Shown here: positions 1-64,000 of the stretch, piece by piece
Layout: each line of letters begins with the position of its first letter
Numbering within the stretch: position 1 is the first letter of the stretch
Virus record (IMG/VR): IMGVR_UViG_3300025121_000038
Span: 1 to 64,000 of that record
Origin: a virus
DNA length: 64,000 nucleotides
Reading direction: 5' to 3' (one strand)
Notes under the pieces: model-generated
What the model saw: the letters and a program-made list of their open reading frames with translations, nothing else
What the model was told of the DNA's origin: nothing
Database searches by the model: none
Program-made: the position numbers and the translations under genes

Positions 1-239
1 GCTATCGTTATGAAGGTCTTTACAAAACCATGTTCGACCTTCATGCATATAGGCCCGTTGTAAATGACGTTCGGCTTGTGCAAGTTTTTTTGTTCGTTTA
101 CACTCGATGTATTTTTGGACTTCTACTAAAACATGACCAGCATACTCCCAGAAACCTGGATCTGATCCCCAGGTACTAAATCTTTCCAATTTCTTACACA
201 TCGTAAAAATTTCTTGGTCAGTCATAACTTTTATCCTTT

Positions 240-587
240 TCAAAAAGCTTTAGTAATAAGAACCTTTTTCATATCCAGCCATCGAGGGCCATTAGGGTAA
301 TAACCGCCTATCACAATACGGCGATATGTGTCTCCCTTCTTGATCTTATTGTTGTGGTCTTTTCGGGCCACTTGAATTGTAGACCTACGAATAGTCTGTA
401 CTTTAGAACCAGTACCACACTCAGAACATTTCATAGTATCGAGATCATTTCCTTCCCATGACCCAGTCCCGCAGACACACTCATACTTCTCAAGACATGA
501 ACAGTCACGTTCAGAGGCATGATACCTGTCTCCACATCTGCCACATGTATTATAAAAAGAATTCCAATCAGGGGGTAGGTTAGACAT
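240..587 (-). CDS. Cys-rich (Zn-binding) hypothetical phage protein
   Basis: 115-aa ORF with several CxxC/CxC pairs; GAGG RBS and promoter motif upstream. Confidence 0.6.
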   Translation of the reverse strand: MSNLPPDWNSFYNTCGRCGDRYHASERDCSCLEKYECVCGTGSWEGNDLDTMKCSECGTGSKVQTIRRSTIQVARKDHNNKIKKGDTYRRIVIGGYYPNGPRWLDMKKVLITKAF

Positions 588-622
588 GATGTAACCCTCA
601 AATGTTTATTTATTATTTAGTC

Positions 623-649
623 AACGATTTTATGAAAATCGAAATCAGA
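623..649 (-). promoter_or_regulatory. Putative phage promoter motif TCTnA-N18-CGTT (first of 16 copies)
   Basis: Minus strand reads TCTGATTTCGATTTTCATAAAATCGTT; same spacing at 15 other sites (see findings). Confidence 0.7.
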
Positions 650-754
650 GAGTTTTAGAATAGATACTGAACTTTTTAATGTGTTGTTATCCTTTTATAT
701 TTATATTTCTTAGTTAAGACAGGGTGTGCCTGAAAACAAAATACAAGGATATGT

Positions 755-1111
755 ATGACAAAGGATAGATTGTTAAAGTTAACGGCAGAAATTAATAGAT
801 TTGCAGCGGAAGACATCAAAAAACATTTGAATTTCTCTGGGTTTGAAAGAAAAGCATTTCCAGAATCAGAATGTACTGAACCAGATAAAAGGGAAAAAGG
901 TATCTACAAGGCTTCCACTAATTATGTATGCTATTGTATAGACTCAAGATTTAAAGATCAAGCTTATGTTAGAATATTGATCCCTTATGTTTATAAAGAA
1001 AGTAAAGAAGTATTCTATGGTTGGGAAGACAAAGATGGAAACATTTTTGGACACTTCGAAAAAGAAGTAAATATTGAGGATCAAATAGTAATAGCTTGGA
1101 AAAAGATTTAA
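755..1111 (+). CDS. Hypothetical protein
   Basis: 118-aa ORF with AAGGA RBS; one of few plus-strand genes. Confidence 0.6.
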   Translation: MTKDRLLKLTAEINRFAAEDIKKHLNFSGFERKAFPESECTEPDKREKGIYKASTNYVCYCIDSRFKDQAYVRILIPYVYKESKEVFYGWEDKDGNIFGHFEKEVNIEDQIVIAWKKI

Positions 1112-1416
1112 AAATAATTTCTGAAATAGACCTTAAGCACTGGGTCCAAAATTTCTGGATCAATTCTCTCAACTCCATAGCTTACCAGTGTATTCCTATT
1201 TCTATAGAACCAATCATAAGATATGGCATATAAATTTATATGCAGATGATGATCATCTTTATTCCATACTATTTGTACATAATTTTCGGTCTGTCCTATT
1301 TGAGAATACTCTGGTACAGAATGTTGTTTAAAACATTCAAATAATAACCTTAAAGGACGCTCGTAACCTAAGAAATAGTTGGAGGTGTTTACGTGGATGG
1401 AGATTTCGGTGTGCAA
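1108..1416 (-). CDS. Hypothetical protein
   Basis: ORF in a tightly packed minus-strand run. Confidence 0.5.
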   Translation of the reverse strand: MHTEISIHVNTSNYFLGYERPLRLLFECFKQHSVPEYSQIGQTENYVQIVWNKDDHHLHINLYAISYDWFYRNRNTLVSYGVERIDPEILDPVLKVYFRNYF

Positions 1417-1423
1417 ATATGAG

Positions 1424-1657
1424 TCACTTTAGATATTGAGGGTCTACACCAAACGATCTACCTTTTGTGAAATTCTGCTTGTATAAAGGTATGTTTGGGT
1501 CAATATGGATTGGGAACTTTTGTCGGATCATATGACCCCAGTCAGGCTTACCTTTCATCTTTAATCTTTCAACATACCTTCTATATTGTCTGCTAGTATT
1601 AGCTTCGTCATATAGCTCATATTGTTGTTCAACTGTTTCTGTCTGTGTGTTTTCCAT
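1424..1657 (-). CDS. Hypothetical protein
   Basis: 77-aa ORF with AAGGA RBS. Confidence 0.55.
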   Translation of the reverse strand: MENTQTETVEQQYELYDEANTSRQYRRYVERLKMKGKPDWGHMIRQKFPIHIDPNIPLYKQNFTKGRSFGVDPQYLK

Positions 1658-1702
1658 TTAACTATCCTTATGTATGGGTTACATTGATAGAATAGTCAAA
1701 TT

Positions 1703-2125
1703 TCAGTTCCATATACAAACTAAAATTTCTATATCTGTATCATCAAAAATCTGATGTATCTTTTCTCTAACTTGACCCCATTGTAGCCTGTCCAAGCCAC
1801 ATCCTATCTTTGGCATGGCTATTTTCTTAATATTATTCTCTATAACCTGCTTTTTCATTAAATGAAGGGTTGCTTCTAATGATTGAAGAGTAGGCTTGCC
1901 ACTGCTTCTAGATTTGGTAATAAGGTTGAATATACGGCCTGTCAAAATACAAGTAGGATTATCTGTAGACAGGCCCGTGTGTTCAATTTTGGATCGTAAA
2001 GAAAACTTCTTTTGCATGGGAACGGCTATACCAGCCCCCATCCGTAAATCCGAAGCTATACAATGAGCAAGGTAATAGTCTTCATTAACGGTAAAGATGT
2101 CTTTATACTTTTCTTGGTAGTTCAT
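1703..2125 (-). CDS. Macrodomain ADP-ribosylhydrolase (TARG1/Poa1p/DarG-like)
   Basis: Motifs LAHCIASDLRMGAGIA, IFNLITK and IAMPKIGCGLDRLQW are typical of TARG1-type macrodomains. Confidence 0.85.
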   Translation of the reverse strand: MNYQEKYKDIFTVNEDYYLAHCIASDLRMGAGIAVPMQKKFSLRSKIEHTGLSTDNPTCILTGRIFNLITKSRSSGKPTLQSLEATLHLMKKQVIENNIKKIAMPKIGCGLDRLQWGQVREKIHQIFDDTDIEILVCIWN

Positions 2126-2640
2126 AAAATTCTGGTCTCATTATTTCGTTCGGGTAATTCAAAAAGATCTGTTGTCAACGTGCCTACTGCCATATCATAA
2201 CATTGTTCGTTTCTGTGTTTTGCACGACTACTTCTATATCTTCGAAAAGTAATTTCATCGCATCTTCTAACTCTCCATCTATACCAAGTAGCTATCTCTA
2301 ACAAAACTTTTGTATCGGGACAATCTTCAGGTATTAAAATTTCAACTTCATGAATACGGTATAAATTTGAAACGCTACGAGTATTAGGCCACTCTATGGC
2401 ATTACATCTAAGTAGCTTTAAGCTAGGACTGTATTCTGTTTTTAAACTATTATAAAGACCTAAAGAAGGCGAGTTAGGCTCTCTATAAAACAACAGATAT
2501 TTGAAAAACCACATCTCGTCCGTTAGTGGGTCTACTAGACGTTCTTTGACTTGTATATCACAAAAAACCTTCAATGGGGTTCTTTCTCGAGATGTATCAG
2601 CCAAGAAAGTGGAATTATTATCCTTATCCGAGCATGACAC
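2122..2640 (-). CDS. Hypothetical protein
   Basis: ORF with ATGA overlap onto the macrodomain gene; start uncertain. Confidence 0.5.
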   Translation of the reverse strand: MSCSDKDNNSTFLADTSRERTPLKVFCDIQVKERLVDPLTDEMWFFKYLLFYREPNSPSLGLYNSLKTEYSPSLKLLRCNAIEWPNTRSVSNLYRIHEVEILIPEDCPDTKVLLEIATWYRWRVRRCDEITFRRYRSSRAKHRNEQCYDMAVGTLTTDLFELPERNNETRIL

Positions 2641-2904
2641 TTAGAACATACAACATGATCCCCTAAGTGTCCTACATCGTCTAATTTAATGTCTTGTATA
2701 GTGTAGACAAGTGTTAAACCACACTCACAATTAACTCGTTTCTCTGGATATTCTATATACAAAATTTAATCTCCATCCCTGCCCATATGGGGAATTTTCT
2801 TCGCATCACACTTTTCAAGAAGTGCCCTCTGCCCAAGAAAAATCAGTTACAAAGTCTCGAACCTTGTTCTCCCAAGAGAGCTCCAAGTAAGCTAACTGAG
2901 GAAA

Positions 2905-3243
2905 TTAAACTAGACCTTTTTGAAGCTTATATTCAATAATAGCGTCTCTGGCCTCTTGTACCGCTCTATTCATCTCTTCCCAATTCACATCTACTCTATC
3001 ATTTGCAGTCCAAGACACGTTTTCTAAGGTAACGGTCATCACTATATTAGCATTTGCTTCTTTTCTTATTTCGACAGCTAGTTTGCCAGTCTTTTGACCT
3101 ACAAGTTTTGCTTTCCATTTAAGACGATCCTCTCTACTCATATTGGAGGTATAAACTCCAAGAGGAGCCCCGTCTGCCGAAATGGACTTCCAATCGTCTA
3201 TAGGCATTGTTTTTTCTGTCTTGCCCCAAAATAACAATCCCAT
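2905..3243 (-). CDS. Hypothetical protein
   Basis: 112-aa ORF coupled to the upstream ORF. Confidence 0.6.
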   Translation of the reverse strand: MGLLFWGKTEKTMPIDDWKSISADGAPLGVYTSNMSREDRLKWKAKLVGQKTGKLAVEIRKEANANIVMTVTLENVSWTANDRVDVNWEEMNRAVQEARDAIIEYKLQKGLV

Positions 3244-3554
3244 TATTTATCCTCATATTTGAAAAAGTATGCATACCCTCTTGAGGTATCTAGCATATTA
3301 CTTGATCCATCTTCCTCACACCACTCATGTTTATACCATGCATAATGTCCATCTCCAGAGAAAAATCCAGGGTCTTTACCCTCAAAACCTTCAAAGGTAC
3401 TTTCTATACTATGAGTTTCATATTTAAGTCTTATGTCTCTCATATTGTCATCTTTTGCCCAAAAGACTACGAATTTTTCTCCAGGTTTTAATTGGAATAA
3501 TTCAGAAATGGGTAATTCAGGTCGTGAAGATTTAGAAGGATGTTGGACTGACAT
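3243..3554 (-). CDS. Hypothetical protein
   Basis: 103-aa ORF in operon-like run. Confidence 0.55.
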   Translation of the reverse strand: MSVQHPSKSSRPELPISELFQLKPGEKFVVFWAKDDNMRDIRLKYETHSIESTFEGFEGKDPGFFSGDGHYAWYKHEWCEEDGSSNMLDTSRGYAYFFKYEDK

Positions 3555-3561
3555 CTATTAC

Positions 3562-3882
3562 TCACTCTAAAAGTTTGGTAAAATCTACACCATTACAATC
3601 GAACTTACAACTTCGTACAGATTCCCACGTAATTTCAGATGTATGATAATCTCCGCCTCCGGGACACATATTGATCTTCAGGGTGTCTAAGAGTTCAGAC
3701 AATTCAAATAATTGTACAAAGGTCAAATCACGCTTGAGTTCTGTAAGTTCAAATTTCAGATGTCCTTCAGGACCATAGTATAAAATTTCAATGGGAGTTC
3801 CTCCAAAGAAATTGCCCAAAACATAGGCAATCTTACGAAGATCCTTTTCATAATTGGTTTCAACCAGATATTGGCGTTTCAT
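3562..3882 (-). CDS. Hypothetical protein, tandem paralog of 3924..4217
   Basis: Shared motif EGHLxFxLTxL...QLxxLSxLLxTxKI...PGG...CKF.C..VDFTK. Confidence 0.7.
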   Translation of the reverse strand: MKRQYLVETNYEKDLRKIAYVLGNFFGGTPIEILYYGPEGHLKFELTELKRDLTFVQLFELSELLDTLKINMCPGGGDYHTSEITWESVRSCKFDCNGVDFTKLLE

Positions 3883-3923
3883 GACAATCCCATACTTGTT
3901 AGACTAACCTTCTAAATTTTAAT

Positions 3924-4217
3924 TCAAATTTTTGTGAAATCCACATCTTGACAATAAAATTTGCATGTATGGGTTTGTGTCCATTTGAATTTTTCTCCGC
4001 CAGGTTGAAATTGGATTTTTCTAGTATTTAGAAGGTCGGATAGCTGAGACAATTGATCAATACTCAACTTTTCATAAAGATCTGTTAATTTAAAAGTCAA
4101 ATGTCCTTCTAGAGTATACTCTAGGATGACCACAGTGGCGTCGTTAAAAAGGTTACTAATGACGGCTTCTACCTTTTTAATATTGATCTTAGGCCCTGTT
4201 TCTTTAGAAGACTTCAT
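3924..4217 (-). CDS. Hypothetical protein, tandem paralog of 3562..3882
   Basis: Shared motif as above. Confidence 0.7.
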   Translation of the reverse strand: MKSSKETGPKINIKKVEAVISNLFNDATVVILEYTLEGHLTFKLTDLYEKLSIDQLSQLSDLLNTRKIQFQPGGEKFKWTQTHTCKFYCQDVDFTKI

Positions 4218-4278
4218 AATTGATATCCTGTATTAAGGTTATTTTATTATCAACGTATGAAGTATGTCTGACATAAGA

Positions 4279-4590
4279 TTATTTCTTGATTCCTCTATGA
4301 TATTCTTTATGCCATGCTTTTACCAGGTTCTCTATATGACTTCGTAGATTATCATCTATATTAAGCAGTGATAAACTCTGTACCGTTGAATCTCGACAAA
4401 ATAAAAGTATCCTCGCTCTATGAGCTTTATTCTCTACCCTGGAGGCAGATTTCATAAGCTCAAAGTAATTGGTAAGGTACCTACCTACTTTTTGCCTGAC
4501 ATGTTTTCTTTGCTTCTCATTTACTATTTCGGCTATGATGTTGGATATAGATCTGGAAACAGGCATTCCACCATGAGTGTACGGATCCAT
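4279..4590 (-). CDS. Hypothetical protein, paralog of 26186..26491
   Basis: RARILLFCRDS vs RQRIAILCRDE; strong GGAGGAG RBS. Confidence 0.65.
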   Translation of the reverse strand: MDPYTHGGMPVSRSISNIIAEIVNEKQRKHVRQKVGRYLTNYFELMKSASRVENKAHRARILLFCRDSTVQSLSLLNIDDNLRSHIENLVKAWHKEYHRGIKK

Positions 4591-4592
4591 GT

Positions 4593-4823
4593 TTACTCCT
4601 CCTTTTCATTCTTGTTCTGGGTACGCGGACGTCCAGCTATAACAAATTTGCGAGACAAATGACTCGTTCGTCTCTCACAACGAGATATTCTACGTTTCCA
4701 CTTAGCCCTTGAACGAGCAACATGTGTTGAATTACACCCCGCTCCTGGGTTACTGTTTTCCCATCTCGGACCATGCTCTGTCCGCTTTTCGTCGCCTGTC
4801 CTTGGGTTATTTCTATTACTCAT
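4593..4823 (-). CDS. Small basic hypothetical protein
   Basis: 76-aa Arg/Lys-rich ORF directly after rtcB. Confidence 0.55.
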   Translation of the reverse strand: MSNRNNPRTGDEKRTEHGPRWENSNPGAGCNSTHVARSRAKWKRRISRCERRTSHLSRKFVIAGRPRTQNKNEKEE

Positions 4824-4826
4824 GCC

Positions 4827-7220
4827 TTACCCTTTATATGTCATAATCGGCTTGAGACTAGCCACTGGGGCTATGAGTCTGGCCTTTACTTGAGCCTCTA
4901 TGACAGGGCCTATAGGTTTATATGCGTCTGGCCTTTCTTCTATAATACGATCTTCATTGAGGGTTATACACTCGAAACATCGTTCTTCATTATGCTCTTG
5001 AGAAGAACCTTTACGTCCCATCTCAAATCTTGTTTTAGATCGCCCAGCTCCATGAGAACATGATGATACATAATCTTGATTTGCTCGTCCTATCATTAGA
5101 TAGGATCTGTCCCCCATAGAGCCTGGTATCAAAACTGGTTGTCCAAGATGAGCTGGAGTGGCACCTTTTCTATGTACATTCATGTTGTCTTCTTGAAAGA
5201 CAACATTGTGGGGCAAATCATATATAAGAGGAGCTTCCATATCTCCAAATATTTCTCTCACTCGGATCCTTATCAACTCTGCCAGCAACAGTCTATTCAC
5301 ATATGCATAATTTGCAGCAGTATGCATAGCCGTTAGATAATTAGAAACTGCCTCGCCGTGCAGAGGAAAAATTCCAGAAGAAGGATATTTCTTGTCTTTA
5401 GGCCATTGTTCTTTAGCTATTTCTGACCATCTACGCCCAATATGATTGCCTACAGCTCTTGAACCAGTATGCAACATGAATGTGATTTGTCCAGGTTTAA
5501 TGCCCCATTGGTATGCTATAGAATTATCAAATACTTCATCTACTACCTGGAACTCTGCAAAATGGTTCCCACCACCAAGAGTCGCTAAACTGCCGTCTCG
5601 AATATATTGGCGATCCTCAGGAAGCAAATCCTCGGGAGCGTATTTTTTATCCCCTATTTCACTTCCACGACGATATATTTTAGATAACTCTTGAGCTATT
5701 TGATCAAGGTTAGATTTTGCAAGCGTACCTAATGTCTCTTTGGATGATTGTCGTATATCATCTAACCAAGCTTCTACACCCCACTCAAATATATTAGACA
5801 TGGCACTCAAAGTCATAGGAAAATCTCTTGTGCCTAAAAGCAAATCACCTTTCAATAGAGAGGTTAGTTCTTTCTTACCCGACATAAATCTGTCTAAAGC
5901 TAAGTCCATGATATGCAAACGCATTCCGCAATTATGAACAAATACTCCGGCAGACAGAGCAAAATTTTCATGTTCTGGAACTCGTAAACAATAAACAGAT
6001 TCTTTTTCCTCTAGAATTTCTACAGCCAACACTTTATGATTTGTGCCATCACTTTCAGTGGGTTTGCATCTATTCACATGATTTCGTACAAAAAATCCGC
6101 TTCGGCCTTGTTTACCACAATGAGGACAAGTGCGATATCTAAGAGCAACTTCAGAACTTTTGGCTTTTCCTTTTTCACTCAAATTATAAGCTTCTAAATA
6201 TTGCTTACCTCGTTGTCCAGCTTTAGAGCATGCTTCTGCCCATTCCTCTTTTCGTTCAGTCCTATATGCTATTAAATTTTTGGTTCCTCGTTTAGAATAA
6301 AACTCATAACCTTCTGGAGTCTGAGCTTTCTTTTTTATGGCGTCTAATCTCTTTTGTTCAAATTCTGGAGATTGCCAAACTTCGTTCCTACATTCTAGAG
6401 TGTGGTATCTTCTATGATCTTTATGACCCATAAATTTCAAATTTTCTGGGCTATTATTTGCTTTATCAAAATTGATATGATGAATAATGGTTTTTTGCCC
6501 ATCAAACGAGGGTATGGGACCTAAAACATTCGTTCTAGCTAACGCCCAATGAGACCTTTGCCACTTATTTAAATAAGGCTGTTTTACAAGAACGTATCCG
6601 TCTTTGTCCTTTTCACTATAGAAAGGCATCAAAGAATCTGAAACTTTCAAATCTCTCGCTTTCACCCAAGATCCATCTCTTCTCATGAATAGGTGGTCTG
6701 ACGTACACTTAATATATTGGTTATTATCTAAAGTTATTTTTAGAAGAGAAGCATCATCTCGTGTTTTTATAGCTGTTGCTTTAGATCCTGTAATTTTATG
6801 ATCTGTTGTAATAGACCACACCCAAAATTCTCCCCCATGCTCAAATAATTCTTGTAAAGTCTTTTCTGTTCCATCCAGTAAGGGAATTTTTGTGTCTCCT
6901 GTAAAACAGTTTATATCCGTGCCCGTTGCTTGGGGTATGACTATTTCTTCGTCGGTAGCTATAACAGACCCTATAGGTACAACGTCACCTGGATGGAAAT
7001 CCGGAGTGGCACATGCTTTGACCACGACTCCTCCGTCAGGGTGACGGACAGAAGCAAAATTGATGAGTTGATCAACCGCCTTCTTCTCTAATGGTAAGCC
7101 GTCAGGGAGGAGAATACGTATAGTCGGATGCAAATCCGACGTAATAAAATAGACGTCACCATCTCTTTCAAGTTGGATTCCGTCTTTAAGATATGCTTTT
7201 TTAATTCGGTCAAATGACAC
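4827..7220 (-). CDS. rtcB: RtcB-family RNA ligase containing an intein
   Basis: Motifs PDFHPG..PIG, DIN/CG, TLGGGNHFAE, HTGSR, HN, HRKGA, IPGSMG, SHGAGR, E.P.AYK and C-terminal YKG. Confidence 0.92.
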   Translation of the reverse strand: MSFDRIKKAYLKDGIQLERDGDVYFITSDLHPTIRILLPDGLPLEKKAVDQLINFASVRHPDGGVVVKACATPDFHPGDVVPIGSVIATDEEIVIPQATGTDINCFTGDTKIPLLDGTEKTLQELFEHGGEFWVWSITTDHKITGSKATAIKTRDDASLLKITLDNNQYIKCTSDHLFMRRDGSWVKARDLKVSDSLMPFYSEKDKDGYVLVKQPYLNKWQRSHWALARTNVLGPIPSFDGQKTIIHHINFDKANNSPENLKFMGHKDHRRYHTLECRNEVWQSPEFEQKRLDAIKKKAQTPEGYEFYSKRGTKNLIAYRTERKEEWAEACSKAGQRGKQYLEAYNLSEKGKAKSSEVALRYRTCPHCGKQGRSGFFVRNHVNRCKPTESDGTNHKVLAVEILEEKESVYCLRVPEHENFALSAGVFVHNCGMRLHIMDLALDRFMSGKKELTSLLKGDLLLGTRDFPMTLSAMSNIFEWGVEAWLDDIRQSSKETLGTLAKSNLDQIAQELSKIYRRGSEIGDKKYAPEDLLPEDRQYIRDGSLATLGGGNHFAEFQVVDEVFDNSIAYQWGIKPGQITFMLHTGSRAVGNHIGRRWSEIAKEQWPKDKKYPSSGIFPLHGEAVSNYLTAMHTAANYAYVNRLLLAELIRIRVREIFGDMEAPLIYDLPHNVVFQEDNMNVHRKGATPAHLGQPVLIPGSMGDRSYLMIGRANQDYVSSCSHGAGRSKTRFEMGRKGSSQEHNEERCFECITLNEDRIIEERPDAYKPIGPVIEAQVKARLIAPVASLKPIMTYKG
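5931..6908 (-). mobile_element. Intein (326 aa) with HNH-like endonuclease in RtcB
   Basis: Starts CFTGDT, has block B CTSDH, ends VYCLRVPEHENFALSAGVFVHN before the +1 Cys; internal IHHINFDKANNSPENL HNH motif. Confidence 0.92.
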
Positions 7221-7427
7221 GGTTTAACATCTCTAAAGGTTTTATAGAGATGTTAAACGAGGTGGGAGTATTAAAAGTTAGAAGATATCAGAATATAAAA
7301 AGGCCACCCATATGGGCCACATTAAAATATAGGAACATGTATTGTAGGTCAAACTATTACTAATATTGCATGTGGAAGCTTCTTAATGCATATGTAAAGA
7401 CGAGTAGAAAAGCTAGATTTTGTAAAT

Positions 7428-7799
7428 CTATTTGGAGAGGATTAATTTTATCTCTTCTAGGTTCATTTCCCAAACAGACCCATGTTCTTGTTCATAGGCT
7501 CTTATCTTCATCGCATCCTCAAATGAAAAATGATCCCCTTGTTTATTGATCGTGACTTGAAACATTTTCAAGTCATCCTGGTGCATCGGACGTATGTCTA
7601 TGACTTCGCCTTCTTCTAATCGAGAAGACCAGTCTAATACGCCACCATTTTGGTCTACAGCTATGAAACTATGATATCTAAGACACTGTGTCTCTTGTTC
7701 ATTTATAACATCTTCCAATCTAGTATGTTGTGATCCAGAATGATAGATATAACAGGTCCTAGGTCTTCCATTGAAATTGAGAGTGCAGGTTTTAGTCAT
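7428..7799 (-). CDS. Hypothetical protein
   Basis: 123-aa ORF overlapping the upstream gene end. Confidence 0.55.
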   Translation of the reverse strand: MTKTCTLNFNGRPRTCYIYHSGSQHTRLEDVINEQETQCLRYHSFIAVDQNGGVLDWSSRLEEGEVIDIRPMHQDDLKMFQVTINKQGDHFSFEDAMKIRAYEQEHGSVWEMNLEEIKLILSK

Positions 7800-8310
7800 T
7801 TTTCAACCTTTGGAGGATATTTTCAAAAATGGAAGGAGATACAGTAATGGTATTTGTGATACCATCTTTAGTCTTTTGTACAAGAACAACATTATTGTCT
7901 CTGGTTCCACAGTATACAGAACACTCAGGGTCAGAATAGAGGACCGTTTTCTGATTGAAGTCTTTCTGAGACTTCAATATTTTAAGATGCTCTTCTAATT
8001 TTTGAATGTCTTGACAAATTGTCTCTCGTTTACGAGCAAACATTAAAAATTCGGGCATACCCAAATCATTTTCACTATCTGGTAAAAGAACTTTAATTCT
8101 CTCATTAGCAGAAGTACTCTGACCAGGTGTTGCAAGTCGGAGATACTGCCCCAAATGTGGACTTGCATCCTTGTTCTCCCACGAAACTATATACTGGTCC
8201 ATTCCTCCGATAGAAGATCGGATTCGAAGTATTTCTCCGAGACCGTAAGGATTTGTTTCCCGCTCTGTTCTACCAAAAAATACTTTATCACCGACTTTAA
8301 AACTGTCCAC
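7792..8310 (-). CDS. Hypothetical protein, paralog of 18930..19454
   Basis: FK(V/I)GD start, NxxxKVLLP and LxQKT shared. Confidence 0.65.
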   Translation of the reverse strand: MDSFKVGDKVFFGRTERETNPYGLGEILRIRSSIGGMDQYIVSWENKDASPHLGQYLRLATPGQSTSANERIKVLLPDSENDLGMPEFLMFARKRETICQDIQKLEEHLKILKSQKDFNQKTVLYSDPECSVYCGTRDNNVVLVQKTKDGITNTITVSPSIFENILQRLKND

Positions 8311-8463
8311 AAAAACTCTCTCTTTCTAATAAGATATAAGTAAATAGATAAATGTCTGCACCCCTTTTTGCAGTTTACGACATTGATGCGCACCTAGCCT
8401 TATGTGGGGGATGGAGGATTTGTACCTCCGCTGCTCCTCTTGCAAAGGAACTCAATGTCACAT

Positions 8464-8844
8464 TTATTCTTTTCTTTCAAGAAGGTCTTTATCAACTATG
8501 TTGTTTCCTTTTGCTTCATTACACTCTGCACACATGGTTTGATAATTGCTTAATATATTCTTACCTCCTCTGGATTTAGGGACAATATGGTCTTTTGTCA
8601 TCAAAATATCTTCAGTAGTGTACAAGTTGAAATGAGCTGAAATAGACTCAGGGTCAGTCTTTTGCAACTTCATAACTATACCAACACACCCACAAGCTAC
8701 ACATATAAGGCTTTTTTTGAACAACTCATACCGTTGAGAATACGTTTTGACCCTATGACCTTCAATAAGAAGATATTTCTTCTTTGTTTTCAGTTTTCTT
8801 AGAGTTTTATCTACAGGAAATTCACATAGAGTAATATATGCCAA
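8464..8844 (-). CDS. HNH endonuclease
   Basis: CVACG ... TKDHIVPKSRGGKNILSNYQTMCAECNEAKGN. Confidence 0.85.
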   Translation of the reverse strand: MAYITLCEFPVDKTLRKLKTKKKYLLIEGHRVKTYSQRYELFKKSLICVACGCVGIVMKLQKTDPESISAHFNLYTTEDILMTKDHIVPKSRGGKNILSNYQTMCAECNEAKGNNIVDKDLLERKE

Positions 8845-8946
8845 AAGCCATCTCCAAGTTTATATTTTCATATTTGTCTGTGGACAATCACATTATTACG
8901 TATGGAGATAGGTATAACCTGAAAGACGCCGCATTGGACGACTCGC

Positions 8947-9375
8947 TTAATCAAGAGAATTTATCAAATCTCCAAGTTCTGCCAAAACTTTCAAGCTACC
9001 ATCTTCTTTGAGTAAACCATATATTTCACGAGCCTCAGCGATCACTTCTCTGACATCATCTGGAGTGTAAATTAGATCAAATGAATCATCCCTATCGCTA
9101 AGTCTTTGGAGTCTATCCATTATAACGAGCGCTCTTGTATGAATTTGTTCTTTCAAGTCAAATCGAATCAGTCTTTCCTCTAAGTATTTGATCTGATTAA
9201 GAGTTATTCGTTTGCTGTAATCTGTGTAGCTTTCGTTATTAGGACAATTCAAATATCTCAAACTTTCATTAAGGTCTCGAGGCCAAGTACCATCTTCCAT
9301 AGCACTTAAACGGTCACGTTCTATATCCAAAGATTCTTGGGTTCCCTGACGTGTGGTTAAATCTGTGATGGCCAT
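8947..9375 (-). CDS. Hypothetical protein
   Basis: 142-aa ORF, AAGGA RBS, promoter motif at 9419-9445. Confidence 0.6.
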   Translation of the reverse strand: MAITDLTTRQGTQESLDIERDRLSAMEDGTWPRDLNESLRYLNCPNNESYTDYSKRITLNQIKYLEERLIRFDLKEQIHTRALVIMDRLQRLSDRDDSFDLIYTPDDVREVIAEAREIYGLLKEDGSLKVLAELGDLINSLD

Positions 9376-9458
9376 GGTTTTCCTTATTTTAAATAGGGAC
9401 TTTTATTCTTGTAAAGTTAACGTTTGATGTTTTTGACAAATAAGAATAAAAACAGATT

Positions 9459-9680
9459 TTAAAGGAAGTCTTTAAGGTATTTATGATTTTTACAAGTATG
9501 ACACAACTCATCCAGTACATACCCTTCAGATCTACGAAAAGACCATCCCTCCTCTGTCAAACATTTAGCAATTAAGTCCCAGGTATTCATCATTTCTTCT
9601 TGTGGAGATCTTCTGTCCATAAAGATCAACTTTTGACATGTTACACAGGTTATAATGAGCTCTGGGCTTAATAAAATCAC
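9459..9680 (-). CDS. Hypothetical Zn-binding protein
   Basis: Two CxxC pairs. Confidence 0.5.
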   Translation of the reverse strand: MILLSPELIITCVTCQKLIFMDRRSPQEEMMNTWDLIAKCLTEEGWSFRRSEGYVLDELCHTCKNHKYLKDFL

Positions 9681-9952
9681 GCTTCATCTTTCATTTCGTA
9701 ACAAAGCCTAAAAGTAAATTCTGTTATGGTCACTACATCATTACCATCTCCTGATTGATATTTTACCCACCCATCTTGACAGCTTACTATTTTCGCTTGC
9801 AAAGCTATATCCGGACACACTGATCCTTTCACCGACCATACCTGATTTTCACGTATAGGACATAACTCACTCGGTACGAATATTTTATCTTTTGACTGAA
9901 ATATTTTACGAAATAGATTTCTCATTAACTCAGTCATTCTTAATCCTTTCAT
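9677..9952 (-). CDS. Hypothetical protein
   Basis: ORF with GTGA overlap. Confidence 0.5.
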   Translation of the reverse strand: MKGLRMTELMRNLFRKIFQSKDKIFVPSELCPIRENQVWSVKGSVCPDIALQAKIVSCQDGWVKYQSGDGNDVVTITEFTFRLCYEMKDEA

Positions 9953-10010
9953 TCCATGAAATTATCCGTTACGTCATTGATATCAATGTCTTCTGATCTT
10001 AATAATCTTA

Positions 10011-10319
10011 CTAGTCAGGCATACATTTCGTACACCACCAATAACTCCAATTAAAATGGATCCACCCAATAGAAAAGGAACAATGTGGGCCATCGTAATA
10101 AGTGTGTTCCGGCCCTAGTATAAAATATTTAGTCAAAGAAACATTGAAATAATTACTACAAGATTGCCATTCAGGCTTCTCACTTTTATGGAAGATGACC
10201 TGACGTTGTAAAGAAATTGAAAAAGCTACCACTTCAACTATCCATCTCCAACCACGGAGACCTACATTATCAAATTCTACCTTGTCTTCATGTGTCTCTC
10301 TGAATTTACACAAAATCAT
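10011..10319 (-). CDS. Hypothetical protein
   Basis: ORF with ATGA overlap to the exonuclease gene. Confidence 0.55.
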   Translation of the reverse strand: MILCKFRETHEDKVEFDNVGLRGWRWIVEVVAFSISLQRQVIFHKSEKPEWQSCSNYFNVSLTKYFILGPEHTYYDGPHCSFSIGWIHFNWSYWWCTKCMPD

Positions 10320-10816
10320 ATTTTTAGACCCATTTTATCTACCATGTAGATAAATGCTTCTGCATTACCTTTTGCGTCATCTACTGGGTTATGCGTATGT
10401 TTGGTCTTTCTAAGATGTTTGAAATCTCTTCTCATGGTCTTTATCATGCCTTTATAAAGAGATCCCAAATTTACAGAACTATGTCCAAACACATTGCGAC
10501 CCAAAAAATGATGCATATAAAAAGCCACAAACATCCAGTCAAACCCATTATTATCAGAAACAAAAACGGGTTTTCCTCTGGTAGTAGCTTTAATCCACTC
10601 TTCAAATTCGGACATTACTTCTTTTGGGTCTCTAAAGGTCAGGGTATGTTCTCTCGTAAACGTAGAAACGGCGAGGGCTTCTGGAATAAATTTATCACTG
10701 ATTGGTTTCAACTCTCCATAAAACATCCTATCCAGAGCCGGCTCGACCAAGACTGCCCCAAAAGAGATCATTGAATAATCTCCAGGGATAGGTCCGTCCG
10801 CTTCTATGTCTATCAT
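10316..10816 (-). CDS. DEDDh 3'-5' exonuclease (DnaQ/RNase T superfamily)
   Basis: DIE, N..FD and HNPVDDA motifs. Confidence 0.8.
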   Translation of the reverse strand: MIDIEADGPIPGDYSMISFGAVLVEPALDRMFYGELKPISDKFIPEALAVSTFTREHTLTFRDPKEVMSEFEEWIKATTRGKPVFVSDNNGFDWMFVAFYMHHFLGRNVFGHSSVNLGSLYKGMIKTMRRDFKHLRKTKHTHNPVDDAKGNAEAFIYMVDKMGLKI

Positions 10817-11049
10817 GTAGTAACTCAGTTTAAATACTCCATAAATTATTTACTCAACACGACCCGTCACATCCCTTGTATCCGCACGTATCACAGGATA
10901 CTGGCGAGTAGTAACATCCATCAGCCGCCTCACCATTTATAGTGGGACCTCCACAATCCTGGCATTCTCCATTAACTTCTGTCTCATCATACTCATAAGC
11001 GGCACAGCACATAATTTCTTCTTCCTAAAATAGAAATGTGTTTCGTATC

Positions 11050-11373
11050 TCAAAGGTACTCAAACGTACCATCATTAGTCGTATACTTCACATTCGTGAT
11101 GCCAGCCCTCTTCAAATGCAACTGACAATGGGCGCATGGCTTGGCCATCGCTACAGTTCCGTCCTTACGCCAACGAAGCACCTCAATTTTATCTCCAGGC
11201 TTTGCATATCGTACCGCTTCCATCTCTGCGTGAGTACACGAAGCTACGATTTTAACATCCTTTGTATAAAGCCGAGTAAAATTCTTTCTCTTCCGGTCAC
11301 TGTTGGTCGTAATCATAGGCTTGTTACCGCGCCAGAGGATCGCTGCTACATGGAACTGATGTCCATTATTCAT
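11050..11373 (-). CDS. Zn-dependent cytidine/nucleotide deaminase-fold protein
   Basis: HAE ... KPCAHC signature. Confidence 0.75.
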   Translation of the reverse strand: MNNGHQFHVAAILWRGNKPMITTNSDRKRKNFTRLYTKDVKIVASCTHAEMEAVRYAKPGDKIEVLRWRKDGTVAMAKPCAHCQLHLKRAGITNVKYTTNDGTFEYL

Positions 11374-11474
11374 AGCAGCTTCCTTGGCGCTTTCATAGTA
11401 GAGAGCGGGTAGACATCTGTTTGCTCCTTATATTATTGTCTTGGTAATGATACAACGAGATTTGGAATAGAAAA

Positions 11475-12047
11475 TTAAGATAAATTAGACAGAGAAAGTG
11501 CAGATAGTAAAGATGAAGTTTTACATCCACCTGGTGGTATCTTTGGATCTGACTCTCCAGTCCAAAAAGTAGTGATTACCACGAACTTAGACTTACCATA
11601 CCTCTTAAAAGAAGTGGTAAGCCCCAATTTCTTATCTACCCAAGTAATAGGGTTGCTTCGCATTAGGTCTTCTTCAAGCTTCTTATATGTAAAGTCATTT
11701 CTGGATTTGGCGTCATGATAAAACTTCATGAAATTCTGAAGTGAAGATCTTATTAGCGGTATGGAAATATTCCGATAGTCCATTCTAGCTTGAGCATGTT
11801 CTACAAATTCGATGTCAGTATTTGCTGGCCCTTTAACGATAAGAGGATCATAAATCATCTGCTCGTATTTTTTATCTAACTTTCCGTCATCTGCCAGATC
11901 TATTTCTATTAATTCTTGATATTTTGGATTCACTTCTTGTCGTGCCCTGTCTAACAACAGGCATGGACCATCAACAGTAAATAATCCAAGATTAGGATTA
12001 AGATCTTTGGCAAGTTTGTGTATAAGAGAAGATAGTTTCATAGTCAT
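11475..12047 (-). CDS. Hypothetical protein
   Basis: 190-aa ORF; HA..RM..R.I motif resembles DUF4258/RelE-like folds (weak). Confidence 0.5.
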   Translation of the reverse strand: MTMKLSSLIHKLAKDLNPNLGLFTVDGPCLLLDRARQEVNPKYQELIEIDLADDGKLDKKYEQMIYDPLIVKGPANTDIEFVEHAQARMDYRNISIPLIRSSLQNFMKFYHDAKSRNDFTYKKLEEDLMRSNPITWVDKKLGLTTSFKRYGKSKFVVITTFWTGESDPKIPPGGCKTSSLLSALSLSNLS

Positions 12048-12084
12048 CTCACAAGGTAATTAATGACTATGACTAACAAACAGT

Positions 12085-12567
12085 CTATGGATGAAAAATA
12101 GATGGATCTGGATAATAAAGGATACGGATTAAATCATGTTTTTCGTGAGGATTCTGCTTTTCCCAGTTAAGAGTTCCTTTATTATAATTCCAAGAATACC
12201 CTCCGGCTTCCATATAAAAACAATCAGATAAAGCCACAACAACAGCAAGACAGATAGGATAACCACACCCTATAGTGGACAATAGGTCTGATACCGAAAT
12301 ATTAAGTTGACCCGTCATATCTCCATCAGCGGTTATCGAAGTCAACAATCGTTCTTCTTGTGTCTCAGAATTAGGACTATAATGAGCTAATTCTACCGAC
12401 GTTTCGTAGAAGGTATTCTTAGAATTGAATAAGGGAGAAGTGACCGTAAACCTTACTATTTCTAAAAGATCAGAAATACCTTGCTTATCAGTATCTGTAA
12501 CATACATAGTAGGCCGTTTACGTATGTTCTCATGAATAGACAATGTTTTAAGGTTTTTTATGTCCAC
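12085..12567 (-). CDS. Protein resembling the N-terminus of type II topoisomerase B (GyrB/ParE), degenerate
   Basis: IKxLxxLxxxENIRKRPTMYV start, VVVALS and YYPDPSIF; only 160 aa, and ATP-lid motifs are not intact. Confidence 0.55.
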   Translation of the reverse strand: MDIKNLKTLSIHENIRKRPTMYVTDTDKQGISDLLEIVRFTVTSPLFNSKNTFYETSVELAHYSPNSETQEERLLTSITADGDMTGQLNISVSDLLSTIGCGYPICLAVVVALSDCFYMEAGGYSWNYNKGTLNWEKQNPHEKHDLIRILYYPDPSIFHP

Positions 12568-12642
12568 GATGACTCAAAAAATACAAAGTGAAAATTATAG
12601 GTGTTGCCATTGCTATAAAGGCAGCAGATTTGATAAATTGTT

Positions 12643-12912
12643 TCATAATAGTTGAGACAAAGTCTCCAAGTCTTCTTCATGAAGGATTTTAGAAAAATCC
12701 AAATCTATTTTCTTTAGATAAGAGAAGTCAAAAACTTCATTCACAATATTGAAATCTTCTTCATCGTGGATATAAACATATGGGGCTTTAGCGGGATACC
12801 AGGCTACGACCCAAGAGTCTGGGTATTCTACCGACTCGCCTAATACGTAACCTTTAGAATTTTGGAACAAACCATCAAACTTTGTGACAGGACGAACAAC
12901 CTTGCCTTTCAT
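12643..12912 (-). CDS. Hypothetical protein
   Basis: 89-aa ORF, AAGGA RBS. Confidence 0.55.
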   Translation of the reverse strand: MKGKVVRPVTKFDGLFQNSKGYVLGESVEYPDSWVVAWYPAKAPYVYIHDEEDFNIVNEVFDFSYLKKIDLDFSKILHEEDLETLSQLL

Positions 12913-12933
12913 AATCCTTTCTTTCTGGTATAA

Positions 12934-13329
12934 TTATTCAGTTACTTCTCTAACATGCATTTCTGCGACGCGGGCTAAACAAATCTTTGACCAAAAAACA
13001 GAGCTGGCAGCCTTCTTATTTAGAATAACATCTGAAGACTTCAAGTCTGTATACCAAACCTTACTATCTTTCCCGGCTAACTCAGTGAGGATAGGTGTTT
13101 TATCTCTGCCGTTCACAAGTACGTGTGTGCATCCGTTTTCATGAGTATAATCCGTATACACATCCCAGGATCCGGTCATCAATTTTACTCTATATAACTT
13201 CCCATATTCATTATACAGAGTTACCCATACATCTTCTTCACCATTCTTAGCTCGTTTACATGCATCCCAAATGGACTGATTATACCTGTGTCTGTTTTGC
13301 TCTTTCTTGAATTGTCCAGGCTTTCTCAC
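12934..13329 (-). CDS. Hypothetical protein
   Basis: 131-aa ORF with GTGA overlap. Confidence 0.55.
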   Translation of the reverse strand: MRKPGQFKKEQNRHRYNQSIWDACKRAKNGEEDVWVTLYNEYGKLYRVKLMTGSWDVYTDYTHENGCTHVLVNGRDKTPILTELAGKDSKVWYTDLKSSDVILNKKAASSVFWSKICLARVAEMHVREVTE

Positions 13330-13607
13330 TTAGATTCCTTGGGTTGAGGCAGTACATAATAAGTCCAGCCAAAAGCATGACTTGTAGTTATTAGGCCTTC
13401 TCTTTCTAAGTCTTTCATCATTTTTAGTTCAGCAGAGTCCAAATCAGCAAGACATAAAGCTTCGCGCTTTAGAGCTTGTAACGCACCTTCTCGGGTCAAG
13501 ACATACCTTTCGTCATACATAAGAATTCTCCCATTTTGTATAAAACATGAAAAGAGGAGGGAAAATAATCTCGATAGATTAAATTCTAGAGGTGGCACTA
13601 CGTACAT
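13326..13607 (-). CDS. Hypothetical protein (start probably 13520)
   Basis: GGAG RBS precedes the internal MYDERY. Confidence 0.5.
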   Translation of the reverse strand: MYVVPPLEFNLSRLFSLLFSCFIQNGRILMYDERYVLTREGALQALKREALCLADLDSAELKMMKDLEREGLITTSHAFGWTYYVLPQPKESK

Positions 13608-14280
13608 TCCAACAATTATTGATAAAAGTCAAAAATCCAGATCCATCATAATGTTTGAACAATTTTCTAAACACCCACCATAGAGTAACCGTGAATAACC
13701 AAAATCCAAACTCAAATCCAATTCTATATAATACCTTACCTAATATACCGGACTCTCTGTATTTAGCATATACAGAATCCTCATGGAATTTTACGTGACC
13801 ATATTCATCAGATAGTATCTGAGTTACTACATTTCGGATAACTTGGTCTTTGGTACCCTTCTTAATGTTCCTATAAACTGGTATAACAACTATCTCTCCG
13901 GTTAACAACATCAAAATACGAAACATAAGTGGACCAAAATTCACTAACCAAACCAATAAAGAAATCACCTTGTTATCTTCCGTGATTTTCACCTCGAAAT
14001 ATTTCAACAATTTGTCTAACAAAACACCATGATAATATTCTTCTTTTGCATACCCCTCTAAACTTTGACCATAATCTAAGTCATTCGTAGAACTAGCAAG
14101 GGCAAGCCCCATACCACCTTCGGATTTTTCTCCTTGATATAGCAACGGAATAACTCTTGTTTCTTCCGTTGAAAAATTAGGACGAGAAGTTAACCCAAAC
14201 AGACCATCAATAGGTTTATTTTTTCTGCTTTGAAAATATTGGCTCCATCGACTAGAATTAAAATCTATTGCATGTCGCAT
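13579..14280 (-). CDS. Ferritin-like di-iron protein
   Basis: Paired E...ExxH motifs (GE...EEYYH; GE...DEYGH). Confidence 0.7.
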   Translation of the reverse strand: MRHAIDFNSSRWSQYFQSRKNKPIDGLFGLTSRPNFSTEETRVIPLLYQGEKSEGGMGLALASSTNDLDYGQSLEGYAKEEYYHGVLLDKLLKYFEVKITEDNKVISLLVWLVNFGPLMFRILMLLTGEIVVIPVYRNIKKGTKDQVIRNVVTQILSDEYGHVKFHEDSVYAKYRESGILGKVLYRIGFEFGFWLFTVTLWWVFRKLFKHYDGSGFLTFINNCWNVRSATSRI

Positions 14281-14455
14281 TCCTAAACTCCATTTCTATT
14301 TATATTCCAGAACACCAATACGAAGCCTGTACAAAAGCATAGGATAATACATATCATATAGTATAATGTTAAGTGGTTATGAAAAGGAATACTTAAGTAT
14401 ATTTAAAGAAAGGATGGGAGGTATAATTTATATGCAGTGATTCTGTAACTTATTT

Positions 14456-14478
14456 TGGTGACGGACCCAGGACTTGAA
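14456..14478 (-). repeat. Displaced tRNA 3' end (TTCAAGTCCTGGGTCCGTCACCA), direct repeat of 15155..15174
   Basis: 19/20 identity with the 3' end of the tRNA at 15155; this copy carries CCA. Confidence 0.9.
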
Positions 14479-14507
14479 TTTTTCTTTTTATATTTGGTAC
14501 CTTTATC

Positions 14508-15173
14508 ATGATAAAATTATTTACAGAAGAAGAGTATAAGGCCGTTAAGTCTCGTCACACTTTACCCTTACAATGTATGAATTGTGGAACCATTTTTTAT
14601 AAAACTCGTATAGACATACATCTGGCAGAACTAGCTAAAAGAAATCAAAAATATGAATTTTGCAATAGATCTTGCAATAATAAGAAAAGATGTACCGTTT
14701 GTTGTAAACAATGTTTAAAAATATTTGAAAAAACTACGGGTGAAATGAAAAAGGGTTCCAATCATTTTTGTACTAAATCCTGTGCAGCAAAATACAACAA
14801 TGCTCATAAAACAAAGGGTACAAGAAGATCTAAACTTGAACAATGGTTAGAAATAAAATTACTTGAACTTTATCCAGACCTTGAGTTTCACTTTAACAAG
14901 ACAGACGCTATTAATGCTGAACTTGATATTTATATTCCAAGTCTTAAACTGGCTTTTGAATTAAACGGTATCTTTCATTATGAACCAATCTATGGTCAAG
15001 ATAAATTAGATAAAATTCAATCTAATGACCACAGAAAATTTCAAGCATGTATAGAACACAATATATCACTTTGTATTATAGATACAACATCACTCCTTCA
15101 TTTTAAAGAAAATAATGCGATAATATTTTTAAATATATTAACATCAATCCTTAATGACGGGCCCAGGACTTGA
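14508..15173 (+). CDS. Free-standing Zn-finger plus Vsr/DUF559-like endonuclease inserted at a tRNA T-loop
   Basis: CxxC clusters then ELDIYIPSLKLAFELNGIFHY; C-terminal half nearly identical to 32997..33710. Confidence 0.8.
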   Translation: MIKLFTEEEYKAVKSRHTLPLQCMNCGTIFYKTRIDIHLAELAKRNQKYEFCNRSCNNKKRCTVCCKQCLKIFEKTTGEMKKGSNHFCTKSCAAKYNNAHKTKGTRRSKLEQWLEIKLLELYPDLEFHFNKTDAINAELDIYIPSLKLAFELNGIFHYEPIYGQDKLDKIQSNDHRKFQACIEHNISLCIIDTTSLLHFKENNAIIFLNILTSILNDGPRT

Positions 15174-15233
15174 ACCTGGAAGCTCGTAAGCCACCCTGTT
15201 AGGGGTTGAGTTTACCAATTTCTCCAGCCCGCC
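15155..15233 (-). tRNA. tRNA-Leu-like with an aberrant 6-nt anticodon loop (CTAACA), no encoded CCA
   Basis: Cloverleaf GGCGGGC.../GCCCGTC-A, long variable arm, TTCAAGT T-loop. Confidence 0.65.
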
Positions 15234-15567
15234 GTATTTTAAAACATTTTTGGGACATATTCAGTGCGAACATGATTTCATATTTCGATATATACTTAGA
15301 TCAACCTTGGACAGTACAAAGGGTAAGGTCAACTTTATAGGACATAACCTCTTGTGCAGTTACCTTAGTCTCAGGGTAAAGTTTCCCTTCTCGGACATTT
15401 CGTTCTACAACTTCATCAATTTTTGCTTGCATTTGAGATTCTGAAAGACTTTCAAGATGAGCCTTTCTATAAATCTCATCTTTAATGGCTAGGGCTAACA
15501 GCTTAAAATTGAACATAATACCCTCAAGATTGTTGTTACTATACAAACGAAAAAGTCTAGATAATAT

Positions 15568-16827
15568 TCAGACGGAAAATTTAGTAGGAGCGAAACAGGA
15601 CAACATCTCTCGAAGGCTGTATTGTGTAGTGGGTCCGATAGCGATTGATTTGTTCTTATTATAGAACTCCATAAAGCTACTTACCACTTTGTTGAATTTG
15701 AATGCCTGAACATAGTTGGAGATTGTTTGTCTAAGATCTGTTAAGTCTAGTTCAACGAATCCTTCCTTAGAAGTCCATTCGTCAAATCTCTTAAAAAATC
15801 TTCGAATACCAACAATGTTGTTGTCGTTCCAGTCACCTCCATCAAAATAGTGGCCAAGGAACATAAGATAAAATCTAAGTTCGTCTGGATCATAGTCATC
15901 TGGGTTAACTACATTACCTTTGGATTTAGACATCTTCTCACCTTTGTAGGTGATCATACCTTGATGAATAAGTCTCTTGAAAGGCTCCTCTTCTTTTGCA
16001 ATGCCAAGGTCATACAGAAACATGTTTATAAACCTGGCGTAAATGAGATGCATACAAGCATGCTCATTACCACCTACATACAGGTCTACTTGCTGATATG
16101 CACCCTCAGATAGAAACTCTGTATCGGATCCTGTCAAGTATCTGAGATAATAGAAAGAACTGTCTACAAACGTGTCTAATGTATCCTCTTCACCTTCAAG
16201 AGGTATAGGGCACCCCCACTTACGTTGGCGTGAGACACACCAGTCATTAAGGTTCTCAAGCCAGTGACGCTGTTGCTTCTTGGTCTTTTCTGGGTAATCA
16301 ATCCAATCTAGATTTTTGATCAAACGGTCTTTGTAATCTGTGATCCTGAAGAACCATTGATTAAGCTCTCTACTCTCTATAATAGTAGAACAGCGCTCGC
16401 ATCGATCGTCTTTGACCTGTTCATTAGCAATAACAGTATTACACGATGGACAGAAATTAACTGGAGAGAATTTCTTGTAAGCTAGACCTTTCTCATGAAG
16501 TTTCAAGAACAGCCATTGAGTCCACTTATAATAAGACGGGTCTGAAGTTACAACTCTCTCTTCATATTGGGTATTCAGTCTAGTCATCTGTCTACGAAAA
16601 TTGTCTATATTCTCGTAAGTGACTTCTCTTGGGTCTCTGTTATGTTTAATCGCATAGTTCTCGGCCGGGAGGCCAAAAGCGTCATACCCAAAAGGTTGGA
16701 ATACTTCTACACCACGATATCTCTGCCATCGACAGTAACTATCCATAATGGCATAGTTATAGCAATGTCCTACATGGAGTCCGTCTCCTGACGGATAAGG
16801 AAACATTACCAGTACATACATAGTCAT
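15568..16827 (-). CDS. leuS: Minimal leucyl-tRNA synthetase (no CP1 editing domain, no C-terminal domain)
   Basis: MFPYPSG.GLHVGH, GYDAFGLPAENYA, DWCVSRQR.WG.PIP, DTLDTFVDSS, GG.EHA..HL.YARF, KMSKSKGN. Confidence 0.92.
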   Translation of the reverse strand: MTMYVLVMFPYPSGDGLHVGHCYNYAIMDSYCRWQRYRGVEVFQPFGYDAFGLPAENYAIKHNRDPREVTYENIDNFRRQMTRLNTQYEERVVTSDPSYYKWTQWLFLKLHEKGLAYKKFSPVNFCPSCNTVIANEQVKDDRCERCSTIIESRELNQWFFRITDYKDRLIKNLDWIDYPEKTKKQQRHWLENLNDWCVSRQRKWGCPIPLEGEEDTLDTFVDSSFYYLRYLTGSDTEFLSEGAYQQVDLYVGGNEHACMHLIYARFINMFLYDLGIAKEEEPFKRLIHQGMITYKGEKMSKSKGNVVNPDDYDPDELRFYLMFLGHYFDGGDWNDNNIVGIRRFFKRFDEWTSKEGFVELDLTDLRQTISNYVQAFKFNKVVSSFMEFYNKNKSIAIGPTTQYSLREMLSCFAPTKFSV

Positions 16828-17339
16828 TCCTCAAGTCGAATAAGCCACGGTTCTATATTTGGAGCCCAAACCTCTGATAGAGGTAAACTAAAGTCATTTG
16901 TTTCTCTATCAATACCGATAGGAACCACTTCGTCATTTACAGTTTGGTACTTTAAATGTAAAATTCCCAAATCTCGAAATAGCAATAAGAGGGTTCGACC
17001 AAGCTCTAATCTTTCTTGACCATCTATATCATTATTGAGACCGACTCCAAAGTCTCTCCAGAAAGACCCCATTTGGTCCAGCATGCTCCAACAAGATTTG
17101 AATACTTTAGGCTTTGCCCAATCTTCTGTGGATCTAATATTTCTAACACAATCTTCAGGCTTTTGAACATCGTACCGTTCTGCAAATCCATCTAAAATTG
17201 CGAGACATTTGTGGACATAATCTCTTTCTGGACTGATTTTGGCTTCTTTATACGGCAGAAGAGTCAAGTAATAGCTGGCTAGAAGGCCTTCAAACTCTTC
17301 ATATCGAAAGTCTGTATTAGGCATACATCCGGAATTCAT
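16824..17339 (-). CDS. Hypothetical protein, translationally coupled to leuS
   Basis: 171-aa ORF with ATGA overlap. Confidence 0.6.
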   Translation of the reverse strand: MNSGCMPNTDFRYEEFEGLLASYYLTLLPYKEAKISPERDYVHKCLAILDGFAERYDVQKPEDCVRNIRSTEDWAKPKVFKSCWSMLDQMGSFWRDFGVGLNNDIDGQERLELGRTLLLLFRDLGILHLKYQTVNDEVVPIGIDRETNDFSLPLSEVWAPNIEPWLIRLEE

Positions 17340-17629
17340 AGGTCCCTCTTACTCATAGATTACAGAAATAAATTTGACGTTATCATTTCTATGAACTTTT
17401 TTCCAAGCTTCTACTGCTTTGTAATGTTGATTTTTGTCTTCAAAACAATAACGTTCAAAGCGTTGTTCCCAATATCTATCCTCTTTCTGGAACCAGAACT
17501 TTACTACATAAGATTCCGACAATATGGGAGTATGTGTTTTATGTGTATGTTTCCGTTTCATACAATCTCTTATTCTGGTTTTTATATTAAGATATGACGA
17601 TAAAAGGATGGGATAAGTAAGAAACGAAA

Positions 17630-18007
17630 TTAAGTAAGAAGAGACCATTCACAAGGTATGACATTAAGATTGTAATCAATCCTGATAGGACGTATTAGGT
17701 CTCCATCATCCATTTCATTAGCAAGAGATCCGCAACCCCAAGCCTCTCCTGGTTTATCTCGTTTATAATAAACCATAGAGAGGAAATCATCCAATCGAGT
17801 CTCTATAAAAAACTGACCGTGACGAACGGATGGGGTTAATTTCATTAAGGAGGTAAATTCTTGTATTGGACCGAGACTTGTATATTCTTCTGATCCTTCG
17901 TCCCATTCAACTTTGGAATATACTTGCCAGTAATGAGGCCATTCGAGGTCTTCTACGTCAGGGAGAGTAGGTCTAAAAAAAGACATATCCATAAATATTG
18001 AACACAA
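17630..18007 (-). CDS. Hypothetical protein
   Basis: Acidic 125-aa ORF. Confidence 0.5.
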   Translation of the reverse strand: MCSIFMDMSFFRPTLPDVEDLEWPHYWQVYSKVEWDEGSEEYTSLGPIQEFTSLMKLTPSVRHGQFFIETRLDDFLSMVYYKRDKPGEAWGCGSLANEMDDGDLIRPIRIDYNLNVIPCEWSLLT

Positions 18008-18031
18008 AATATAGGATTATAAAAGGGAAGA

Positions 18032-18330
18032 GAAGTCAGGGGAGTTTGCAAGACTCCCAACATCCAACTTAGTAGAATATTTCAGTCACTCATATCAGAT
18101 TATATGTTTGCGCAAACATATAATCGTCATTTATGAGGAGAGCCTTTACCCTCAATGCAGCCGACCCATAGCCTAGTAACGACTGCATATCCGACCCGAT
18201 ATAACTGCTCTCATTAGCCTCGTACAATCGGTCTATCGGTACTTTATTCACCCAAGCCATCCGCACCCCTCTTTAAGAGCGAGAGGGTACATTTCCTCCG
18301 GAGTCAGAGGAACATTCTGTCACTGACTTC
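18032..18330 (-). ncRNA. Candidate structured ncRNA (about 300 nt) downstream of tRNA-Pro
   Basis: Closed by GAAGTCAG/CTGACTTC; internal hairpins and a 28-bp perfect palindrome; no ORF of 60 aa or more. Confidence 0.55.
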
Positions 18331-18334
18331 TCCA

Positions 18335-18412
18335 TGGTATGAGTGAGAGGAGTCGAACCTCCATGATGTCCTGTTTCCAAAACAGGCGACTTAGCCATTA
18401 GTCCACACCCAT
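18335..18412 (-). tRNA. tRNA-Pro(TGG)
   Basis: CCTGT-TTTGGAA-ACAGG arm, TTCGACT T-loop, CCA. Confidence 0.9.
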
Positions 18413-18489
18413 TGGTCGAGGCGAAAGGAATTGAACCTTCATGATGTCCTGCTTCCGACGCAGGCGACTTACCATTAGTCCACGCCTCG
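18413..18489 (-). tRNA. tRNA-Pro(CGG)
   Basis: CCTGC-GTCGGAA-GCAGG arm, CCA. Confidence 0.9.
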
Positions 18490-18509
18490 ATTTTTAGATA
18501 CTTAAAACA

Positions 18510-18585
18510 TGGTGGAGCTGGTCAGGGTCGAACTGACATCCTCTTGATTGCAGGTCAAGTGCTCACCCAATTGAGCTACAGCCCC
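18510..18585 (-). tRNA. tRNA-Ala(TGC)
   Basis: G3:U70, CTTGA-CCTGCAA-TCAAG, CCA. Confidence 0.9.
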
Positions 18586-18929
18586 AATTTATCAATACAT
18601 CACATACTCTTTAGTAGGGTCACCATTTGGGCGTCTACGTCCACTTTGGGGGTTACGCATCCATCCATCAGGCTCTCCTACCCCATCCCATGCTTCAAAA
18701 ACTGCGACCGCAGTCGAATATTCGTCGTATCACCAACTATCATCATAAAACATCTCGGAGCCTATGGCTATACGACCCCTTCCAAAAGTCAAAGGAAATA
18801 CAGATAAAACTTTCCCTGTAGTCAAAACTTTTTGTTTAACAGACATATAAGATCCATTGGTAAGGTCTTCAATAAATACTTATCCGTATAAACAAAGATC
18901 AGGTCAAAAAGTGCGAATGGAATATCTAA

Positions 18930-19454
18930 TCAGGCTAGAAAAATCTGAGCTATCTTGCGAAAATCTGAAAATGACATATGAACATCTTTGATGTCTGGTC
19001 CAGTCTTCTGTAATAGAGTAATTCTGTCGTCTTTTATCAATAAATCTAACGTGTTTGTAAGTTTAGTCTTATGACCTTTCTTCAATAAAGTAGCCACAGA
19101 GTCTAACTCTTGTTCTAATTTTGTTTTCTCTCCAATCAAAGATTCAGATAAAGCTAATGTTTTCATAAGATCCGAGAGTTCGAAATCTTCTATCTCTTCT
19201 GGTAAAAGAACTTTTAATTTGTCATTTATGGGTGTAGATGGAAATGCTACTTTAACAGGTGCTGTAAGATCGCCCTGAGTATATTTAAGTCGTTTACAAT
19301 TGTGGCGCTTTATAGTTTTAGAGTCCCACTCTACCGTTACACCATATGTATCAATACCTATCACCACACCTACAGCCCCCAGAGGGATACCGTATCTTCT
19401 CACAGAATCATTTAAAAGAACAAAATCACCAATCTTGAATTTGTGTATAGGCAT
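18930..19454 (-). CDS. Hypothetical protein, paralog of 7792..8310
   Basis: Shared motifs; GGAG RBS. Confidence 0.65.
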   Translation of the reverse strand: MPIHKFKIGDFVLLNDSVRRYGIPLGAVGVVIGIDTYGVTVEWDSKTIKRHNCKRLKYTQGDLTAPVKVAFPSTPINDKLKVLLPEEIEDFELSDLMKTLALSESLIGEKTKLEQELDSVATLLKKGHKTKLTNTLDLLIKDDRITLLQKTGPDIKDVHMSFSDFRKIAQIFLA

Positions 19455-19471
19455 CTAAAGACTCCGAAGTG

Positions 19472-19699
19472 TTAATTGCGATCGGGAACTAACTCATGAA
19501 CTATACCACGCCACCCACATGCACATACAGCTCTGTTGTTGTCTACTGCTGTCTGTAGATCTGTAAATATGACACCTTTACAAGTAGTTTCCACATCTTG
19601 AGACCCACATGTTGGACAACACCTATGTATATTGTGATATTGGGTATAAACAGACTCTCTAACAGTCGGCTCTGGTATTGAAGATATTAGTATAATCAT
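19472..19699 (-). CDS. Small Zn-ribbon protein whose ATG abuts a tRNA CCA
   Basis: CPTCGS...CACG; sequence reads CCA-ATG. Confidence 0.55.
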   Translation of the reverse strand: MIILISSIPEPTVRESVYTQYHNIHRCCPTCGSQDVETTCKGVIFTDLQTAVDNNRAVCACGWRGIVHELVPDRN

Positions 19700-19773
19700 T
19701 GGAGCGGAATAAGGAAATTGAATCCTTAACTACGGCTTGGGAAGACGTCGTGTTACCCTTACACTAATCCCGC
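19700..19773 (-). tRNA. tRNA-Gly(CCC)
   Basis: GCGGGAT/ATTCCGC-T-CCA, TTCCCAA loop. Confidence 0.85.
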
Positions 19774-19829
19774 ATATACTAGCATACTGAACAATATGAA
19801 GGTAAGCAAAATTTGAGATTTAGTCTAAA

Positions 19830-20090
19830 TTAATTTGACGGACCACATTCTAGTTCGTAGTCTATAATGGCTTGTTGTATTCTGGTGAGATTAACGAAAG
19901 AAATTCTACCCATTTGTTCAGAGGATAAAAAAGCAAAAGCTGTGTTAGCAAAACTAGGGGAGATATGTGTTACACACGTAAAATCTAAAATAATACTTTG
20001 GGATCCAGACAGGAACTTTTCTCTAAAGGTCTTACCGCCGTCTCTGCCCGACAGTCTAGATTTAAACTCAGAGGCAATGTCTATAAGCAA
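19830..20090 (-). CDS. STAS-like (DUF4325-type) protein
   Basis: L..R..G...R ... IILDF..V..ISPSFA..AF. Confidence 0.65.
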   Translation of the reverse strand: MLIDIASEFKSRLSGRDGGKTFREKFLSGSQSIILDFTCVTHISPSFANTAFAFLSSEQMGRISFVNLTRIQQAIIDYELECGPSN

Positions 20091-20373
20091 TTGTACACTC
20101 CACTTGTTGAGGGGTTAGAGAGCCTATACCTTTCCATCTTGCGGAATTGTCTTCAATTTCTATTAAACCGGAGTCTCTATACGAAGATAAAGTGTCGTAT
20201 AGTAGGTCTCCTAAAGTGTTGTTGGTCCAAAAGATATGTTTATTATCTCGAAACTCTTGAAATTTATCTTCCGAAGAACTAACACCTTGGAAAATACCTA
20301 GAGTAACTCCTAAATAATAAGCAGCTACATCAAGATCTGTCCAATCCGTAAGATATTCTTTAAGTCTTTTCAT
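20068..20373 (-). CDS. Hypothetical protein
   Basis: 101-aa ORF with ATGA overlap. Confidence 0.55.
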   Translation of the reverse strand: MKRLKEYLTDWTDLDVAAYYLGVTLGIFQGVSSSEDKFQEFRDNKHIFWTNNTLGDLLYDTLSSYRDSGLIEIEDNSARWKGIGSLTPQQVECTIAYRHCL

Positions 20374-20777
20374 AATTTTGAACTCAAAACAAAGACCATT
20401 GTGGTCCCCTCTATAGCCGTGATGTCAACTATTCTCAAAATCTCTTGAGTGTTATCCATAAACTCTACATTCAAAGATTTAACAAACATCGCCTTTTCAA
20501 AAGTATGCTCAAGATGAGTTTTACACCCTAGGTACCACCATGCGTTTGGGTGTTTCTCATCGTTCTCACTCAAAGTTATGTCATCAGAGTTTGTTTTTAG
20601 CAAAACTCGTTTAAGGATATATTTGTCGGGTACCTTTATATCCTCTCTTGCTTCTGCTTCTTCTATATCTATACCTAGAAGGACTTCCATTCTAGAATAT
20701 AAGTCATCCATAGAGATGAACATTTTCTTATTTAACGCGTCATGAAATTCTGGATCGTTGTATCTAGGTATATTCAT
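20370..20777 (-). CDS. Hypothetical protein
   Basis: 135-aa ORF with ATGA overlaps. Confidence 0.55.
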   Translation of the reverse strand: MNIPRYNDPEFHDALNKKMFISMDDLYSRMEVLLGIDIEEAEAREDIKVPDKYILKRVLLKTNSDDITLSENDEKHPNAWWYLGCKTHLEHTFEKAMFVKSLNVEFMDNTQEILRIVDITAIEGTTMVFVLSSKL

Positions 20778-21244
20778 GAATCAAACCTTATATCAAACAT
20801 CTGTCTATGACTATATTCTCTATAATCTTGTATAACAAGATCAAATTTGTGATTGTGTACTATGGGAATATCCGACCAAAATACTTTTAAATATGCTGGG
20901 TTTGACCGTGGATAATCACTTGATACTACACATGCCAATTTTTCTGGCAGATCCTCACACAAATGCCCTTTAACAAAACCAGCAGAAGAAAATATATTCC
21001 ATCCTTCATATAAAAGCTCTTCAAAAGAGAATTTCTTGATACCAGAGTAGGAATTTCTAACCTGGATAGAAGCAGCTTTAGACAAATGGATAGTTTGTGG
21101 AGCTATATTAGAATAGACGACATATATGGTCTATGACAAAAGGCGTACACCGGGTAACATAACACGCATCAACAGGTAGAGTAATTATGGTTTTAGAATT
21201 TCTATGAATCCAAGGACCTATATTAGAAAAATTACTTCCACAAT

Positions 21245-21598
21245 TCATGGAATTGGTACTCTAGAATCACCCCAACCACCGTGTTCTAAGCCACCCAATA
21301 AGGGTTTTACGGGCCTGCCTAGTTCTATTAGAACCTTTTCTATTTCTTTATATGCTCTATTTCTATTTGGAAGTACTTTCTCAGGTACAGGTAGAGTTAT
21401 AGTCAAAATACCTATCAACACACTAAGGTTGTCTTTAAGGTCAAAGGCATGGTCCGCGAAGATACCACATAAATCATCAGAAATTTTGAACTCCCCTTTC
21501 CGGTGTAAGTCATCTAACTCACCGAACATTATATCCAGAGCACCCTCTATTAGGGGTTCTGCAAGTATTTTGTTATAAAGTTCTTGAGCTTCTGTCAT
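21245..21598 (-). CDS. Hypothetical protein
   Basis: 117-aa ORF. Confidence 0.55.
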   Translation of the reverse strand: MTEAQELYNKILAEPLIEGALDIMFGELDDLHRKGEFKISDDLCGIFADHAFDLKDNLSVLIGILTITLPVPEKVLPNRNRAYKEIEKVLIELGRPVKPLLGGLEHGGWGDSRVPIP

Positions 21599-21657
21599 AA
21601 TTTATTCTAAGATTGATATATTATTAGATAACACTATTCAAAATGGATTAGTGTAGA

Positions 21658-21698
21658 ACAAAGAAGGGGATTAGAATTATTCTAATCCCCTTCTTTGT
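21658..21698. terminator. 20-bp perfect inverted repeat, probable terminator
   Basis: ACAAAGAAGGGGATTAGAAT-T-ATTCTAATCCCCTTCTTTGT. Confidence 0.7.
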
Positions 21699-21699
21699 G

Positions 21700-22160
21700 A
21701 TGAAGTTGCCTGTTCCCATCTCGATCGGCTTTTTGCCAACTTACATGTTAGTAAGTGTAATCAACCTCATCAGACCTTCTGCGTGTCCTAGCACTGGTTT
21801 TATCCAGTTGCAGAATTGCTCTTCCATAATCTGGCACTTAGCAGGCTTATCTATCAGATTGAGCTAGGCTCTCGAAGTCCTAGCACCGAAAGTGCTCCCA
21901 TGCTCTTGTGTGGCACGAAAGGTATCAGTTAAGGTATAGGATGAGTTACTCCGTCGGACATTTCTTAGGAAACATACACGGTTAAAATCCGCAGTAAACC
22001 TAAGCCGTCTTCCCAACCAGTTTTACTCTCAAACTTCTTTTCACAGAAATTTCGCAGTCCTATACTACGGCTTTGACAAGCAGCCCGTCTTTTCCAGGAG
22101 CAACCCTGGTTCTCATCGTGAGTTGTAACGGCTCTCACTAGCTGGAAGCTAACCAGCACG
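21700..22160 (-). ncRNA. Candidate large structured ncRNA (about 460 nt) between tRNA-Met and a terminator
   Basis: GC-richer than flanks, many short hairpins (GCTGGTTAGCTTCCAGC, CCAGGGTTGCTCCTGG, AGCACTTTCGGTGCT), no convincing ORF. Confidence 0.55.
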
Positions 22161-22161
22161 T

Positions 22162-22240
22162 TGGTAGCGGGGGCTGGATTTGAACACAGCGATCTTTTGG
22201 TTATGAGCCAAATGAGATGACCAAGCTTCTCTACCCCGCT
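22162..22240 (-). tRNA. tRNA-Met(CAT)
   Basis: TTTGG-CTCATAA-CCAAA arm, AGCGGGG/CCCCGCT-A-CCA. Confidence 0.85.
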
Positions 22241-22246
22241 ATATGA

Positions 22247-22328
22247 TTTTCTGAAAGGGATTCGAACCCCTAAGTCTTTCGACCGGACCTTTTATGGGCC
22301 CTTTGTTTACCAATTTCATCATCAGAAA
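22247..22328 (-). tRNA. Atypical tRNA-Leu-like (TAA, A33), no CCA
   Basis: AAATTGGTAAA D-loop, GGGCC-CATAAAA-GGTCC, GTCGAAAGAC variable arm, TTCGAAT. Confidence 0.55.
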
Positions 22329-22332
22329 ATTG

Positions 22333-22418
22333 CGCCTTGGAGAGGGGTTTTAACCCTCACGCCACGTCTGGCAGAGTATTTATAGTACTCCACGTCTGTC
22401 TTTTCCGTCATCCAAGAC
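22333..22418 (-). tRNA. Atypical class II tRNA-like gene with ATA anticodon
   Basis: GTCTTGGA/TCCAAGGC stem, GAGTA-CTATAAA-TACTC, long variable arm, degenerate D and T loops. Confidence 0.45.
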
Positions 22419-22541
22419 TAAAGCCCGCATTTTGTTGGGTGCCAGCCCTTCTCCATGCACTATATAACTGGCATATATAGTGAGTTCAAGCCACTTACCA
22501 TGTGTGCATGGTAGTAATACTATCTACCTCAGGCTCTTTTT

Positions 22542-22644
22542 ATACTCAAGGAAGGGTTCGAACCTTCAACCTAACAAGTGTATTGTTAGGTGCCTTAATG
22601 ACTAAAGCCATTAATTGATATGTTTTACAACATTTCTTGAGTAT
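22542..22644 (-). ncRNA. tRNA-like RNA with 9-bp acceptor stem and long arms
   Basis: ATACTCAAG/CTTGAGTAT, GAAGG-TTCGAAC-CCTTC T-arm, three internal hairpins. Confidence 0.55.
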
Positions 22645-22732
22645 GTATCAAGTATCAGAGACCAGGGTCAGTCCACCACTGGAACGTCTGAACTAGGAAT
22701 AGAATGAAGTCCATTTGTGTATCCTTTCTGTG

Positions 22733-22951
22733 TTAGTTGTTTAGCTTTTGAAGCTCGCTCTCAGCCCAGTTTTTGAGGCTAGTCCAGTGTCTACACTGCT
22801 CGTCCAGACTATATTCTGAAGGGCCTTCTTCAGATCCGAAAGTATCTTGGCCCAAGTTACAATGGGTCAAACTACTATTTGCAGTAGTAAGCATATGCTC
22901 AAACTCAGTACGACGACTTTCGGTAGATTCTGGTTCACGAGAGCTAAACAT
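22733..22951 (-). CDS. Hypothetical protein
   Basis: 72-aa ORF, AAGG RBS, promoter motif at 23006. Confidence 0.5.
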   Translation of the reverse strand: MFSSREPESTESRRTEFEHMLTTANSSLTHCNLGQDTFGSEEGPSEYSLDEQCRHWTSLKNWAESELQKLNN

Positions 22952-23026
22952 GGGTTTTACCTTTTGTTAATATTGATGTATTTAGTCTTCTTGCAACATA
23001 TATACAACGATATAATCAAATCAAAA

Positions 23027-24047
23027 TTAAGAGCGTTTCTTAAGTTTTCTATAATCTAAACCGTAATCAAAAGCCCATTTTCTGATCGCATTATCTGAAA
23101 CACCGTATTTTAACCCAAGTGCGGGTATAGTATTAAATTTTATATCTTGTTCGAGTACTTTTTGATGGTCTTCCACATCTTCTACGACTTTTTGAAAAAC
23201 ATTCTTGAGAACATGTTTTCATAGTGGGTCTTACTTTTAAGACCTGTTTTCCACAAATACATACAAAATATATTTTAGGTTTCAAGTCAACATCTTTCTT
23301 TTCTTGAAGAGATTTTGCTTGAAAAGCATCATATATTATATCGAATTTTTCTGAACATAAATCTTGGAATTCTTCTATGTTTTGAGTATTACTCAATTGA
23401 GTAAGTTGTTTGTACCTAACAAACAAGAGTTTTATATCATTAGATGATAATATCCTTTGTAATTTGTCTAAATCATACGCGGAGAAAAATCCCTTTACTT
23501 CTACATACAAATCATAATTAGGCAAATAAAAATCGGGAGCATATGTTTTTAATACATCGCTTGATGAAAGGTACTTTAGGTATACTTTTCTAATCCATAA
23601 TATACCTTTAGAGTTAAACCATTCTGCTACTTTTACTTCCCAGGTTCCTCTACATACATATTCTTCTCCTTGTATGTTTTTAATAGTGTACCACTTCACA
23701 TCTTTAAATCCACCTCCACCTTTTTCTTCCAAAAATTTAGATCTTGCTGCGGATATTTTCTCTTTAGCTTCTTTCGACATTATCTTTGTAGGTTGTAGTT
23801 TAGCTTTTTCTGATCTTTTAGCTTTAATAGAAGCAAGATTGGGGTTTAGAGAGCATTTTAAAGTATGTGCCCCCAACCGGACCCAGTCAAAAGATTGATG
23901 GCAAAATTTACACGAATAAATATTCGAAAGCTGTGCTAGAAATACTTCTCTATGAATGGTTTTGGATTTTTGTGAGTGAGAATTATTATGGCCGCCTAAT
24001 TGGGCCACCGTATCAAAAGTTTTATCGCATTTTGAACATTTATACAT
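23027..24047 (-). CDS. Zn-finger plus PD-(D/E)XK endonuclease with a frameshifted C-terminal HTH
   Basis: C2H2 finger, YAPDFYLP...VEVKG; after the A5 run at 23159-23163 the +1 frame gives ...LGLKYGVSDNAIRKW...KRS*. Confidence 0.75.
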
Positions 24048-24064
24048 ACCCGTCCTAAAATAAA

Positions 24065-24094
24065 AAAGGGCTCTGAAATGTTTCAGAGCCCTTT
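24065..24094 (-). terminator. Intrinsic terminator
   Basis: AAAGGGCTCTGAAA-CA-TTTCAGAGCCC followed by a T-run on the minus strand, directly after a CCA end. Confidence 0.75.
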
Positions 24095-24179
24095 GGTCCG
24101 AGTCGCGGGAGTTGAACCCGCATCCAACCAGTTACCTCATTATAATGGACCGCTTATAAGACGGGAAGGTTACACTCGG
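24094..24179 (-). ncRNA. Rearranged tRNA-like RNA with TAT anticodon-like loop and CCA end
   Basis: Acceptor stem, T-arm and ACCA present; ACCT/AGGT encloses CCGT-CTTATAA-GCGG; D-loop-like AACTGGT lies 3' of the anticodon arm. Confidence 0.65.
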
Positions 24180-24223
24180 ATATTAACTTTTCTAACTGCA
24201 ATCTTCTGTACACTATCAAAATC

Positions 24224-24298
24224 TGGTGACCCTAGAGGGGATCGAACCCTGCGTTACCGGATTGAGAATCCAGCGTTCTACCATTAAACTATAGGGCC
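24224..24298 (-). tRNA. tRNA-Glu(CTC)
   Basis: CTGGA-TTCTCAA-TCCGG, CCA. Confidence 0.85.
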
Positions 24299-24685
24299 GT
24301 ATTTATCTTACTTCTATATAACGTTTCTATCTTAAAAAAGTTAAGAGAGAAAAACAAAAATTCGAGAAAAATTTGAGATCGATTGGATTTTAACCAATAC
24401 CTCGACGATGCCCCCTCGACAACGTGCGAAACTTTTAGGGTTTCTCTAGAGGCTGTCCTGTGAATAATCACCCCGTTCGCATCCTTTTTTACATCGGCTT
24501 TTCATCTATGGATAACCTTTGTTGATTATGTTTCTACCATAGATCCGAAAACTGAGGCAGTGCCCTCTACCTGTACTCTCCACGAGCTACGATCTCAAAG
24601 GATTAAAAAATCACGGTCTCCCTTAGATTGTTATTGCCAAGTCTGGTGGCCAGCCGTGACAATCAACACGTTATATGTGGGTTTT

Positions 24686-24757
24686 TGGTAGGAGAGCAGG
24701 GAATCGGACCCTGTAAACATCCTTATAAGAGACGCGTCTGCAACCAGCAACTCTCCC
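24686..24757 (-). tRNA. Atypical tRNA-Ile(TAT)
   Basis: GGGAGAG/CTCTCCT-A-CCA, CTTATAA loop, compact D-arm, TCCGATT T-loop. Confidence 0.65.
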
Positions 24758-24992
24758 ATTATAACTTATCTAGCTCAACATTCCTCTGGGTTCTCCTACA
24801 TACGTATCTATTATAGCGTCCACTTATACGGGATCAACTTAATAGCCCTACCTTATGTAAAAGGTGCAATACCCCTTCTCAGAGCCTTCGTTTAAACTGC
24901 ACTTGGTTCTTACTCTAGCTCAATGGCTTAATCCTCCATGTACTCACTAATGTTAGAGTAACGAAAGGTCTTAGCAAAAAGTAAGAGATTTA

Positions 24993-25175
24993 TTAAAATC
25001 CGTCAAATTCAGGTAAAGCTTTATATTTGTCTTCTTCCATTTCTTCGACATGGATAATTAATTTACTGCTTTGACATAACTCTGTTAACTCTTGAGTTAC
25101 AAATTGTCCTATTGCATCTGCACTGGTATCTATGTAACCACCTTTTTCACTGTCTAAGACTCTATATACAATCAT
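24993..25175 (-). CDS. Hypothetical protein (start at MIVYRV)
   Basis: GAGG RBS before the ATG; the longer ORF call runs through a tRNA half. Confidence 0.55.
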   Translation of the reverse strand: MIVYRVLDSEKGGYIDTSADAIGQFVTQELTELCQSSKLIIHVEEMEEDKYKALPEFDGF

Positions 25176-25196
25176 TTGTATTGCCTCTTTATGTTT

Positions 25197-25235
25197 TGGC
25201 GGTCCCAGAGAGAATCGAACTCTCGTTTTTTCACG
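25197..25235 (-). pseudogene. 3' half of a split tRNA-Asp-type gene
   Basis: CGTGA-AAAAAC-GAGAG-TTCGATT-CTCTC-TGGGACC-G-CCA. Confidence 0.85.
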
Positions 25236-25303
25236 TTTTATTAATGTTATATAACAAGCAAATTTGACTTCATTTAAAATAAATCGTACATTCATGGATA
25301 AAC

Positions 25304-26155
25304 ATGCAAAAACAATATATTAAGAGTAGGCGTAAAGATCAAAAAAGAGAGATGCTAACCTACAAAGGTGGATCATGTCAATTATGTAATTACGCGATAT
25401 GTGCTAGAGCAATGGATTTTCATCACAAAGACCCTACTCAAAAAGACTTCGGAATATGTGGTATGAATAAATCTTGGGAAGAAATTAAGACAGAATTAGA
25501 CAAATGTATTTTAGTCTGTAAAAACTGTCACGGAGAAATACACGATGGCCTTCACGACCAATTTAAAATACTCAATGTAAAAGTGCGCTCAAACTATGCT
25601 AATAGAATATATTATTATCGAAAACAATTCAAACACAATTTAGTCCAATACGCGGGTGGGTATTGTGCTATTTGTACTTACAAAAAGAGTTACAGATGTT
25701 TATCTTTTCACCATTTGAACAAATCAACAAAAACATTTGAAATAAATGAAGCTACTCAGAAAACTTTGGAAGAGATAGCAGTAGAACTTGATAAATGTAT
25801 TTTATTATGTCTAAACTGTCACTCTGAGGTACATGACGAAATTTCTGACATAAGCGATGTTAAACCAATAAAAAATCTTGAATATCTCGATATCATAAAA
25901 TCTCTCATTCAAAAAGATGAAAAACCATTAATAATAGAAAAATATTATTGTTTAGATTGTAATGTGGAAAAGAAAACATCCGCCGCAAGATGTGTTCCTT
26001 GCAGTCAAAAATACCAAGAGAAAGTGAAATGGCCAGAAATAGAAGAATTGATAGAAATGTTAAAAACAAGTAATAAAGTGTTATTGGCTAAACAACTCGG
26101 TGTTTCAGAAGCTGCTATACGGAAAAGGTTGTCAAAATATATGTTCAATACATGA
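25304..26155 (+). CDS. Double-HNH endonuclease with C-terminal HTH, inserted in a tRNA anticodon loop
   Basis: Two GGxCxxCxY...FHH...ELDKC.L.C.NCH.E.H units; KWP...AKQLGVSEAAIRKRL. Confidence 0.85.
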   Translation: MQKQYIKSRRKDQKREMLTYKGGSCQLCNYAICARAMDFHHKDPTQKDFGICGMNKSWEEIKTELDKCILVCKNCHGEIHDGLHDQFKILNVKVRSNYANRIYYYRKQFKHNLVQYAGGYCAICTYKKSYRCLSFHHLNKSTKTFEINEATQKTLEEIAVELDKCILLCLNCHSEVHDEISDISDVKPIKNLEYLDIIKSLIQKDEKPLIIEKYYCLDCNVEKKTSAARCVPCSQKYQEKVKWPEIEELIEMLKTSNKVLLAKQLGVSEAAIRKRLSKYMFNT

Positions 26156-26181
26156 CGTACTAACCACTGTACGATGGAACC
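26151..26181 (-). pseudogene. 5' half of a split tRNA-Asp-type gene
   Basis: GGTTCCA-TC-GTAC-AGTGGTTA-GTAC-G-TCATG; pairs with the 3' half at 25197. Confidence 0.85.
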
Positions 26182-26185
26182 CTTT

Positions 26186-26491
26186 TTAATGACAGCCAGT
26201 TTCTTTCATAGTCTTTCTAAACATAGAAACTATGCTTGAACGACATAATATTTTCACATCTTCAGGTAAGCGTTTATCTTTATTGACCCGTTTCAAAGAC
26301 TCGTCTCTACACAAAATAGCAATTCTCTGTCTCATATGATTGTCTTGTATATCCCTTATCGCAGACATACATTCAGACATATACGTAAGACAATGGGTTA
26401 CTTTTTTAAATACTGCCTCCTTGTTTTCATCCATTCTATGGATAGCTTCTTTTAGTTCGGAGGTTATTAAAACATGTTCCATAATTTTCAT
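26186..26491 (-). CDS. Hypothetical protein, paralog of 4279..4590
   Basis: Shared R.RI...CRD motif. Confidence 0.6.
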   Translation of the reverse strand: MKIMEHVLITSELKEAIHRMDENKEAVFKKVTHCLTYMSECMSAIRDIQDNHMRQRIAILCRDESLKRVNKDKRLPEDVKILCRSSIVSMFRKTMKETGCH

Positions 26492-26549
26492 TTTTAAAAT
26501 ATCTGGTTAAACTACAAATCATCCTAAGCATTAACCTATGGAACCTTAG

Positions 26550-26783
26550 CTACCAGGTCAGTAGTCCACTTTTATCCCCACTAAACCATTTGCCTTGATG
26601 AACCGTATCATGTCCCTTTATTTGGTGACATACAACCTGTTTGTTATCTTTATGTTCTTCACCACAAAGACCCAAACCTTGAGCCATTTTTGAAAAATTG
26701 GGAGTAGGTAAATAAGGAGTCAAAGGTAAATCAGACTGGAGATATTGGTTCATTAATAAGTCCATGTCTTTAGAGGAAATCAT
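26550..26783 (-). CDS. Hypothetical protein
   Basis: 77-aa ORF. Confidence 0.5.
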   Translation of the reverse strand: MISSKDMDLLMNQYLQSDLPLTPYLPTPNFSKMAQGLGLCGEEHKDNKQVVCHQIKGHDTVHQGKWFSGDKSGLLTW

Positions 26784-26827
26784 TATTAAATATATCCGTT
26801 TTAGTTGTTAATCAAAATTATGTAACC

Positions 26828-27052
26828 TTAAACATCAACAACAGTATAACCGTGATCCTCTAAGATGGATGTCAATAAATTTACGTGATAATCAGAACCT
26901 TGAAATGAGGTATTCACACAAAGGTACGAATGTAATGGCTCTAGAGTCTCTGGTAAGGCTCTAGACAAAATCTCTTGCCTTATGGCTCTAACCTCAGGAT
27001 CCAACTCTTTGAGGTCTGAGATTACTTTTTTATTCCAACATACTCTTTTCAT
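26828..27052 (-). CDS. Hypothetical protein
   Basis: 74-aa ORF. Confidence 0.5.
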   Translation of the reverse strand: MKRVCWNKKVISDLKELDPEVRAIRQEILSRALPETLEPLHSYLCVNTSFQGSDYHVNLLTSILEDHGYTVVDV

Positions 27053-27055
27053 AGC

Positions 27056-27241
27056 TCACCACTGAACAGAAGAAAAAACTACAACACAGGTACGTAGAAA
27101 ATCTTCCCGAGCTTTACGTTCATTTGGGTCATAGCCCCACTCCGTCGCGGCTTTGTCTTTAGCCTCTTCTTCACTAAGAGCTTTTATCATCTTAGCGCCA
27201 TCTTCGGTATATTCTGGGTCGTAAACAAAGTAGCAATTCAT
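27056..27241 (-). CDS. Hypothetical protein
   Basis: 61-aa ORF, AGGAGG RBS, promoter motif at 27266. Confidence 0.6.
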   Translation of the reverse strand: MNCYFVYDPEYTEDGAKMIKALSEEEAKDKAATEWGYDPNERKAREDFLRTCVVVFSSVQW

Positions 27242-27312
27242 GTCTAAGTTCCTCCTAAGGAGGAAAACGATTTGGTAGGAGAAAGACTTAGAGAGTTTTT
27301 GAAGATATAGAG

Positions 27313-27401
27313 CGGAGACGGAGAGATTCGAACTCTCGGACCTTTTTAGGGGCCACTTCCTTAGCAGGGAAGTACCTTAAACCAGACTCAGACACGTCTC
27401 C
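27313..27401 (-). tRNA. tRNA-Ser(GCT)
   Basis: CTTCC-CTGCTAA-GGAAG, long variable arm, G73; no CCA. Confidence 0.9.
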
Positions 27402-27406
27402 ATAAA

Positions 27407-27495
27407 TGGCGGAGAGTTGGGGAATTGAACCCCAGAACGGGTATTAGCCGCCAGCCGCCTTCCAAGCGGGTTCCTCGACCAACCGGACACTCTCC
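27407..27495 (-). tRNA. tRNA-Ser(GGA)
   Basis: CCGC-TTGGAAG-GCGG, long variable arm, GCCA. Confidence 0.85.
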
Positions 27496-27551
27496 AAAAA
27501 TCAGCAAAATCTAATAATTTAAACAATAGTGTAGCAATAGTTTAAATTATT

Positions 27552-27608
27552 TGGTCAGGGGCTATCCTGGATTATAGCAGGTGCCATAAGCCGCTCGACC
27601 ACCCTTCT
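27552..27608 (-). pseudogene. tRNA-Ser-like 5' remnant
   Basis: AGAAGGGTGGTCGAGCGGCTTATGGCAC resembles a Ser 5' end and D-arm; no T-arm. Confidence 0.4.
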
Positions 27609-27613
27609 ATAAA

Positions 27614-27687
27614 TGGAGCTCCTGAGAGGAATCGAACCCCTATCCTCTGAGTACAAAACAGACATTCTACCGTTGAACTACAGGAGC
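27614..27687 (-). tRNA. tRNA-Thr(TGT)
   Basis: TTTGTAC loop, GCTCCTG/CAGGAGC-T-CCA. Confidence 0.9.
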
Positions 27688-27689
27688 AT

Positions 27690-27763
27690 TGGAGCGGGTA
27701 GAGAGAATCGAACTCTCAATTGTAACTTGGAAGGATACCGTGTTACCTTTACACTACACCCGC
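27690..27763 (-). tRNA. tRNA-Gly(TCC)
   Basis: CTTCCAA loop, GCGGGTG/TACCCGC-T-CCA. Confidence 0.88.
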
Positions 27764-27847
27764 AATCGATTCGAACCCCGACCAAACATCAAAATTTAAT
27801 CTTTTTATACTTCTCTTGATTAGACTAAATAATTGACGAGAAGTTAA

Positions 27848-28588
27848 ATGCACATAACAAAAAATTTTTCTGAAGAAGGATTTGTTAAAAATATTAAATG
27901 TTCTGACTCGGACTTCATAATTGCTGTAAATAAAACCATAAGTATCGCAGAATTACTAAGATACTTAAACATACCTCAACATAGGGGCAGGCATTATGAG
28001 TCTGTTAAATTTAAAATAAAACAATTAAAATTAGACACATCTCATTGGGGTCCTTATGTTAAACGTAATGGTCATAAAAGAAAAGATTTAAAAGACATTC
28101 TTACAATAGGCACTTCCATATGTCATTTAAAAAGATTATTAGATGAAAATGTCTTAAAAAATGAATGTTATGAGTGTGGCCTAATACCCTATTGGAAAGA
28201 AAAACCTCTTAAATTACAAATTGACCATATCAATGGTATAAATACAGACAATAGACTTGAAAATCTAAGACTATTGTGTCCCAATTGTCACTCTCAAACA
28301 GACACGTTTTGTGGTAGAAATGTAACAAAACGACATAAAAAGCCAACTTGCATAGATTGCAATACACAAATAAGCAGGAAATCTTTAAGGTGTACTATTT
28401 GTCAAGCAAAAATTAATAAAGTTACTACAAAAATTACATGGCCAGAAACAAGAGATCTTATAAAGATGATAGAAAATAGTTCTGTATTGGCCACTTCAAG
28501 AAATTTAAAGTGTTCTGATGCAGCCGTATATAAACACTTAGAATCAAGAGGGTTTGTAGTAAAAAACAAAAAAGTTTATAAAGACTGA
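27848..28588 (+). CDS. HNH endonuclease with C-terminal HTH
   Basis: CYECG...LQIDHINGINTDNRLENLRLLCPNCHSQT; stop codon lies in a tRNA-Gly 5' half. Confidence 0.88.
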   Translation: MHITKNFSEEGFVKNIKCSDSDFIIAVNKTISIAELLRYLNIPQHRGRHYESVKFKIKQLKLDTSHWGPYVKRNGHKRKDLKDILTIGTSICHLKRLLDENVLKNECYECGLIPYWKEKPLKLQIDHINGINTDNRLENLRLLCPNCHSQTDTFCGRNVTKRHKKPTCIDCNTQISRKSLRCTICQAKINKVTTKITWPETRDLIKMIENSSVLATSRNLKCSDAAVYKHLESRGFVVKNKKVYKD

Positions 28589-28613
28589 CACACTACCATT
28601 GTGTTATACCCGC
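28581..28613 (-). pseudogene. Orphan 5' half of tRNA-Gly, cut at the anticodon loop
   Basis: GCGGGTA-TA-ACAC-AATGGTA-GTGT-G-TCAGT-CTT. Confidence 0.8.
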
Positions 28614-28619
28614 ATAAAT

Positions 28620-28739
28620 TTTATCAGAGCGTAGGTCGAATTCCACTCCACCGTGTCCAGGTCTTTACCCTATTGGACCCTGTCTGCGAATGCCCGGTTC
28701 GACTCACGCATCCACCTTCACAGATTACGGTATGATAAA
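28620..28739 (-). ncRNA. Candidate pseudoknotted small RNA
   Basis: TTTATCA/TGATAAA, ACCGT/ACGGT, TCTGTGAA/TTCGCAGA, GTCCA/TGGAC, and crossing GTCGAA/TTCGAC. Confidence 0.55.
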
Positions 28740-28744
28740 ATTGT

Positions 28745-28818
28745 TGGCGGTCCCAAGGGGAATCGAACCCCTACAGTCTCGTAGACAGCGAGACATACTG
28801 CCGTTATATTATGGAACC
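28745..28818 (-). tRNA. tRNA-Asp(GTC)
   Basis: TCTCG-CTGTCTA-CGAGA, GCCA. Confidence 0.9.
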
Positions 28819-28822
28819 AAAT

Positions 28823-29267
28823 GCTACTTAAGCGTGCTTTTACGCCAAAGACCTCAAAGGGTTGATTAGGAAGTCCCAGAAATACCCCTATCCTATTACC
28901 TGTATTTCTAGTCAGACCCTCAGTTCCTCTGGTACTGTGAGGGCAATTCCTAACCCGCTACTGCTATGTTTTACAGATCTTTACCTTACGAGGGGAACTT
29001 CAGCTATTGCTAACTTACTAAACCTCCGACAAAGATCCATAACCCATCATTCACACGCCCATTCGTAGTTTAATCTTACATATTCCGGAGCACATAGAGT
29101 ATATGTTAAGGTCTTAAACCTTCAAACCTCTATGAGGGTCTCCCCGCTTATTAATTCGGATCAACAACCAAGTAAGATATCTTGATTTCGGATGCGCTTT
29201 CCTACTTTCTTCTACATTTCGGTCACTCATTAAGGGTGGACGCTTCTAATCCTACCTCTTAAGTAGC
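28823..29267 (-). ncRNA. Candidate large structured ncRNA (445 nt) between two tRNA-Asp genes
   Basis: Closed by a perfect 10-bp GCTACTTAAG/CTTAAGTAGC; starts exactly after CCA; no minus-strand ORF of 60 aa or more. Confidence 0.6.
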
Positions 29268-29341
29268 TGGCGGTCCCGAAGGGAGTCGAACCCTCAAATC
29301 TTGATAGACAATCAAGCATTTTACCGTTAAATTACGGGACC
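29268..29341 (-). tRNA. tRNA-Asp(GTC)
   Basis: CTTGA-TTGTCTA-TCAAG, GCCA. Confidence 0.9.
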
Positions 29342-29489
29342 GTTACCTGTGTAATATGCTCCTCAGGCCGGAGTTTTAAGGTTTAGATAGAGCTCCAAAG
29401 CTCTAGTTTCTTAACAGATTGAAGGTTTGGAGTCCCTCGTGTGTTAATTGACTAAAGGATCTGTCCTTGCGGTACAGTACCCTATCTAA

Positions 29490-29564
29490 TGGTGGTCTCG
29501 GAGAGGATCGAACTCTCTTCTCCAGGTTGAAAGCCAAGCGTCTTAGCCAATGGACCACGAGACC
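29490..29564 (-). tRNA. tRNA-Glu(TTC)
   Basis: CTTTCAA loop, GGTCTCG/CGAGACC-A-CCA. Confidence 0.88.
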
Positions 29565-29773
29565 AAAATTGTAAACTCACAAACAGATAATCGCATTCCC
29601 AAATGCGCGCTCTTGTAATGTAAAGAGGGGTCTTGTTCTCTTTACTTTTCGTTTACTCACTTATAACGTTCTTAAGTTGCACAAAGTTAGATGTTATTTT
29701 AAAATAAAGCGGAACAGGTGGTGCGACCCACACTCGGATCCTAGTTCACTTCGCGCTAGCTGTGACTGTCCGC

Positions 29774-29848
29774 TGGCTGGGGTAATAGGATTCGAACCTA
29801 TAATAAGAGATTCAGAGTCTCCTGGTTTGCCAATTAGCCTATACCCCA
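29774..29848 (-). tRNA. tRNA-Gln(CTG)
   Basis: GGAGA-CTCTGAA-TCTCT, TGGGGTA/TACCCCA-G-CCA. Confidence 0.9.
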
Positions 29849-29854
29849 ATTATC

Positions 29855-30214
29855 TTATGCTATAAGATGTTTACGCATCTTATCATATTCAAGGTTTAGA
29901 TACTCTATGTGTTTCTTTAGTCTTTCACAATTTTCCTCTACTAAAGAATTATAATGTCTTACACATTCTTCTTTATTGTCAAATATACATATAAATTCTG
30001 GAAATCTAGTATTATCCCACATGGGAATCTTCTTTCCAGATTTAGTTTTAATCTCTTTCAAATTTGGTTGATAAATTTGCGGCACGACAAGACATGTTAC
30101 TTCTGTAGGTTTTACATGTCTTGTCGGAGTATATTTACGTACATCAGAAAATCTATAATCACATACCCAATATGTCATACCTTCTTGAAGGGTAGTGTCT
30201 GATAAAATTTTCAA
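29855..30214 (-). CDS. Hypothetical protein (start uncertain)
   Basis: ORF between tRNAs; the called 5' part overlaps a tRNA remnant. Confidence 0.55.
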   Translation of the reverse strand: MKILSDTTLQEGMTYWVCDYRFSDVRKYTPTRHVKPTEVTCLVVPQIYQPNLKEIKTKSGKKIPMWDNTRFPEFICIFDNKEECVRHYNSLVEENCERLKKHIEYLNLEYDKMRKHLIA

Positions 30215-30232
30215 AATAATTCCTATAAATGT

Positions 30233-30301
30233 TGGATGGGGAGGAAGGATTTGAACCTTCAACCTCTTGGTGCTGAGTCTGATGTAGTGCCACTTCTGCT
30301 A
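30233..30301 (-). pseudogene. 5'-truncated tRNA remnant downstream of an HNH gene
   Basis: D-arm, T-arm GAAGG-TTCAAAT-CCTTC and CCA present; 5' acceptor strand replaced by the ORF end; anticodon stem unpaired. Confidence 0.7.
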
Positions 30302-30976
30302 TAATTTAAACAGATGTTTTCTTATAGCCGCCTCAGAAACCCCTAATCTTTTGGCAACCGTAGTTCTATTTGTTAATTTTATTTCTTCCAATAAATCTAT
30401 ATCAGATGGCCAAATTATTTTCTTTTTCTTAGGGAGACTGTTAAAACACTTTTTGCATGTTGAAGCATTCAACGTTATTGTCTTTTGACAATGTGGACAC
30501 TTATTACCAACAAAATCTGTCTTTTTCTTATTACGACCAGCAAAAGTAGGAGTTTGACTATGACAATTTGGACACAACAATCTTAAATTTTCTAACCTAT
30601 TGTCGGTATTAACCCCATTGATATGGTCAAGATGTAAAACCAAGGGTTCACCTTGCCAGATTGAACTTACCCCGCATTTCTCACACTTCTCTTGTATTAT
30701 ATTATCTCGTATCAATTTTGTTTTCAAATCACGAGGTCTAAAGTTGGAATTGTCCCGTAATGGTTCTAATTTTAGACTTTTTCTATCATTAGGTTTCTTC
30801 AAGTCTGAAAGAGACAGGTTTTCTTCAGCCATTCTATTTTTTAATGTCTGACAATTTCCACCGGCTTGTTGCAGACCATAATGTGCTAGAATTTCAGTTA
30901 AAGTCTCACAACTTAAAACAATGTTTTTAAAATTCTCAGAAGAATCTTTCCAAATTGGACTTCGTCGTTTATTCAT
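30299..30976 (-). CDS. HNH endonuclease with C-terminal HTH
   Basis: LHLDHINGVNTDNRLENLRLLCPNCHSQT; AKRLGVSEAAIRKHL; ATG directly follows a tRNA CCA. Confidence 0.88.
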   Translation of the reverse strand: MNKRRSPIWKDSSENFKNIVLSCETLTEILAHYGLQQAGGNCQTLKNRMAEENLSLSDLKKPNDRKSLKLEPLRDNSNFRPRDLKTKLIRDNIIQEKCEKCGVSSIWQGEPLVLHLDHINGVNTDNRLENLRLLCPNCHSQTPTFAGRNKKKTDFVGNKCPHCQKTITLNASTCKKCFNSLPKKKKIIWPSDIDLLEEIKLTNRTTVAKRLGVSEAAIRKHLFKL

Positions 30977-31056
30977 TGGCAGACGTGGTAGGATTCGAAC
31001 CTACATAAATGACCTGGGTTCAAAGCCCAGCGCAACGCCAATTTTGCTACACGTCT
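30977..31056 (-). tRNA. tRNA-Gln(TTG)
   Basis: CTGGG-CTTTGAA-CCCAG, GCCA. Confidence 0.88.
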
Positions 31057-31254
31057 AAAACCTTTTAAAATTACTTCAAACCTGAAATTGTGCTACTCCC
31101 CAATTATGTTGAGGTCACCTAATTTTCATGTTTGATACACCTCAAGGTCTCAAACACTAGATGGTTTCGTTATCCATCTCCATATTTGCCTTCATGTTCT
31201 CCAAAACACATCTCACATATCATTTTTTACCTTTAATTTCTTCCAAATCTTTAG

Positions 31255-31338
31255 TGGCTGTGGAGAGACTCGAACTCTCACATCCTTTCGGACCCTGGTT
31301 CTGAGCCAGGTGCGTCATACCAATTGCGCTACACAGCC
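31255..31338 (-). tRNA. tRNA-Leu(CAG), long variable arm
   Basis: CCTGG-CTCAGAA-CCAGG, GTCCGAAAGGAT arm, A73; ends CTA. Confidence 0.9.
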
Positions 31339-31342
31339 AAAT

Positions 31343-31368
31343 TGCCTCTACCGTTGGGCTACACCGGC
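31343..31368 (-). pseudogene. Orphan 5' fragment of a tRNA-Leu
   Basis: GCCGGTG-TA-GCCC-AACGGTA-GAGGC-A; D-arm like the tRNA at 33947. Confidence 0.65.
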
Positions 31369-31569
31369 ATTTTTCAAAATAACAAATTACAAATGGTTTG
31401 AAACACTAACAAAGCCATCAAATCATAAGTAACAACGTTAACAAAGACTCCATTCAAAAGTAGGTTCTCAAATGCTTCTTTTATTTTGGTCGTTTCGTTA
31501 TATAACCTTAGTTTAAGGGTTCAAGTTGATAACGAAATCTGTTTCAAGTATCTAAGATATAAAGTTTAT

Positions 31570-31646
31570 TGGTCGGAACGGCGGGATTTGAACCCACGAC
31601 CCCTACCACCCCAAGGTAGTGCTCTACCAAGCTGAGCCACGTTCCG
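31570..31646 (-). tRNA. tRNA-Pro(GGG)
   Basis: CTACC-TTGGGGT-GGTAG, CCA. Confidence 0.92.
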
Positions 31647-31722
31647 TGGTCTAGGTGACTGGATTCGAACCAGCGTGAACCTGCTTCCAACGCAGGTAGG
31701 TCAACCACTGCCTTACACCTAG
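31647..31722 (-). tRNA. tRNA-Pro(TGG)
   Basis: CCTGC-GTTGGAA-GCAGG, CCA. Confidence 0.88.
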
Positions 31723-31725
31723 ATA

Positions 31726-31929
31726 CTAATCTGTAACAGTCGAATCAATCTCGATGCGGTAATCTCCGCCGTCATAAAGATCATAGCCGAAACATTGAAA
31801 CTGCTTATAATCGATATCAAGGCTAACCTTGGAGAGATCTACATCATCCCCGTACTTGGCCTTAATTGCGTCAATAAGGTCCTGAGCGGTAACCTGGATC
31901 GAACTGCCACACATCAAAAGAGCATCCAT
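31726..31929 (-). CDS. Small acidic hypothetical protein
   Basis: AAGGA RBS, promoter motif at 31969. Confidence 0.6.
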   Translation of the reverse strand: MDALLMCGSSIQVTAQDLIDAIKAKYGDDVDLSKVSLDIDYKQFQCFGYDLYDGGDYRIEIDSTVTD

Positions 31930-32012
31930 GATAAAGTTCCTTTTTGGTTTTAAGGTTTGTTTATCGTAAACGTTCTTTCCTACAAAGAAATCAGATAAGT
32001 TCTGAAATAAAT

Positions 32013-32086
32013 TGGAGCGGATGGAGAGAATCGAACTCTCACCTTCTGCATGGCAAGCAGATACACTACCATTGTGTTACACCCGC
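32013..32086 (-). tRNA. tRNA-Gly(GCC)
   Basis: TCTGC-TTGCCAT-GCAGA, TCCA. Confidence 0.9.
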
Positions 32087-32160
32087 AAATGTGAGATGGT
32101 TACAACCAACGGCAGTGAGCTGTAGCAACGACGGGCCTACTAATTATCCGTCTCATCTCA

Positions 32161-32235
32161 TGGTCAGGGTGGCTGGGATCGAACCAGCGACCGCCTGCTT
32201 CCAAGGCAGGAAAGCTACCACTGCTCTACACCCTG
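32161..32235 (-). tRNA. tRNA-Pro(TGG)
   Basis: CCTGC-CTTGGAA-GCAGG, CCA. Confidence 0.9.
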
Positions 32236-32425
32236 ATTGCGGACACCGTGAAAACGATGTCTGAACTCCTTGTACACATGGTACATGAGCTAAAGCTTAT
32301 TATCAATCACTAATAGAAGCCATCTGTCAAGGTTTTCACAATTGAATAGATTTAGATCCTATTAGCTGAGCTAGTTGCATCCCTTATGTCCCTTAATGGG
32401 ACTCTGGTTAGCAAATAATAAGCTA

Positions 32426-32512
32426 TGGTAGCTGTGGTCGGATTCGAACCGACACGTCCATTACAGACACGGATTTTGAGTCCGCTTCGTCATGCCAATT
32501 GCGTACACAGCC
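32426..32512 (-). tRNA. tRNA-Leu(CAA), long variable arm
   Basis: GCGGA-CTCAAAA-TCCGT, long arm, ACCA. Confidence 0.88.
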
Positions 32513-32710
32513 ACAAAATTAATTGTCGAGTTTACCTTTACATCAAATCCGGTGCCACCGTAGGTTTCCCGGTTTGGTACTGGAACCACAAGAGGATTGG
32601 TTACCCCTACTTTTTCGGCTTAGTGCCTATGCCTCTAGTTGGGCTATGTGGTTTAAAATGAGGTGCAAGTTGTTAACATTTTATTCTGTCCATACACCTG
32701 TGTTTTAATA

Positions 32711-32790
32711 TGGTGGAGCACCTGGGATTTGAACCCAGCTAAATATCCGAATTGCAAGTCCGGCGACCACCCCTAGCAGTCTCGTGCCCC
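32711..32790 (-). tRNA. tRNA-Ala(TGC)
   Basis: G3:U70, CCGGA-CTTGCAA-TTCGG, CCA. Confidence 0.88.
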
Positions 32791-32812
32791 ATAAATATGT
32801 TTCTACCAAAAC

Positions 32813-32889
32813 TGGTGGCCGTGAGAAGATTTGAACTTCCACTGAACAGGCTCTCAACCTGCTTCCTCTGCCAGTTGGGATACACGGCC
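32813..32889 (-). tRNA. tRNA-Leu(GAG), short variable loop
   Basis: GCAGG-TTGAGAG-CCTGT, 5-nt variable loop TCAGT, ACCA. Confidence 0.88.
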
Positions 32890-32942
32890 AATTTGAGTGT
32901 GATGTTCACACTCGTTTCTATATTCAATTGTCAAAGATCTAA

Positions 32943-32965
32943 TGGGGTGCTATGAGAGAGTTGAA
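32943..32965 (-). repeat. Displaced tRNA-His 3' end with CCA; 21-bp direct repeat of 33650..33670
   Basis: gggtgctatgagagagttgaa is identical at both sites. Confidence 0.92.
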
Positions 32966-32996
32966 AACTAATTTTCTCTTTATAACTTACCCATTT

Positions 32997-33710
32997 ATGA
33001 TAAAAAAATTTACATATGACCAATATAACCAAGCTAAAAGTCTAGATAATCTATTACTAGAATGTCTATTTTGTAAACAAGATTTTCTATGTACAAAACG
33101 AAATATTAAGCATGCATTACTCAACTCAACAAAAGACAAACGAAAATTCTGTACATTAAAATGTAGCAAAGAATATTTAAAGTCACTAAACTTCATTATT
33201 TGTTCTTATTGTAACAATAAATCACATAGACAAAAAGCTCTTATAAATGTTGGCAATAATTTTTGTACTCAATCATGTGCGGCAAAATACAATAATGCAC
33301 ATAAAACAAAAGGTACTAGAAGATCCAAACTTGAACAATGGTTAGAAATAAAATTACTTGAACTTTATCCAGACTTAGAATTTCACTTCAATAAAACAGA
33401 TGCTATAAATGCTGAGCTTGACATATACATACCAAGTCTTAAACTGGCTTTTGAGCTAAATGGTATCTTTCATTATGAACCAATCTATGGTCAAGATAAA
33501 TTAGATAAAATTCAATCTAATGATCACAGAAAATTTCAAGCATGTATAGAACATGACATATCCCTTTGTATTATTGATACATCAAATCAACTTTATTTCA
33601 AAGAACAAACATCTAAAAAATATTTAGACATTATAACTAATATAATTGAGGGTGCTATGAGAGAGTTGAACTCTCGTATTCGGATCCACAAACCGACGTT
33701 CTACCGTTGA
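32997..33710 (+). CDS. Free-standing Zn-finger plus Vsr/DUF559-like endonuclease inserted at the tRNA-His T-loop
   Basis: Start MIKKFT parallels MIKLFT of 14508; near-identical nuclease half; C-terminus reads antisense through tRNA-His. Confidence 0.8.
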   Translation: MIKKFTYDQYNQAKSLDNLLLECLFCKQDFLCTKRNIKHALLNSTKDKRKFCTLKCSKEYLKSLNFIICSYCNNKSHRQKALINVGNNFCTQSCAAKYNNAHKTKGTRRSKLEQWLEIKLLELYPDLEFHFNKTDAINAELDIYIPSLKLAFELNGIFHYEPIYGQDKLDKIQSNDHRKFQACIEHDISLCIIDTSNQLYFKEQTSKKYLDIITNIIEGAMRELNSRIRIHKPTFYR

Positions 33711-33722
33711 ACTAATAACACC
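33651..33722 (-). tRNA. tRNA-His(GTG)
   Basis: G-1:C73, TTGTGGA loop; CCA not encoded. Confidence 0.9.
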
Positions 33723-33946
33723 ATAATTTAGAACTGATATTAACAATTACCTTGAGTTGTTAATACCTATAGCAGAGTCTAGAACTTAAGATCTGCCTCG
33801 TAGTGTTCACACCATACCATTTTTATTGGTAGAGAGGTGTCGTCCACATCTCTTTTCAGAAATGCACTCCCCTAAGTATAGGATGCAGAGTGTCAAGGGT
33901 TTCGCATCCTTAGTGTTGAAGTCAGTAGTTCCGTACCGTATCAACT

Positions 33947-34022
33947 TGGTGCCCCTCCCCGAATTCGAATCGGGACTTTACAGATTTTAAGTCTGTTGCC
34001 TCTGCCGTTGGGCTAGAAGGGC
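33947..34022 (-). tRNA. tRNA-Leu(TAA), short variable loop
   Basis: ACAGA-CTTAAAA-TCTGT, 5-nt variable loop AAAGT, ACCA. Confidence 0.88.
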
Positions 34023-34099
34023 ATATTGTCTTGCTTACTCATTATACAACATACAGGCTTATAAGTGCGAATGGTCTATAAACTTATTCAGCCTATTTT

Positions 34100-34134
34100 T
34101 GGTGGTCCTGGAGAGTATCGATCTCTCGCTACTG
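34100..34134 (-). pseudogene. Displaced 3' third of a tRNA-Glu-type gene
   Basis: CAG-TAGC-GAGAG-ATCGATA-CTCTC-CAGGACC-A-CCA; the ORF stop lies within it. Confidence 0.8.
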
Positions 34135-34818
34135 ATAATGTATCCATTTATATATCTTCTTAGACTTTATAAGAGTCACAGTACTTCTAGACACTCCGTA
34201 TTCAAAAGCTAATTCTTTATGTAATTTATCAGTATGATATATCTCTAATGCTTGTTCTTTCGTTAATTTTAAAGGTTTGCCATCTAGACCATGAGTCCAA
34301 ACATCCCCTTTTTCTGACATAATTCTATTCGTATTATACAATCCAAAACAAGACTTTGAACAAAAAGGTAGTACATTATATTTGACATCTCTAGAAAAAA
34401 TCTTTTGACAATATGTACATTTAAACTCATGTTTAGGTTTAAAATTATCATATAAAATGTGATAATTTTTTGTTCCAAATTTATTCTTTACATAATCGAA
34501 AGCGAACTGTAAATCTTTTTCACGCAAAACTATTACTGTAAAACCATGATGTTCTGCTACTTTAGTTTTTGCTTCTACCTTCGAAGGAAGTTCATACCCT
34601 TTTATTTCTATTATGGTTTTATAGTCATCAAGTAAAAAATCAGGGACATACTTCAACCCATTATTTTCTAATATGCCAGAAAATCTTGTAAAGTTAATAT
34701 TATGGTCTAAAGCATATACTACCCAACATAATTCATATGTTGACCCACAATAAATACCTTTATAATAACCATGTTTTGATCTTCCAGATCCTTTTCTATA
34801 CCCACCAATTTGTTTCAT
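34129..34818 (-). CDS. PD-(D/E)XK endonuclease with Zn-ribbon and HTH
   Basis: STYE...YVPDF...IIEIKG; CTYC..FCSKSC; LAFEYGVSRSTV; ATG abuts a tRNA CCA. Confidence 0.82.
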   Translation of the reverse strand: MKQIGGYRKGSGRSKHGYYKGIYCGSTYELCWVVYALDHNINFTRFSGILENNGLKYVPDFLLDDYKTIIEIKGYELPSKVEAKTKVAEHHGFTVIVLREKDLQFAFDYVKNKFGTKNYHILYDNFKPKHEFKCTYCQKIFSRDVKYNVLPFCSKSCFGLYNTNRIMSEKGDVWTHGLDGKPLKLTKEQALEIYHTDKLHKELAFEYGVSRSTVTLIKSKKIYKWIHYQ

Positions 34819-34892
34819 TGGTGCTCTCGGAGGGTGTCGATCCCTCGTTACCAGATTGAAAGCCTAGCGTTCTACTGTTGAACTACGAGAGA
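34819..34892 (-). tRNA. tRNA-Glu(TTC)
   Basis: CTAGG-CTTTCAA-TCTGG, ATCGACA T-loop, ACCA; 1:72 mismatch. Confidence 0.82.
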
Positions 34893-34907
34893 AAACTTTC
34901 AAAAAAC

Positions 34908-35012
34908 TAGTGAGTACGGGAGGAATCGAACCTCATTGCACCCTTGCCATCTGTAGGAATCGAACCTACAATTACAGACGTCTCTGTAGTCACCTGACTT
35001 TCATACTCACTA
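34908..35012 (-). ncRNA. tRNA-mimic RNA with two T-arms
   Basis: TAGTGAGTATG/CGTACTCACTA stem; TGTAGG-TTCGATT-CCTACA and GAGG-TTCGATT-CCTC. Confidence 0.65.
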
Positions 35013-35055
35013 AAAATGGTGGCGTTTAATGGATGCTACACGCCAAAGTCTAATC

Positions 35056-35179
35056 ATGAACATTAAGGATTCGAACCTCAGTCTCTGAAGAGCGATAAAG
35101 GCCTCCGATGGCTTCGGGATTCGAACCCTCTTTATCGACTTATAACATCAGTGCTCTCCCGTTGAGCTATTTTGTTCAT
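35056..35179 (-). ncRNA. tRNA-like RNA with a second T-arm domain nested in the anticodon arm
   Basis: D-arm GCTC-AACGGGA-GAGC, two GGTTCGAATCC loops, internal CGATAAAG/CTTTATCG stem. Confidence 0.65.
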
Positions 35180-35189
35180 TTTAAAACGC

Positions 35190-35930
35190 CCCTGCATTGT
35201 TTCAACATAGTTTCTCTCGGGTCAAGAGCTATGCTATGTGTAGATAAAACAATGCTGCATCCAACCCTGCTCTCTGTCAGTCCGGTTTCTCGTGGGTCAC
35301 AAGCTATGCCGGGTTTTACAACAATGAGCTAATACCTACTTAATAAACTCTACTGAGTGGGTTTCAACAAATGACCCTTTATGTATTTTAATACATAAAG
35401 TAGTAAAAGTTGGCCTTGTTAGGGCTCATTTACTCTACACAAATGTTTCTACCTCGTCTAACCTATTATACTACAGTTACATAACTGTAGTATACTCTAA
35501 AATATATAACATATAATAACAAAATATAAGATAAATTTGGAGGAAGTTGGTCTTATGAGGACGCGTCCTCCGTTTTTTATTAGTTGCTAACTCTTCTAAA
35601 TCTCTACAATGGGTTAGCATTCATTGTAGCGGAAGCATTACTTTCAACAAGCCCTCAGTCACTGTTACACCTTTTACAGTGTCCATCAACGCGTCCTAAA
35701 ACGCTCAGACGTACTTTATCAGTACCGTTTTAAGGGCTCTCCAGTTTTTCTTCCGTCGCTCACAAGTGCTTGTCTTTTCCCCGCGTTACTTTGCATTTCT
35801 CGCGATTATTTAAGTCAAAACACTAATTTGCTTTTTTGCCCTTTGGAAGTGGATAATGGCTCGACCCTTTCAGGTATTAGCAACTGGGTCCATTATGCCG
35901 CTTTTGTTCCGCTCTTTACTTCCATCGTTC
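35190..35930 (-). ncRNA. Long ORF-poor structured region, candidate ncRNA(s)
   Basis: About 740 nt with no minus-strand ORF of 60 aa or more, several perfect hairpins, promoter motif at 35941. Confidence 0.45.
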
Positions 35931-35999
35931 ATATAATACTAACGAACTACTATCAAAGTTAATCAGAGAGATTCTAAATTATTTTAAAATTATCCAAAA

Positions 36000-36290
36000 T
36001 CATTCAGACAAATTCTTGAACCCAGGTAAAAATCGAACCCCCACCGTCGCAACAATAGAAGGTCTCCATACCATGCCACATTTTTGACATGCATGAGTAT
36101 GATGTGCTTTTGTTTCAAACTCACCCGTATCTATATGTCTTTCGCCACATGAAGGACACCATAGCAACATCGGTATAGGCCTGGACAATACAAAGACTGC
36201 CTCTGTAAGGTCTTTTAAAGTAAACAGTACAGGGGCAGTCTTAATAGTTTCTACGCCCTCAATTATCTTGCGCAGATAGTCCTGGTTCAT
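36000..36290 (-). CDS. Zn-binding hypothetical protein coupled to tuf
   Basis: [16 protein letters not shown]; ATGA overlap. Confidence 0.6.
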
Positions 36291-37480
36291 ACATTACCAA
36301 TATTAGTGATCACCCCAGCCCCAATGGTACGACTACCTTCTCTAACCGCGAAGCGAGAGTTCACCTCAAAGCCAGCTGGTTTATTCAGTTCAACCTTGAT
36401 AGTAGTACGGTCACCTGGGTTGACACACTCTAACCCTTCTGGAAGAGTGATTACCCCAGTAACATCTGTAGTACCGAAATAGAATTGAGGTCTATACCCA
36501 CTCTTGAATGGTTTCTCACGACCCCCTTCTTTTGCGGTCAAGGTATAAAACTCAGCCTCGAATTTTGCATTGCTTCTAATAGACCCAGGAGCGGCCAAAA
36601 CTTGACCTCTCCGTATCTCGTCTCTCTTAACCCCACGGAGCAACATACCGATGTTCATACCAGCAAGACCTTCCGGTACATCTTTACGGAACATCTGGAC
36701 TCCTGTAACGACTACCTTTCTGGGTTTGCCACCCTCGTCTTCGGTAAGACCTACTATCTCAACCTCGTCTCCGATCTTGACCTTACCACGGTCAATACGG
36801 CCTGTAGCTACCGTACCACGCCCAGATATTGTAACAACGTCTTCTACCGACATTCGGAACGGAGAGTCCATATCTCTAACAGGCTCTGGAATAGTATTGT
36901 CCAAAGCATCCATCAATTCTGGGATGGATCCGATCCAAGGGCTAGTCCAGTCTCCTGCATTAGCCGCTTCAAGAGCCTTAAGAGCGGATCCTCTCACGAA
37001 CTTGACATCAGTATACCCATAGCTCTCGAGGATTTCGTTTGCTTCCATTTCTACGAGAGACAAGAGCTCTTCGTCTTCACAACGATCAACTTTGTTCACG
37101 AAAACAACGATATGCTTTACCCCTACTTGAGATGCAAGCAATACGTGTTCCTTGGTTTGGGGCTCAGGTCCTTGAGATCCATCGACCAAAAGTATAGCAC
37201 CGTCCATCTGAGCAGCACCCGTGATCATGTTCTTGATGTAGTCAGCATGTCCTGGACAGTCAATATGTGCATAATGTCTGTTCTTTGTTACATACTCTAC
37301 GTGAGCGGTATTGATTGTAATACCACGAGCTTTTTCTTCAGGAGCTTTATCTATTTGATCATAGTTAAGGGCTTGCCCACCATGTTCTTTAGCCTGTATC
37401 TTTGTGATAGCTGCCGTAAGAGTGGTTTTACCATGGTCGATGTGACCTATACTTCCGACTGTTAACATTACTCTACCCAT
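36287..37480 (-). CDS. tuf: Translation elongation factor Tu
   Basis: [53 protein letters not shown]; GGAG RBS before the ATG at 37480. Confidence 0.97.
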
Positions 37481-37581
37481 CTTTTTCTCCAAATTTAATT
37501 TACCACAGAACAACTAACGGATAATAACAATATTCCTTTTATGAAGTACTTCATCGAACCTAAAATTCATGGAGACTTCAT

Positions 37582-38499
37582 TTGCCAAATAACATTTCTA
37601 CACGCACTAGGATTTGTCCAAATTGTCAAAACTCATATCTCTTAAATGTGACTATTGACGGAGAACGAATAGCCCTCCACAAACGTAAATATTGCTTAGA
37701 TTGTTCTCCTTTTATCAAAGGTAGCAACAAAATAAGTAACCGAAAGACCTTAGAAAAACACAACAAGTCTGAATCTTTTTGCAAAGAATGTAACTCAATA
37801 AAACCTATAGATCAATTCTATTTTAGGCACAGTGGACTACCCTTGTCTATCTGTAAAAAATGTCATCACGAAGAATCTAAACAACAAACTAAATCTTATA
37901 AGGAGCAGGCAGTCGCTTATAAAGGCGGATCCTGCGAGCTTTGTAATTATAGCAAATGTTTAGATGCAATGGACTTTCATCACAAAGACCCTACTCAAAA
38001 AGATTTCACTTTTAGTAGAAGATTTCCATGTTTCAAAACAGCTAAACCAGAACTCGATAAATGTATGCTCTTATGTGCCAACTGTCACCGCGAAGAACAT
38101 CAGCGTATGGCAGACATAGATTTTAAAAATTCTGACCACGGGCAGCTTGACCCATTAGGCCATAGATGTCGTAGATGCAACCTACATAAAACTATAAATT
38201 CTTTCCCTATAGATAAAGGAATACCAAAACCTTGGTGTAAGTCATGTACTCGTTTATATGGTAGACAAGGTAGAGCAAAAATCAAACAAGAAATTATCTC
38301 CTATAAAGGAGGGGTTTGTGAAATATGCTCCTATAACAAAAACATTGCTGCATTAGATTTACATCACAAAGACCCAACTCAAAAATCTTTTGGCATTGCC
38401 GAAATGAGAGATAAATATCTCTCTGAAATCAAAGATGAGGTAGATAAGTGCATTTTAACCTGTGTAAACTGCCATAGAGAACAACACGTTAAACCTTAA
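37582..38499 (+). CDS. Double-HNH endonuclease inserted into the 5' end of tuf
   Basis: Two YKGG.C..C.Y...HHKDPTQK.F...DKC.L.C.NCHRE.H units; same family as 25304..26155. Confidence 0.85.
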   Translation: MPNNISTRTRICPNCQNSYLLNVTIDGERIALHKRKYCLDCSPFIKGSNKISNRKTLEKHNKSESFCKECNSIKPIDQFYFRHSGLPLSICKKCHHEESKQQTKSYKEQAVAYKGGSCELCNYSKCLDAMDFHHKDPTQKDFTFSRRFPCFKTAKPELDKCMLLCANCHREEHQRMADIDFKNSDHGQLDPLGHRCRRCNLHKTINSFPIDKGIPKPWCKSCTRLYGRQGRAKIKQEIISYKGGVCEICSYNKNIAALDLHHKDPTQKSFGIAEMRDKYLSEIKDEVDKCILTCVNCHREQHVKP

Positions 38500-38542
38500 T
38501 CTCCACGTGTCCTACCGTCCCTGTGTTAACATGAGTCTTCAT
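38489..38542 (-). pseudogene. tuf: Displaced original N-terminus of EF-Tu (MKTHVNTGTVGHVE...)
   Basis: AAGGA RBS then ATG AAG ACT CAT GTT AAC ACA GGG ACG GTA GGA CAC GTG GA, matching the EF-Tu HVNxGTxGHVD motif. Confidence 0.85.
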
Positions 38543-38569
38543 AAGGTCCTTTCTAGGTTTTTTGATTAT

Positions 38570-38630
38570 GCAAACATTTGGATTCGAACCCTTGACCTAT
38601 TTAGTCATCATACCTATCTCATATGTCTGC
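38570..38630 (-). ncRNA. Mini tRNA-like RNA (T-loop plus closing stem)
   Basis: GCAGACAT/ATGTTTGC stem with GG-TTCGAAT-CC; starts right after a CCA. Confidence 0.45.
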
Positions 38631-38709
38631 TGGTGCCGGAAGTGGGGTTCGAACCCACACTGTCCACCTTCTGAAGATGGCGACTCCTTGCCAATTGGTC
38701 TATTCCGGC
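38631..38709 (-). tRNA. tRNA-Leu(CAG), short variable loop
   Basis: CCATC-TTCAGAA-GGTGG, 5-nt variable loop ACAGT, ACCA. Confidence 0.88.
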
Positions 38710-38715
38710 ATATAT

Positions 38716-39176
38716 TTATTCTACTGTCGTAACATAAGTACGAACAATACGTTCATATCTCTCAAGCCTTACTAACTTTATTCTGATATTATTTTTCTCC
38801 CCAAATTCGACAGCTCGTTGTTTCAACAATTGTAACACTCTTTGATTTCTTAGAGTAAAGTCTCCTTCATCTTCTGTATCTGAGCTAAAAAGATTGCTAC
38901 ATCTTTGCAACCTTCTCCAGTTATAGTACAAACAACAGACCCGTATTCACTATACACATAATCGAGTTCAAATATGGGATCATACTCTTTAGATTCTGGA
39001 AAATGCTTATGCCAGAATTTCTTGGCATCCTTTGCATATTTCTCACATTTCCCATGGTAGTGTTCGCCAACATAACCAGTAAGATATGAGGTCATATCTC
39101 GTTCGAAATTACCAGCATAACTGTCCGTCTCTATGATCAATGCCTGTGATATTTGTTTTGCAAAATTTGATACCAT
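38716..39176 (-). CDS. Hypothetical protein, possibly frameshifted across two overlapping ORFs
   Basis: ORFs 38850..39176 (GGAGG RBS) and 38716..38931 overlap by 82 nt in different frames. Confidence 0.45.
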
Positions 39177-39344
39177 TTAATCCTCCATCAGATCATACCA
39201 GGAAACAATAGGCTGAGCAAAAGCTTTCAAGTTAGACATGTACGTATCTAACTGACCTTTCAATCTAATTCTTTCTTCATCTTCCAATCCAAACTGGATT
39301 GCGTCTTCTAATGAGTCATGTTCACTAGAAGATCCATTCTCTTG

Positions 39345-39539
39345 TCAGCCCCATCCAGTATAATCACAACCAGCTCTGACTACACCATATTTGCCATTCT
39401 GAAGACAAAATAGACCTATCCAATTAGGTCCATCATTATCTCCATCTTCTTGAGCTATAGACTCAATGACGTCTTCTCTTGAAAAAGAAGCATATTTGAA
39501 AACTTCTGCCCAATCGGAATCGTCAATATCTAATATCAT
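39345..39539 (-). CDS. Hypothetical protein
   Basis: GGAGG RBS directly after a tRNA CCA. Confidence 0.6.
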   Translation of the reverse strand: MILDIDDSDWAEVFKYASFSREDVIESIAQEDGDNDGPNWIGLFCLQNGKYGVVRAGCDYTGWG

Positions 39540-39548
39540 AAATCCTCC

Positions 39549-39625
39549 TGGTGCCTCTCCTCAGATTTGAACTGAGACTGTGTAGATTTTGAGTCTACTG
39601 ACTCTAACCGTTGGTCTAGAGAGGC
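39549..39625 (-). tRNA. tRNA-Leu(CAA), short variable loop
   Basis: GTAGA-CTCAAAA-TCTAC, 5-nt variable loop ACAGT, ACCA. Confidence 0.88.
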
Positions 39626-39821
39626 TTTTAAGGGAATAGGTTATCACCCTTTATGCACGAATCAACCTAGACGTGCTTTCAGAAATTGATTGATCGGAAC
39701 CAATTTCCACAATGTCCCTCGTTCTATCCGATCCTGAGTATTAAACTACATCCGCAACTATGGGCATAATGCCGTGTCTCAAACCGGATGCCAGGATTTC
39801 ATACCTGGATTAAGGGCCTAA

Positions 39822-39904
39822 TGCGAGAGGTGGGATTCGAACCCACACGATCTTTCGATCGCCAGCCCCTCAAGCTGGTGCGGCTACCATTACGCCACTC
39901 TCGC
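39822..39904 (-). tRNA. tRNA-Leu(GAG), long variable arm
   Basis: CCAGC-TTGAGGG-GCTGG, CGATCGAAAGATCG arm, A73; no CCA. Confidence 0.9.
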
Positions 39905-39908
39905 ATAT

Positions 39909-40232
39909 TTATCGTCTGCTGCTTCGAAATCTGGGTCTAGGATCATGAACGTGTGAACCTTTTTTATCCAAAACAGTCACAATAGCTTTTTCTATACATA
40001 CGAAAACACAATCATCACTAACATAGAAACTATATTTTCTATCATAACCATACCGTTCACCAAGATAAATCATGAAAGGAGTGTTATTCAAATATGTTCT
40101 GTCTTCTTTAGACCTTTTATATAATTCAACAGCCACTGCTTTATATACGTCGCCATCAAATTCATCAACCTTTTTTGGAAACCGTTCTTTAAATCGATTT
40201 AAGGCATGATATCTAAAACTAAAAGACTTCAT
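39909..40232 (-). CDS. Hypothetical protein (HA..RF.ER motif, possible RelE-like fold)
   Basis: 107-aa ORF. Confidence 0.55.
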   Translation of the reverse strand: MKSFSFRYHALNRFKERFPKKVDEFDGDVYKAVAVELYKRSKEDRTYLNNTPFMIYLGERYGYDRKYSFYVSDDCVFVCIEKAIVTVLDKKGSHVHDPRPRFRSSRR

Positions 40233-40411
40233 TTCAGTCTACCAAGTTTTTAGTGTTCCTTCTACTTTTAATCTTTCATGATCAGACATCTTGTACCACA
40301 AAACATCCAGTTCATCTAGCAAATCATCTTCCTCTTTTGAATCGATTCCGTTATTCTTTCTACGTATCTCTAAAACTTGTTTTGCTAATGCTAAACATGC
40401 CTCAACTAACA

Positions 40412-41167
40412 TCATATCTCCACAACGAAGTCAGATATAAAACCTGACTTCTCTTTAGGGTAACCTCGGGGGTTAGACACAATCCTAGTCTGTCCTAACA
40501 TGTAATCATTATGATCATGTATATGACCGTGTATCCATAACTCAGGTTTAAAGGTTTCGATATATGTCTCCATGTTAGAGGCATATGTTGGAGACAACTC
40601 ATCGGATTTCCACCCAGGCTCTAAAGACTTGGCACTTGGAGCATGATGTGTAATAACAACCTTCTTACCTGTATACGAACTATCTATCTGTTTTTCCAAC
40701 CAAGATTTAGAAAATGCATTTATAGCTGCTGTATCTCTTGTCCTAAGTTTCCTAAAGTCTGAACTAACACGTATTTTTCTGTAGTCATTCATTCGATCTT
40801 GAGCGGCAGTATAACTAGAGACCGAAGTACCAAAAAGATCAAAATCTGTCCAAAGGGTACACCCATAAAATCTGGTATTATCAATATCTATGAACTCATT
40901 CTCTAAAAAGATTACGTTCGAGGTTTTGGACGCAGCCTCTCTCAATTTCTCAGCAAACCTAGGATAAGAGTTACTATAATACTCATGATTACCCGCTATG
41001 TATAGGACCATCTGATTTGGGAAAGACTCAGATGCCCAGAGAATGCCTCGTATACCCTCAATAGTATCACCCGCCAATATGACCACATCTGCGTCTGTAT
41101 TGACAGGTTTATACCAGTGATTGGTAATCCCTATATGTAAGTCTGACATTATCTGTATCTTCACCAT
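40412..41167 (-). CDS. Calcineurin-like metallophosphoesterase
   Basis: SDLH, AGD, GNHE, THH.P, HGHIH. Confidence 0.9.
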   Translation of the reverse strand: MVKIQIMSDLHIGITNHWYKPVNTDADVVILAGDTIEGIRGILWASESFPNQMVLYIAGNHEYYSNSYPRFAEKLREAASKTSNVIFLENEFIDIDNTRFYGCTLWTDFDLFGTSVSSYTAAQDRMNDYRKIRVSSDFRKLRTRDTAAINAFSKSWLEKQIDSSYTGKKVVITHHAPSAKSLEPGWKSDELSPTYASNMETYIETFKPELWIHGHIHDHNDYMLGQTRIVSNPRGYPKEKSGFISDFVVEI

Positions 41168-41180
41168 TGCCCCATAAAAT

Positions 41181-41215
41181 AAAAAGCCCGTCTTCTGTAT
41201 TAGAAGTACGGGCTC
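41181..41215 (-). terminator. Intrinsic terminator
   Basis: GAGCCCGTACTTCT...AGAAGACGGGCTTTTTATTTT. Confidence 0.75.
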
Positions 41216-41580
41216 TTAAAGGTCTCAATCTTAACAAGATCCTCTAAGGCCCTCCATCCAACAGATCTTCCAGAGATAGGAAGATCTGTTCTAAACTATC
41301 TAACGATAGCGAATATGGAATGGTAAGAGATATAGGTACGGAATTAATCATGTAGGCTTAAACTGTTCTTCTGTCGAGAAAGTTGTATCAAGGTCAAAAG
41401 ATTTATTCAGAAGGATCTAACAAAAGTTTCTCTAATTCATTAGCTGCTTCAACAGACAAGAATATGGTTGGGACTTGTGTCATACCTGAAACAGCTTTTA
41501 AATACACGGTCCTATATGAAACACCTATACCATGTATAGTAGGGCCGATAGCTAATACATGTTCTGGGTCTATTAGAAAA

Positions 41581-41850
41581 TCACTTACTTGTACAAACAT
41601 TATTATCCTCTATATGTAGTTCTATGCGTTTATCTAATTTTCCGCCTACGGCTTTCAAAATAGTGTTTATAGTTTCATATGCTCCAGAAGATGTTAGTTT
41701 TTGGTTATCTTTGGCATTTACAGAGAGACGTAAAGTCAAAAAAGACCCCTCATCAACTAAAGAGGAATGAACTTCTGCCGGGCTGTCTACTATAGACTTG
41801 ACTAGTTGTTCAAGAAGCTTATCTGGGTTCATGTTTAATATGATTGTCAA
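41581..41850 (-). CDS. KH-domain (KhpA-like) protein
   Basis: LLEQLVKSIVDSP.EV...L.LSV...D...TI.TIL.AVG; GxxG loop degenerate. Confidence 0.65.
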   Translation of the reverse strand: MTIILNMNPDKLLEQLVKSIVDSPAEVHSSLVDEGSFLTLRLSVNAKDNQKLTSSGAYETINTILKAVGGKLDKRIELHIEDNNVCTSK

Positions 41851-42409
41851 GAGCGTTTAATATTATTTTCCAGATGTAAGTACCAATAGGAGCGGGAGGT
41901 TTTAAAATGTTATTACCTACTGCCAATTCTTGACTAGTAGGCAACCCTCCAAACCAATTAGCAACATTAATAGCTGGTTCCCAAGTATCCCACCCAGCTA
42001 TCCACATTTCTACACATAAAGCACGTATGTCAACATGCTTTATCTTTTCTTGCATAGCATGTGTAGGCGGCCATGTAAAACCCAGTGCGGTATGGACTCT
42101 GGCTTCCCACTTTTCTTCAATGGCACAGTAGTCTGGAAGTACTTCTTTCAAACCTTTCGGTAAATCGTTTATATAACTCTCGTGTAGATCATGGGCAGCA
42201 CAATAAGCTATCTCTTCTACAGAGTACCCGTATAGCTGAGATAGGCCCGTGCATATAGCACTATGTTGCATAATGCTTACGAGGTTTTGACCGGAGTACC
42301 TTATATTACGTTGACCGGCGTATATGTCTTCTAAAAGAATTTGAGTTTTCTCTGGGTATAGATACCAAATAGGTTGGCCAGAGGCAGTTCGTATGTTTGT
42401 TTTTTGCAT
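41819..42409 (-). CDS. HD-domain phosphohydrolase (YfbR/DatZ-like)
   Basis: RYSG...S..QHS...HDLHESY..DLP..LK...D...L..E. Confidence 0.8.
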   Translation of the reverse strand: MQKTNIRTASGQPIWYLYPEKTQILLEDIYAGQRNIRYSGQNLVSIMQHSAICTGLSQLYGYSVEEIAYCAAHDLHESYINDLPKGLKEVLPDYCAIEEKWEARVHTALGFTWPPTHAMQEKIKHVDIRALCVEMWIAGWDTWEPAINVANWFGGLPTSQELAVGNNILKPPAPIGTYIWKIILNALDNHIKHEPR

Positions 42410-42482
42410 GTGTTTCCTTTTAATTTTAATATCTTATCAAGGAAACATGCAAAAAAGAAAGGCTTATATAAATGTAGGAATA

Positions 42483-42806
42483 TTAGACAGAGAAGCTCTC
42501 TCCACACCCACAAGATTTGGTAGCATTAGGGTTCAGAAACTTAAACCCTGTTTCCATTAATGACTCTACATAATCTAATGTAGTACCAGATAAATATATG
42601 TGACTTTTAGGATCTACGAATATTTTAAGTCCTTCAATGTCCCATATTAAATCGTCTTCCTCTGGGTCCTCCGCAAACTCTATTAAATAGCTTAAACCCG
42701 AACAACCACCCCCACGGACACCTATCTTAAGTCCGTAATGCGGTATATTATCTTGTTCTTTGAGATATTTGATTTTAGTCGATGCTTTAGGAGTGATATT
42801 TATCAT
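42483..42806 (-). CDS. iscA: A-type Fe-S carrier (IscA/HesB)
   Basis: GGGCSGLSY...F.NPNA..SCGCGESF. Confidence 0.93.
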   Translation of the reverse strand: MINITPKASTKIKYLKEQDNIPHYGLKIGVRGGGCSGLSYLIEFAEDPEEDDLIWDIEGLKIFVDPKSHIYLSGTTLDYVESLMETGFKFLNPNATKSCGCGESFSV

Positions 42807-43186
42807 TTGATTTGTTTCTTCTTGTAGTCAGTTATAGCTGCTAATATGGCATCTTGAGACAACACACTGCAATGAATTTTTACAGGAGGAAGAGACAACT
42901 CTTGAGCTATTTCTTGATTGGATATTTTTGAAGCTTGGTCTAAACTCTTACCATTAATTAATTCAGTCACATAACTAGAACTGGATATCATTGCCCCACA
43001 CCCAAAAGCTTTAAACCTTGCCTCTTCTATTATACCTTTCTCATTCACTCGTATTTGTAATTTAAGTAAGTCCCCACAACTCGGAGCGCCTACTAAGCCT
43101 GTACCTACATTTGGGTCAGACTTATCTAAGGATCCTACATTTCTGGGGTTTTCGTAATGGTCTAAAACTTTTTCGCTGTATGCCAT
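42803..43186 (-). CDS. iscU: Fe-S scaffold IscU
   Basis: MAYSEKVLDHYENPRNVG, GAPSCGD, FGCG, LPPVKIHCS. Confidence 0.95.
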   Translation of the reverse strand: MAYSEKVLDHYENPRNVGSLDKSDPNVGTGLVGAPSCGDLLKLQIRVNEKGIIEEARFKAFGCGAMISSSSYVTELINGKSLDQASKISNQEIAQELSLPPVKIHCSVLSQDAILAAITDYKKKQIK

Positions 43187-43399
43187 GGAGGGTCTCCGTA
43201 TATATCGCTTAAACAAAGGTATATACGGAGTATGATTTAAAATAAGGCAGGAAAGTTGCTAAGGATCTCCAGAATCTTTTGAACCACATCCCAAGCCACA
43301 TTTGTCAGCATATTGCACCCAGCTATTGTGTTGAAGGTTGACCAATAACGGGTAAATGTAAGGGCTTTATGGCACAAGTAAAGCAAACTCGTCTAATGA

Positions 43400-43741
43400 C
43401 TATTCATCGTCTAACCGTATTTCTGAAACTTTTTTCCAAGATAAGTTTTTATATACCAAGTCTCTTTCTGGAACATTTAAAACACCATTCTCATCTTCTA
43501 TATTTATTAACTCTGAAATGTCTTCCATAGACAATAAAGTGGTAGATAGAATAGATACTCTTTCTTCAGAAGAAAGAGTATCGAAAACTTGGTCTGTGTA
43601 GTCATAATCATAAGCATCAGATAAGTCTATGTTCCAAGGTACTTCTTTATTCCCGTCATGGGTAGGTATTTCTTGTGTTAAGACATACTCTGTTTTAGAC
43701 AGAATTTTTATCTTTTTGATAGTTCTAAGATCAGGCATCAT
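43400..43741 (-). CDS. Hypothetical protein
   Basis: 113-aa ORF with ATGA overlap. Confidence 0.55.
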   Translation of the reverse strand: MMPDLRTIKKIKILSKTEYVLTQEIPTHDGNKEVPWNIDLSDAYDYDYTDQVFDTLSSEERVSILSTTLLSMEDISELINIEDENGVLNVPERDLVYKNLSWKKVSEIRLDDE

Positions 43742-44376
43742 ATCCTCACAATACTACGCATGAACTTACTGTTGTTGCGTACCGTGTCATCAATTCTATC
43801 CGCAACTTCTTCTACAGATAAATAATTATTCCAATCCAAAGTCAATACAGGCACGAAGTTTCCAATTTCTGAGATAAAAGTTTCATACCCTTCATAAAGA
43901 TCCTCTAAATAAGAGAGTGGTATACCTGCCTCACAATCCCTTGAACGTTTGTTTATTCTTTCCAAGGCTAGCTCTGGGTACACCTTCAAATATACTATAA
44001 CATCAGGGTATTGAAGAAATCTCTTCATGACGTTGAAATGACTTATGTAGGTGTTATAGTCTCTCTCATCCATCAAACAGTCTCTATAATGCATTCTGGC
44101 AAAGATAGTATCTTCATATATAGTACGGTCTTGTACCACACCAGAACCTATTTGATGACATGGATCCCATATTACTTCTTGATGTTGCTGGTATCTTTTA
44201 GCTAAGAGGAACATTTGCATAGGGAAGGTCCATCTAGACATATCCTTGTAAAAGTCTTCTAAGTATGGGTTTGTTTGAACAGGCTCGTAATAAGCTTTAT
44301 AATTTAGATGTTCCGCTAAAGATTTTGTAAGGGTAGACTTACCGACTCCAATCAATCCAGAAATGCCTATAAACAT
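43738..44376 (-). CDS. Deoxynucleoside kinase
   Basis: GLIGVGKST, EP, DRTIYED, RI.KR.R..E. Confidence 0.9.
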   Translation of the reverse strand: MFIGISGLIGVGKSTLTKSLAEHLNYKAYYEPVQTNPYLEDFYKDMSRWTFPMQMFLLAKRYQQHQEVIWDPCHQIGSGVVQDRTIYEDTIFARMHYRDCLMDERDYNTYISHFNVMKRFLQYPDVIVYLKVYPELALERINKRSRDCEAGIPLSYLEDLYEGYETFISEIGNFVPVLTLDWNNYLSVEEVADRIDDTVRNNSKFMRSIVRI

Positions 44377-44427
44377 TAAATCCTCTTATATGGTGGGGTT
44401 CTAACAGCATTTTCTGGTCAGGTAGAA

Positions 44428-44979
44428 TTAGCTCTGATCTTCGAAAGTATCTTCAAAAGATTCAGCACTCACTGAAGTCTCGGTCGGAGTTACAGACTTA
44501 CGTAAAATACCTTTCAGATCCTCCTCATAAACTGCCTTCATGATCTGGTAAGCATCCCGTAATTCGTCAAGGACGAGTCCGTTTCTCTTTATAACGTCTG
44601 GGTAAAACGCAATAGGGTAAGGGATTGACCAATAATGCATGTCTCCGCCCTTGTCGTCTTCTTCTCCTGTAATACCAGACAACAAAGTATCTACCCAGTA
44701 TCGTCTTTGAGCTACAGAATATTCCTGCCATATATCATATCCAAACTCTAATACTAAGTCTTTCTTAGTTAGAAGTTCATACTTTCCAGCTCCCATCTTA
44801 GTAAAATTGCCGGGTATTACTTGAGTAGTTTCTCCATCTAGGGTCAGATTTTTTCTAGATGCTTTATCTTTGAAAAGATACGCAATCTTAGCGCTCGCCA
44901 AATATGGATGAGCGTTGGCAATTAGATCTTCAGCTAGTTCTTTTAATTCGTCACTTTCCCAATAATCAGCCATTGTCAT
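44428..44979 (-). CDS. Hypothetical protein (phage metallopeptidase-like fold, catalytic motif absent)
   Basis: H..L..AKI.YLF...W.......R...VD pattern; no HExxH. Confidence 0.5.
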   Translation of the reverse strand: MTMADYWESDELKELAEDLIANAHPYLASAKIAYLFKDKASRKNLTLDGETTQVIPGNFTKMGAGKYELLTKKDLVLEFGYDIWQEYSVAQRRYWVDTLLSGITGEEDDKGGDMHYWSIPYPIAFYPDVIKRNGLVLDELRDAYQIMKAVYEEDLKGILRKSVTPTETSVSAESFEDTFEDQS

Positions 44980-45416
44980 TTTCTCCTGACACGTAATGCT
45001 CGTTGTTTGTTTTCGATAACTGCTAGTAAGTATGATACTTCATCGCCTATTGTAAAATCATCATACATTACATCCGCAAAGTGGAAAAACACGTCTCCTT
45101 TTGTAGAACCTACAAATCCATATCCTAGATTGTCAAACTTTTTGGTTATTAATCCGATTTGGGTTGGAAGTGTTAAAGGATTTAGTCTTCTAACCCTTAG
45201 AGCTGAAGGTCCACGCCTAAAGTCATGTAGATCATATTCTACAAGCTCTCCAGGAATCAAAATGTCAGAAGGGTCTCCTTCATTCTCTAATATATTAGAG
45301 ACATGAACGAATACATCTGCATCTAAGGTCTGAATATATCCAGAAGTATCTTGAGAAGATTTATGGATAAATCCACTTCCGTTTTTTGTTTTGAATGATT
45401 TGACTTTTCCGAACAC
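44976..45416 (-). CDS. Tandem cold-shock-domain protein
   Basis: G.VK.F....G.GFI/DVFVH and GYGFV/DVFFH (RNP1/RNP2 twice). Confidence 0.85.
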   Translation of the reverse strand: MFGKVKSFKTKNGSGFIHKSSQDTSGYIQTLDADVFVHVSNILENEGDPSDILIPGELVEYDLHDFRRGPSALRVRRLNPLTLPTQIGLITKKFDNLGYGFVGSTKGDVFFHFADVMYDDFTIGDEVSYLLAVIENKQRALRVRRK

Positions 45417-45486
45417 TGATACCTCGTTCTAGAAAAAAGCGTCTACGGTAGGTTACAACAATAAAGATTAGATTGGATATGGAATT

Positions 45487-48400
45487 TTAATAAGAACGAT
45501 CTTGCACTCTTTCTAAGTGTACAACGTACAGTACTCTTATTCTACTTACATCTGCAATTGCATACTCAGCGTCTCTACCGCCATATCCATTATTGTCTAC
45601 TTTCTTGGGCCAGTAAACGCTATCATACCCGGCTGAGTTCCAAGACCTCTTTTGATGATCGTTTTTGTCATTTAAGATCAAACAATTACCTAAATCTACT
45701 TCACAAATTAAAAAGGCTCCGGATTCAGTATATACCCCAAACCCACCGCTGATATATTGAGCACTCTTGCTTCCGCAATCTGTAAAATATATACCATCCC
45801 CCAACATTCTACCGCTCTTCGCGGTAGTCATGACTTTGAAATGATTTTGTATAATTAATCCAGCTGCAAAGTAGTGAGTGCCATGTATCAATGTTTTTAC
45901 ATTTGTAGTGGGGTTTTTCCTCTTCTCATATTCTTTTTGAGGAGGGTTAACAACCTTAAATACACTTTTGATATTTGGTTTGATACCTCGATCTGCACCT
46001 TTCCAGGTATCCTTTATGAATTTTTCAATCTTATCATGTTCATCGTTAGCTACCGCGTCTATTCTAACCGTAGATTTAGATGCGTCTGCTTCTGGTTTAA
46101 TAAAATCAAAAACTCTAAGAGGATTTGATAATAACCATCCTCGAATGTCAGTATCCGACGCACGTTCAAGGGACATACTGAACAATTCTTTGTGCGTGAT
46201 AGTCCTAGATTTGGATTTGATAAGATTCAAAAACTCAGAGGTCTTGCTAGAATCATTAGTTCCAAGAGTAAATTCTGTATCTAAAGGAGCTGATAAAGGT
46301 ATGGCTCTTTCTACTAAACTTTGTAGTAATGTTTCTGTGGTACTTCTGTTATTGGTCTCATCAAGCCATTTTTCTTTAGCAGACTGAGTCTTTAAGCCAT
46401 CCCAATAATCTAGTACACTTCCAATTTTCTCTGAGCGAACTCTACCAGACCCATTGAATTTTTCATTTAAAGGGGCTGAGTCTATCTTAGTGACTATAGG
46501 AATCATGTCCAGAGTAAACTGCTTCTTTCTTAATTTGAACTCCTTAGACAACAAGAATGTTAGCAAAATATTTTTGAAGTCTGAGTCTAGATCCAATTTT
46601 TCAAGAAAGGCTTCTCTCACCTTAGGACCAAAAGTACCTTGTACTTCGTAATAATATTTGAAGAGATCTAATGTCTGTGTGGAGTCAGCCCTCTCAATCA
46701 TAGATGCTTTAGTTCTAGTATCCTCTGTAACATAAGATGGGTTTGGCCATTTTACACCCTTAACTTCCATAATACCTTTACCACGCATATATTCTATCAT
46801 GCCAGGTAAGCGTGTGTCAAATTCCCATTTCGGACATGCCTGTATTAAAAGGGTTCTAGAGTTTGTATCAAACTCCCACAAAAAGTCTAAAAGCTCTTTG
46901 GATCCATACTGTACAACTGCCATTTTAAACCCAAAATTTACAGATTTGGATTTCAAAAAATTGGTCAGTACCGTATGAGAAGCGGTATCTAGTGCTGTTG
47001 TACCAGGCTTCCATAAGAGGTTTGCACAAGAAACGGGATCTTGATTTGTAATAGCTTCTGTTATCAAATCAGAATGACTATGTTCTTTCTCTTTTTCTCT
47101 TAAGGTCTGCCTACGTCTCAATTCTTCTTCAAATCTTCCTCTCGGACCCCAACCTAACTCATAATCTTTAGACGCTTTTACAAGGTCTGCGTCATCTACC
47201 GCAGAAAGCCATACAGGGTGTTTAACATAAAAGCTAAAACATACATCTACTAAATCTCGGAATACCGGGAAAAGTGGTAGTATTGGGGACCTGTACATAT
47301 CCCAAATAGGGAACCTTGAAGTTAGTTCGGTGAGAGATAAATTATCTAGTATAAATCTACAGTTATTCTGTCCAATATTGTAAAGATCTTTATCCTTTAA
47401 AGATACGATCCGCATCACAGTATTGGGTCCGAATGGTCTCATAGATCTTATGCAAGCTTGTACATCTAAAGTTGTAGCATTACCAAGAGCCAGAGCCCCT
47501 AACGCTGACTTAAATTGGTCATCCGACATCTTTAATACAGCTTCATCAAATCCAATTAAAGATGATTGCCAATTCCCATCCATACGATAGGAATAAGAAC
47601 TAGCCATTCGTTCTAAATGTGCGTTCAGATACATTGGGGCGTTTTCAGCAAAATCATCTCTACCAAAAACACCATTTATTATTGGGTTAGAGGATGCGGT
47701 TATTGTACTCACAACAGTATTAGAGTCTACTCCAATAACTGCTGCTGCTTGGATTAAGTGTGATGAGGATCCAATATAATTGGCGGCTATATCAGGCATT
47801 GTACGTATGATACAAGCTATAGTAGCATCTCTAGTGTCTGGTCCTACCTCTCTGACTACGGCTCTATCTTCTAACAGAGACAAAATATACTGTTTATCTG
47901 TTTTAGAGAATTCAGTTATTCTGTTGCAAATTTGTGAAATTAATTTATATTTAGACTTCTTAACTTGTTTGATTAACTCATCTGGCGGTATATTGTTACC
48001 TACCCATGCTTGTATACCATCAACCTCTATGTCCAATAATTCCAAATAATCTCCAGGACGTAATCTAGGCAGAACTACTTCAAGGACATCTCTTGTATAA
48101 TAGAACATATTATGCATGGTCAAAAATTTAGCTAAAGTAGCTACAGACGCTCTTCTTGCTACACATATATCAATATCGGATGATCTGCTATATCTTGTCA
48201 ACAAGGCATACTTATCTACTAATTTGTCAGGATCTAAACATTCGAAATATTGCAATAACTGAGAGGAAGACATACTATTGATATCTGAGTATCTTCTTTC
48301 CATTTCTTCAGCTTTTACCTTCAAGCCCTTTGATTTCAACTCTATCGCATCTGACAATTTAGCATGTAAAGGGTCGGATGCATCTACAGACTCTTGCAAA

Positions 48401-49929
48401 ACGTCTATATATTTAGACGGCAAAAAAGTAAATAACCATATGTGAACCGGATTAGATGAAACACGCCATATATCTGAGATATAAGCAAGAGACCCACCCG
48501 GATAAGACCCTAAACTATTTTCTAAATAATCTATGAATCCTTTCTTAAAAGTAGTCTCTTCAAGGAAGAGTATGTCTTCTCTAGACAATTTTTGGAAAAA
48601 AGTAAGAAACAAATTGAGGTCTACTGCACTACGAGACCATCTATCAGCTCTTACAGCTTTGATTATCTCACCCCAAGGTCTTCCAAAGATGCTGTTTATG
48701 AATGTCGCATCTTTCACAAGATTAGCTTTTAACAAGGGTTCTATTTCTGCTCGGGTACAGTCAAAAAGCCACAATACTTCAAGGTTTCTATCACTGTTAC
48801 CATTACGTACAATTTCATTGAATAAAGTTATTCTCTCCGGCTTAGAGAGTCTGTGTATTAATGGATCTGGATCGGGAGCGTAACCCCATATTTGGGAGAT
48901 TTGTGCATTTGTCCACCGTTCTGGACTTACTACAATCACAGCAGCTTTATAAAAATCAGAATTAGCAAACAAACTGTAATCCATCATCTTAAGAGTTAGA
49001 CTCTCTCTTCCTTTTAGGAGCGTTTTATAAGTTGCTTCCCAGTTTTTCGGAAACTTAGATCTCCAGCCGTAATTCCCTAAAGTATATCGTAGATACTCAA
49101 ATAATATATCATCTTTGAGTTTAGAGAAATTACCTACTGTTACAAGTCCATTTGCCTCATACTTAGGCATTAAATAACCTTGCATGTATCCACGAGCAAA
49201 CAAGGCACTTAATACACTCTTATCACCTTCATCTGCTATGGTCGCTAAATTCTTTAATGTCTGATCATCTGTAGTATGTTGAGCAAGGTATAATCTATCG
49301 CCTTTGGACATTACCCGTATATCAGCTAAATCCGCTATAAAGTTAGTTGGGATACCAGTTTCTGTCGGCTGTGGAGCAGAAGCCACCATTTTGTCTAGGT
49401 CCAACAAAATCATATCCAACATTCTTCGTATGCGTGGGTTACGGAGATTATCTAAGGACTCAATCAACTGTAGCTCTACATCTTTGTTAGGAACAGACCC
49501 ATTCCTGAAATAAATCGTTGCAGGAATCAATACAGCTCTTAACTTAGGAACATGGACATGTTTAATATCATCTCGTATAGATGTGAATATTCTCTTTAGA
49601 GAAGGAGCATGATAGTTACCCGCTGCAACACGGGTCTGCACTTGATCAAATAAAGCTTTTACTTCTCCATACTCACCTGGATTCAAAATACTTTGGAGGA
49701 ACTCATAAAACTCTGTAGAATTATTCTCCAAATGCTTGTATCTATTCATAGTGGTTATGAATTGACTACCATTGTAGAGAGTAGTAGCGTCTATAGACTT
49801 TGAGTCATTTTTATAGAAATCAGACTTCGAGAATATGTACAATATCGCCAAGAATTGGACTATTTCAATCCACTCTGATCTATATTGATCAATTGGGTGT
49901 AAAGAAGGATCAACAGCTACTTTATTCAT
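45487..49929 (-). CDS. 1480-aa protein with a C-terminal PARP-like (H-Y-E) ADP-ribosyltransferase domain
   Basis: LIHGT...GRMLGDGIYF...KS.QY...CEVDLG...YDSV...AEY. Confidence 0.8.
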   Translation of the reverse strand: MNKVAVDPSLHPIDQYRSEWIEIVQFLAILYIFSKSDFYKNDSKSIDATTLYNGSQFITTMNRYKHLENNSTEFYEFLQSILNPGEYGEVKALFDQVQTRVAAGNYHAPSLKRIFTSIRDDIKHVHVPKLRAVLIPATIYFRNGSVPNKDVELQLIESLDNLRNPRIRRMLDMILLDLDKMVASAPQPTETGIPTNFIADLADIRVMSKGDRLYLAQHTTDDQTLKNLATIADEGDKSVLSALFARGYMQGYLMPKYEANGLVTVGNFSKLKDDILFEYLRYTLGNYGWRSKFPKNWEATYKTLLKGRESLTLKMMDYSLFANSDFYKAAVIVVSPERWTNAQISQIWGYAPDPDPLIHRLSKPERITLFNEIVRNGNSDRNLEVLWLFDCTRAEIEPLLKANLVKDATFINSIFGRPWGEIIKAVRADRWSRSAVDLNLFLTFFQKLSREDILFLEETTFKKGFIDYLENSLGSYPGGSLAYISDIWRVSSNPVHIWLFTFLPSKYIDVLQESVDASDPLHAKLSDAIELKSKGLKVKAEEMERRYSDINSMSSSQLLQYFECLDPDKLVDKYALLTRYSRSSDIDICVARRASVATLAKFLTMHNMFYYTRDVLEVVLPRLRPGDYLELLDIEVDGIQAWVGNNIPPDELIKQVKKSKYKLISQICNRITEFSKTDKQYILSLLEDRAVVREVGPDTRDATIACIIRTMPDIAANYIGSSSHLIQAAAVIGVDSNTVVSTITASSNPIINGVFGRDDFAENAPMYLNAHLERMASSYSYRMDGNWQSSLIGFDEAVLKMSDDQFKSALGALALGNATTLDVQACIRSMRPFGPNTVMRIVSLKDKDLYNIGQNNCRFILDNLSLTELTSRFPIWDMYRSPILPLFPVFRDLVDVCFSFYVKHPVWLSAVDDADLVKASKDYELGWGPRGRFEEELRRRQTLREKEKEHSHSDLITEAITNQDPVSCANLLWKPGTTALDTASHTVLTNFLKSKSVNFGFKMAVVQYGSKELLDFLWEFDTNSRTLLIQACPKWEFDTRLPGMIEYMRGKGIMEVKGVKWPNPSYVTEDTRTKASMIERADSTQTLDLFKYYYEVQGTFGPKVREAFLEKLDLDSDFKNILLTFLLSKEFKLRKKQFTLDMIPIVTKIDSAPLNEKFNGSGRVRSEKIGSVLDYWDGLKTQSAKEKWLDETNNRSTTETLLQSLVERAIPLSAPLDTEFTLGTNDSSKTSEFLNLIKSKSRTITHKELFSMSLERASDTDIRGWLLSNPLRVFDFIKPEADASKSTVRIDAVANDEHDKIEKFIKDTWKGADRGIKPNIKSVFKVVNPPQKEYEKRKNPTTNVKTLIHGTHYFAAGLIIQNHFKVMTTAKSGRMLGDGIYFTDCGSKSAQYISGGFGVYTESGAFLICEVDLGNCLILNDKNDHQKRSWNSAGYDSVYWPKKVDNNGYGGRDAEYAIADVSRIRVLYVVHLERVQDRSY

Positions 49930-50147
49930 TCAACATCTCCAACTTGTTTTGCTTCAACATAGGCATACGGGTCTTTTATTTCTATTACTTCTTCCTCGTC
50001 TGTGACGACACACTCTCTACCTAAGCCTTGTAGGCTGCTCCTATAAAAAGGACAGCGGAAACAATCCAATAATACCCCGTGTCTAACAGCGTCTTCCTTC
50101 ACACAATAGAGATAGCCATCTGGGTTAGCGTGGCTGTAATATTTCAT
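49926..50147 (-). CDS. Small Cys-containing protein coupled to the PARP-like gene
   Basis: ATGA overlap. Confidence 0.55.
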   Translation of the reverse strand: MKYYSHANPDGYLYCVKEDAVRHGVLLDCFRCPFYRSSLQGLGRECVVTDEEEVIEIKDPYAYVEAKQVGDVE

Positions 50148-50148
50148 A

Positions 50149-50844
50149 TTATCCTCTTAATAAGTCTAATTTCCCATCTTCCCAATCTTGTAGTCTAATC
50201 TTTTTATCAGTCCTATGATCAAATACAAAACCATCTTGATACCTTATGGTTCTAATTTTATCCCCACGCATTCCAGAACCTACTTGACTCTGTCGATGTT
50301 GAGATATTTCTGATTTATTCTTCGATTCCATTTCTTCATGTATTCTTGATCTAAGAACAGATAATGCCATCTTTTTATTGGCATTTTGAGACTTAGAAGC
50401 AGAGTATGCTGTAATCTTTGTTGGCACATGAGTTATACGTACCGCAGAGTCTGTAGTATTCCTATGTTGTCCACCTGGACCTGATCCTCTCATAGTTTCA
50501 TATATAAGATCCGAAGGTTTTATTTGCAAATCAAAGTCTGTAGGCTCTTTCAATACAGCTACTGTGACGGTAGAAGATTGTCTTCTACCTTTCTTTTCAG
50601 TAGGAGGAACTCTCTGTACTCTGTGCCCTCCAGCCTCGTTTACTAAAAGATTATAAACATCTCTACCAGTTACCATAAACGATATCTCATGGTAACCTTT
50701 AGAGGCTTCTTTCATTTCCAATATTTCAGTATCCCATTTATGGATAGAACAATATCGGACTAACACTTTAAACATATCATAGACAAATAATTTTGCATCA
50801 TCTCCACCTTCGGCGGATCTGATTTCTATAATGACGGTATCCAT
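50149..50844 (-). CDS. prfA: Class I release factor, RF1-like, lacking N-terminal domain 1
   Basis: EIR...GG.DA.LF, E.GGHRVQRVPPTE (PxT), GSGPGGQH.NTTDSAVR.TH, KIRT. Confidence 0.85.
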   Translation of the reverse strand: MDTVIIEIRSAEGGDDAKLFVYDMFKVLVRYCSIHKWDTEILEMKEASKGYHEISFMVTGRDVYNLLVNEAGGHRVQRVPPTEKKGRRQSSTVTVAVLKEPTDFDLQIKPSDLIYETMRGSGPGGQHRNTTDSAVRITHVPTKITAYSASKSQNANKKMALSVLRSRIHEEMESKNKSEISQHRQSQVGSGMRGDKIRTIRYQDGFVFDHRTDKKIRLQDWEDGKLDLLRG

Positions 50845-51100
50845 ACTCCAATTCCTTTCTTGTTATTTGAGATTTCTAGTTTCTTTTTATCTAGAAAATT
50901 CAACTACAAGAAAGGAAGAAGATGGACTTGTATCTAACTTTGAGTGACTTTAGGCGAGGCGATAGGATTTTTTGGTACAGCAACAAGTGCTGGTTCTGGT
51001 TCATATTGTTTTACTTCTGGCTGATCAGTCTTTATATAAGATCTATTCACGAATGTACGAGGCGGTCTTAGTATCTTGCCACCTTTTTTATCAGACATTG

Positions 51101-51325
51101 TCAACTCCAATTTACAGCAGTATGTATATTTTCTATAGGCTCTATTTTAGAAAAGTGATCTATAGCATCTTGTAACAGGTCTATCATTGTTTGTGGACTA
51201 TATTGAGTACTTACTATCCAATTGCCTGTATCAGAGTCCACATAAAACTTGATCAAACTATCATATGGGATCTGTTGACCGTTGATTTCAACAAACTTCT
51301 GCTTTCCTTTTTCAAGCTCTCGCAT
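51101..51325 (-). CDS. Hypothetical protein
   Basis: AAGGAG RBS. Confidence 0.55.
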   Translation of the reverse strand: MRELEKGKQKFVEINGQQIPYDSLIKFYVDSDTGNWIVSTQYSPQTMIDLLQDAIDHFSKIEPIENIHTAVNWS

Positions 51326-51409
51326 ATCGTCTCCTTATAGAGACAAGCGATTACAAACAGATTAGGCTTCAGCAGGATTTTAGGTTTTATGCTTCTGTTC
51401 GAAAAGATC

Positions 51410-51790
51410 TCAGACTTTGGATAAGTCTGCTATTTGCTGACACACCAGGATCAATTCTGAAATAGAATTTGACAAGTCATCATATGTAGAATCAATAATG
51501 AACTCTCCCCCTATACGTTTTACTTTAAACCTGCTACAAATTTGCTCTATAGCCTCGCCCTTCTCACAAAGAGCCTTAAAGTCAATAAACACGTTTAACA
51601 AATAAGAAATAGTATGTCCAAGGTCAGTCAATAAGATTTTATCTCTCTGGTCCAAAAATAAATCTATGTTATCCTCATCAGGATACAAGAACGGAGTTTG
51701 CATCCTCAACATACCATTAGCTATAATGTCACATTTGACTACTAATGATTCAGAGACAAAATCATGTATGTTATTACAGGTAATCAGCAT
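51410..51790 (-). CDS. DUF1828-like protein
   Basis: TPFLYPD.D.ID.F....LTD.G.T. Confidence 0.65.
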   Translation of the reverse strand: MLITCNNIHDFVSESLVVKCDIIANGMLRMQTPFLYPDEDNIDLFLDQRDKILLTDLGHTISYLLNVFIDFKALCEKGEAIEQICSRFKVKRIGGEFIIDSTYDDLSNSISELILVCQQIADLSKV

Positions 51791-52047
51791 AGTAATTCAG
51801 AAACTTCTTTACGCATAAAATCTTGCAACCTGCGAAGCAATGTGGATGCATATAATCTTGCTTCATGAGGCCAAGGATCATCTTCATCTATAGGTTCAGT
51901 CCGTGGGTATTCTATAATAGAAAGGACTTCCTCTATAGACAACTCTGGCATTTTCACATAAGTATCTGCGGGACCTACCAATACTTTTGCTTCATACATA
52001 AGATGTTGAACAACTTTTTGCAAATCATTTCTTCTCACTTCAATCAT
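51784..52047 (-). CDS. Hypothetical protein
   Basis: Coupled ORF. Confidence 0.55.
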   Translation of the reverse strand: MIEVRRNDLQKVVQHLMYEAKVLVGPADTYVKMPELSIEEVLSIIEYPRTEPIDEDDPWPHEARLYASTLLRRLQDFMRKEVSELLC

Positions 52048-52969
52048 GAATTAACTCTCTAAGTTTAAAATCTGCTGTGTTTACTTCTTCCGCCAAATAA
52101 TCTCTGTCTTGAGGACATTTTCTATACCAATACGGGTCTTCAATATCCCCACCTACTGTAGCCGTGTTAAACTTTTGATGAAATTTCTGGTACACTAAAT
52201 GAGCCAAATCCTCGGGTAAAAACAAACCCCACTGCTCATGAAAGAATATTCCTTTCTTTCGGTCTTCATCATGTTTTCCTATCAACTCTCGTGCTTCTAC
52301 CTCGACAGCCTTTAACATATATTGGGCTGCTTTACATACAGCCATTTCGAAAGTTTCAGCATATATTGTTTCAGGATTCATATATGAGTAACCACACGGT
52401 ATGCTTACCGGAGCAATCCATTTTATTTTATGGTTGTAAGATTTCCATCTTACAAAAGTTTCAATATCCTCATCTTCAAAATATTTTTCTATAGGTAGAC
52501 ACCAGAATTCAAATTTTTCACGTTTATCTACTCGGTATCTACATGGATAAGGATAACGACTGTCTTTTTGTCCAGTTTGAAGTTTATTTAAAGCAGTGTA
52601 AACGTGTTTTGCATATTCTGGATTAGTGCTATATGGGTACGGATAACCACCTCTGTTGAACATTAATGTATGGATGTTCATGTCCAATTCAGAATATTTC
52701 GTCTTATTGTCTAAAACGTACCTAGTATATTTATTTTTTACAGTTAGTATATGATCATCTATTAAGGTTCGGCCTTCCTCAAAAGTATAACATTTACCAT
52801 GCTCTCCAAATACACGCCACGTATGCCAACCATAACCAAGCTCTAGACCATAGACTCGTCCATAATTATTCCAACGTTCCCATCTTTCCCAAGAACTACA
52901 AAGAGGGTTGAAAATCCAAGGTCCAATTTTTGTGACAAATTTACGTTTCATGAACGCCCAACATACCAA
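52040..52969 (-). CDS. Hypothetical protein
   Basis: 309-aa ORF. Confidence 0.6.
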   Translation of the reverse strand: MVCWAFMKRKFVTKIGPWIFNPLCSSWERWERWNNYGRVYGLELGYGWHTWRVFGEHGKCYTFEEGRTLIDDHILTVKNKYTRYVLDNKTKYSELDMNIHTLMFNRGGYPYPYSTNPEYAKHVYTALNKLQTGQKDSRYPYPCRYRVDKREKFEFWCLPIEKYFEDEDIETFVRWKSYNHKIKWIAPVSIPCGYSYMNPETIYAETFEMAVCKAAQYMLKAVEVEARELIGKHDEDRKKGIFFHEQWGLFLPEDLAHLVYQKFHQKFNTATVGGDIEDPYWYRKCPQDRDYLAEEVNTADFKLRELIHD

Positions 52970-53328
52970 GAAAGGTTACGAAAAATAGGTACTCCATTCA
53001 AATCCGTGCCGTCATTTCTACAGTAAGGTCCATTACTATATACGGTTATTACATCGCCTGTCTGTACTTTATACCCACCTATATTAATTTTAAGGCCATA
53101 TTCTAAAGTACACCAAGCGCCATTTCCGATATATTCAACTTCTAAAACTTTGTAATTTTGTTTAGGAACATCTTCCCATCTAGGCCCGGTAGAAGGCATA
53201 GAAACAAGATGTTGATTAAACTGGCTTTCGACAGTATTTTTAACACCTTTTGGGTCTGCTGAAAATGTCACTTCCAAAACAAGTTCCCAAAATAAGTCGT
53301 ATCTTGACACAGACTTCTCCTCGAACAT
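52948..53328 (-). CDS. Hypothetical protein
   Basis: 126-aa ORF; promoter motif at 53339. Confidence 0.55.
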   Translation of the reverse strand: MFEEKSVSRYDLFWELVLEVTFSADPKGVKNTVESQFNQHLVSMPSTGPRWEDVPKQNYKVLEVEYIGNGAWCTLEYGLKINIGGYKVQTGDVITVYSNGPYCRNDGTDLNGVPIFRNLSWYVGRS

Positions 53329-53369
53329 TTATTTGGATAACGGAATTGGAAATGTATGATTAAGAGATA

Positions 53370-54416
53370 TTAAGTGGGGTCATCTAGAAAATCTGTCAAA
53401 TTACGAGTACCTGTTCTTGGGTTGGGTGCTTGAACAACAGAACTACCCTTTGGAACCATAGCTACAGATTTTTGTACGAGGTCATAATTTACTGCGCCAT
53501 AAGCGGTACTGCCTCTCCTTGATTGATAAGAAGAGTTGAAGACCTCGTCTTGATCGGTTCGTCTAGCTACACTAGCTAACATAGTCTCTACCACAAGGTT
53601 AGCTCGGTCCAGTTGTAAAACACGGTCAGGCCCTAAGGTAGTATCCCAATACTGGCGAATAAGTCTAGGGCTGTACTCAGGCATATCCGTTTCTTTAAGT
53701 ATCACAAACACTTCCATTTTTCGAAGCAACGCTTGAAATATGTGCCGCACTTCCACAAGCTCTGGTTTCAAGGTCAGGGCCACAGATCTCTTTAGGTTAG
53801 AGGCTAATATTCTAGGAGCAGCAGCTTCATCCGTGATAATGTACGCATATACATGTTTAGCGCTGCTTACATCAACACTCTCTAGAAGATAGTATGCGGC
53901 GAGCTCTGGCGATTCTTCACCATCTCCACCACCACTCATCTTGGTAAAAGCCTGAAGATGAGAATCTAGTTCTGGACCACTTCCAAAAGTAGCTATTTGT
54001 ATAGTATCTCCGTACTTTACATCCCCAAAAGCGATAAACAAAATCTCCAAACTCTGGCCTAGAAGAGTTTGACTCTCTTCATAGAGATTTACCAGGAATT
54101 TGAATATGTCTTCTCTCCATTGACCCATGGACCCAGTCATATCCATCATGACTATGAGTACATTTTCTTTCGTGCTCTTAAGTACCTTAGCACGGAGATC
54201 TGTATATGCGTGGACTGGTGGGGGTACTGCTACACTACCCATCAAGAGGTCTAGTCTGTCCAGAGGACCGCTGTCTGGGGTTGAGGATCTAGTACCATAT
54301 TGTGACCTCGTTCGAGGACTATCATATGCCCTACGGGCACTAGAAAAGTCATCTCTGTCATTCTGGGGGTTATAAGAAGATCTATCATTACCGCCCCATC
54401 CATGTGCTCCACTCAT
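53370..54416 (-). CDS. von Willebrand factor A (MIDAS) domain protein
   Basis: DMTGSM, FGD, GGGDGEES, ITDE. Confidence 0.8.
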   Translation of the reverse strand: MSGAHGWGGNDRSSYNPQNDRDDFSSARRAYDSPRTRSQYGTRSSTPDSGPLDRLDLLMGSVAVPPPVHAYTDLRAKVLKSTKENVLIVMMDMTGSMGQWREDIFKFLVNLYEESQTLLGQSLEILFIAFGDVKYGDTIQIATFGSGPELDSHLQAFTKMSGGGDGEESPELAAYYLLESVDVSSAKHVYAYIITDEAAAPRILASNLKRSVALTLKPELVEVRHIFQALLRKMEVFVILKETDMPEYSPRLIRQYWDTTLGPDRVLQLDRANLVVETMLASVARRTDQDEVFNSSYQSRRGSTAYGAVNYDLVQKSVAMVPKGSSVVQAPNPRTGTRNLTDFLDDPT

Positions 54417-55246
54417 ACAGGTCTCCTTTTAAAAGATTCTAGGCACTCAGTACGATCAAACATTCTTTTTCGTAAATCCGCTAATTGAGTTCGAAGTTCA
54501 TTGGCATTTGATGGTCTAGCCATAGGGTCCCTGCGTATGAGAGACATCAAAAACTCTCGTAATGGTGGTCTCATATTAGCTGGTGGCTCTCCTTGTTGTA
54601 TATTTCCTCCGGCCAGAGCAACCCCTATCTTGCCTACAGAGTAAAAGTCAGACTGAGCTATAGGCGGTAGCCCTAATGCAAACTCTGGCGGCAGATAGCC
54701 CGGAGTCCCACCCTTTGCTAAAGTATCTGCATCGGGTCTTGAAGCTGCCATGCCGAGATCTACTAAGACTACCTCATGGTTTTCTATATTTATAATACAG
54801 TTACCTGGTTTTAGATCACAGTGTACTATCTGGTGTCTACCATGCAAATAAGCCAGACCATATAAGATACGATCTAATACCCAACAAATATGTTCATCAT
54901 CTATGTGTCTACCAGGATAGTCTCTACCACTAATAGGCCCAGACTCCAGTATTTTATCTAGTGACTCTCCTTGTATGAAGGATAGAACTATAAATCTTTC
55001 TAAACCTTCTTTACCAGGTATCTCTAAGTAATTTTGGAAAGATGGTAAAGCAGGATGTCTCATTTTAGATAAGAGGATAGCCTCTTCCTTGAACATCCTA
55101 ATAAAAGGCTCTTGCTGTGTCTTCTCCCTTTTCAGACAGACCGGTACTTCTGTTCCAAGTATAGAATGGTGTCCTGTATATATCCACCCAAAAGACCCTT
55201 CTCCAAGGGCTCCCGTGATATAATAATTACCAACTAATTTTGGCAT
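54413..55246 (-). CDS. Hanks-type Ser/Thr protein kinase
   Basis: GEGSFG, LK, E, HCDLKPGN, DLG, GTPGYLPPE, SDFYSVG, R. Confidence 0.92.
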   Translation of the reverse strand: MPKLVGNYYITGALGEGSFGWIYTGHHSILGTEVPVCLKREKTQQEPFIRMFKEEAILLSKMRHPALPSFQNYLEIPGKEGLERFIVLSFIQGESLDKILESGPISGRDYPGRHIDDEHICWVLDRILYGLAYLHGRHQIVHCDLKPGNCIINIENHEVVLVDLGMAASRPDADTLAKGGTPGYLPPEFALGLPPIAQSDFYSVGKIGVALAGGNIQQGEPPANMRPPLREFLMSLIRRDPMARPSNANELRTQLADLRKRMFDRTECLESFKRRPV

Positions 55247-56397
55247 GTTTGTCTCTTAGCTAAAGATGGAAAAACAGTTACTAACTCTTCTGTCAATGCA
55301 GACATAGAATCTACATAATCGCGATTTTCTTTTACATTAGAAAACGTGAAGACACGTCCGTATCTATCTTTACGAATACGATTACGTAAAGTTTCTATCT
55401 TATTTTCGGTAGACAAATCTCTGGAATTATTCAAGGATATAAAATCCTCTGAATAATTGCTTCTCGCAAATTCATCCCTATTTGGACTATCTACTACTAT
55501 CATGACATTATTGGTCCAGCTAGATAAATTATCTTCTAAAAGGCGACCATAATCCACTAAAATAGTCCCCGCAAAAGATGTTGCTAATCTCTCCCTATAT
55601 AATCGATGTACATGCGGGAGAATTAACTTCCAGATTTCATCTTTGGCTTCAGGCCCAGCTTTCGTTACGGCCTCTATTAGTTTGACCTTATCTACGGACA
55701 AACTATCTTCCGATAAAACATCATCTTGGAACATAGCGTTCAAATTGTCTCTAACTAACTGAGCCCCAGGTGTGGCTTCTTGAAAAAGTTTTTGAATCAA
55801 ATCATCTATAGATATAAATTGGACAACATGACCTGTTTTATACCGGATATAAGACGATAATCTCTCACAAAGGTATGACTTGCCACTTCCTAAACATCCA
55901 GTGACCCCTATCAAAAGATGTTTGTGCATGCGTTTTTCTAAACTAGCTTTTACAGACAGCCTCACCATTGGCGAGACGTCAACATGATGCCAAGCAAAGG
56001 ATTTGATTAATGTAGAAGAGATATGGACTAATTCTGGGTTGGCCAATATATATTGAACATTTAGATGTGGGTATATCAATTTATGAAAAGACATCTGTTT
56101 GTCTTCATATGCTTTGTCAGATTCGTTACGTATACCACGGAAGAGAACGTCACAACCTTCTCGTAGATACATATCTACAAGTGGTAGATTGCCAGTCACT
56201 ACTTCATACTTTATACCCGCAGCTCTTATTAATTCGACTCTCTCTTCTTGAGAATATAAATAAGATCCTCTCTTCTCATCATTATCAGTGATATATATGA
56301 CGAAACTTTGACATTTAGAGGAAGCCACTTGGAACAGATGTTCATGTCCTAAATGAACTGGGTCTCCAGATAAAGCTACCATCCCACGTCGATACAT
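55234..56397 (-). CDS. coaD: Phosphopantetheine adenylyltransferase / dephospho-CoA kinase fusion (CoaD-CoaE)
   Basis: DPVHLGH, RGIR...D..YE, ISST, followed by IGVTG.LGSGKS and D.D. Confidence 0.8.
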   Translation of the reverse strand: MYRRGMVALSGDPVHLGHEHLFQVASSKCQSFVIYITDNDEKRGSYLYSQEERVELIRAAGIKYEVVTGNLPLVDMYLREGCDVLFRGIRNESDKAYEDKQMSFHKLIYPHLNVQYILANPELVHISSTLIKSFAWHHVDVSPMVRLSVKASLEKRMHKHLLIGVTGCLGSGKSYLCERLSSYIRYKTGHVVQFISIDDLIQKLFQEATPGAQLVRDNLNAMFQDDVLSEDSLSVDKVKLIEAVTKAGPEAKDEIWKLILPHVHRLYRERLATSFAGTILVDYGRLLEDNLSSWTNNVMIVVDSPNRDEFARSNYSEDFISLNNSRDLSTENKIETLRNRIRKDRYGRVFTFSNVKENRDYVDSMSALTEELVTVFPSLAKRQTCQN

Positions 56398-56789
56398 TAC
56401 TCTCTTTCTGCTTTCTTCTTATTGATGCCAGTTCGTAAAATTTGCCCAGTCAGATATAGGTTTTCACCGAACATACCTGTGGGCCAGTTAGGGCATGCTC
56501 CATATTTATTAACTGTTACTGGTAAGGCTTGTGTAGTATGAGTTTCTTCGTCAGACTCCTCATACTCAAATCGGACTTCATCTTGGGCTAAAACGCCTTG
56601 AGCTACTAGTAGTCTGAGAGCATTGAAAAGATCGATGTTTTCGATTTTGATTTCAGAGATACGACCTTCTCTATAGTCTTCCAAAATGACCTTAGCTCGT
56701 TCTTGGGCGGATTGGTCAGGATTTTTTAATCTTATTTTTAACATGTTTTGCCTTGACAGACGGGTGAAGCCAGTCGTACATCTTCTCAA
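56397..56789 (-). CDS. Hypothetical protein (start probably 56744)
   Basis: Coupled ORF. Confidence 0.5.
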   Translation of the reverse strand: MRRCTTGFTRLSRQNMLKIRLKNPDQSAQERAKVILEDYREGRISEIKIENIDLFNALRLLVAQGVLAQDEVRFEYEESDEETHTTQALPVTVNKYGACPNWPTGMFGENLYLTGQILRTGINKKKAERE

Positions 56790-56915
56790 TCAATGGATGC
56801 CCACAATACCTACAGAACGCATAGTTTCCATCCATAGTTGGAAAGCCGGGTGCATCTTTTGGAATACATTTTCCAGAGTACCTACATGATGTTTTCTTAA
56901 CCATTGGATACATTA

Positions 56916-57116
56916 CTATCCTCGCATCGCTACCACACGATTTCCGACTTTAACTCGTTTGGCTGCATACACCCCGCTCTGTCCGACCCAATCAACCACC
57001 TTCTGAGCCTTGCTGCGGTCAGGGTACACAGTAGCCTTCATGATGTCAGAAAGCCAGGATTCAGTCTTCTTGTCCCAATACTGACTATTTCGAATTACAA
57101 CCCATTCAAAGCCCAT
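56916..57116 (-). CDS. Hypothetical protein
   Basis: AAGGA RBS. Confidence 0.55.
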   Translation of the reverse strand: MGFEWVVIRNSQYWDKKTESWLSDIMKATVYPDRSKAQKVVDWVGQSGVYAAKRVKVGNRVVAMRG

Positions 57117-57137
57117 GATATATTCCTTTCAAAAGGT

Positions 57138-57347
57138 TTAGCGGTTGGGGTCAAACATATAAGAAGGGAGCCGGGTCTCGATATAAATCGGTTTTGTGGG
57201 CTGGCTAGGTGTTAGGTCACGCTTGTTGTCTTCGTAGTTTGAGTACCGGAAGTCGTCATCACGGTTTTCGTCACCGTACTGGTCAAGCTCGTTATCGTAG
57301 CTCATTGCTTCTTCATCCTTATGCTTTCGGTTACTGTTCATGTTCAT
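57138..57347 (-). CDS. Small acidic hypothetical protein
   Basis: Promoter motif at 57354. Confidence 0.5.
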   Translation of the reverse strand: MNMNSNRKHKDEEAMSYDNELDQYGDENRDDDFRYSNYEDNKRDLTPSQPTKPIYIETRLPSYMFDPNR

Positions 57348-57374
57348 AAAGATAACGATGTGTGGTTAGATTAT

Positions 57375-57866
57375 TTAAGACAAGAAATACATCTTTCTTG
57401 CTTCTGAGGAAGATAAAAGATTCATGCCGAAAATGTTTTCTGGTATTAGTTTATTGGCTCTATTAGCGATATTCATAGTCATGAATGTACCACTGTACAT
57501 TTTCTTTCCAGTCCAAAAAGCGGCTACCGTGTCACTTAATTCTACTATATGTTCATTCCGAGCACGGTATGTAACTCGACTGTCATGTACTATATCTGCT
57601 GTGTCACATACAGACATGTCTACCTTTTTCTTATCATAAGGTAGAGTCACTATCCTCTTAATGTGAGGATGGTTTATATAGAACCAATGATGGACATAGA
57701 CATCGATACCTATACACCCACCTGTAACTATCGTGTCCGGTTGTAGTCTTAAGAATAAATCTTCCAAACACGCATCGACATATGCTTTTTCACCATTACG
57801 AAGGGTCTGAGTTCCTGTAAATCCTAAGATCATGTTTTTAAGACTTTTGGCCAAAGTTACTTTCAA
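57375..57866 (-). CDS. SLOG/DprA-YspA-like Rossmann-fold protein
   Basis: GFTG, VTGG..GID, Y.ARN..IV..SD...AFW.G....GT..T. Confidence 0.7.
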   Translation of the reverse strand: MKVTLAKSLKNMILGFTGTQTLRNGEKAYVDACLEDLFLRLQPDTIVTGGCIGIDVYVHHWFYINHPHIKRIVTLPYDKKKVDMSVCDTADIVHDSRVTYRARNEHIVELSDTVAAFWTGKKMYSGTFMTMNIANRANKLIPENIFGMNLLSSSEARKMYFLS

Positions 57867-57882
57867 TTATAAGTCTATGTGC

Positions 57883-58179
57883 TCAATCATTTTGATTTCC
57901 ACTTTGAATAATATCGCTTTGCTTAACGTGTTTTATCAACCACGGTCTGAAAGTGTTTATAAACACTTCTCTATCTAAAATTTCTAGTATCGCGCGATCT
58001 TCGGAATAACGAACCACACACCCACGCAACTCTTTAAAAGCGTCTTTAGCATATTCAGCTTCCGTCCGGCCTTTGAATAGCTCTTCGTTGAACTCAACCT
58101 CCGCTATAATTCTATAGATGTCGTCCAAACTCGGTCGACCTAATACCATATTCATAAAATTATTCAAAAACTTTTTCAT
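57883..58179 (-). CDS. Hypothetical protein, paralog of 58242..58463
   Basis: F..EL..GRTE.E.A..A..EL.G shared. Confidence 0.65.
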   Translation of the reverse strand: MKKFLNNFMNMVLGRPSLDDIYRIIAEVEFNEELFKGRTEAEYAKDAFKELRGCVVRYSEDRAILEILDREVFINTFRPWLIKHVKQSDIIQSGNQND

Positions 58180-58241
58180 CTAAACTAACCCTTCCATGAA
58201 TGATGTGACTAATAACACTTGAGTTCTCGTAAACCCTAAAA

Positions 58242-58463
58242 TCACTGGTCTACAACTAGCTTGTTTAGGTATTTTTCAAACCACGCATCCATACCTGCTA
58301 CAAACGCATCTGCATCGACAATACGCAATTCCAAAGCCCCAACAACCTCAACTCCAGGCAGCTCCGAAATAGCTTCTTGAGCTACTTCCTCTTCAGTCCG
58401 CCCTGCCAAAAGCTCCGGTTTGAAACTCATTTTCGTAAAAATCGAAGTCAAGTCTTTAGACAT
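58242..58463 (-). CDS. Hypothetical protein, paralog of 57883..58179
   Basis: Shared motif. Confidence 0.65.
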   Translation of the reverse strand: MSKDLTSIFTKMSFKPELLAGRTEEEVAQEAISELPGVEVVGALELRIVDADAFVAGMDAWFEKYLNKLVVDQ

Positions 58464-58474
58464 GTTACTACCCT

Positions 58475-59323
58475 CTAAAATTTAGTTTCTCCATGTATCG
58501 GATGATAGACAGACCTAGCATCCAAATCAATTAAGACGTATTTAGGCGGACAAGCCCCAGGTTGTATAGCTAATGTATCTCCTATACTCGTATACCATTG
58601 TCCTGTGGTCCTTGGAGACTCATGTATATGTCCGTGGAGACTAAGCAAAGGTTGGTGCTTTGCTATGTAATCCAATCCTGCTTTAGATCCTACACGCTCT
58701 CCATTACTGATTACGTCTAAACCTCCGTGTGAGGGAGGTGAGTGCATAACGAAAATGCTTTTGGAAAAATCAGGTGAACCAGGTAACTTTGACAGTCTTT
58801 CTTTAAGAGTTGGTCTTCTGGCTATTTCATCCTCCCATGATCCACTTAGTTTTACAAAATGGAATTGGTCTGTGATAACTGGATCACTATATTGAACAAG
58901 ATTTGGAATGGGTTCTAAGTCTCCACAAACCCAGTCTTTTAAACCAAAGGGATAATCAGGAACCCAAGGCATACCTAAAATCCAATACTCACCGAACCGA
59001 ATCCATCCTCTTTCATCTAAACGAATCATAGTACCAAGACTATCTGCTTTATCTAAAAGATGGACAATGCCTTTTGCATCGTCATTACCAAATTGAGTAT
59101 AGAACCGGATTCCATTTTGTCTCAATCTCTCAGCTTCGGGTAATAACCAGGATTGAAAAAATTCCTGCTGTGACTTACTAAAAGGAGTTCCTGATTTGAA
59201 ATTCTTGGGTAATATATCTCCACCGTTTACTATTACTTGACATTTAAAATCAATAGCCGCTTGGAACGCTTCTTTATATGCACTATGGTTACCATGAAAA
59301 TCTGTGATATAAATAAATCTCAT
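58475..59323 (-). CDS. Metallophosphoesterase (Icc-like)
   Basis: TDFHG, GGD, GNDD, H.PP, HGHIHE. Confidence 0.88.
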   Translation of the reverse strand: MRFIYITDFHGNHSAYKEAFQAAIDFKCQVIVNGGDILPKNFKSGTPFSKSQQEFFQSWLLPEAERLRQNGIRFYTQFGNDDAKGIVHLLDKADSLGTMIRLDERGWIRFGEYWILGMPWVPDYPFGLKDWVCGDLEPIPNLVQYSDPVITDQFHFVKLSGSWEDEIARRPTLKERLSKLPGSPDFSKSIFVMHSPPSHGGLDVISNGERVGSKAGLDYIAKHQPLLSLHGHIHESPRTTGQWYTSIGDTLAIQPGACPPKYVLIDLDARSVYHPIHGETKF

Positions 59324-59596
59324 TTATTCCTCAAAAATTAGGTCTAGTTTGTTTACATGTCTAAGAAACTGTGAAGGAATTCCATATACAGGGTTCTTCT
59401 TTTTACCGTCTTGTATGACCGCTACTATACCGGGACAATCTGAAACTCCAAAATCACAATCTCGATAAAGTTTTACAGGATGGAATTTAGACCCTTTGAA
59501 AAGCGTTACAGAATTGGTCCATATTTCATAATCTTGGGTGAGAATATAAACTTGACTAGATATTTCTCGTATTTCTGTATTACGAACTCTCCCCAT
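59324..59596 (-). CDS. Hypothetical protein with C-terminal KLDLIFEE
   Basis: Related to 59679 and 60424. Confidence 0.6.
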   Translation of the reverse strand: MGRVRNTEIREISSQVYILTQDYEIWTNSVTLFKGSKFHPVKLYRDCDFGVSDCPGIVAVIQDGKKKNPVYGIPSQFLRHVNKLDLIFEE

Positions 59597-59678
59597 CTAA
59601 AACCCTTTTTCTAATCTTATGAGATGTCAACATTATAAGCATTGTGATTGCCGTGAAAATCCATGATATAAATAAATC

Positions 59679-59966
59679 TCATATATCCTCAAACAAAAGA
59701 CCTAATTTTGTTACACTATAAACAAGTTTTAATTTTTGTGATGGGAACCCACGTACTTTTGATTTTGTTATATTATCAATATTCACAACAGCCACATAAT
59801 CTGGGGCAACGTCTAAACAATGTCCAAAAGGTTTATCTGGATATATTTTGACAAGTTTGACTTTATCTCCTATCTTAAAATCAAACTTACTACCAAAGTC
59901 CCAAGAGTGAGACTCTACTACCTCATAAGTTTCTTCAGAAACTCCCAATATATCAAGAAACATCAT
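59679..59966 (-). CDS. Hypothetical protein with C-terminal KLGLLFEDI
   Basis: Related to 59324 and 60424. Confidence 0.6.
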   Translation of the reverse strand: MMFLDILGVSEETYEVVESHSWDFGSKFDFKIGDKVKLVKIYPDKPFGHCLDVAPDYVAVVNIDNITKSKVRGFPSQKLKLVYSVTKLGLLFEDI

Positions 59967-60414
59967 TAACCAACCGGTCTCTAATATTATGTAGCCTAGA
60001 GCAAAACTCTGTTTCTGTTAAAACCGTGTCTGATTTTTTGCTTTTACCCATACTATGAGTCAGGACAGCATTACCTGTAGAAAGAAGTGCTCTTCGAAAA
60101 CCCTGATTTTTAGACAAAGCATCAAAAGCTCTATCCAATAAGTCTTGATACTCTTCAGAATCTCGTTTGTAAGCTACATCATTCCACCACAGAGTCTGAA
60201 CAGATTTCCAGGCTTTATTACGTTTCTGTCCTCTGCGCTTTGCGGCTAAACCAACAAGCTTACATACTTCTACCTGGATGTGGATCTTATCAAACTTAAA
60301 GGACTGTAGGAGGCCTTCAAAACTGTTACATTCTACTCCATCAAACACGAACGGATGAGGAGCAAAATTACTCAAAGAGCTAGAAGCTCCTCCACTTTTT
60401 GACCCTATGTTCAT
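59953..60414 (-). CDS. NADAR-family protein (T4 gp30.3-like)
   Basis: LSNF..HPF.FDG.EC.S.EG.LQS.K...AK..G...TL.W...ALL.TG...L.H. Confidence 0.8.
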   Translation of the reverse strand: MNIGSKSGGASSSLSNFAPHPFVFDGVECNSFEGLLQSFKFDKIHIQVEVCKLVGLAAKRRGQKRNKAWKSVQTLWWNDVAYKRDSEEYQDLLDRAFDALSKNQGFRRALLSTGNAVLTHSMGKSKKSDTVLTETEFCSRLHNIRDRLVNDVS

Positions 60415-60423
60415 GATTTTCTT

Positions 60424-60756
60424 CTACTCCTCAAATAATAAAGATTCCCGTGTTGGTAAATTTGACCATAAAGTCAAACTACTTCTAAGTATTCCCATAG
60501 CCCAACACTTTGGCTGAGGTATAAAATAGTCTTTTACTGCTAAAACATAAGACGAATTCCACTTATAAAAACCATAGGGCACATCATCTTTTTCACGTAT
60601 TAGTCTAACTCTTTCACCAACATAGAAATTATATTCTATTACGCCAACTGTCATAGGTGTTGTTATGATATATATTTCAGGAGAACATTCCATGACCACT
60701 ATGCTTCCATCTGTAGAATGATTACAAACGTTAGCATATATCATATCACAAGTCAT
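60424..60756 (-). CDS. Hypothetical protein with C-terminal RESLLFEE
   Basis: Related to 59324 and 59679. Confidence 0.6.
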   Translation of the reverse strand: MTCDMIYANVCNHSTDGSIVVMECSPEIYIITTPMTVGVIEYNFYVGERVRLIREKDDVPYGFYKWNSSYVLAVKDYFIPQPKCWAMGILRSSLTLWSNLPTRESLLFEE

Positions 60757-61058
60757 TTTTTGAATTTCCTGGGATTATACTGAGCTTTATAACACAAAGC
60801 AATATAGAGACCTTTATCTATCCCCATTCCTTTCCAAAATCTCTTCTCAGCCTCTACGAAGAGATTCCCATAAATATCTTGGGATTTTTCCAGAAAAGAG
60901 TAATACAGGGTCGTCATACGTCTTATGTCCGCCACTGTATATTTTGAATATGCAGCCTTAATAGCTATACCTTTTTCAGACTGCGACATTTCTTCGTAAA
61001 GTTTTGAAGAGACAATAGACTTAGATAGGTCGGTCAATCTAGAAGGAACATCAGACAT
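60753..61058 (-). CDS. Hypothetical protein
   Basis: GGAG RBS. Confidence 0.55.
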   Translation of the reverse strand: MSDVPSRLTDLSKSIVSSKLYEEMSQSEKGIAIKAAYSKYTVADIRRMTTLYYSFLEKSQDIYGNLFVEAEKRFWKGMGIDKGLYIALCYKAQYNPRKFKK

Positions 61059-61097
61059 AGGTCACTCCATATTTTTATGTTATGGAGTACAAACGCA

Positions 61098-62279
61098 TTA
61101 CAGCCCAATAAGATAAGGAGCAAATGTTTGCGGATGCAGATTAATATACCAGGCACCATAACCAATCACAACACAACATATCAAACCCACAAAGGCATAT
61201 CCTACCAGGCTCTTCGCGGGTATCTCAAACAGTTTGATCAATACCCATAGTCCAAGAGCTGTTCCTGCGTATTTTGATAGACCCACAAAGTCAAAATACT
61301 GCCCGAAGAAAACCATACCTAAAGCACCACCTACCATCAGGAGGTTAGCGAGAAGCCGCTCCGGATCAAACCCGTCACTGTAGTACCATTTAGCAGAGTA
61401 AATTAAGAGTCCGCCGAATCCTGCTATGGAACATATGTGGAAAACGCCTGGCTCAAATATAGATACAAAACCTAACTGACTACCTCCTAGCCTAAACATC
61501 ACGAATGCGGATAACATAAGAAGGGCTGTGATGGTAGTACGAGGTACTAGTCTCTCAAACATTTTACCATACGCGTCGCTAAACCAAATGGACAACATTA
61601 AGGTCAATATAGCTACAGCTGCGGTCAGTTGGGATCCAAAATATATAGCTAGGATCGCAGTCCCTACCCCGTGTATAAATAGTAAAACCGGACCAGCGTC
61701 TTCTAATTTGACATTGATGTGCAAATACGAGCTGAGCGAAAGTCCACATCCAAACAGTACCGAGGCTAGTAATGTCAAGTATGTTTGTACAGCCGGGTCA
61801 GAACCTGGAAGGATAGATACTACATAGGCTATGAGCGCATAAAGTCCTAACTCCCAAACCACTTTAGGCACAGCTAGTATCACCTCTGATAGATGGAAAA
61901 GTATCACCCCTAAACAGAATACCCCAAGCCCTATTACAAGGACCCATACAAAATTAATGAAAGTGATGTATGCGGCCACCTTTTGCATCACATTTAATTC
62001 GGGTGTTGTCTCTAACCCCACTTTCAAATTCATTAAAGATTCAATATTAAGAGTTGACTTTGTCAAACTAGAGGCATCTTTAAGATATTGATTTATAATA
62101 GGTTGGGCTTGTCCTTCTGTGATAGCTTGGCCAGAAACCATCTTTTGAACTGTATCTACTCGTATTTGAAGAACAGCTATGTCTCTTGGATTTGGAGAAC
62201 CATTTTGACTTTGAGCCGACAGGGGTACGGTTAACATACAGAAAAACAAACTTAACATCCAAACCAATCTTTTCAACAT
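61098..62279 (-). CDS. Multi-pass membrane protein with signal peptide
   Basis: MLKRLVWMLSLFF... signal-like start after AAGGA; about 10-11 hydrophobic segments. Confidence 0.7.
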   Translation of the reverse strand: MLKRLVWMLSLFFCMLTVPLSAQSQNGSPNPRDIAVLQIRVDTVQKMVSGQAITEGQAQPIINQYLKDASSLTKSTLNIESLMNLKVGLETTPELNVMQKVAAYITFINFVWVLVIGLGVFCLGVILFHLSEVILAVPKVVWELGLYALIAYVVSILPGSDPAVQTYLTLLASVLFGCGLSLSSYLHINVKLEDAGPVLLFIHGVGTAILAIYFGSQLTAAVAILTLMLSIWFSDAYGKMFERLVPRTTITALLMLSAFVMFRLGGSQLGFVSIFEPGVFHICSIAGFGGLLIYSAKWYYSDGFDPERLLANLLMVGGALGMVFFGQYFDFVGLSKYAGTALGLWVLIKLFEIPAKSLVGYAFVGLICCVVIGYGAWYINLHPQTFAPYLIGL

Positions 62280-62629
62280 ACTTTTCCTTTCATAGAATGT
62301 GTATTGCATCTGACTCCCAAATAATCTGATCTTGAATAAACCCATATAAGACGACATCTAAATGTATGTAATGACTAGAGGATCTACGTCTATCATCAAT
62401 ACGGTATGTACCTTGATGATATATAAATTCTAGTCCTGGATTGCTTTTATCTAAACCCCTCAATATGTTCTTTTTTCTGAGGATTATACGTGACCCTTCA
62501 GATAAAACTTCAAACCCAACAAATAGTTGATCATTACAGATAAATACAGATTATACAGAAAAGACTCTAAAGCCTCTTCTGTATAATCTGTCTCTTCTTC
62601 AAAAAGTAAGCTTAGTCTATCCATATAGG

Positions 62630-62702
62630 TGCCCCTGGTGGGTTTTGATCCCACTGCCTTGGTATTTAAAGTACCTCGCTCTTCCAATTGAGCTACAGGG
62701 AC
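62630..62702 (-). tRNA. tRNA with TTA anticodon (ochre-suppressor-like)
   Basis: GTCCCTG-TA-GCTC-AATTGGAA-GAGC-G-AGGTA-CTTTAAA-TACCA-AGGCA-GTGGG-ATCAAAA-CCCAC-CAGGGGC-A. Confidence 0.75.
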
Positions 62703-63079
62703 ATTTTTAATTTTATATCTTCTAATGCTTCCTTAATATGTTTTGGAAGACACAAATCTCTCATCCATTTAGGGTATTGTCTTAGCTCTTTATAGTCCAG
62801 GTCAACCCTATACACCCACCATCCATATCTATCATGACCATTCGGAAAGGGTAGTCTGAGCTGTTCGATATAATCTATTATCCATTCTATACACTCTGAA
62901 CATGTAGGAGCATTTGACGTTGTCCAGACGCAACTCCCTATGTTCATATAATATAACCTTAAACCACATCTAAAATAGATACTTCCGAATTTGTCTACTC
63001 TATCTATCATGTGGATAGGTTCTTCATCTTGTTGATACCAACATTGCGATATTGGGTAATGTCCTACGTCTATCATCAA
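62693..63079 (-). CDS. Hypothetical protein
   Basis: 128-aa ORF whose stop lies within the tRNA 5' end. Confidence 0.55.
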   Translation of the reverse strand: MMIDVGHYPISQCWYQQDEEPIHMIDRVDKFGSIYFRCGLRLYYMNIGSCVWTTSNAPTCSECIEWIIDYIEQLRLPFPNGHDRYGWWVYRVDLDYKELRQYPKWMRDLCLPKHIKEALEDIKLKMSL

Positions 63080-63513
63080 TCGAACAATAACTCCATGCGT
63101 GACGTAAGTTCTGCTTGAGTCAAACCTTCAGTATTCGGACCCAGATAAACATCACATTCCATCATGTTTACATCTTTAAGCTTTGCCCAGAATAGACCCG
63201 CTTTAATAACTTTTTTGCCAGTTCCATTCCAGTCAAGGTGTTTTACACTGAAAGTAAGACTGTCGTACGTATCCGCTGTTCCCTGACGGATATATACTCG
63301 CCTCACCCGAAAGATGGTGCCTTTAGGTAATGTTACAGATACCACGACATTTACCATGTTTTCTCCGTAAAGTCCCCAATTAGCCCTAATATCTGTAAAG
63401 TGTCCAAGCTTTTGCCCAAAAGACATATTGCGTCGTTCTGGGTACAGGCGAAACGTCCAAGGAGCGGTAAGTATTAGCTCTGTTTTACAATTAGGCACGA
63501 ACAATTTCATCAT
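63076..63513 (-). CDS. Hypothetical protein with C-terminal RMELLFD
   Basis: 145-aa ORF with ATGA overlaps. Confidence 0.6.
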   Translation of the reverse strand: MMKLFVPNCKTELILTAPWTFRLYPERRNMSFGQKLGHFTDIRANWGLYGENMVNVVVSVTLPKGTIFRVRRVYIRQGTADTYDSLTFSVKHLDWNGTGKKVIKAGLFWAKLKDVNMMECDVYLGPNTEGLTQAELTSRMELLFD

Positions 63514-63908
63514 ATCTCCATCTTCAATCGAGTTGTTGGTATCACTATGGCTTTTACTTCACACACTTCTAATATAGCAACTATCTTCTTAGACTCGTCT
63601 TTACTCCAATACCCAAGAAGGAAAGGACCTACCATAGAAGCCATTGCTTCTACCTTTATCTTTGCATCGTATAGTCCGATATCAAAAATCTTTCTAAAAG
63701 CTTTGATTAAATGTAGTTTCCCTCTATGCTCCTGCACTATAACTACGTCATCTTCTCTATATGCATTATCGAATAACGTTTCCGACCCAGGTGAAAACTC
63801 AGACAAATCTCTGTCAAAATACTTAGAATCTTTAAGTAAGTAGAATATTTCACCTACTTCTTCTAAGTTACTGTTCAAAAGGTATGTCAGAACTTCTTCT
63901 TTAGTCAT
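63510..63908 (-). CDS. Ribosomal protein bL12 (L7/L12) C-terminal-domain-like protein
   Basis: KLHLIKAFRKIFDIGLYDAKIKVE...SKDES.KI...LE resembles the bL12 KI.VIK.VR...GLGLKEAK.LVE motif. Confidence 0.6.
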   Translation of the reverse strand: MTKEEVLTYLLNSNLEEVGEIFYLLKDSKYFDRDLSEFSPGSETLFDNAYREDDVVIVQEHRGKLHLIKAFRKIFDIGLYDAKIKVEAMASMVGPFLLGYWSKDESKKIVAILEVCEVKAIVIPTTRLKMEI

Positions 63909-64000
63909 TGAAGTAATGCGAAAATACCGGCCAGTTCAGAGTCTACAACGGGAGTCTGTCCATCCGGAACCAGGGTTCCATTTAAGCAGTCCGTCTTACC

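Follow-up and report, generated by a model that had tools for sequence, protein, structure and literature searches.

A stranded tuf start, an antisense two-HNH endonuclease gene and a frameshifted EF-Tu N-terminus in a huge groundwater phage

To our knowledge, homing endonuclease genes are thought to survive in essential genes only by way of an intron, an intein or the reassembly of a split protein. The window studied here, a stretch of 64,000 nucleotides (64 kb) from the 81-kb (80,998-b) record of a huge groundwater phage, raises the question of how else a nuclease gene might come to lie at the start of such a gene: it holds a working tuf gene for EF-Tu, a second and truncated tuf start stranded upstream of it and, between the two, a nuclease gene on the opposite strand. 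EF-Tu genes of huge phages are described by Al-Shayeb 2020 (PMC7162821), and the words 'homing' and 'intron' occur 0 times in that article, the supplements of which may list such genes. Judging by titles and the opening lines of abstracts, none of the articles listed as naming homing endonuclease, EF-Tu and phage together deals with a nuclease in a phage tuf gene, and phage EF-Tu was not mentioned as a partner gene of such nucleases in the literature searched at that level. A homing enzyme with two HNH domains was likewise absent from the articles that could be judged, which dealt with Cap5, Argonaute-HNH, TasH or two separate genes.

Anatomy of the locus and the start of the working gene

Read in the direction of tuf, on the minus strand, the locus begins with tRNA-Leu(CAG) (38631..38709; found by ARAGORN and matched by the Rfam tRNA model at 49.8 bits), the 3' end of which is followed, after 88 nt, by the stranded tuf start. 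This start belongs to a 17-codon mini-ORF (38542..38489, minus strand; MKTHVNTGTVGHVEIKV, then a stop) that begins MKTHVNTGTVGHV, with its ATG at 38542, a TAA stop at 38491-38489 and AAAGGA 4 nt 5' of the ATG. The codons after the ATG read AAG ACT CAT GTT AAC ACA GGG ACG GTA GGA CAC GTG GA, and the tuf-derived part extends from 38542 to 38502 (ATG to GTG GA), a remnant of 41 nt and 14 codons that breaks off at the Asp codon of GHVDHGKT. When 14-residue EF-Tu starts from seven phage relatives were searched against the whole 80,998-b record, this piece was the top match (11/14 identical, E 8.7e-6), which bears out an earlier note on this DNA that had read it as an EF-Tu start with a ribosome-binding site, broken at that Asp. 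The second match was the working gene's own N-terminus (6/10, E 0.055), and all remaining matches had E >= 2.7. Of 21 phage tuf loci, 10 have a same-strand tRNA whose end lies no more than 250 nt from tuf. These comparisons support reading the upstream piece as a real tuf start in its native position, directly after a same-strand tRNA, with the tRNA-Leu as the mark of where the phage tuf gene belongs.

Two nucleotides of unassigned origin (38500..38501) separate the last tuf-derived base, 38502, from the stop codon of the nuclease gene (38497-38499). No microhomology is visible at this junction; an ACGTG repeat was tried in that role and rejected, its distance from the junction being about 15 nt. 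The nuclease gene itself (37582..38499, plus strand, 305 aa) is oriented against both tuf and the entire tRNA/gene array, and starts with a TTG, 7 nt after a GGAG at 37571-37574, that aligns with the Met of its relatives. The protein matches PHROG 2255, 'HNH endonuclease', at E 9.9e-60 in two stretches. The catalytic H/N/H positions, H133, H134, N167, H169 and H173 together with H261, H262, N296, H298 and H302, show conservation in alignments with 8 and with 34 relatives, invariant or nearly so in both halves of the protein. The Pfam HNH model does not match the window's protein and does match the relative encoded in a metagenome locus, L108 (30.3 bits vs a cut-off of 21.4). An AlphaFold2 model (pLDDT 89.8) retrieved nothing at E <= 0.001 with Foldseek; in VIA-align its best match was Hpy99I, a weak one (Z 5.4 over 41 residues), and other HNH nucleases scored Z 2.4-3.9, a weak result though consistent with an HNH enzyme. 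A search of PDB sequences with the protein returned McrA alone (E 0.29). The gene has start signals of its own and lies outside any intron or intein, with no intron model matching and its strand opposite to that of tuf. It is intact, with both catalytic motif sets, and is a candidate free-standing homing endonuclease; the antisense double-HNH gene that had been proposed to follow the stranded start is thus present with two complete HNH motif sets. Its GC3 is 28.9%, compared with 39.5% for tuf and about 20-30% for most genes. Since this is the level of the genome, it gives no sign of recent arrival.

A divergent spacer of 101 nt (37481..37581), which holds both Shine-Dalgarno sites, leads from the start of the HNH gene to the start of the working tuf gene (36287..37480, minus strand; 397 codons plus TGA, 397 aa). 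A GGAG lies at 37490-37487 and the ATG follows 6 nt later, so the restart of tuf at 37480 with its own GGAG, as described in the earlier note, holds, and the gene is full length. The protein has the three Pfam domains GTP_EFTU, D2 and D3 and scores 568.3 bits on TIGR00485, above the cut-off of 522.4; what we take to be the EF-Tu G motifs and the SAL motif are present in its translation.

The N-terminus of this gene (37436..37480, minus strand) has been replaced by a form that stands apart from all others compared. Of the ten residues before DHGKT, five differ from the family consensus. The string HVNVGTIGHV is present in 89 of 119 homologues and the other 30 deviate from it at no more than 2 positions, making the working N-terminus a unique outlier among the 119 and among 25 of the 26 phage loci. 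A 15-nt core, AGAGTAATGTTAACA (37460..37474, minus strand), is identical at 13 of 15 positions to the stranded copy at 38524-38538, in another codon phase, and is bracketed by +2 nt (after the ATG) and +1 nt (AAC-A-GTC), which together amount to a compensated frameshift. The core came out of a repeat search and the indels out of a codon table; among 5000 shuffles, 8 gave a match as good as this out-of-phase one, and among 5000 random pieces of the window, 2 did (p about 0.0004-0.0016). The working start therefore reads as a canonical M-K-x-H-V-N-V-G start with +2 and +1 indels, which put five codons out of frame and set RVMLT in place of KTHVN. The N-terminus had previously been called diverged; it is indeed unique among the 119 homologues, but it has not simply diverged, five of its codons being out of frame. 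If this reading is correct, five codons read out of frame are tolerated in the nearly invariant strand that precedes the GTPase P-loop, and the gene amounts to a natural experiment on EF-Tu.

The G1 codons of the two copies also differ. The earlier note gave the strings correctly, as GGG ACG GTA GGA CAC GTG (old) and GGA AGT ATA GGT CAC ATC (new), and described them as differing at wobble positions. This is only partly right: of the 7 differences in 18 nt, 4 are in third positions, whereas 2 are in first and 1 in second positions, and 3 amino acids change. A count from the codons puts the DNA identity of the old start to the new one at about 72%, the same as its identity to an unrelated phage allele.

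The arrangement recurs in independent data. Logan contigs from four runs, two studies and three samples, two of which may be the source of the record, cover 37223-39500 with 0 differing letters. In the independent study, two contigs per run span the new-start/HNH junction and the HNH/stranded-piece/tRNA junction, and both junctions are unchanged in contigs from the two studies. No joint that skips the insert was seen in the contigs of the four runs, which drop rare variants and are uninformative on absence. The contig joints listed all fall inside the conserved tuf core, with a side under 40, and probably belong to other organisms. A scan for promoters and terminators gave 8 and 2 sites, compared with 8.7 and 1.9 in shuffles, and thus carries no information.

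Nuclease genes beside tuf in related loci

Among 80 metagenome loci, tuf co-occurs with a relative of the HNH gene in two, L108 and L109, which hold the two closest relatives among those loci; a 53% identical HNH protein (P0003) and the 28 closest EF-Tu homologues (P0122-P0149) lie outside the loci compared. The HNH relative is 51% identical over residues 1-302 in L108 and 46% over residues 1-304 in L109, and their tuf proteins share 72% and 66% identity with that of the window. In both, tuf lies on the opposite strand and starts about 126 nt and about 131 nt, respectively, from the HNH start, compared with 101 nt in the window. The spacer sequence is not conserved among the three. As the two closest members found also lie head-to-head with tuf, the nuclease is tied to tuf and is not a chance neighbour. 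More distant HNH relatives have no tuf nearby (0 of 80 viral loci and 0 of 38 bacterial or archaeal loci), and the tie is therefore specific to the HNH subfamily of the window, L108 and L109. Seen from tuf, the presence of the HNH gene is patchy, head-to-head in 3 of 29 tuf loci (these same three) and in 0 of 26 viral loci.

Neither L108 nor L109 contains a second tuf start; their tuf genes start normally, without a stranded piece. The stranded piece thus falls outside the conserved two-gene unit, as expected if it were a leftover of the invaded genome. The tuf starts of the two loci have no diagnostic nucleotide differences from HNH-free alleles and no visible recoding. These ordinary starts leave the immunity of the two alleles, and hence a target in the G1 codons, unexplained, and they do not help the idea that recoding confers immunity.

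Nucleases of other kinds also lie close to phage tuf genes. Other HNH-family genes are found in the flanks of 5 of the 26 phage tuf loci (L004, L016, L017, L020 and L025), and in L020 a GIY-YIG gene (30.3 bits) directly follows tuf. In L022, an HNH remnant (19.7 bits, below the Pfam cut-off) abuts a tuf gene that lacks everything up to just after the P-loop. Phage tuf is thus a repeated neighbour of mobile nuclease genes.

A second genome with the window's structure was sought by several routes. No viral contig matched a degenerate pattern for the old N-terminus and none matched one for the new, and a single-protein scan of viral contigs with the HNH protein gave no match. The phage GenBank collection yielded partial tuf matches alone, covering at most 30% of the query, and a 7% piece of the HNH gene in two Klebsiella jumbo phages. 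None of the fetched tuf loci held homologues of the window's flanking genes, apart from one unrelated match in L038. A close relative free of the HNH gene was not found, the best EF-Tu relative being 79% identical.

Possible origins of the arrangement

We favour, as probable, an origin in which a tuf-associated free-standing homing endonuclease, carried as a unit of HNH gene and tuf, entered through break repair that was homologous on one side only. The two genes, head-to-head, would be the unit that entered a resident tuf locus. The resident tuf, directly after tRNA-Leu, would have been broken in or near its G1 (P-loop) codons; its downstream end would have been repaired on the donor tuf, and its upstream end attached, with no homology involved, at the 3' end of the HNH gene from the donor, 2 nt beyond the stop codon. 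This would leave 41 nt of the old start stranded, with EF-Tu translated from the Shine-Dalgarno site and ATG of the donor side. The indel scar most likely destroys the recognition sequence of the nuclease and keeps the carrier allele uncut. We infer cleavage at the G1 codons, the assignment of donor and recipient and the immunity of the recoded start. The interpretation in the earlier note is partly supported: comparison with relatives bears out a displaced tuf start and a replaced one, whereas the immunity of the recoded replacement and the cutting of host tuf, which the note also proposed, are putative. Several observations speak against one-sided repair: the stranded piece is present in only 1 of the 3 HNH and tuf pairs, block-wise identity of tuf to 30 EF-Tu relatives, the best of them at 79% and none close enough to judge co-conversion of flanking DNA by, reveals no mosaic boundary, the GC3 of the HNH gene is at genome level, and the junction lacks microhomology.

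A different origin, possible though we think it unlikely, is that a cassette made up of the HNH gene, spacer, ribosome-binding site and recoded 15-codon start inserts precisely at its own G1 cleavage site. The gene would then survive because the cassette brings a replacement start, and not because of splicing, and the stranded piece would be no accident but the left homology arm for homing into intact tuf alleles. The duplicated stretch does end at the same codon on both sides (GTG GA vs ATC GA-C), and the divergence of the replacement start is extreme at just the place where a target would be reconstituted. Two other antisense nuclease genes in the same genome are flanked by duplicated tRNA 3' ends (14459-14478/15155-15174 at 95%; 32945-32976/33650-33681 at 84%), so that, with tuf, an insertion plus a spare copy of the displaced end occurs three times in 39 kb. 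However, L108 and L109 have a normal tuf start and no stranded piece, so the form is seen in 1 of 3 cases, and the viral contigs searched yielded no further genome built in this way. Distinctly less probable is a scar left by ordinary recombination between two phage genomes, or by a local duplication long ago, with the HNH gene as a long-standing neighbour that had no part in the break. The composition of the HNH gene, which is that of the genome, and the absence of a mosaic signal in tuf would suit such a history, and the roughly 72% identity of the two starts, no higher than that of the old start to an unrelated phage allele, would suit a very old duplication. The tRNA and translation regions of huge phages are in any case crowded with nuclease genes (in the stretch from 14 to 34 kb, nuclease families were matched by 6 of the 7 ORFs tested), so on this account the HNH gene may be a mere neighbour. 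It does not readily account for a break 2 nt from the HNH stop codon and within the most conserved tuf codons, for the independent HNH remnant in L022 abutting a tuf truncated just after the P-loop, or for indel scars of the working start within the same 40 nt.

An intron would make the old start the real one, with the 1063 nt between 38502 and 37437 spliced out. The join of GTG GA to C CAT GGT is in frame and restores a canonical start, but this follows from the duplication itself, and the rest of the evidence makes splicing very improbable. At the gathering score, Rfam gives 28 matches in the whole window, all of them tRNA, and at E <= 10 the region 37300-38750 yields tRNA, SNORD36 (E 1) and FIE3 (E 6.2) and no intron family; the HNH gene is antisense; and the supposed intron would hold a complete and redundant ribosome-binding site, ATG and G1 motif. 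An intein was considered and rejected, since the HNH ORF lies on the opposite strand and the old frame stops at a TAA after 17 codons. A gene in pieces of the mobE/nrdA type was rejected as well: the 14 stranded codons and the first 15 of the working gene are duplicates, not complementary parts. That the stranded piece reflects an assembly chimera or a chance resemblance is suggested by nothing beyond its length of only 14 codons. We regard this as exceedingly improbable, given its E value of 8.7e-6 in the record against 2.7 for the next unrelated match, and given that run-by-run contigs of two studies are identical across both junctions.

If one-sided entry of a two-gene unit is the right account, the locus represents another natural outcome of invasion, in which the first 14 codons of tuf are cut off as a stranded remnant and a replacement start serves in their place, and a natural footprint of how selfish nuclease genes can enter an essential gene without killing it. 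The locus also ties a whole nuclease subfamily to phage-encoded EF-Tu. New in this analysis are the head-to-head pairing of HNH and tuf in relatives, the unique frameshifted N-terminus and the recurrence of the junctions in two studies. A bolder reading, which we hold to be doubtful, is that the locus exemplifies a third way, besides introns and inteins, in which a homing endonuclease gene can persist within an essential coding sequence, with a unit inserting at its own cut site among the most conserved tuf codons and carrying a re-coded spare tuf start and ribosome-binding site. On that reading the stranded start may be a homology arm and the frameshift-recoded start the immunity determinant, and the same phage may do likewise at tRNA genes with duplicated 3' ends. 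The two HNH domains may cut both strands as a monomer, canonical (host) tuf may be cut too, and the phage's recoded tuf may keep translation going. Were the recoded start immune and canonical tuf cut, the locus would offer a simple model, open to testing, of how recoding by indels can make a target site immune, and possibly also of a phage that substitutes its own translation factor for the host's while the host copy is under attack.

Comparison with known systems

Some integrating elements carry a copy of the 3' end of a tRNA gene. The tuf locus resembles them in that inserted DNA replaces a displaced gene end and leaves a partial duplicate, but it involves no integrase, what is displaced is the 5' part of a protein gene, and a ribosome-binding site accompanies the replacement.

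Nuclease genes have been described as insertions in several phage genes, among them mobE in nrdA of Aeromonas phage Aeh1, mobA in the T4 topoisomerase gene and a seg-like gene in gene 43 of phage 25 (PMC2988022, section 17). As in these genes in pieces, a nuclease gene would lie within a critical coding region with neither intron nor intein. There, as that section presents them, both pieces encode different parts and reassemble; the 14-codon piece of tuf is instead superfluous, since the gene downstream has a complete G1 motif of its own. In collaborative homing, a free-standing nuclease acts together with an interruption of its target in a neighbouring gene, as for F-CphI and the psbA intron (named in PMC6083498). 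The tuf locus shares with that system a nuclease gene just upstream of the presumed target and a carrier allele altered in highly conserved codons. Unlike in psbA, there is no intron, and the alteration is a compensated frameshift with substitutions.

The closest parallels come from T4-like phages, in which free-standing HNH and GIY-YIG homing endonucleases, such as the seg and mob genes, with mobE beside nrdB, spread by 'intronless homing' (PMC2988022). Like these, as characterised there, the tuf nuclease gene stands alone, has translation signals of its own, adjoins a conserved essential gene and is patchy among related genomes. The T4 genes are described there as spreading by break repair that drags flanking DNA along, and their cleavage sites may be distant from the gene. 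The candidate nuclease in the window differs in having two HNH domains in one chain, in being antisense and in having phage-encoded tuf as its partner, and a stranded copy of the partner's start remains at the phage tuf. T4 also provides a documented case of one-sided homing in which junctions form illegitimately (Parker, Belisle and Belfort 1999, in the summary of PMC2988022, section 5). According to that summary, the T4 case was a laboratory construct with an intron, whereas the tuf case is natural, free-standing and in a coding region, and the tuf junction differs in lacking visible microhomology. The two have in common homology on one side of the break and, on the other, an illegitimate joining that can place the element at a new junction, which is the course we propose for the phage tuf gene.

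A stranded tuf start ahead of a complete tuf gene

The 80,998-b IMG/VR virus record whose first 64 kb form the window has an estimated completeness of about 35% (CheckV). The window, with a G+C content of 38%, is part of a huge phage from groundwater; genes for elongation factors, Tu among them, are known from huge phages, as passages of PMC7162821 describe. Contigs from four sequencing runs in two studies, each run assembled on its own, show zero differences across 37223-39500, and they bridge both junctions of the locus.

On the minus strand, a 17-codon ORF (MKTHVNTGTVGHVEIKV*, 38542..38489) begins with an ATG preceded by AAAGGA, 88 nt downstream of a tRNA-Leu(CAG) gene (38709-38631, -). When the whole record was searched with 14-residue EF-Tu starts from seven phage relatives, this piece was the top match (11/14 identical, E 8.7e-6); the start of the working tuf gene came only second (E 0.055), and all remaining matches had E >= 2.7. 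The tuf-like sequence stops at GTG GA (38502), in the Asp codon of GHVDHGKT, and the complement of the stop codon of an HNH gene begins two bases further on. The tRNA scan covered 21 viral tuf loci (five loci that were short or bacterial-looking, L006-L009 and L027, were excluded). In 10 of them a tRNA on the tuf strand has its end no more than 250 nt from tuf, and this tRNA-then-tuf position is the one occupied by the stranded start. The repeat finder also picked out a T-loop-like sequence, GGATTCGAACCC, between the tRNA-Leu and the stranded start (38580-38591); no tRNA was called there, and it may be a tRNA remnant.

The working tuf gene (37480..36287, -) is complete at 397 codons, with three EF-Tu Pfam domains and a TIGR00485 score of 568 bits (cut-off 522), and it restarts from its own GGAG after a 101-nt spacer that separates it from the HNH gene. 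Its N-terminus is altered. The ten residues preceding DHGKT are HVNVGTIGHV in 89 of the 119 best EF-Tu homologues and differ at no more than two positions in the other 30, and the block also occurs in 25 of 26 viral tuf loci. The stranded piece (HVNTGTVGHV) is two residues off; in the working gene, 5 of the 10 are changed. Both the broken start with its ribosome-binding site and the restart with a changed N-terminus had been proposed in the earlier note, and both stand.

The repeat finder reports a match between 37460-37474 and 38524-38538 (AGAGTAATGTTAACA and AGACTCATGTTAACA in the tuf sense, 13/15 identical), with a different codon phase in the two copies (AGA GTA ATG TTA ACA versus (A)AG ACT CAT GTT AAC A). 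The working gene exceeds a canonical start by two bases right after the ATG and by one between AAC and GTC, so that five codons are shifted (R-V-M-L-T in place of K-T-H-V-N) before the frame returns ahead of G-S-I-G-H. Among 5000 shuffles of the new start, 8 gave an equally good match, and among 5000 random 45-nt window pieces, 2 did. The working start is thus a canonical one that carries a compensated frameshift and, in its G1 codons, three substitutions. The earlier note had the two G1 codon strings differing at wobble positions; such changes are present, but first and second positions differ too.

TAA terminates both the mini-ORF and the HNH gene, and TGA the working tuf. Elsewhere in the window, at 62628-62702 (-), both ARAGORN and Rfam place a tRNA whose anticodon, TTA, would read UAA, a stop codon.

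The HNH gene and its pairing with tuf

The gene lying antisense between the two tuf starts (37582..38499, +; 305 aa) begins with a TTG that aligns with the Met of its relatives and has a GGAG 7 nt before it. Its product matches PHROG 2255 'HNH endonuclease' in two stretches (E 9.9e-60), and the His-His, Asn and His positions are retained in both halves, invariant or nearly so across 34 aligned sequences, in agreement with its initial description as a double-HNH gene. The AlphaFold2 model is confident (pLDDT 89.8), and solved HNH nucleases match it weakly in fold (best Z 5.4). The family is large, since 1619 of 1829 candidates scored were relatives at E <= 0.001.

tuf was absent from all 80 viral-contig loci with HNH relatives (scan with an 8-sequence alignment) and from all 38 such loci in bacterial and archaeal genomes (scan with a 4-sequence subfamily alignment). 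The subfamily alignment also found 80 loci in metagenome contigs, and exactly two of these contain tuf: L108 and L109, whose HNH proteins are, among these 80 loci, the closest to that of the window (51% identical over residues 1-302 and 46% over residues 1-304, respectively). In both, tuf lies on the opposite strand, the distance between its start and that of the HNH gene is about 126 and 131 nt, respectively, and EF-Tu shares 72% and 66% identity with that of the window. Because this head-to-head arrangement is common to all three loci, HNH gene, spacer and tuf form a conserved two-gene unit. The stranded piece of the window sits just outside it. The tuf starts of L108 and L109 are ordinary (MSEKTHINVGTIGHVD... 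and MKDHVNVGTIGHVD...), and the fetched DNA of neither holds a second tuf start, the L108 contig stopping 185 nt past the HNH stop.

Nuclease genes in the window and near other phage tuf genes

Five nuclease genes, counting the tuf-linked one, lie on the plus strand of the window; the minus strand carries all 34 tRNA genes (ARAGORN) and almost every other long ORF. Between 14000 and 39000, a tRNA and translation region, 6 of 7 ORFs tested match nuclease or homing-endonuclease PHROGs. One of the five, at 25304-26155 (+), lies in the tRNA region, antisense to the surrounding minus-strand genes, and encodes a second protein with two HNH domains (283 aa; PHROG 2255, E 6.8e-40), 39% identical to the tuf-linked one. 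Two more antisense genes, at 14508-15173 and 32952-33710 (both +), match PHROG 'HNH endonuclease'/'homing endonuclease' families. Each is bracketed by direct repeats, a duplication of the 3' end of the neighbouring minus-strand tRNA: 14459-14478/15155-15174 (20 nt, 95%) and 32945-32976/33650-33681 (32 nt, 84%). An insertion with a spare copy of the displaced end appears to be a theme common to both tRNA-flanked genes and tuf. ARAGORN calls a tRNA at 15155-15233 (-), overlapping the end of the first of these ORFs, with a two-base 'anticodon' (aa) and no assigned identity.

Mobile nucleases seem to be attracted to phage tuf genes in general. Other HNH-family genes occur in the flanks of 5 of 26 viral tuf loci (L004, L016, L017, L020 and L025), and in L020 (IMGVR_UViG_3300032782_000001) a GIY-YIG (SegE-like) gene directly follows tuf, with its start roughly 50 nt ahead of the tuf stop. 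In L022 (IMGVR_UViG_3300015360_000106, 3781-5125), tuf lacks its first ~20 codons, P-loop included, and begins ...ITAAILAVQ immediately after an HNH-gene remnant, C-terminal and on the same strand (a match under the Pfam cut-off), which itself starts directly after a tRNA-Tyr; no G1 motif was found within 4-5 kb of this tuf. The gene is probably dead, and probably represents a separate occurrence of an HNH gene at the G1 region. The L020 tuf frame (3866-6012) breaks near ...GYKPQFFF / GTTDVTG, about 60-75 codons from its end; a sequencing error may explain this, or a further nuclease-linked scar. Two EF-Tu homologues in ENA assemblies (P0155 and P0161, 482 aa) carry an internal tandem duplication of ~85 residues at the end of domain 2 and start of domain 3.

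History of the locus and comparison with known systems

One-sided homing into a resident tuf is the most likely history behind the geometry of the locus. The resident gene would have been broken in its most conserved codons (the cut position is deduced), and an incoming HNH|tuf unit would have supplied the tuf on which its downstream end was repaired. Its upstream end, lacking homology beyond the HNH gene, would have been joined illegitimately to the HNH 3' end, and EF-Tu would then have been translated from the donor-side ribosome-binding site. Section 5 of PMC2988022 describes one-sided homing in T4 that leaves illegitimate junctions. We infer that the indel-scarred start probably protects its carrier from its own nuclease, because any site spanning these codons is changed in spacing as well as in sequence. 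Several observations speak against this account: the recoding is not seen in the tuf starts of L108 and L109, tuf shows no mosaic boundary, composition gives no signal, and a search for a close HNH-free relative found none. Overall, what the earlier note saw in the sequence is confirmed, and its interpretation has partial support.

The main rival is that the cassette moves as a whole, together with its replacement start, into the site that its nuclease would cut, with the stranded piece serving as homology arm. The duplicated tRNA 3' ends around the two other antisense nuclease genes speak for such insertion, but L108 and L109 have no stranded piece. That the stranded start and working tuf are instead separated by an intron is very unlikely: covariance models gave no match, the HNH ORF is antisense, and the putative intron would contain a redundant start.

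In the portions of the literature available to our search, no paper found ties such nucleases to phage tuf or deals with a homing enzyme whose single chain contains two HNH domains. With its motif, its own signals and its patchy distribution, the HNH locus, a putative nuclease gene, resembles the free-standing seg/mob homing endonucleases of T4. Unlike the 'genes in pieces' (mobE/nrdA, mobA, gene 43) treated in section 17 of PMC2988022, the small piece here is redundant and supplies no needed subunit.
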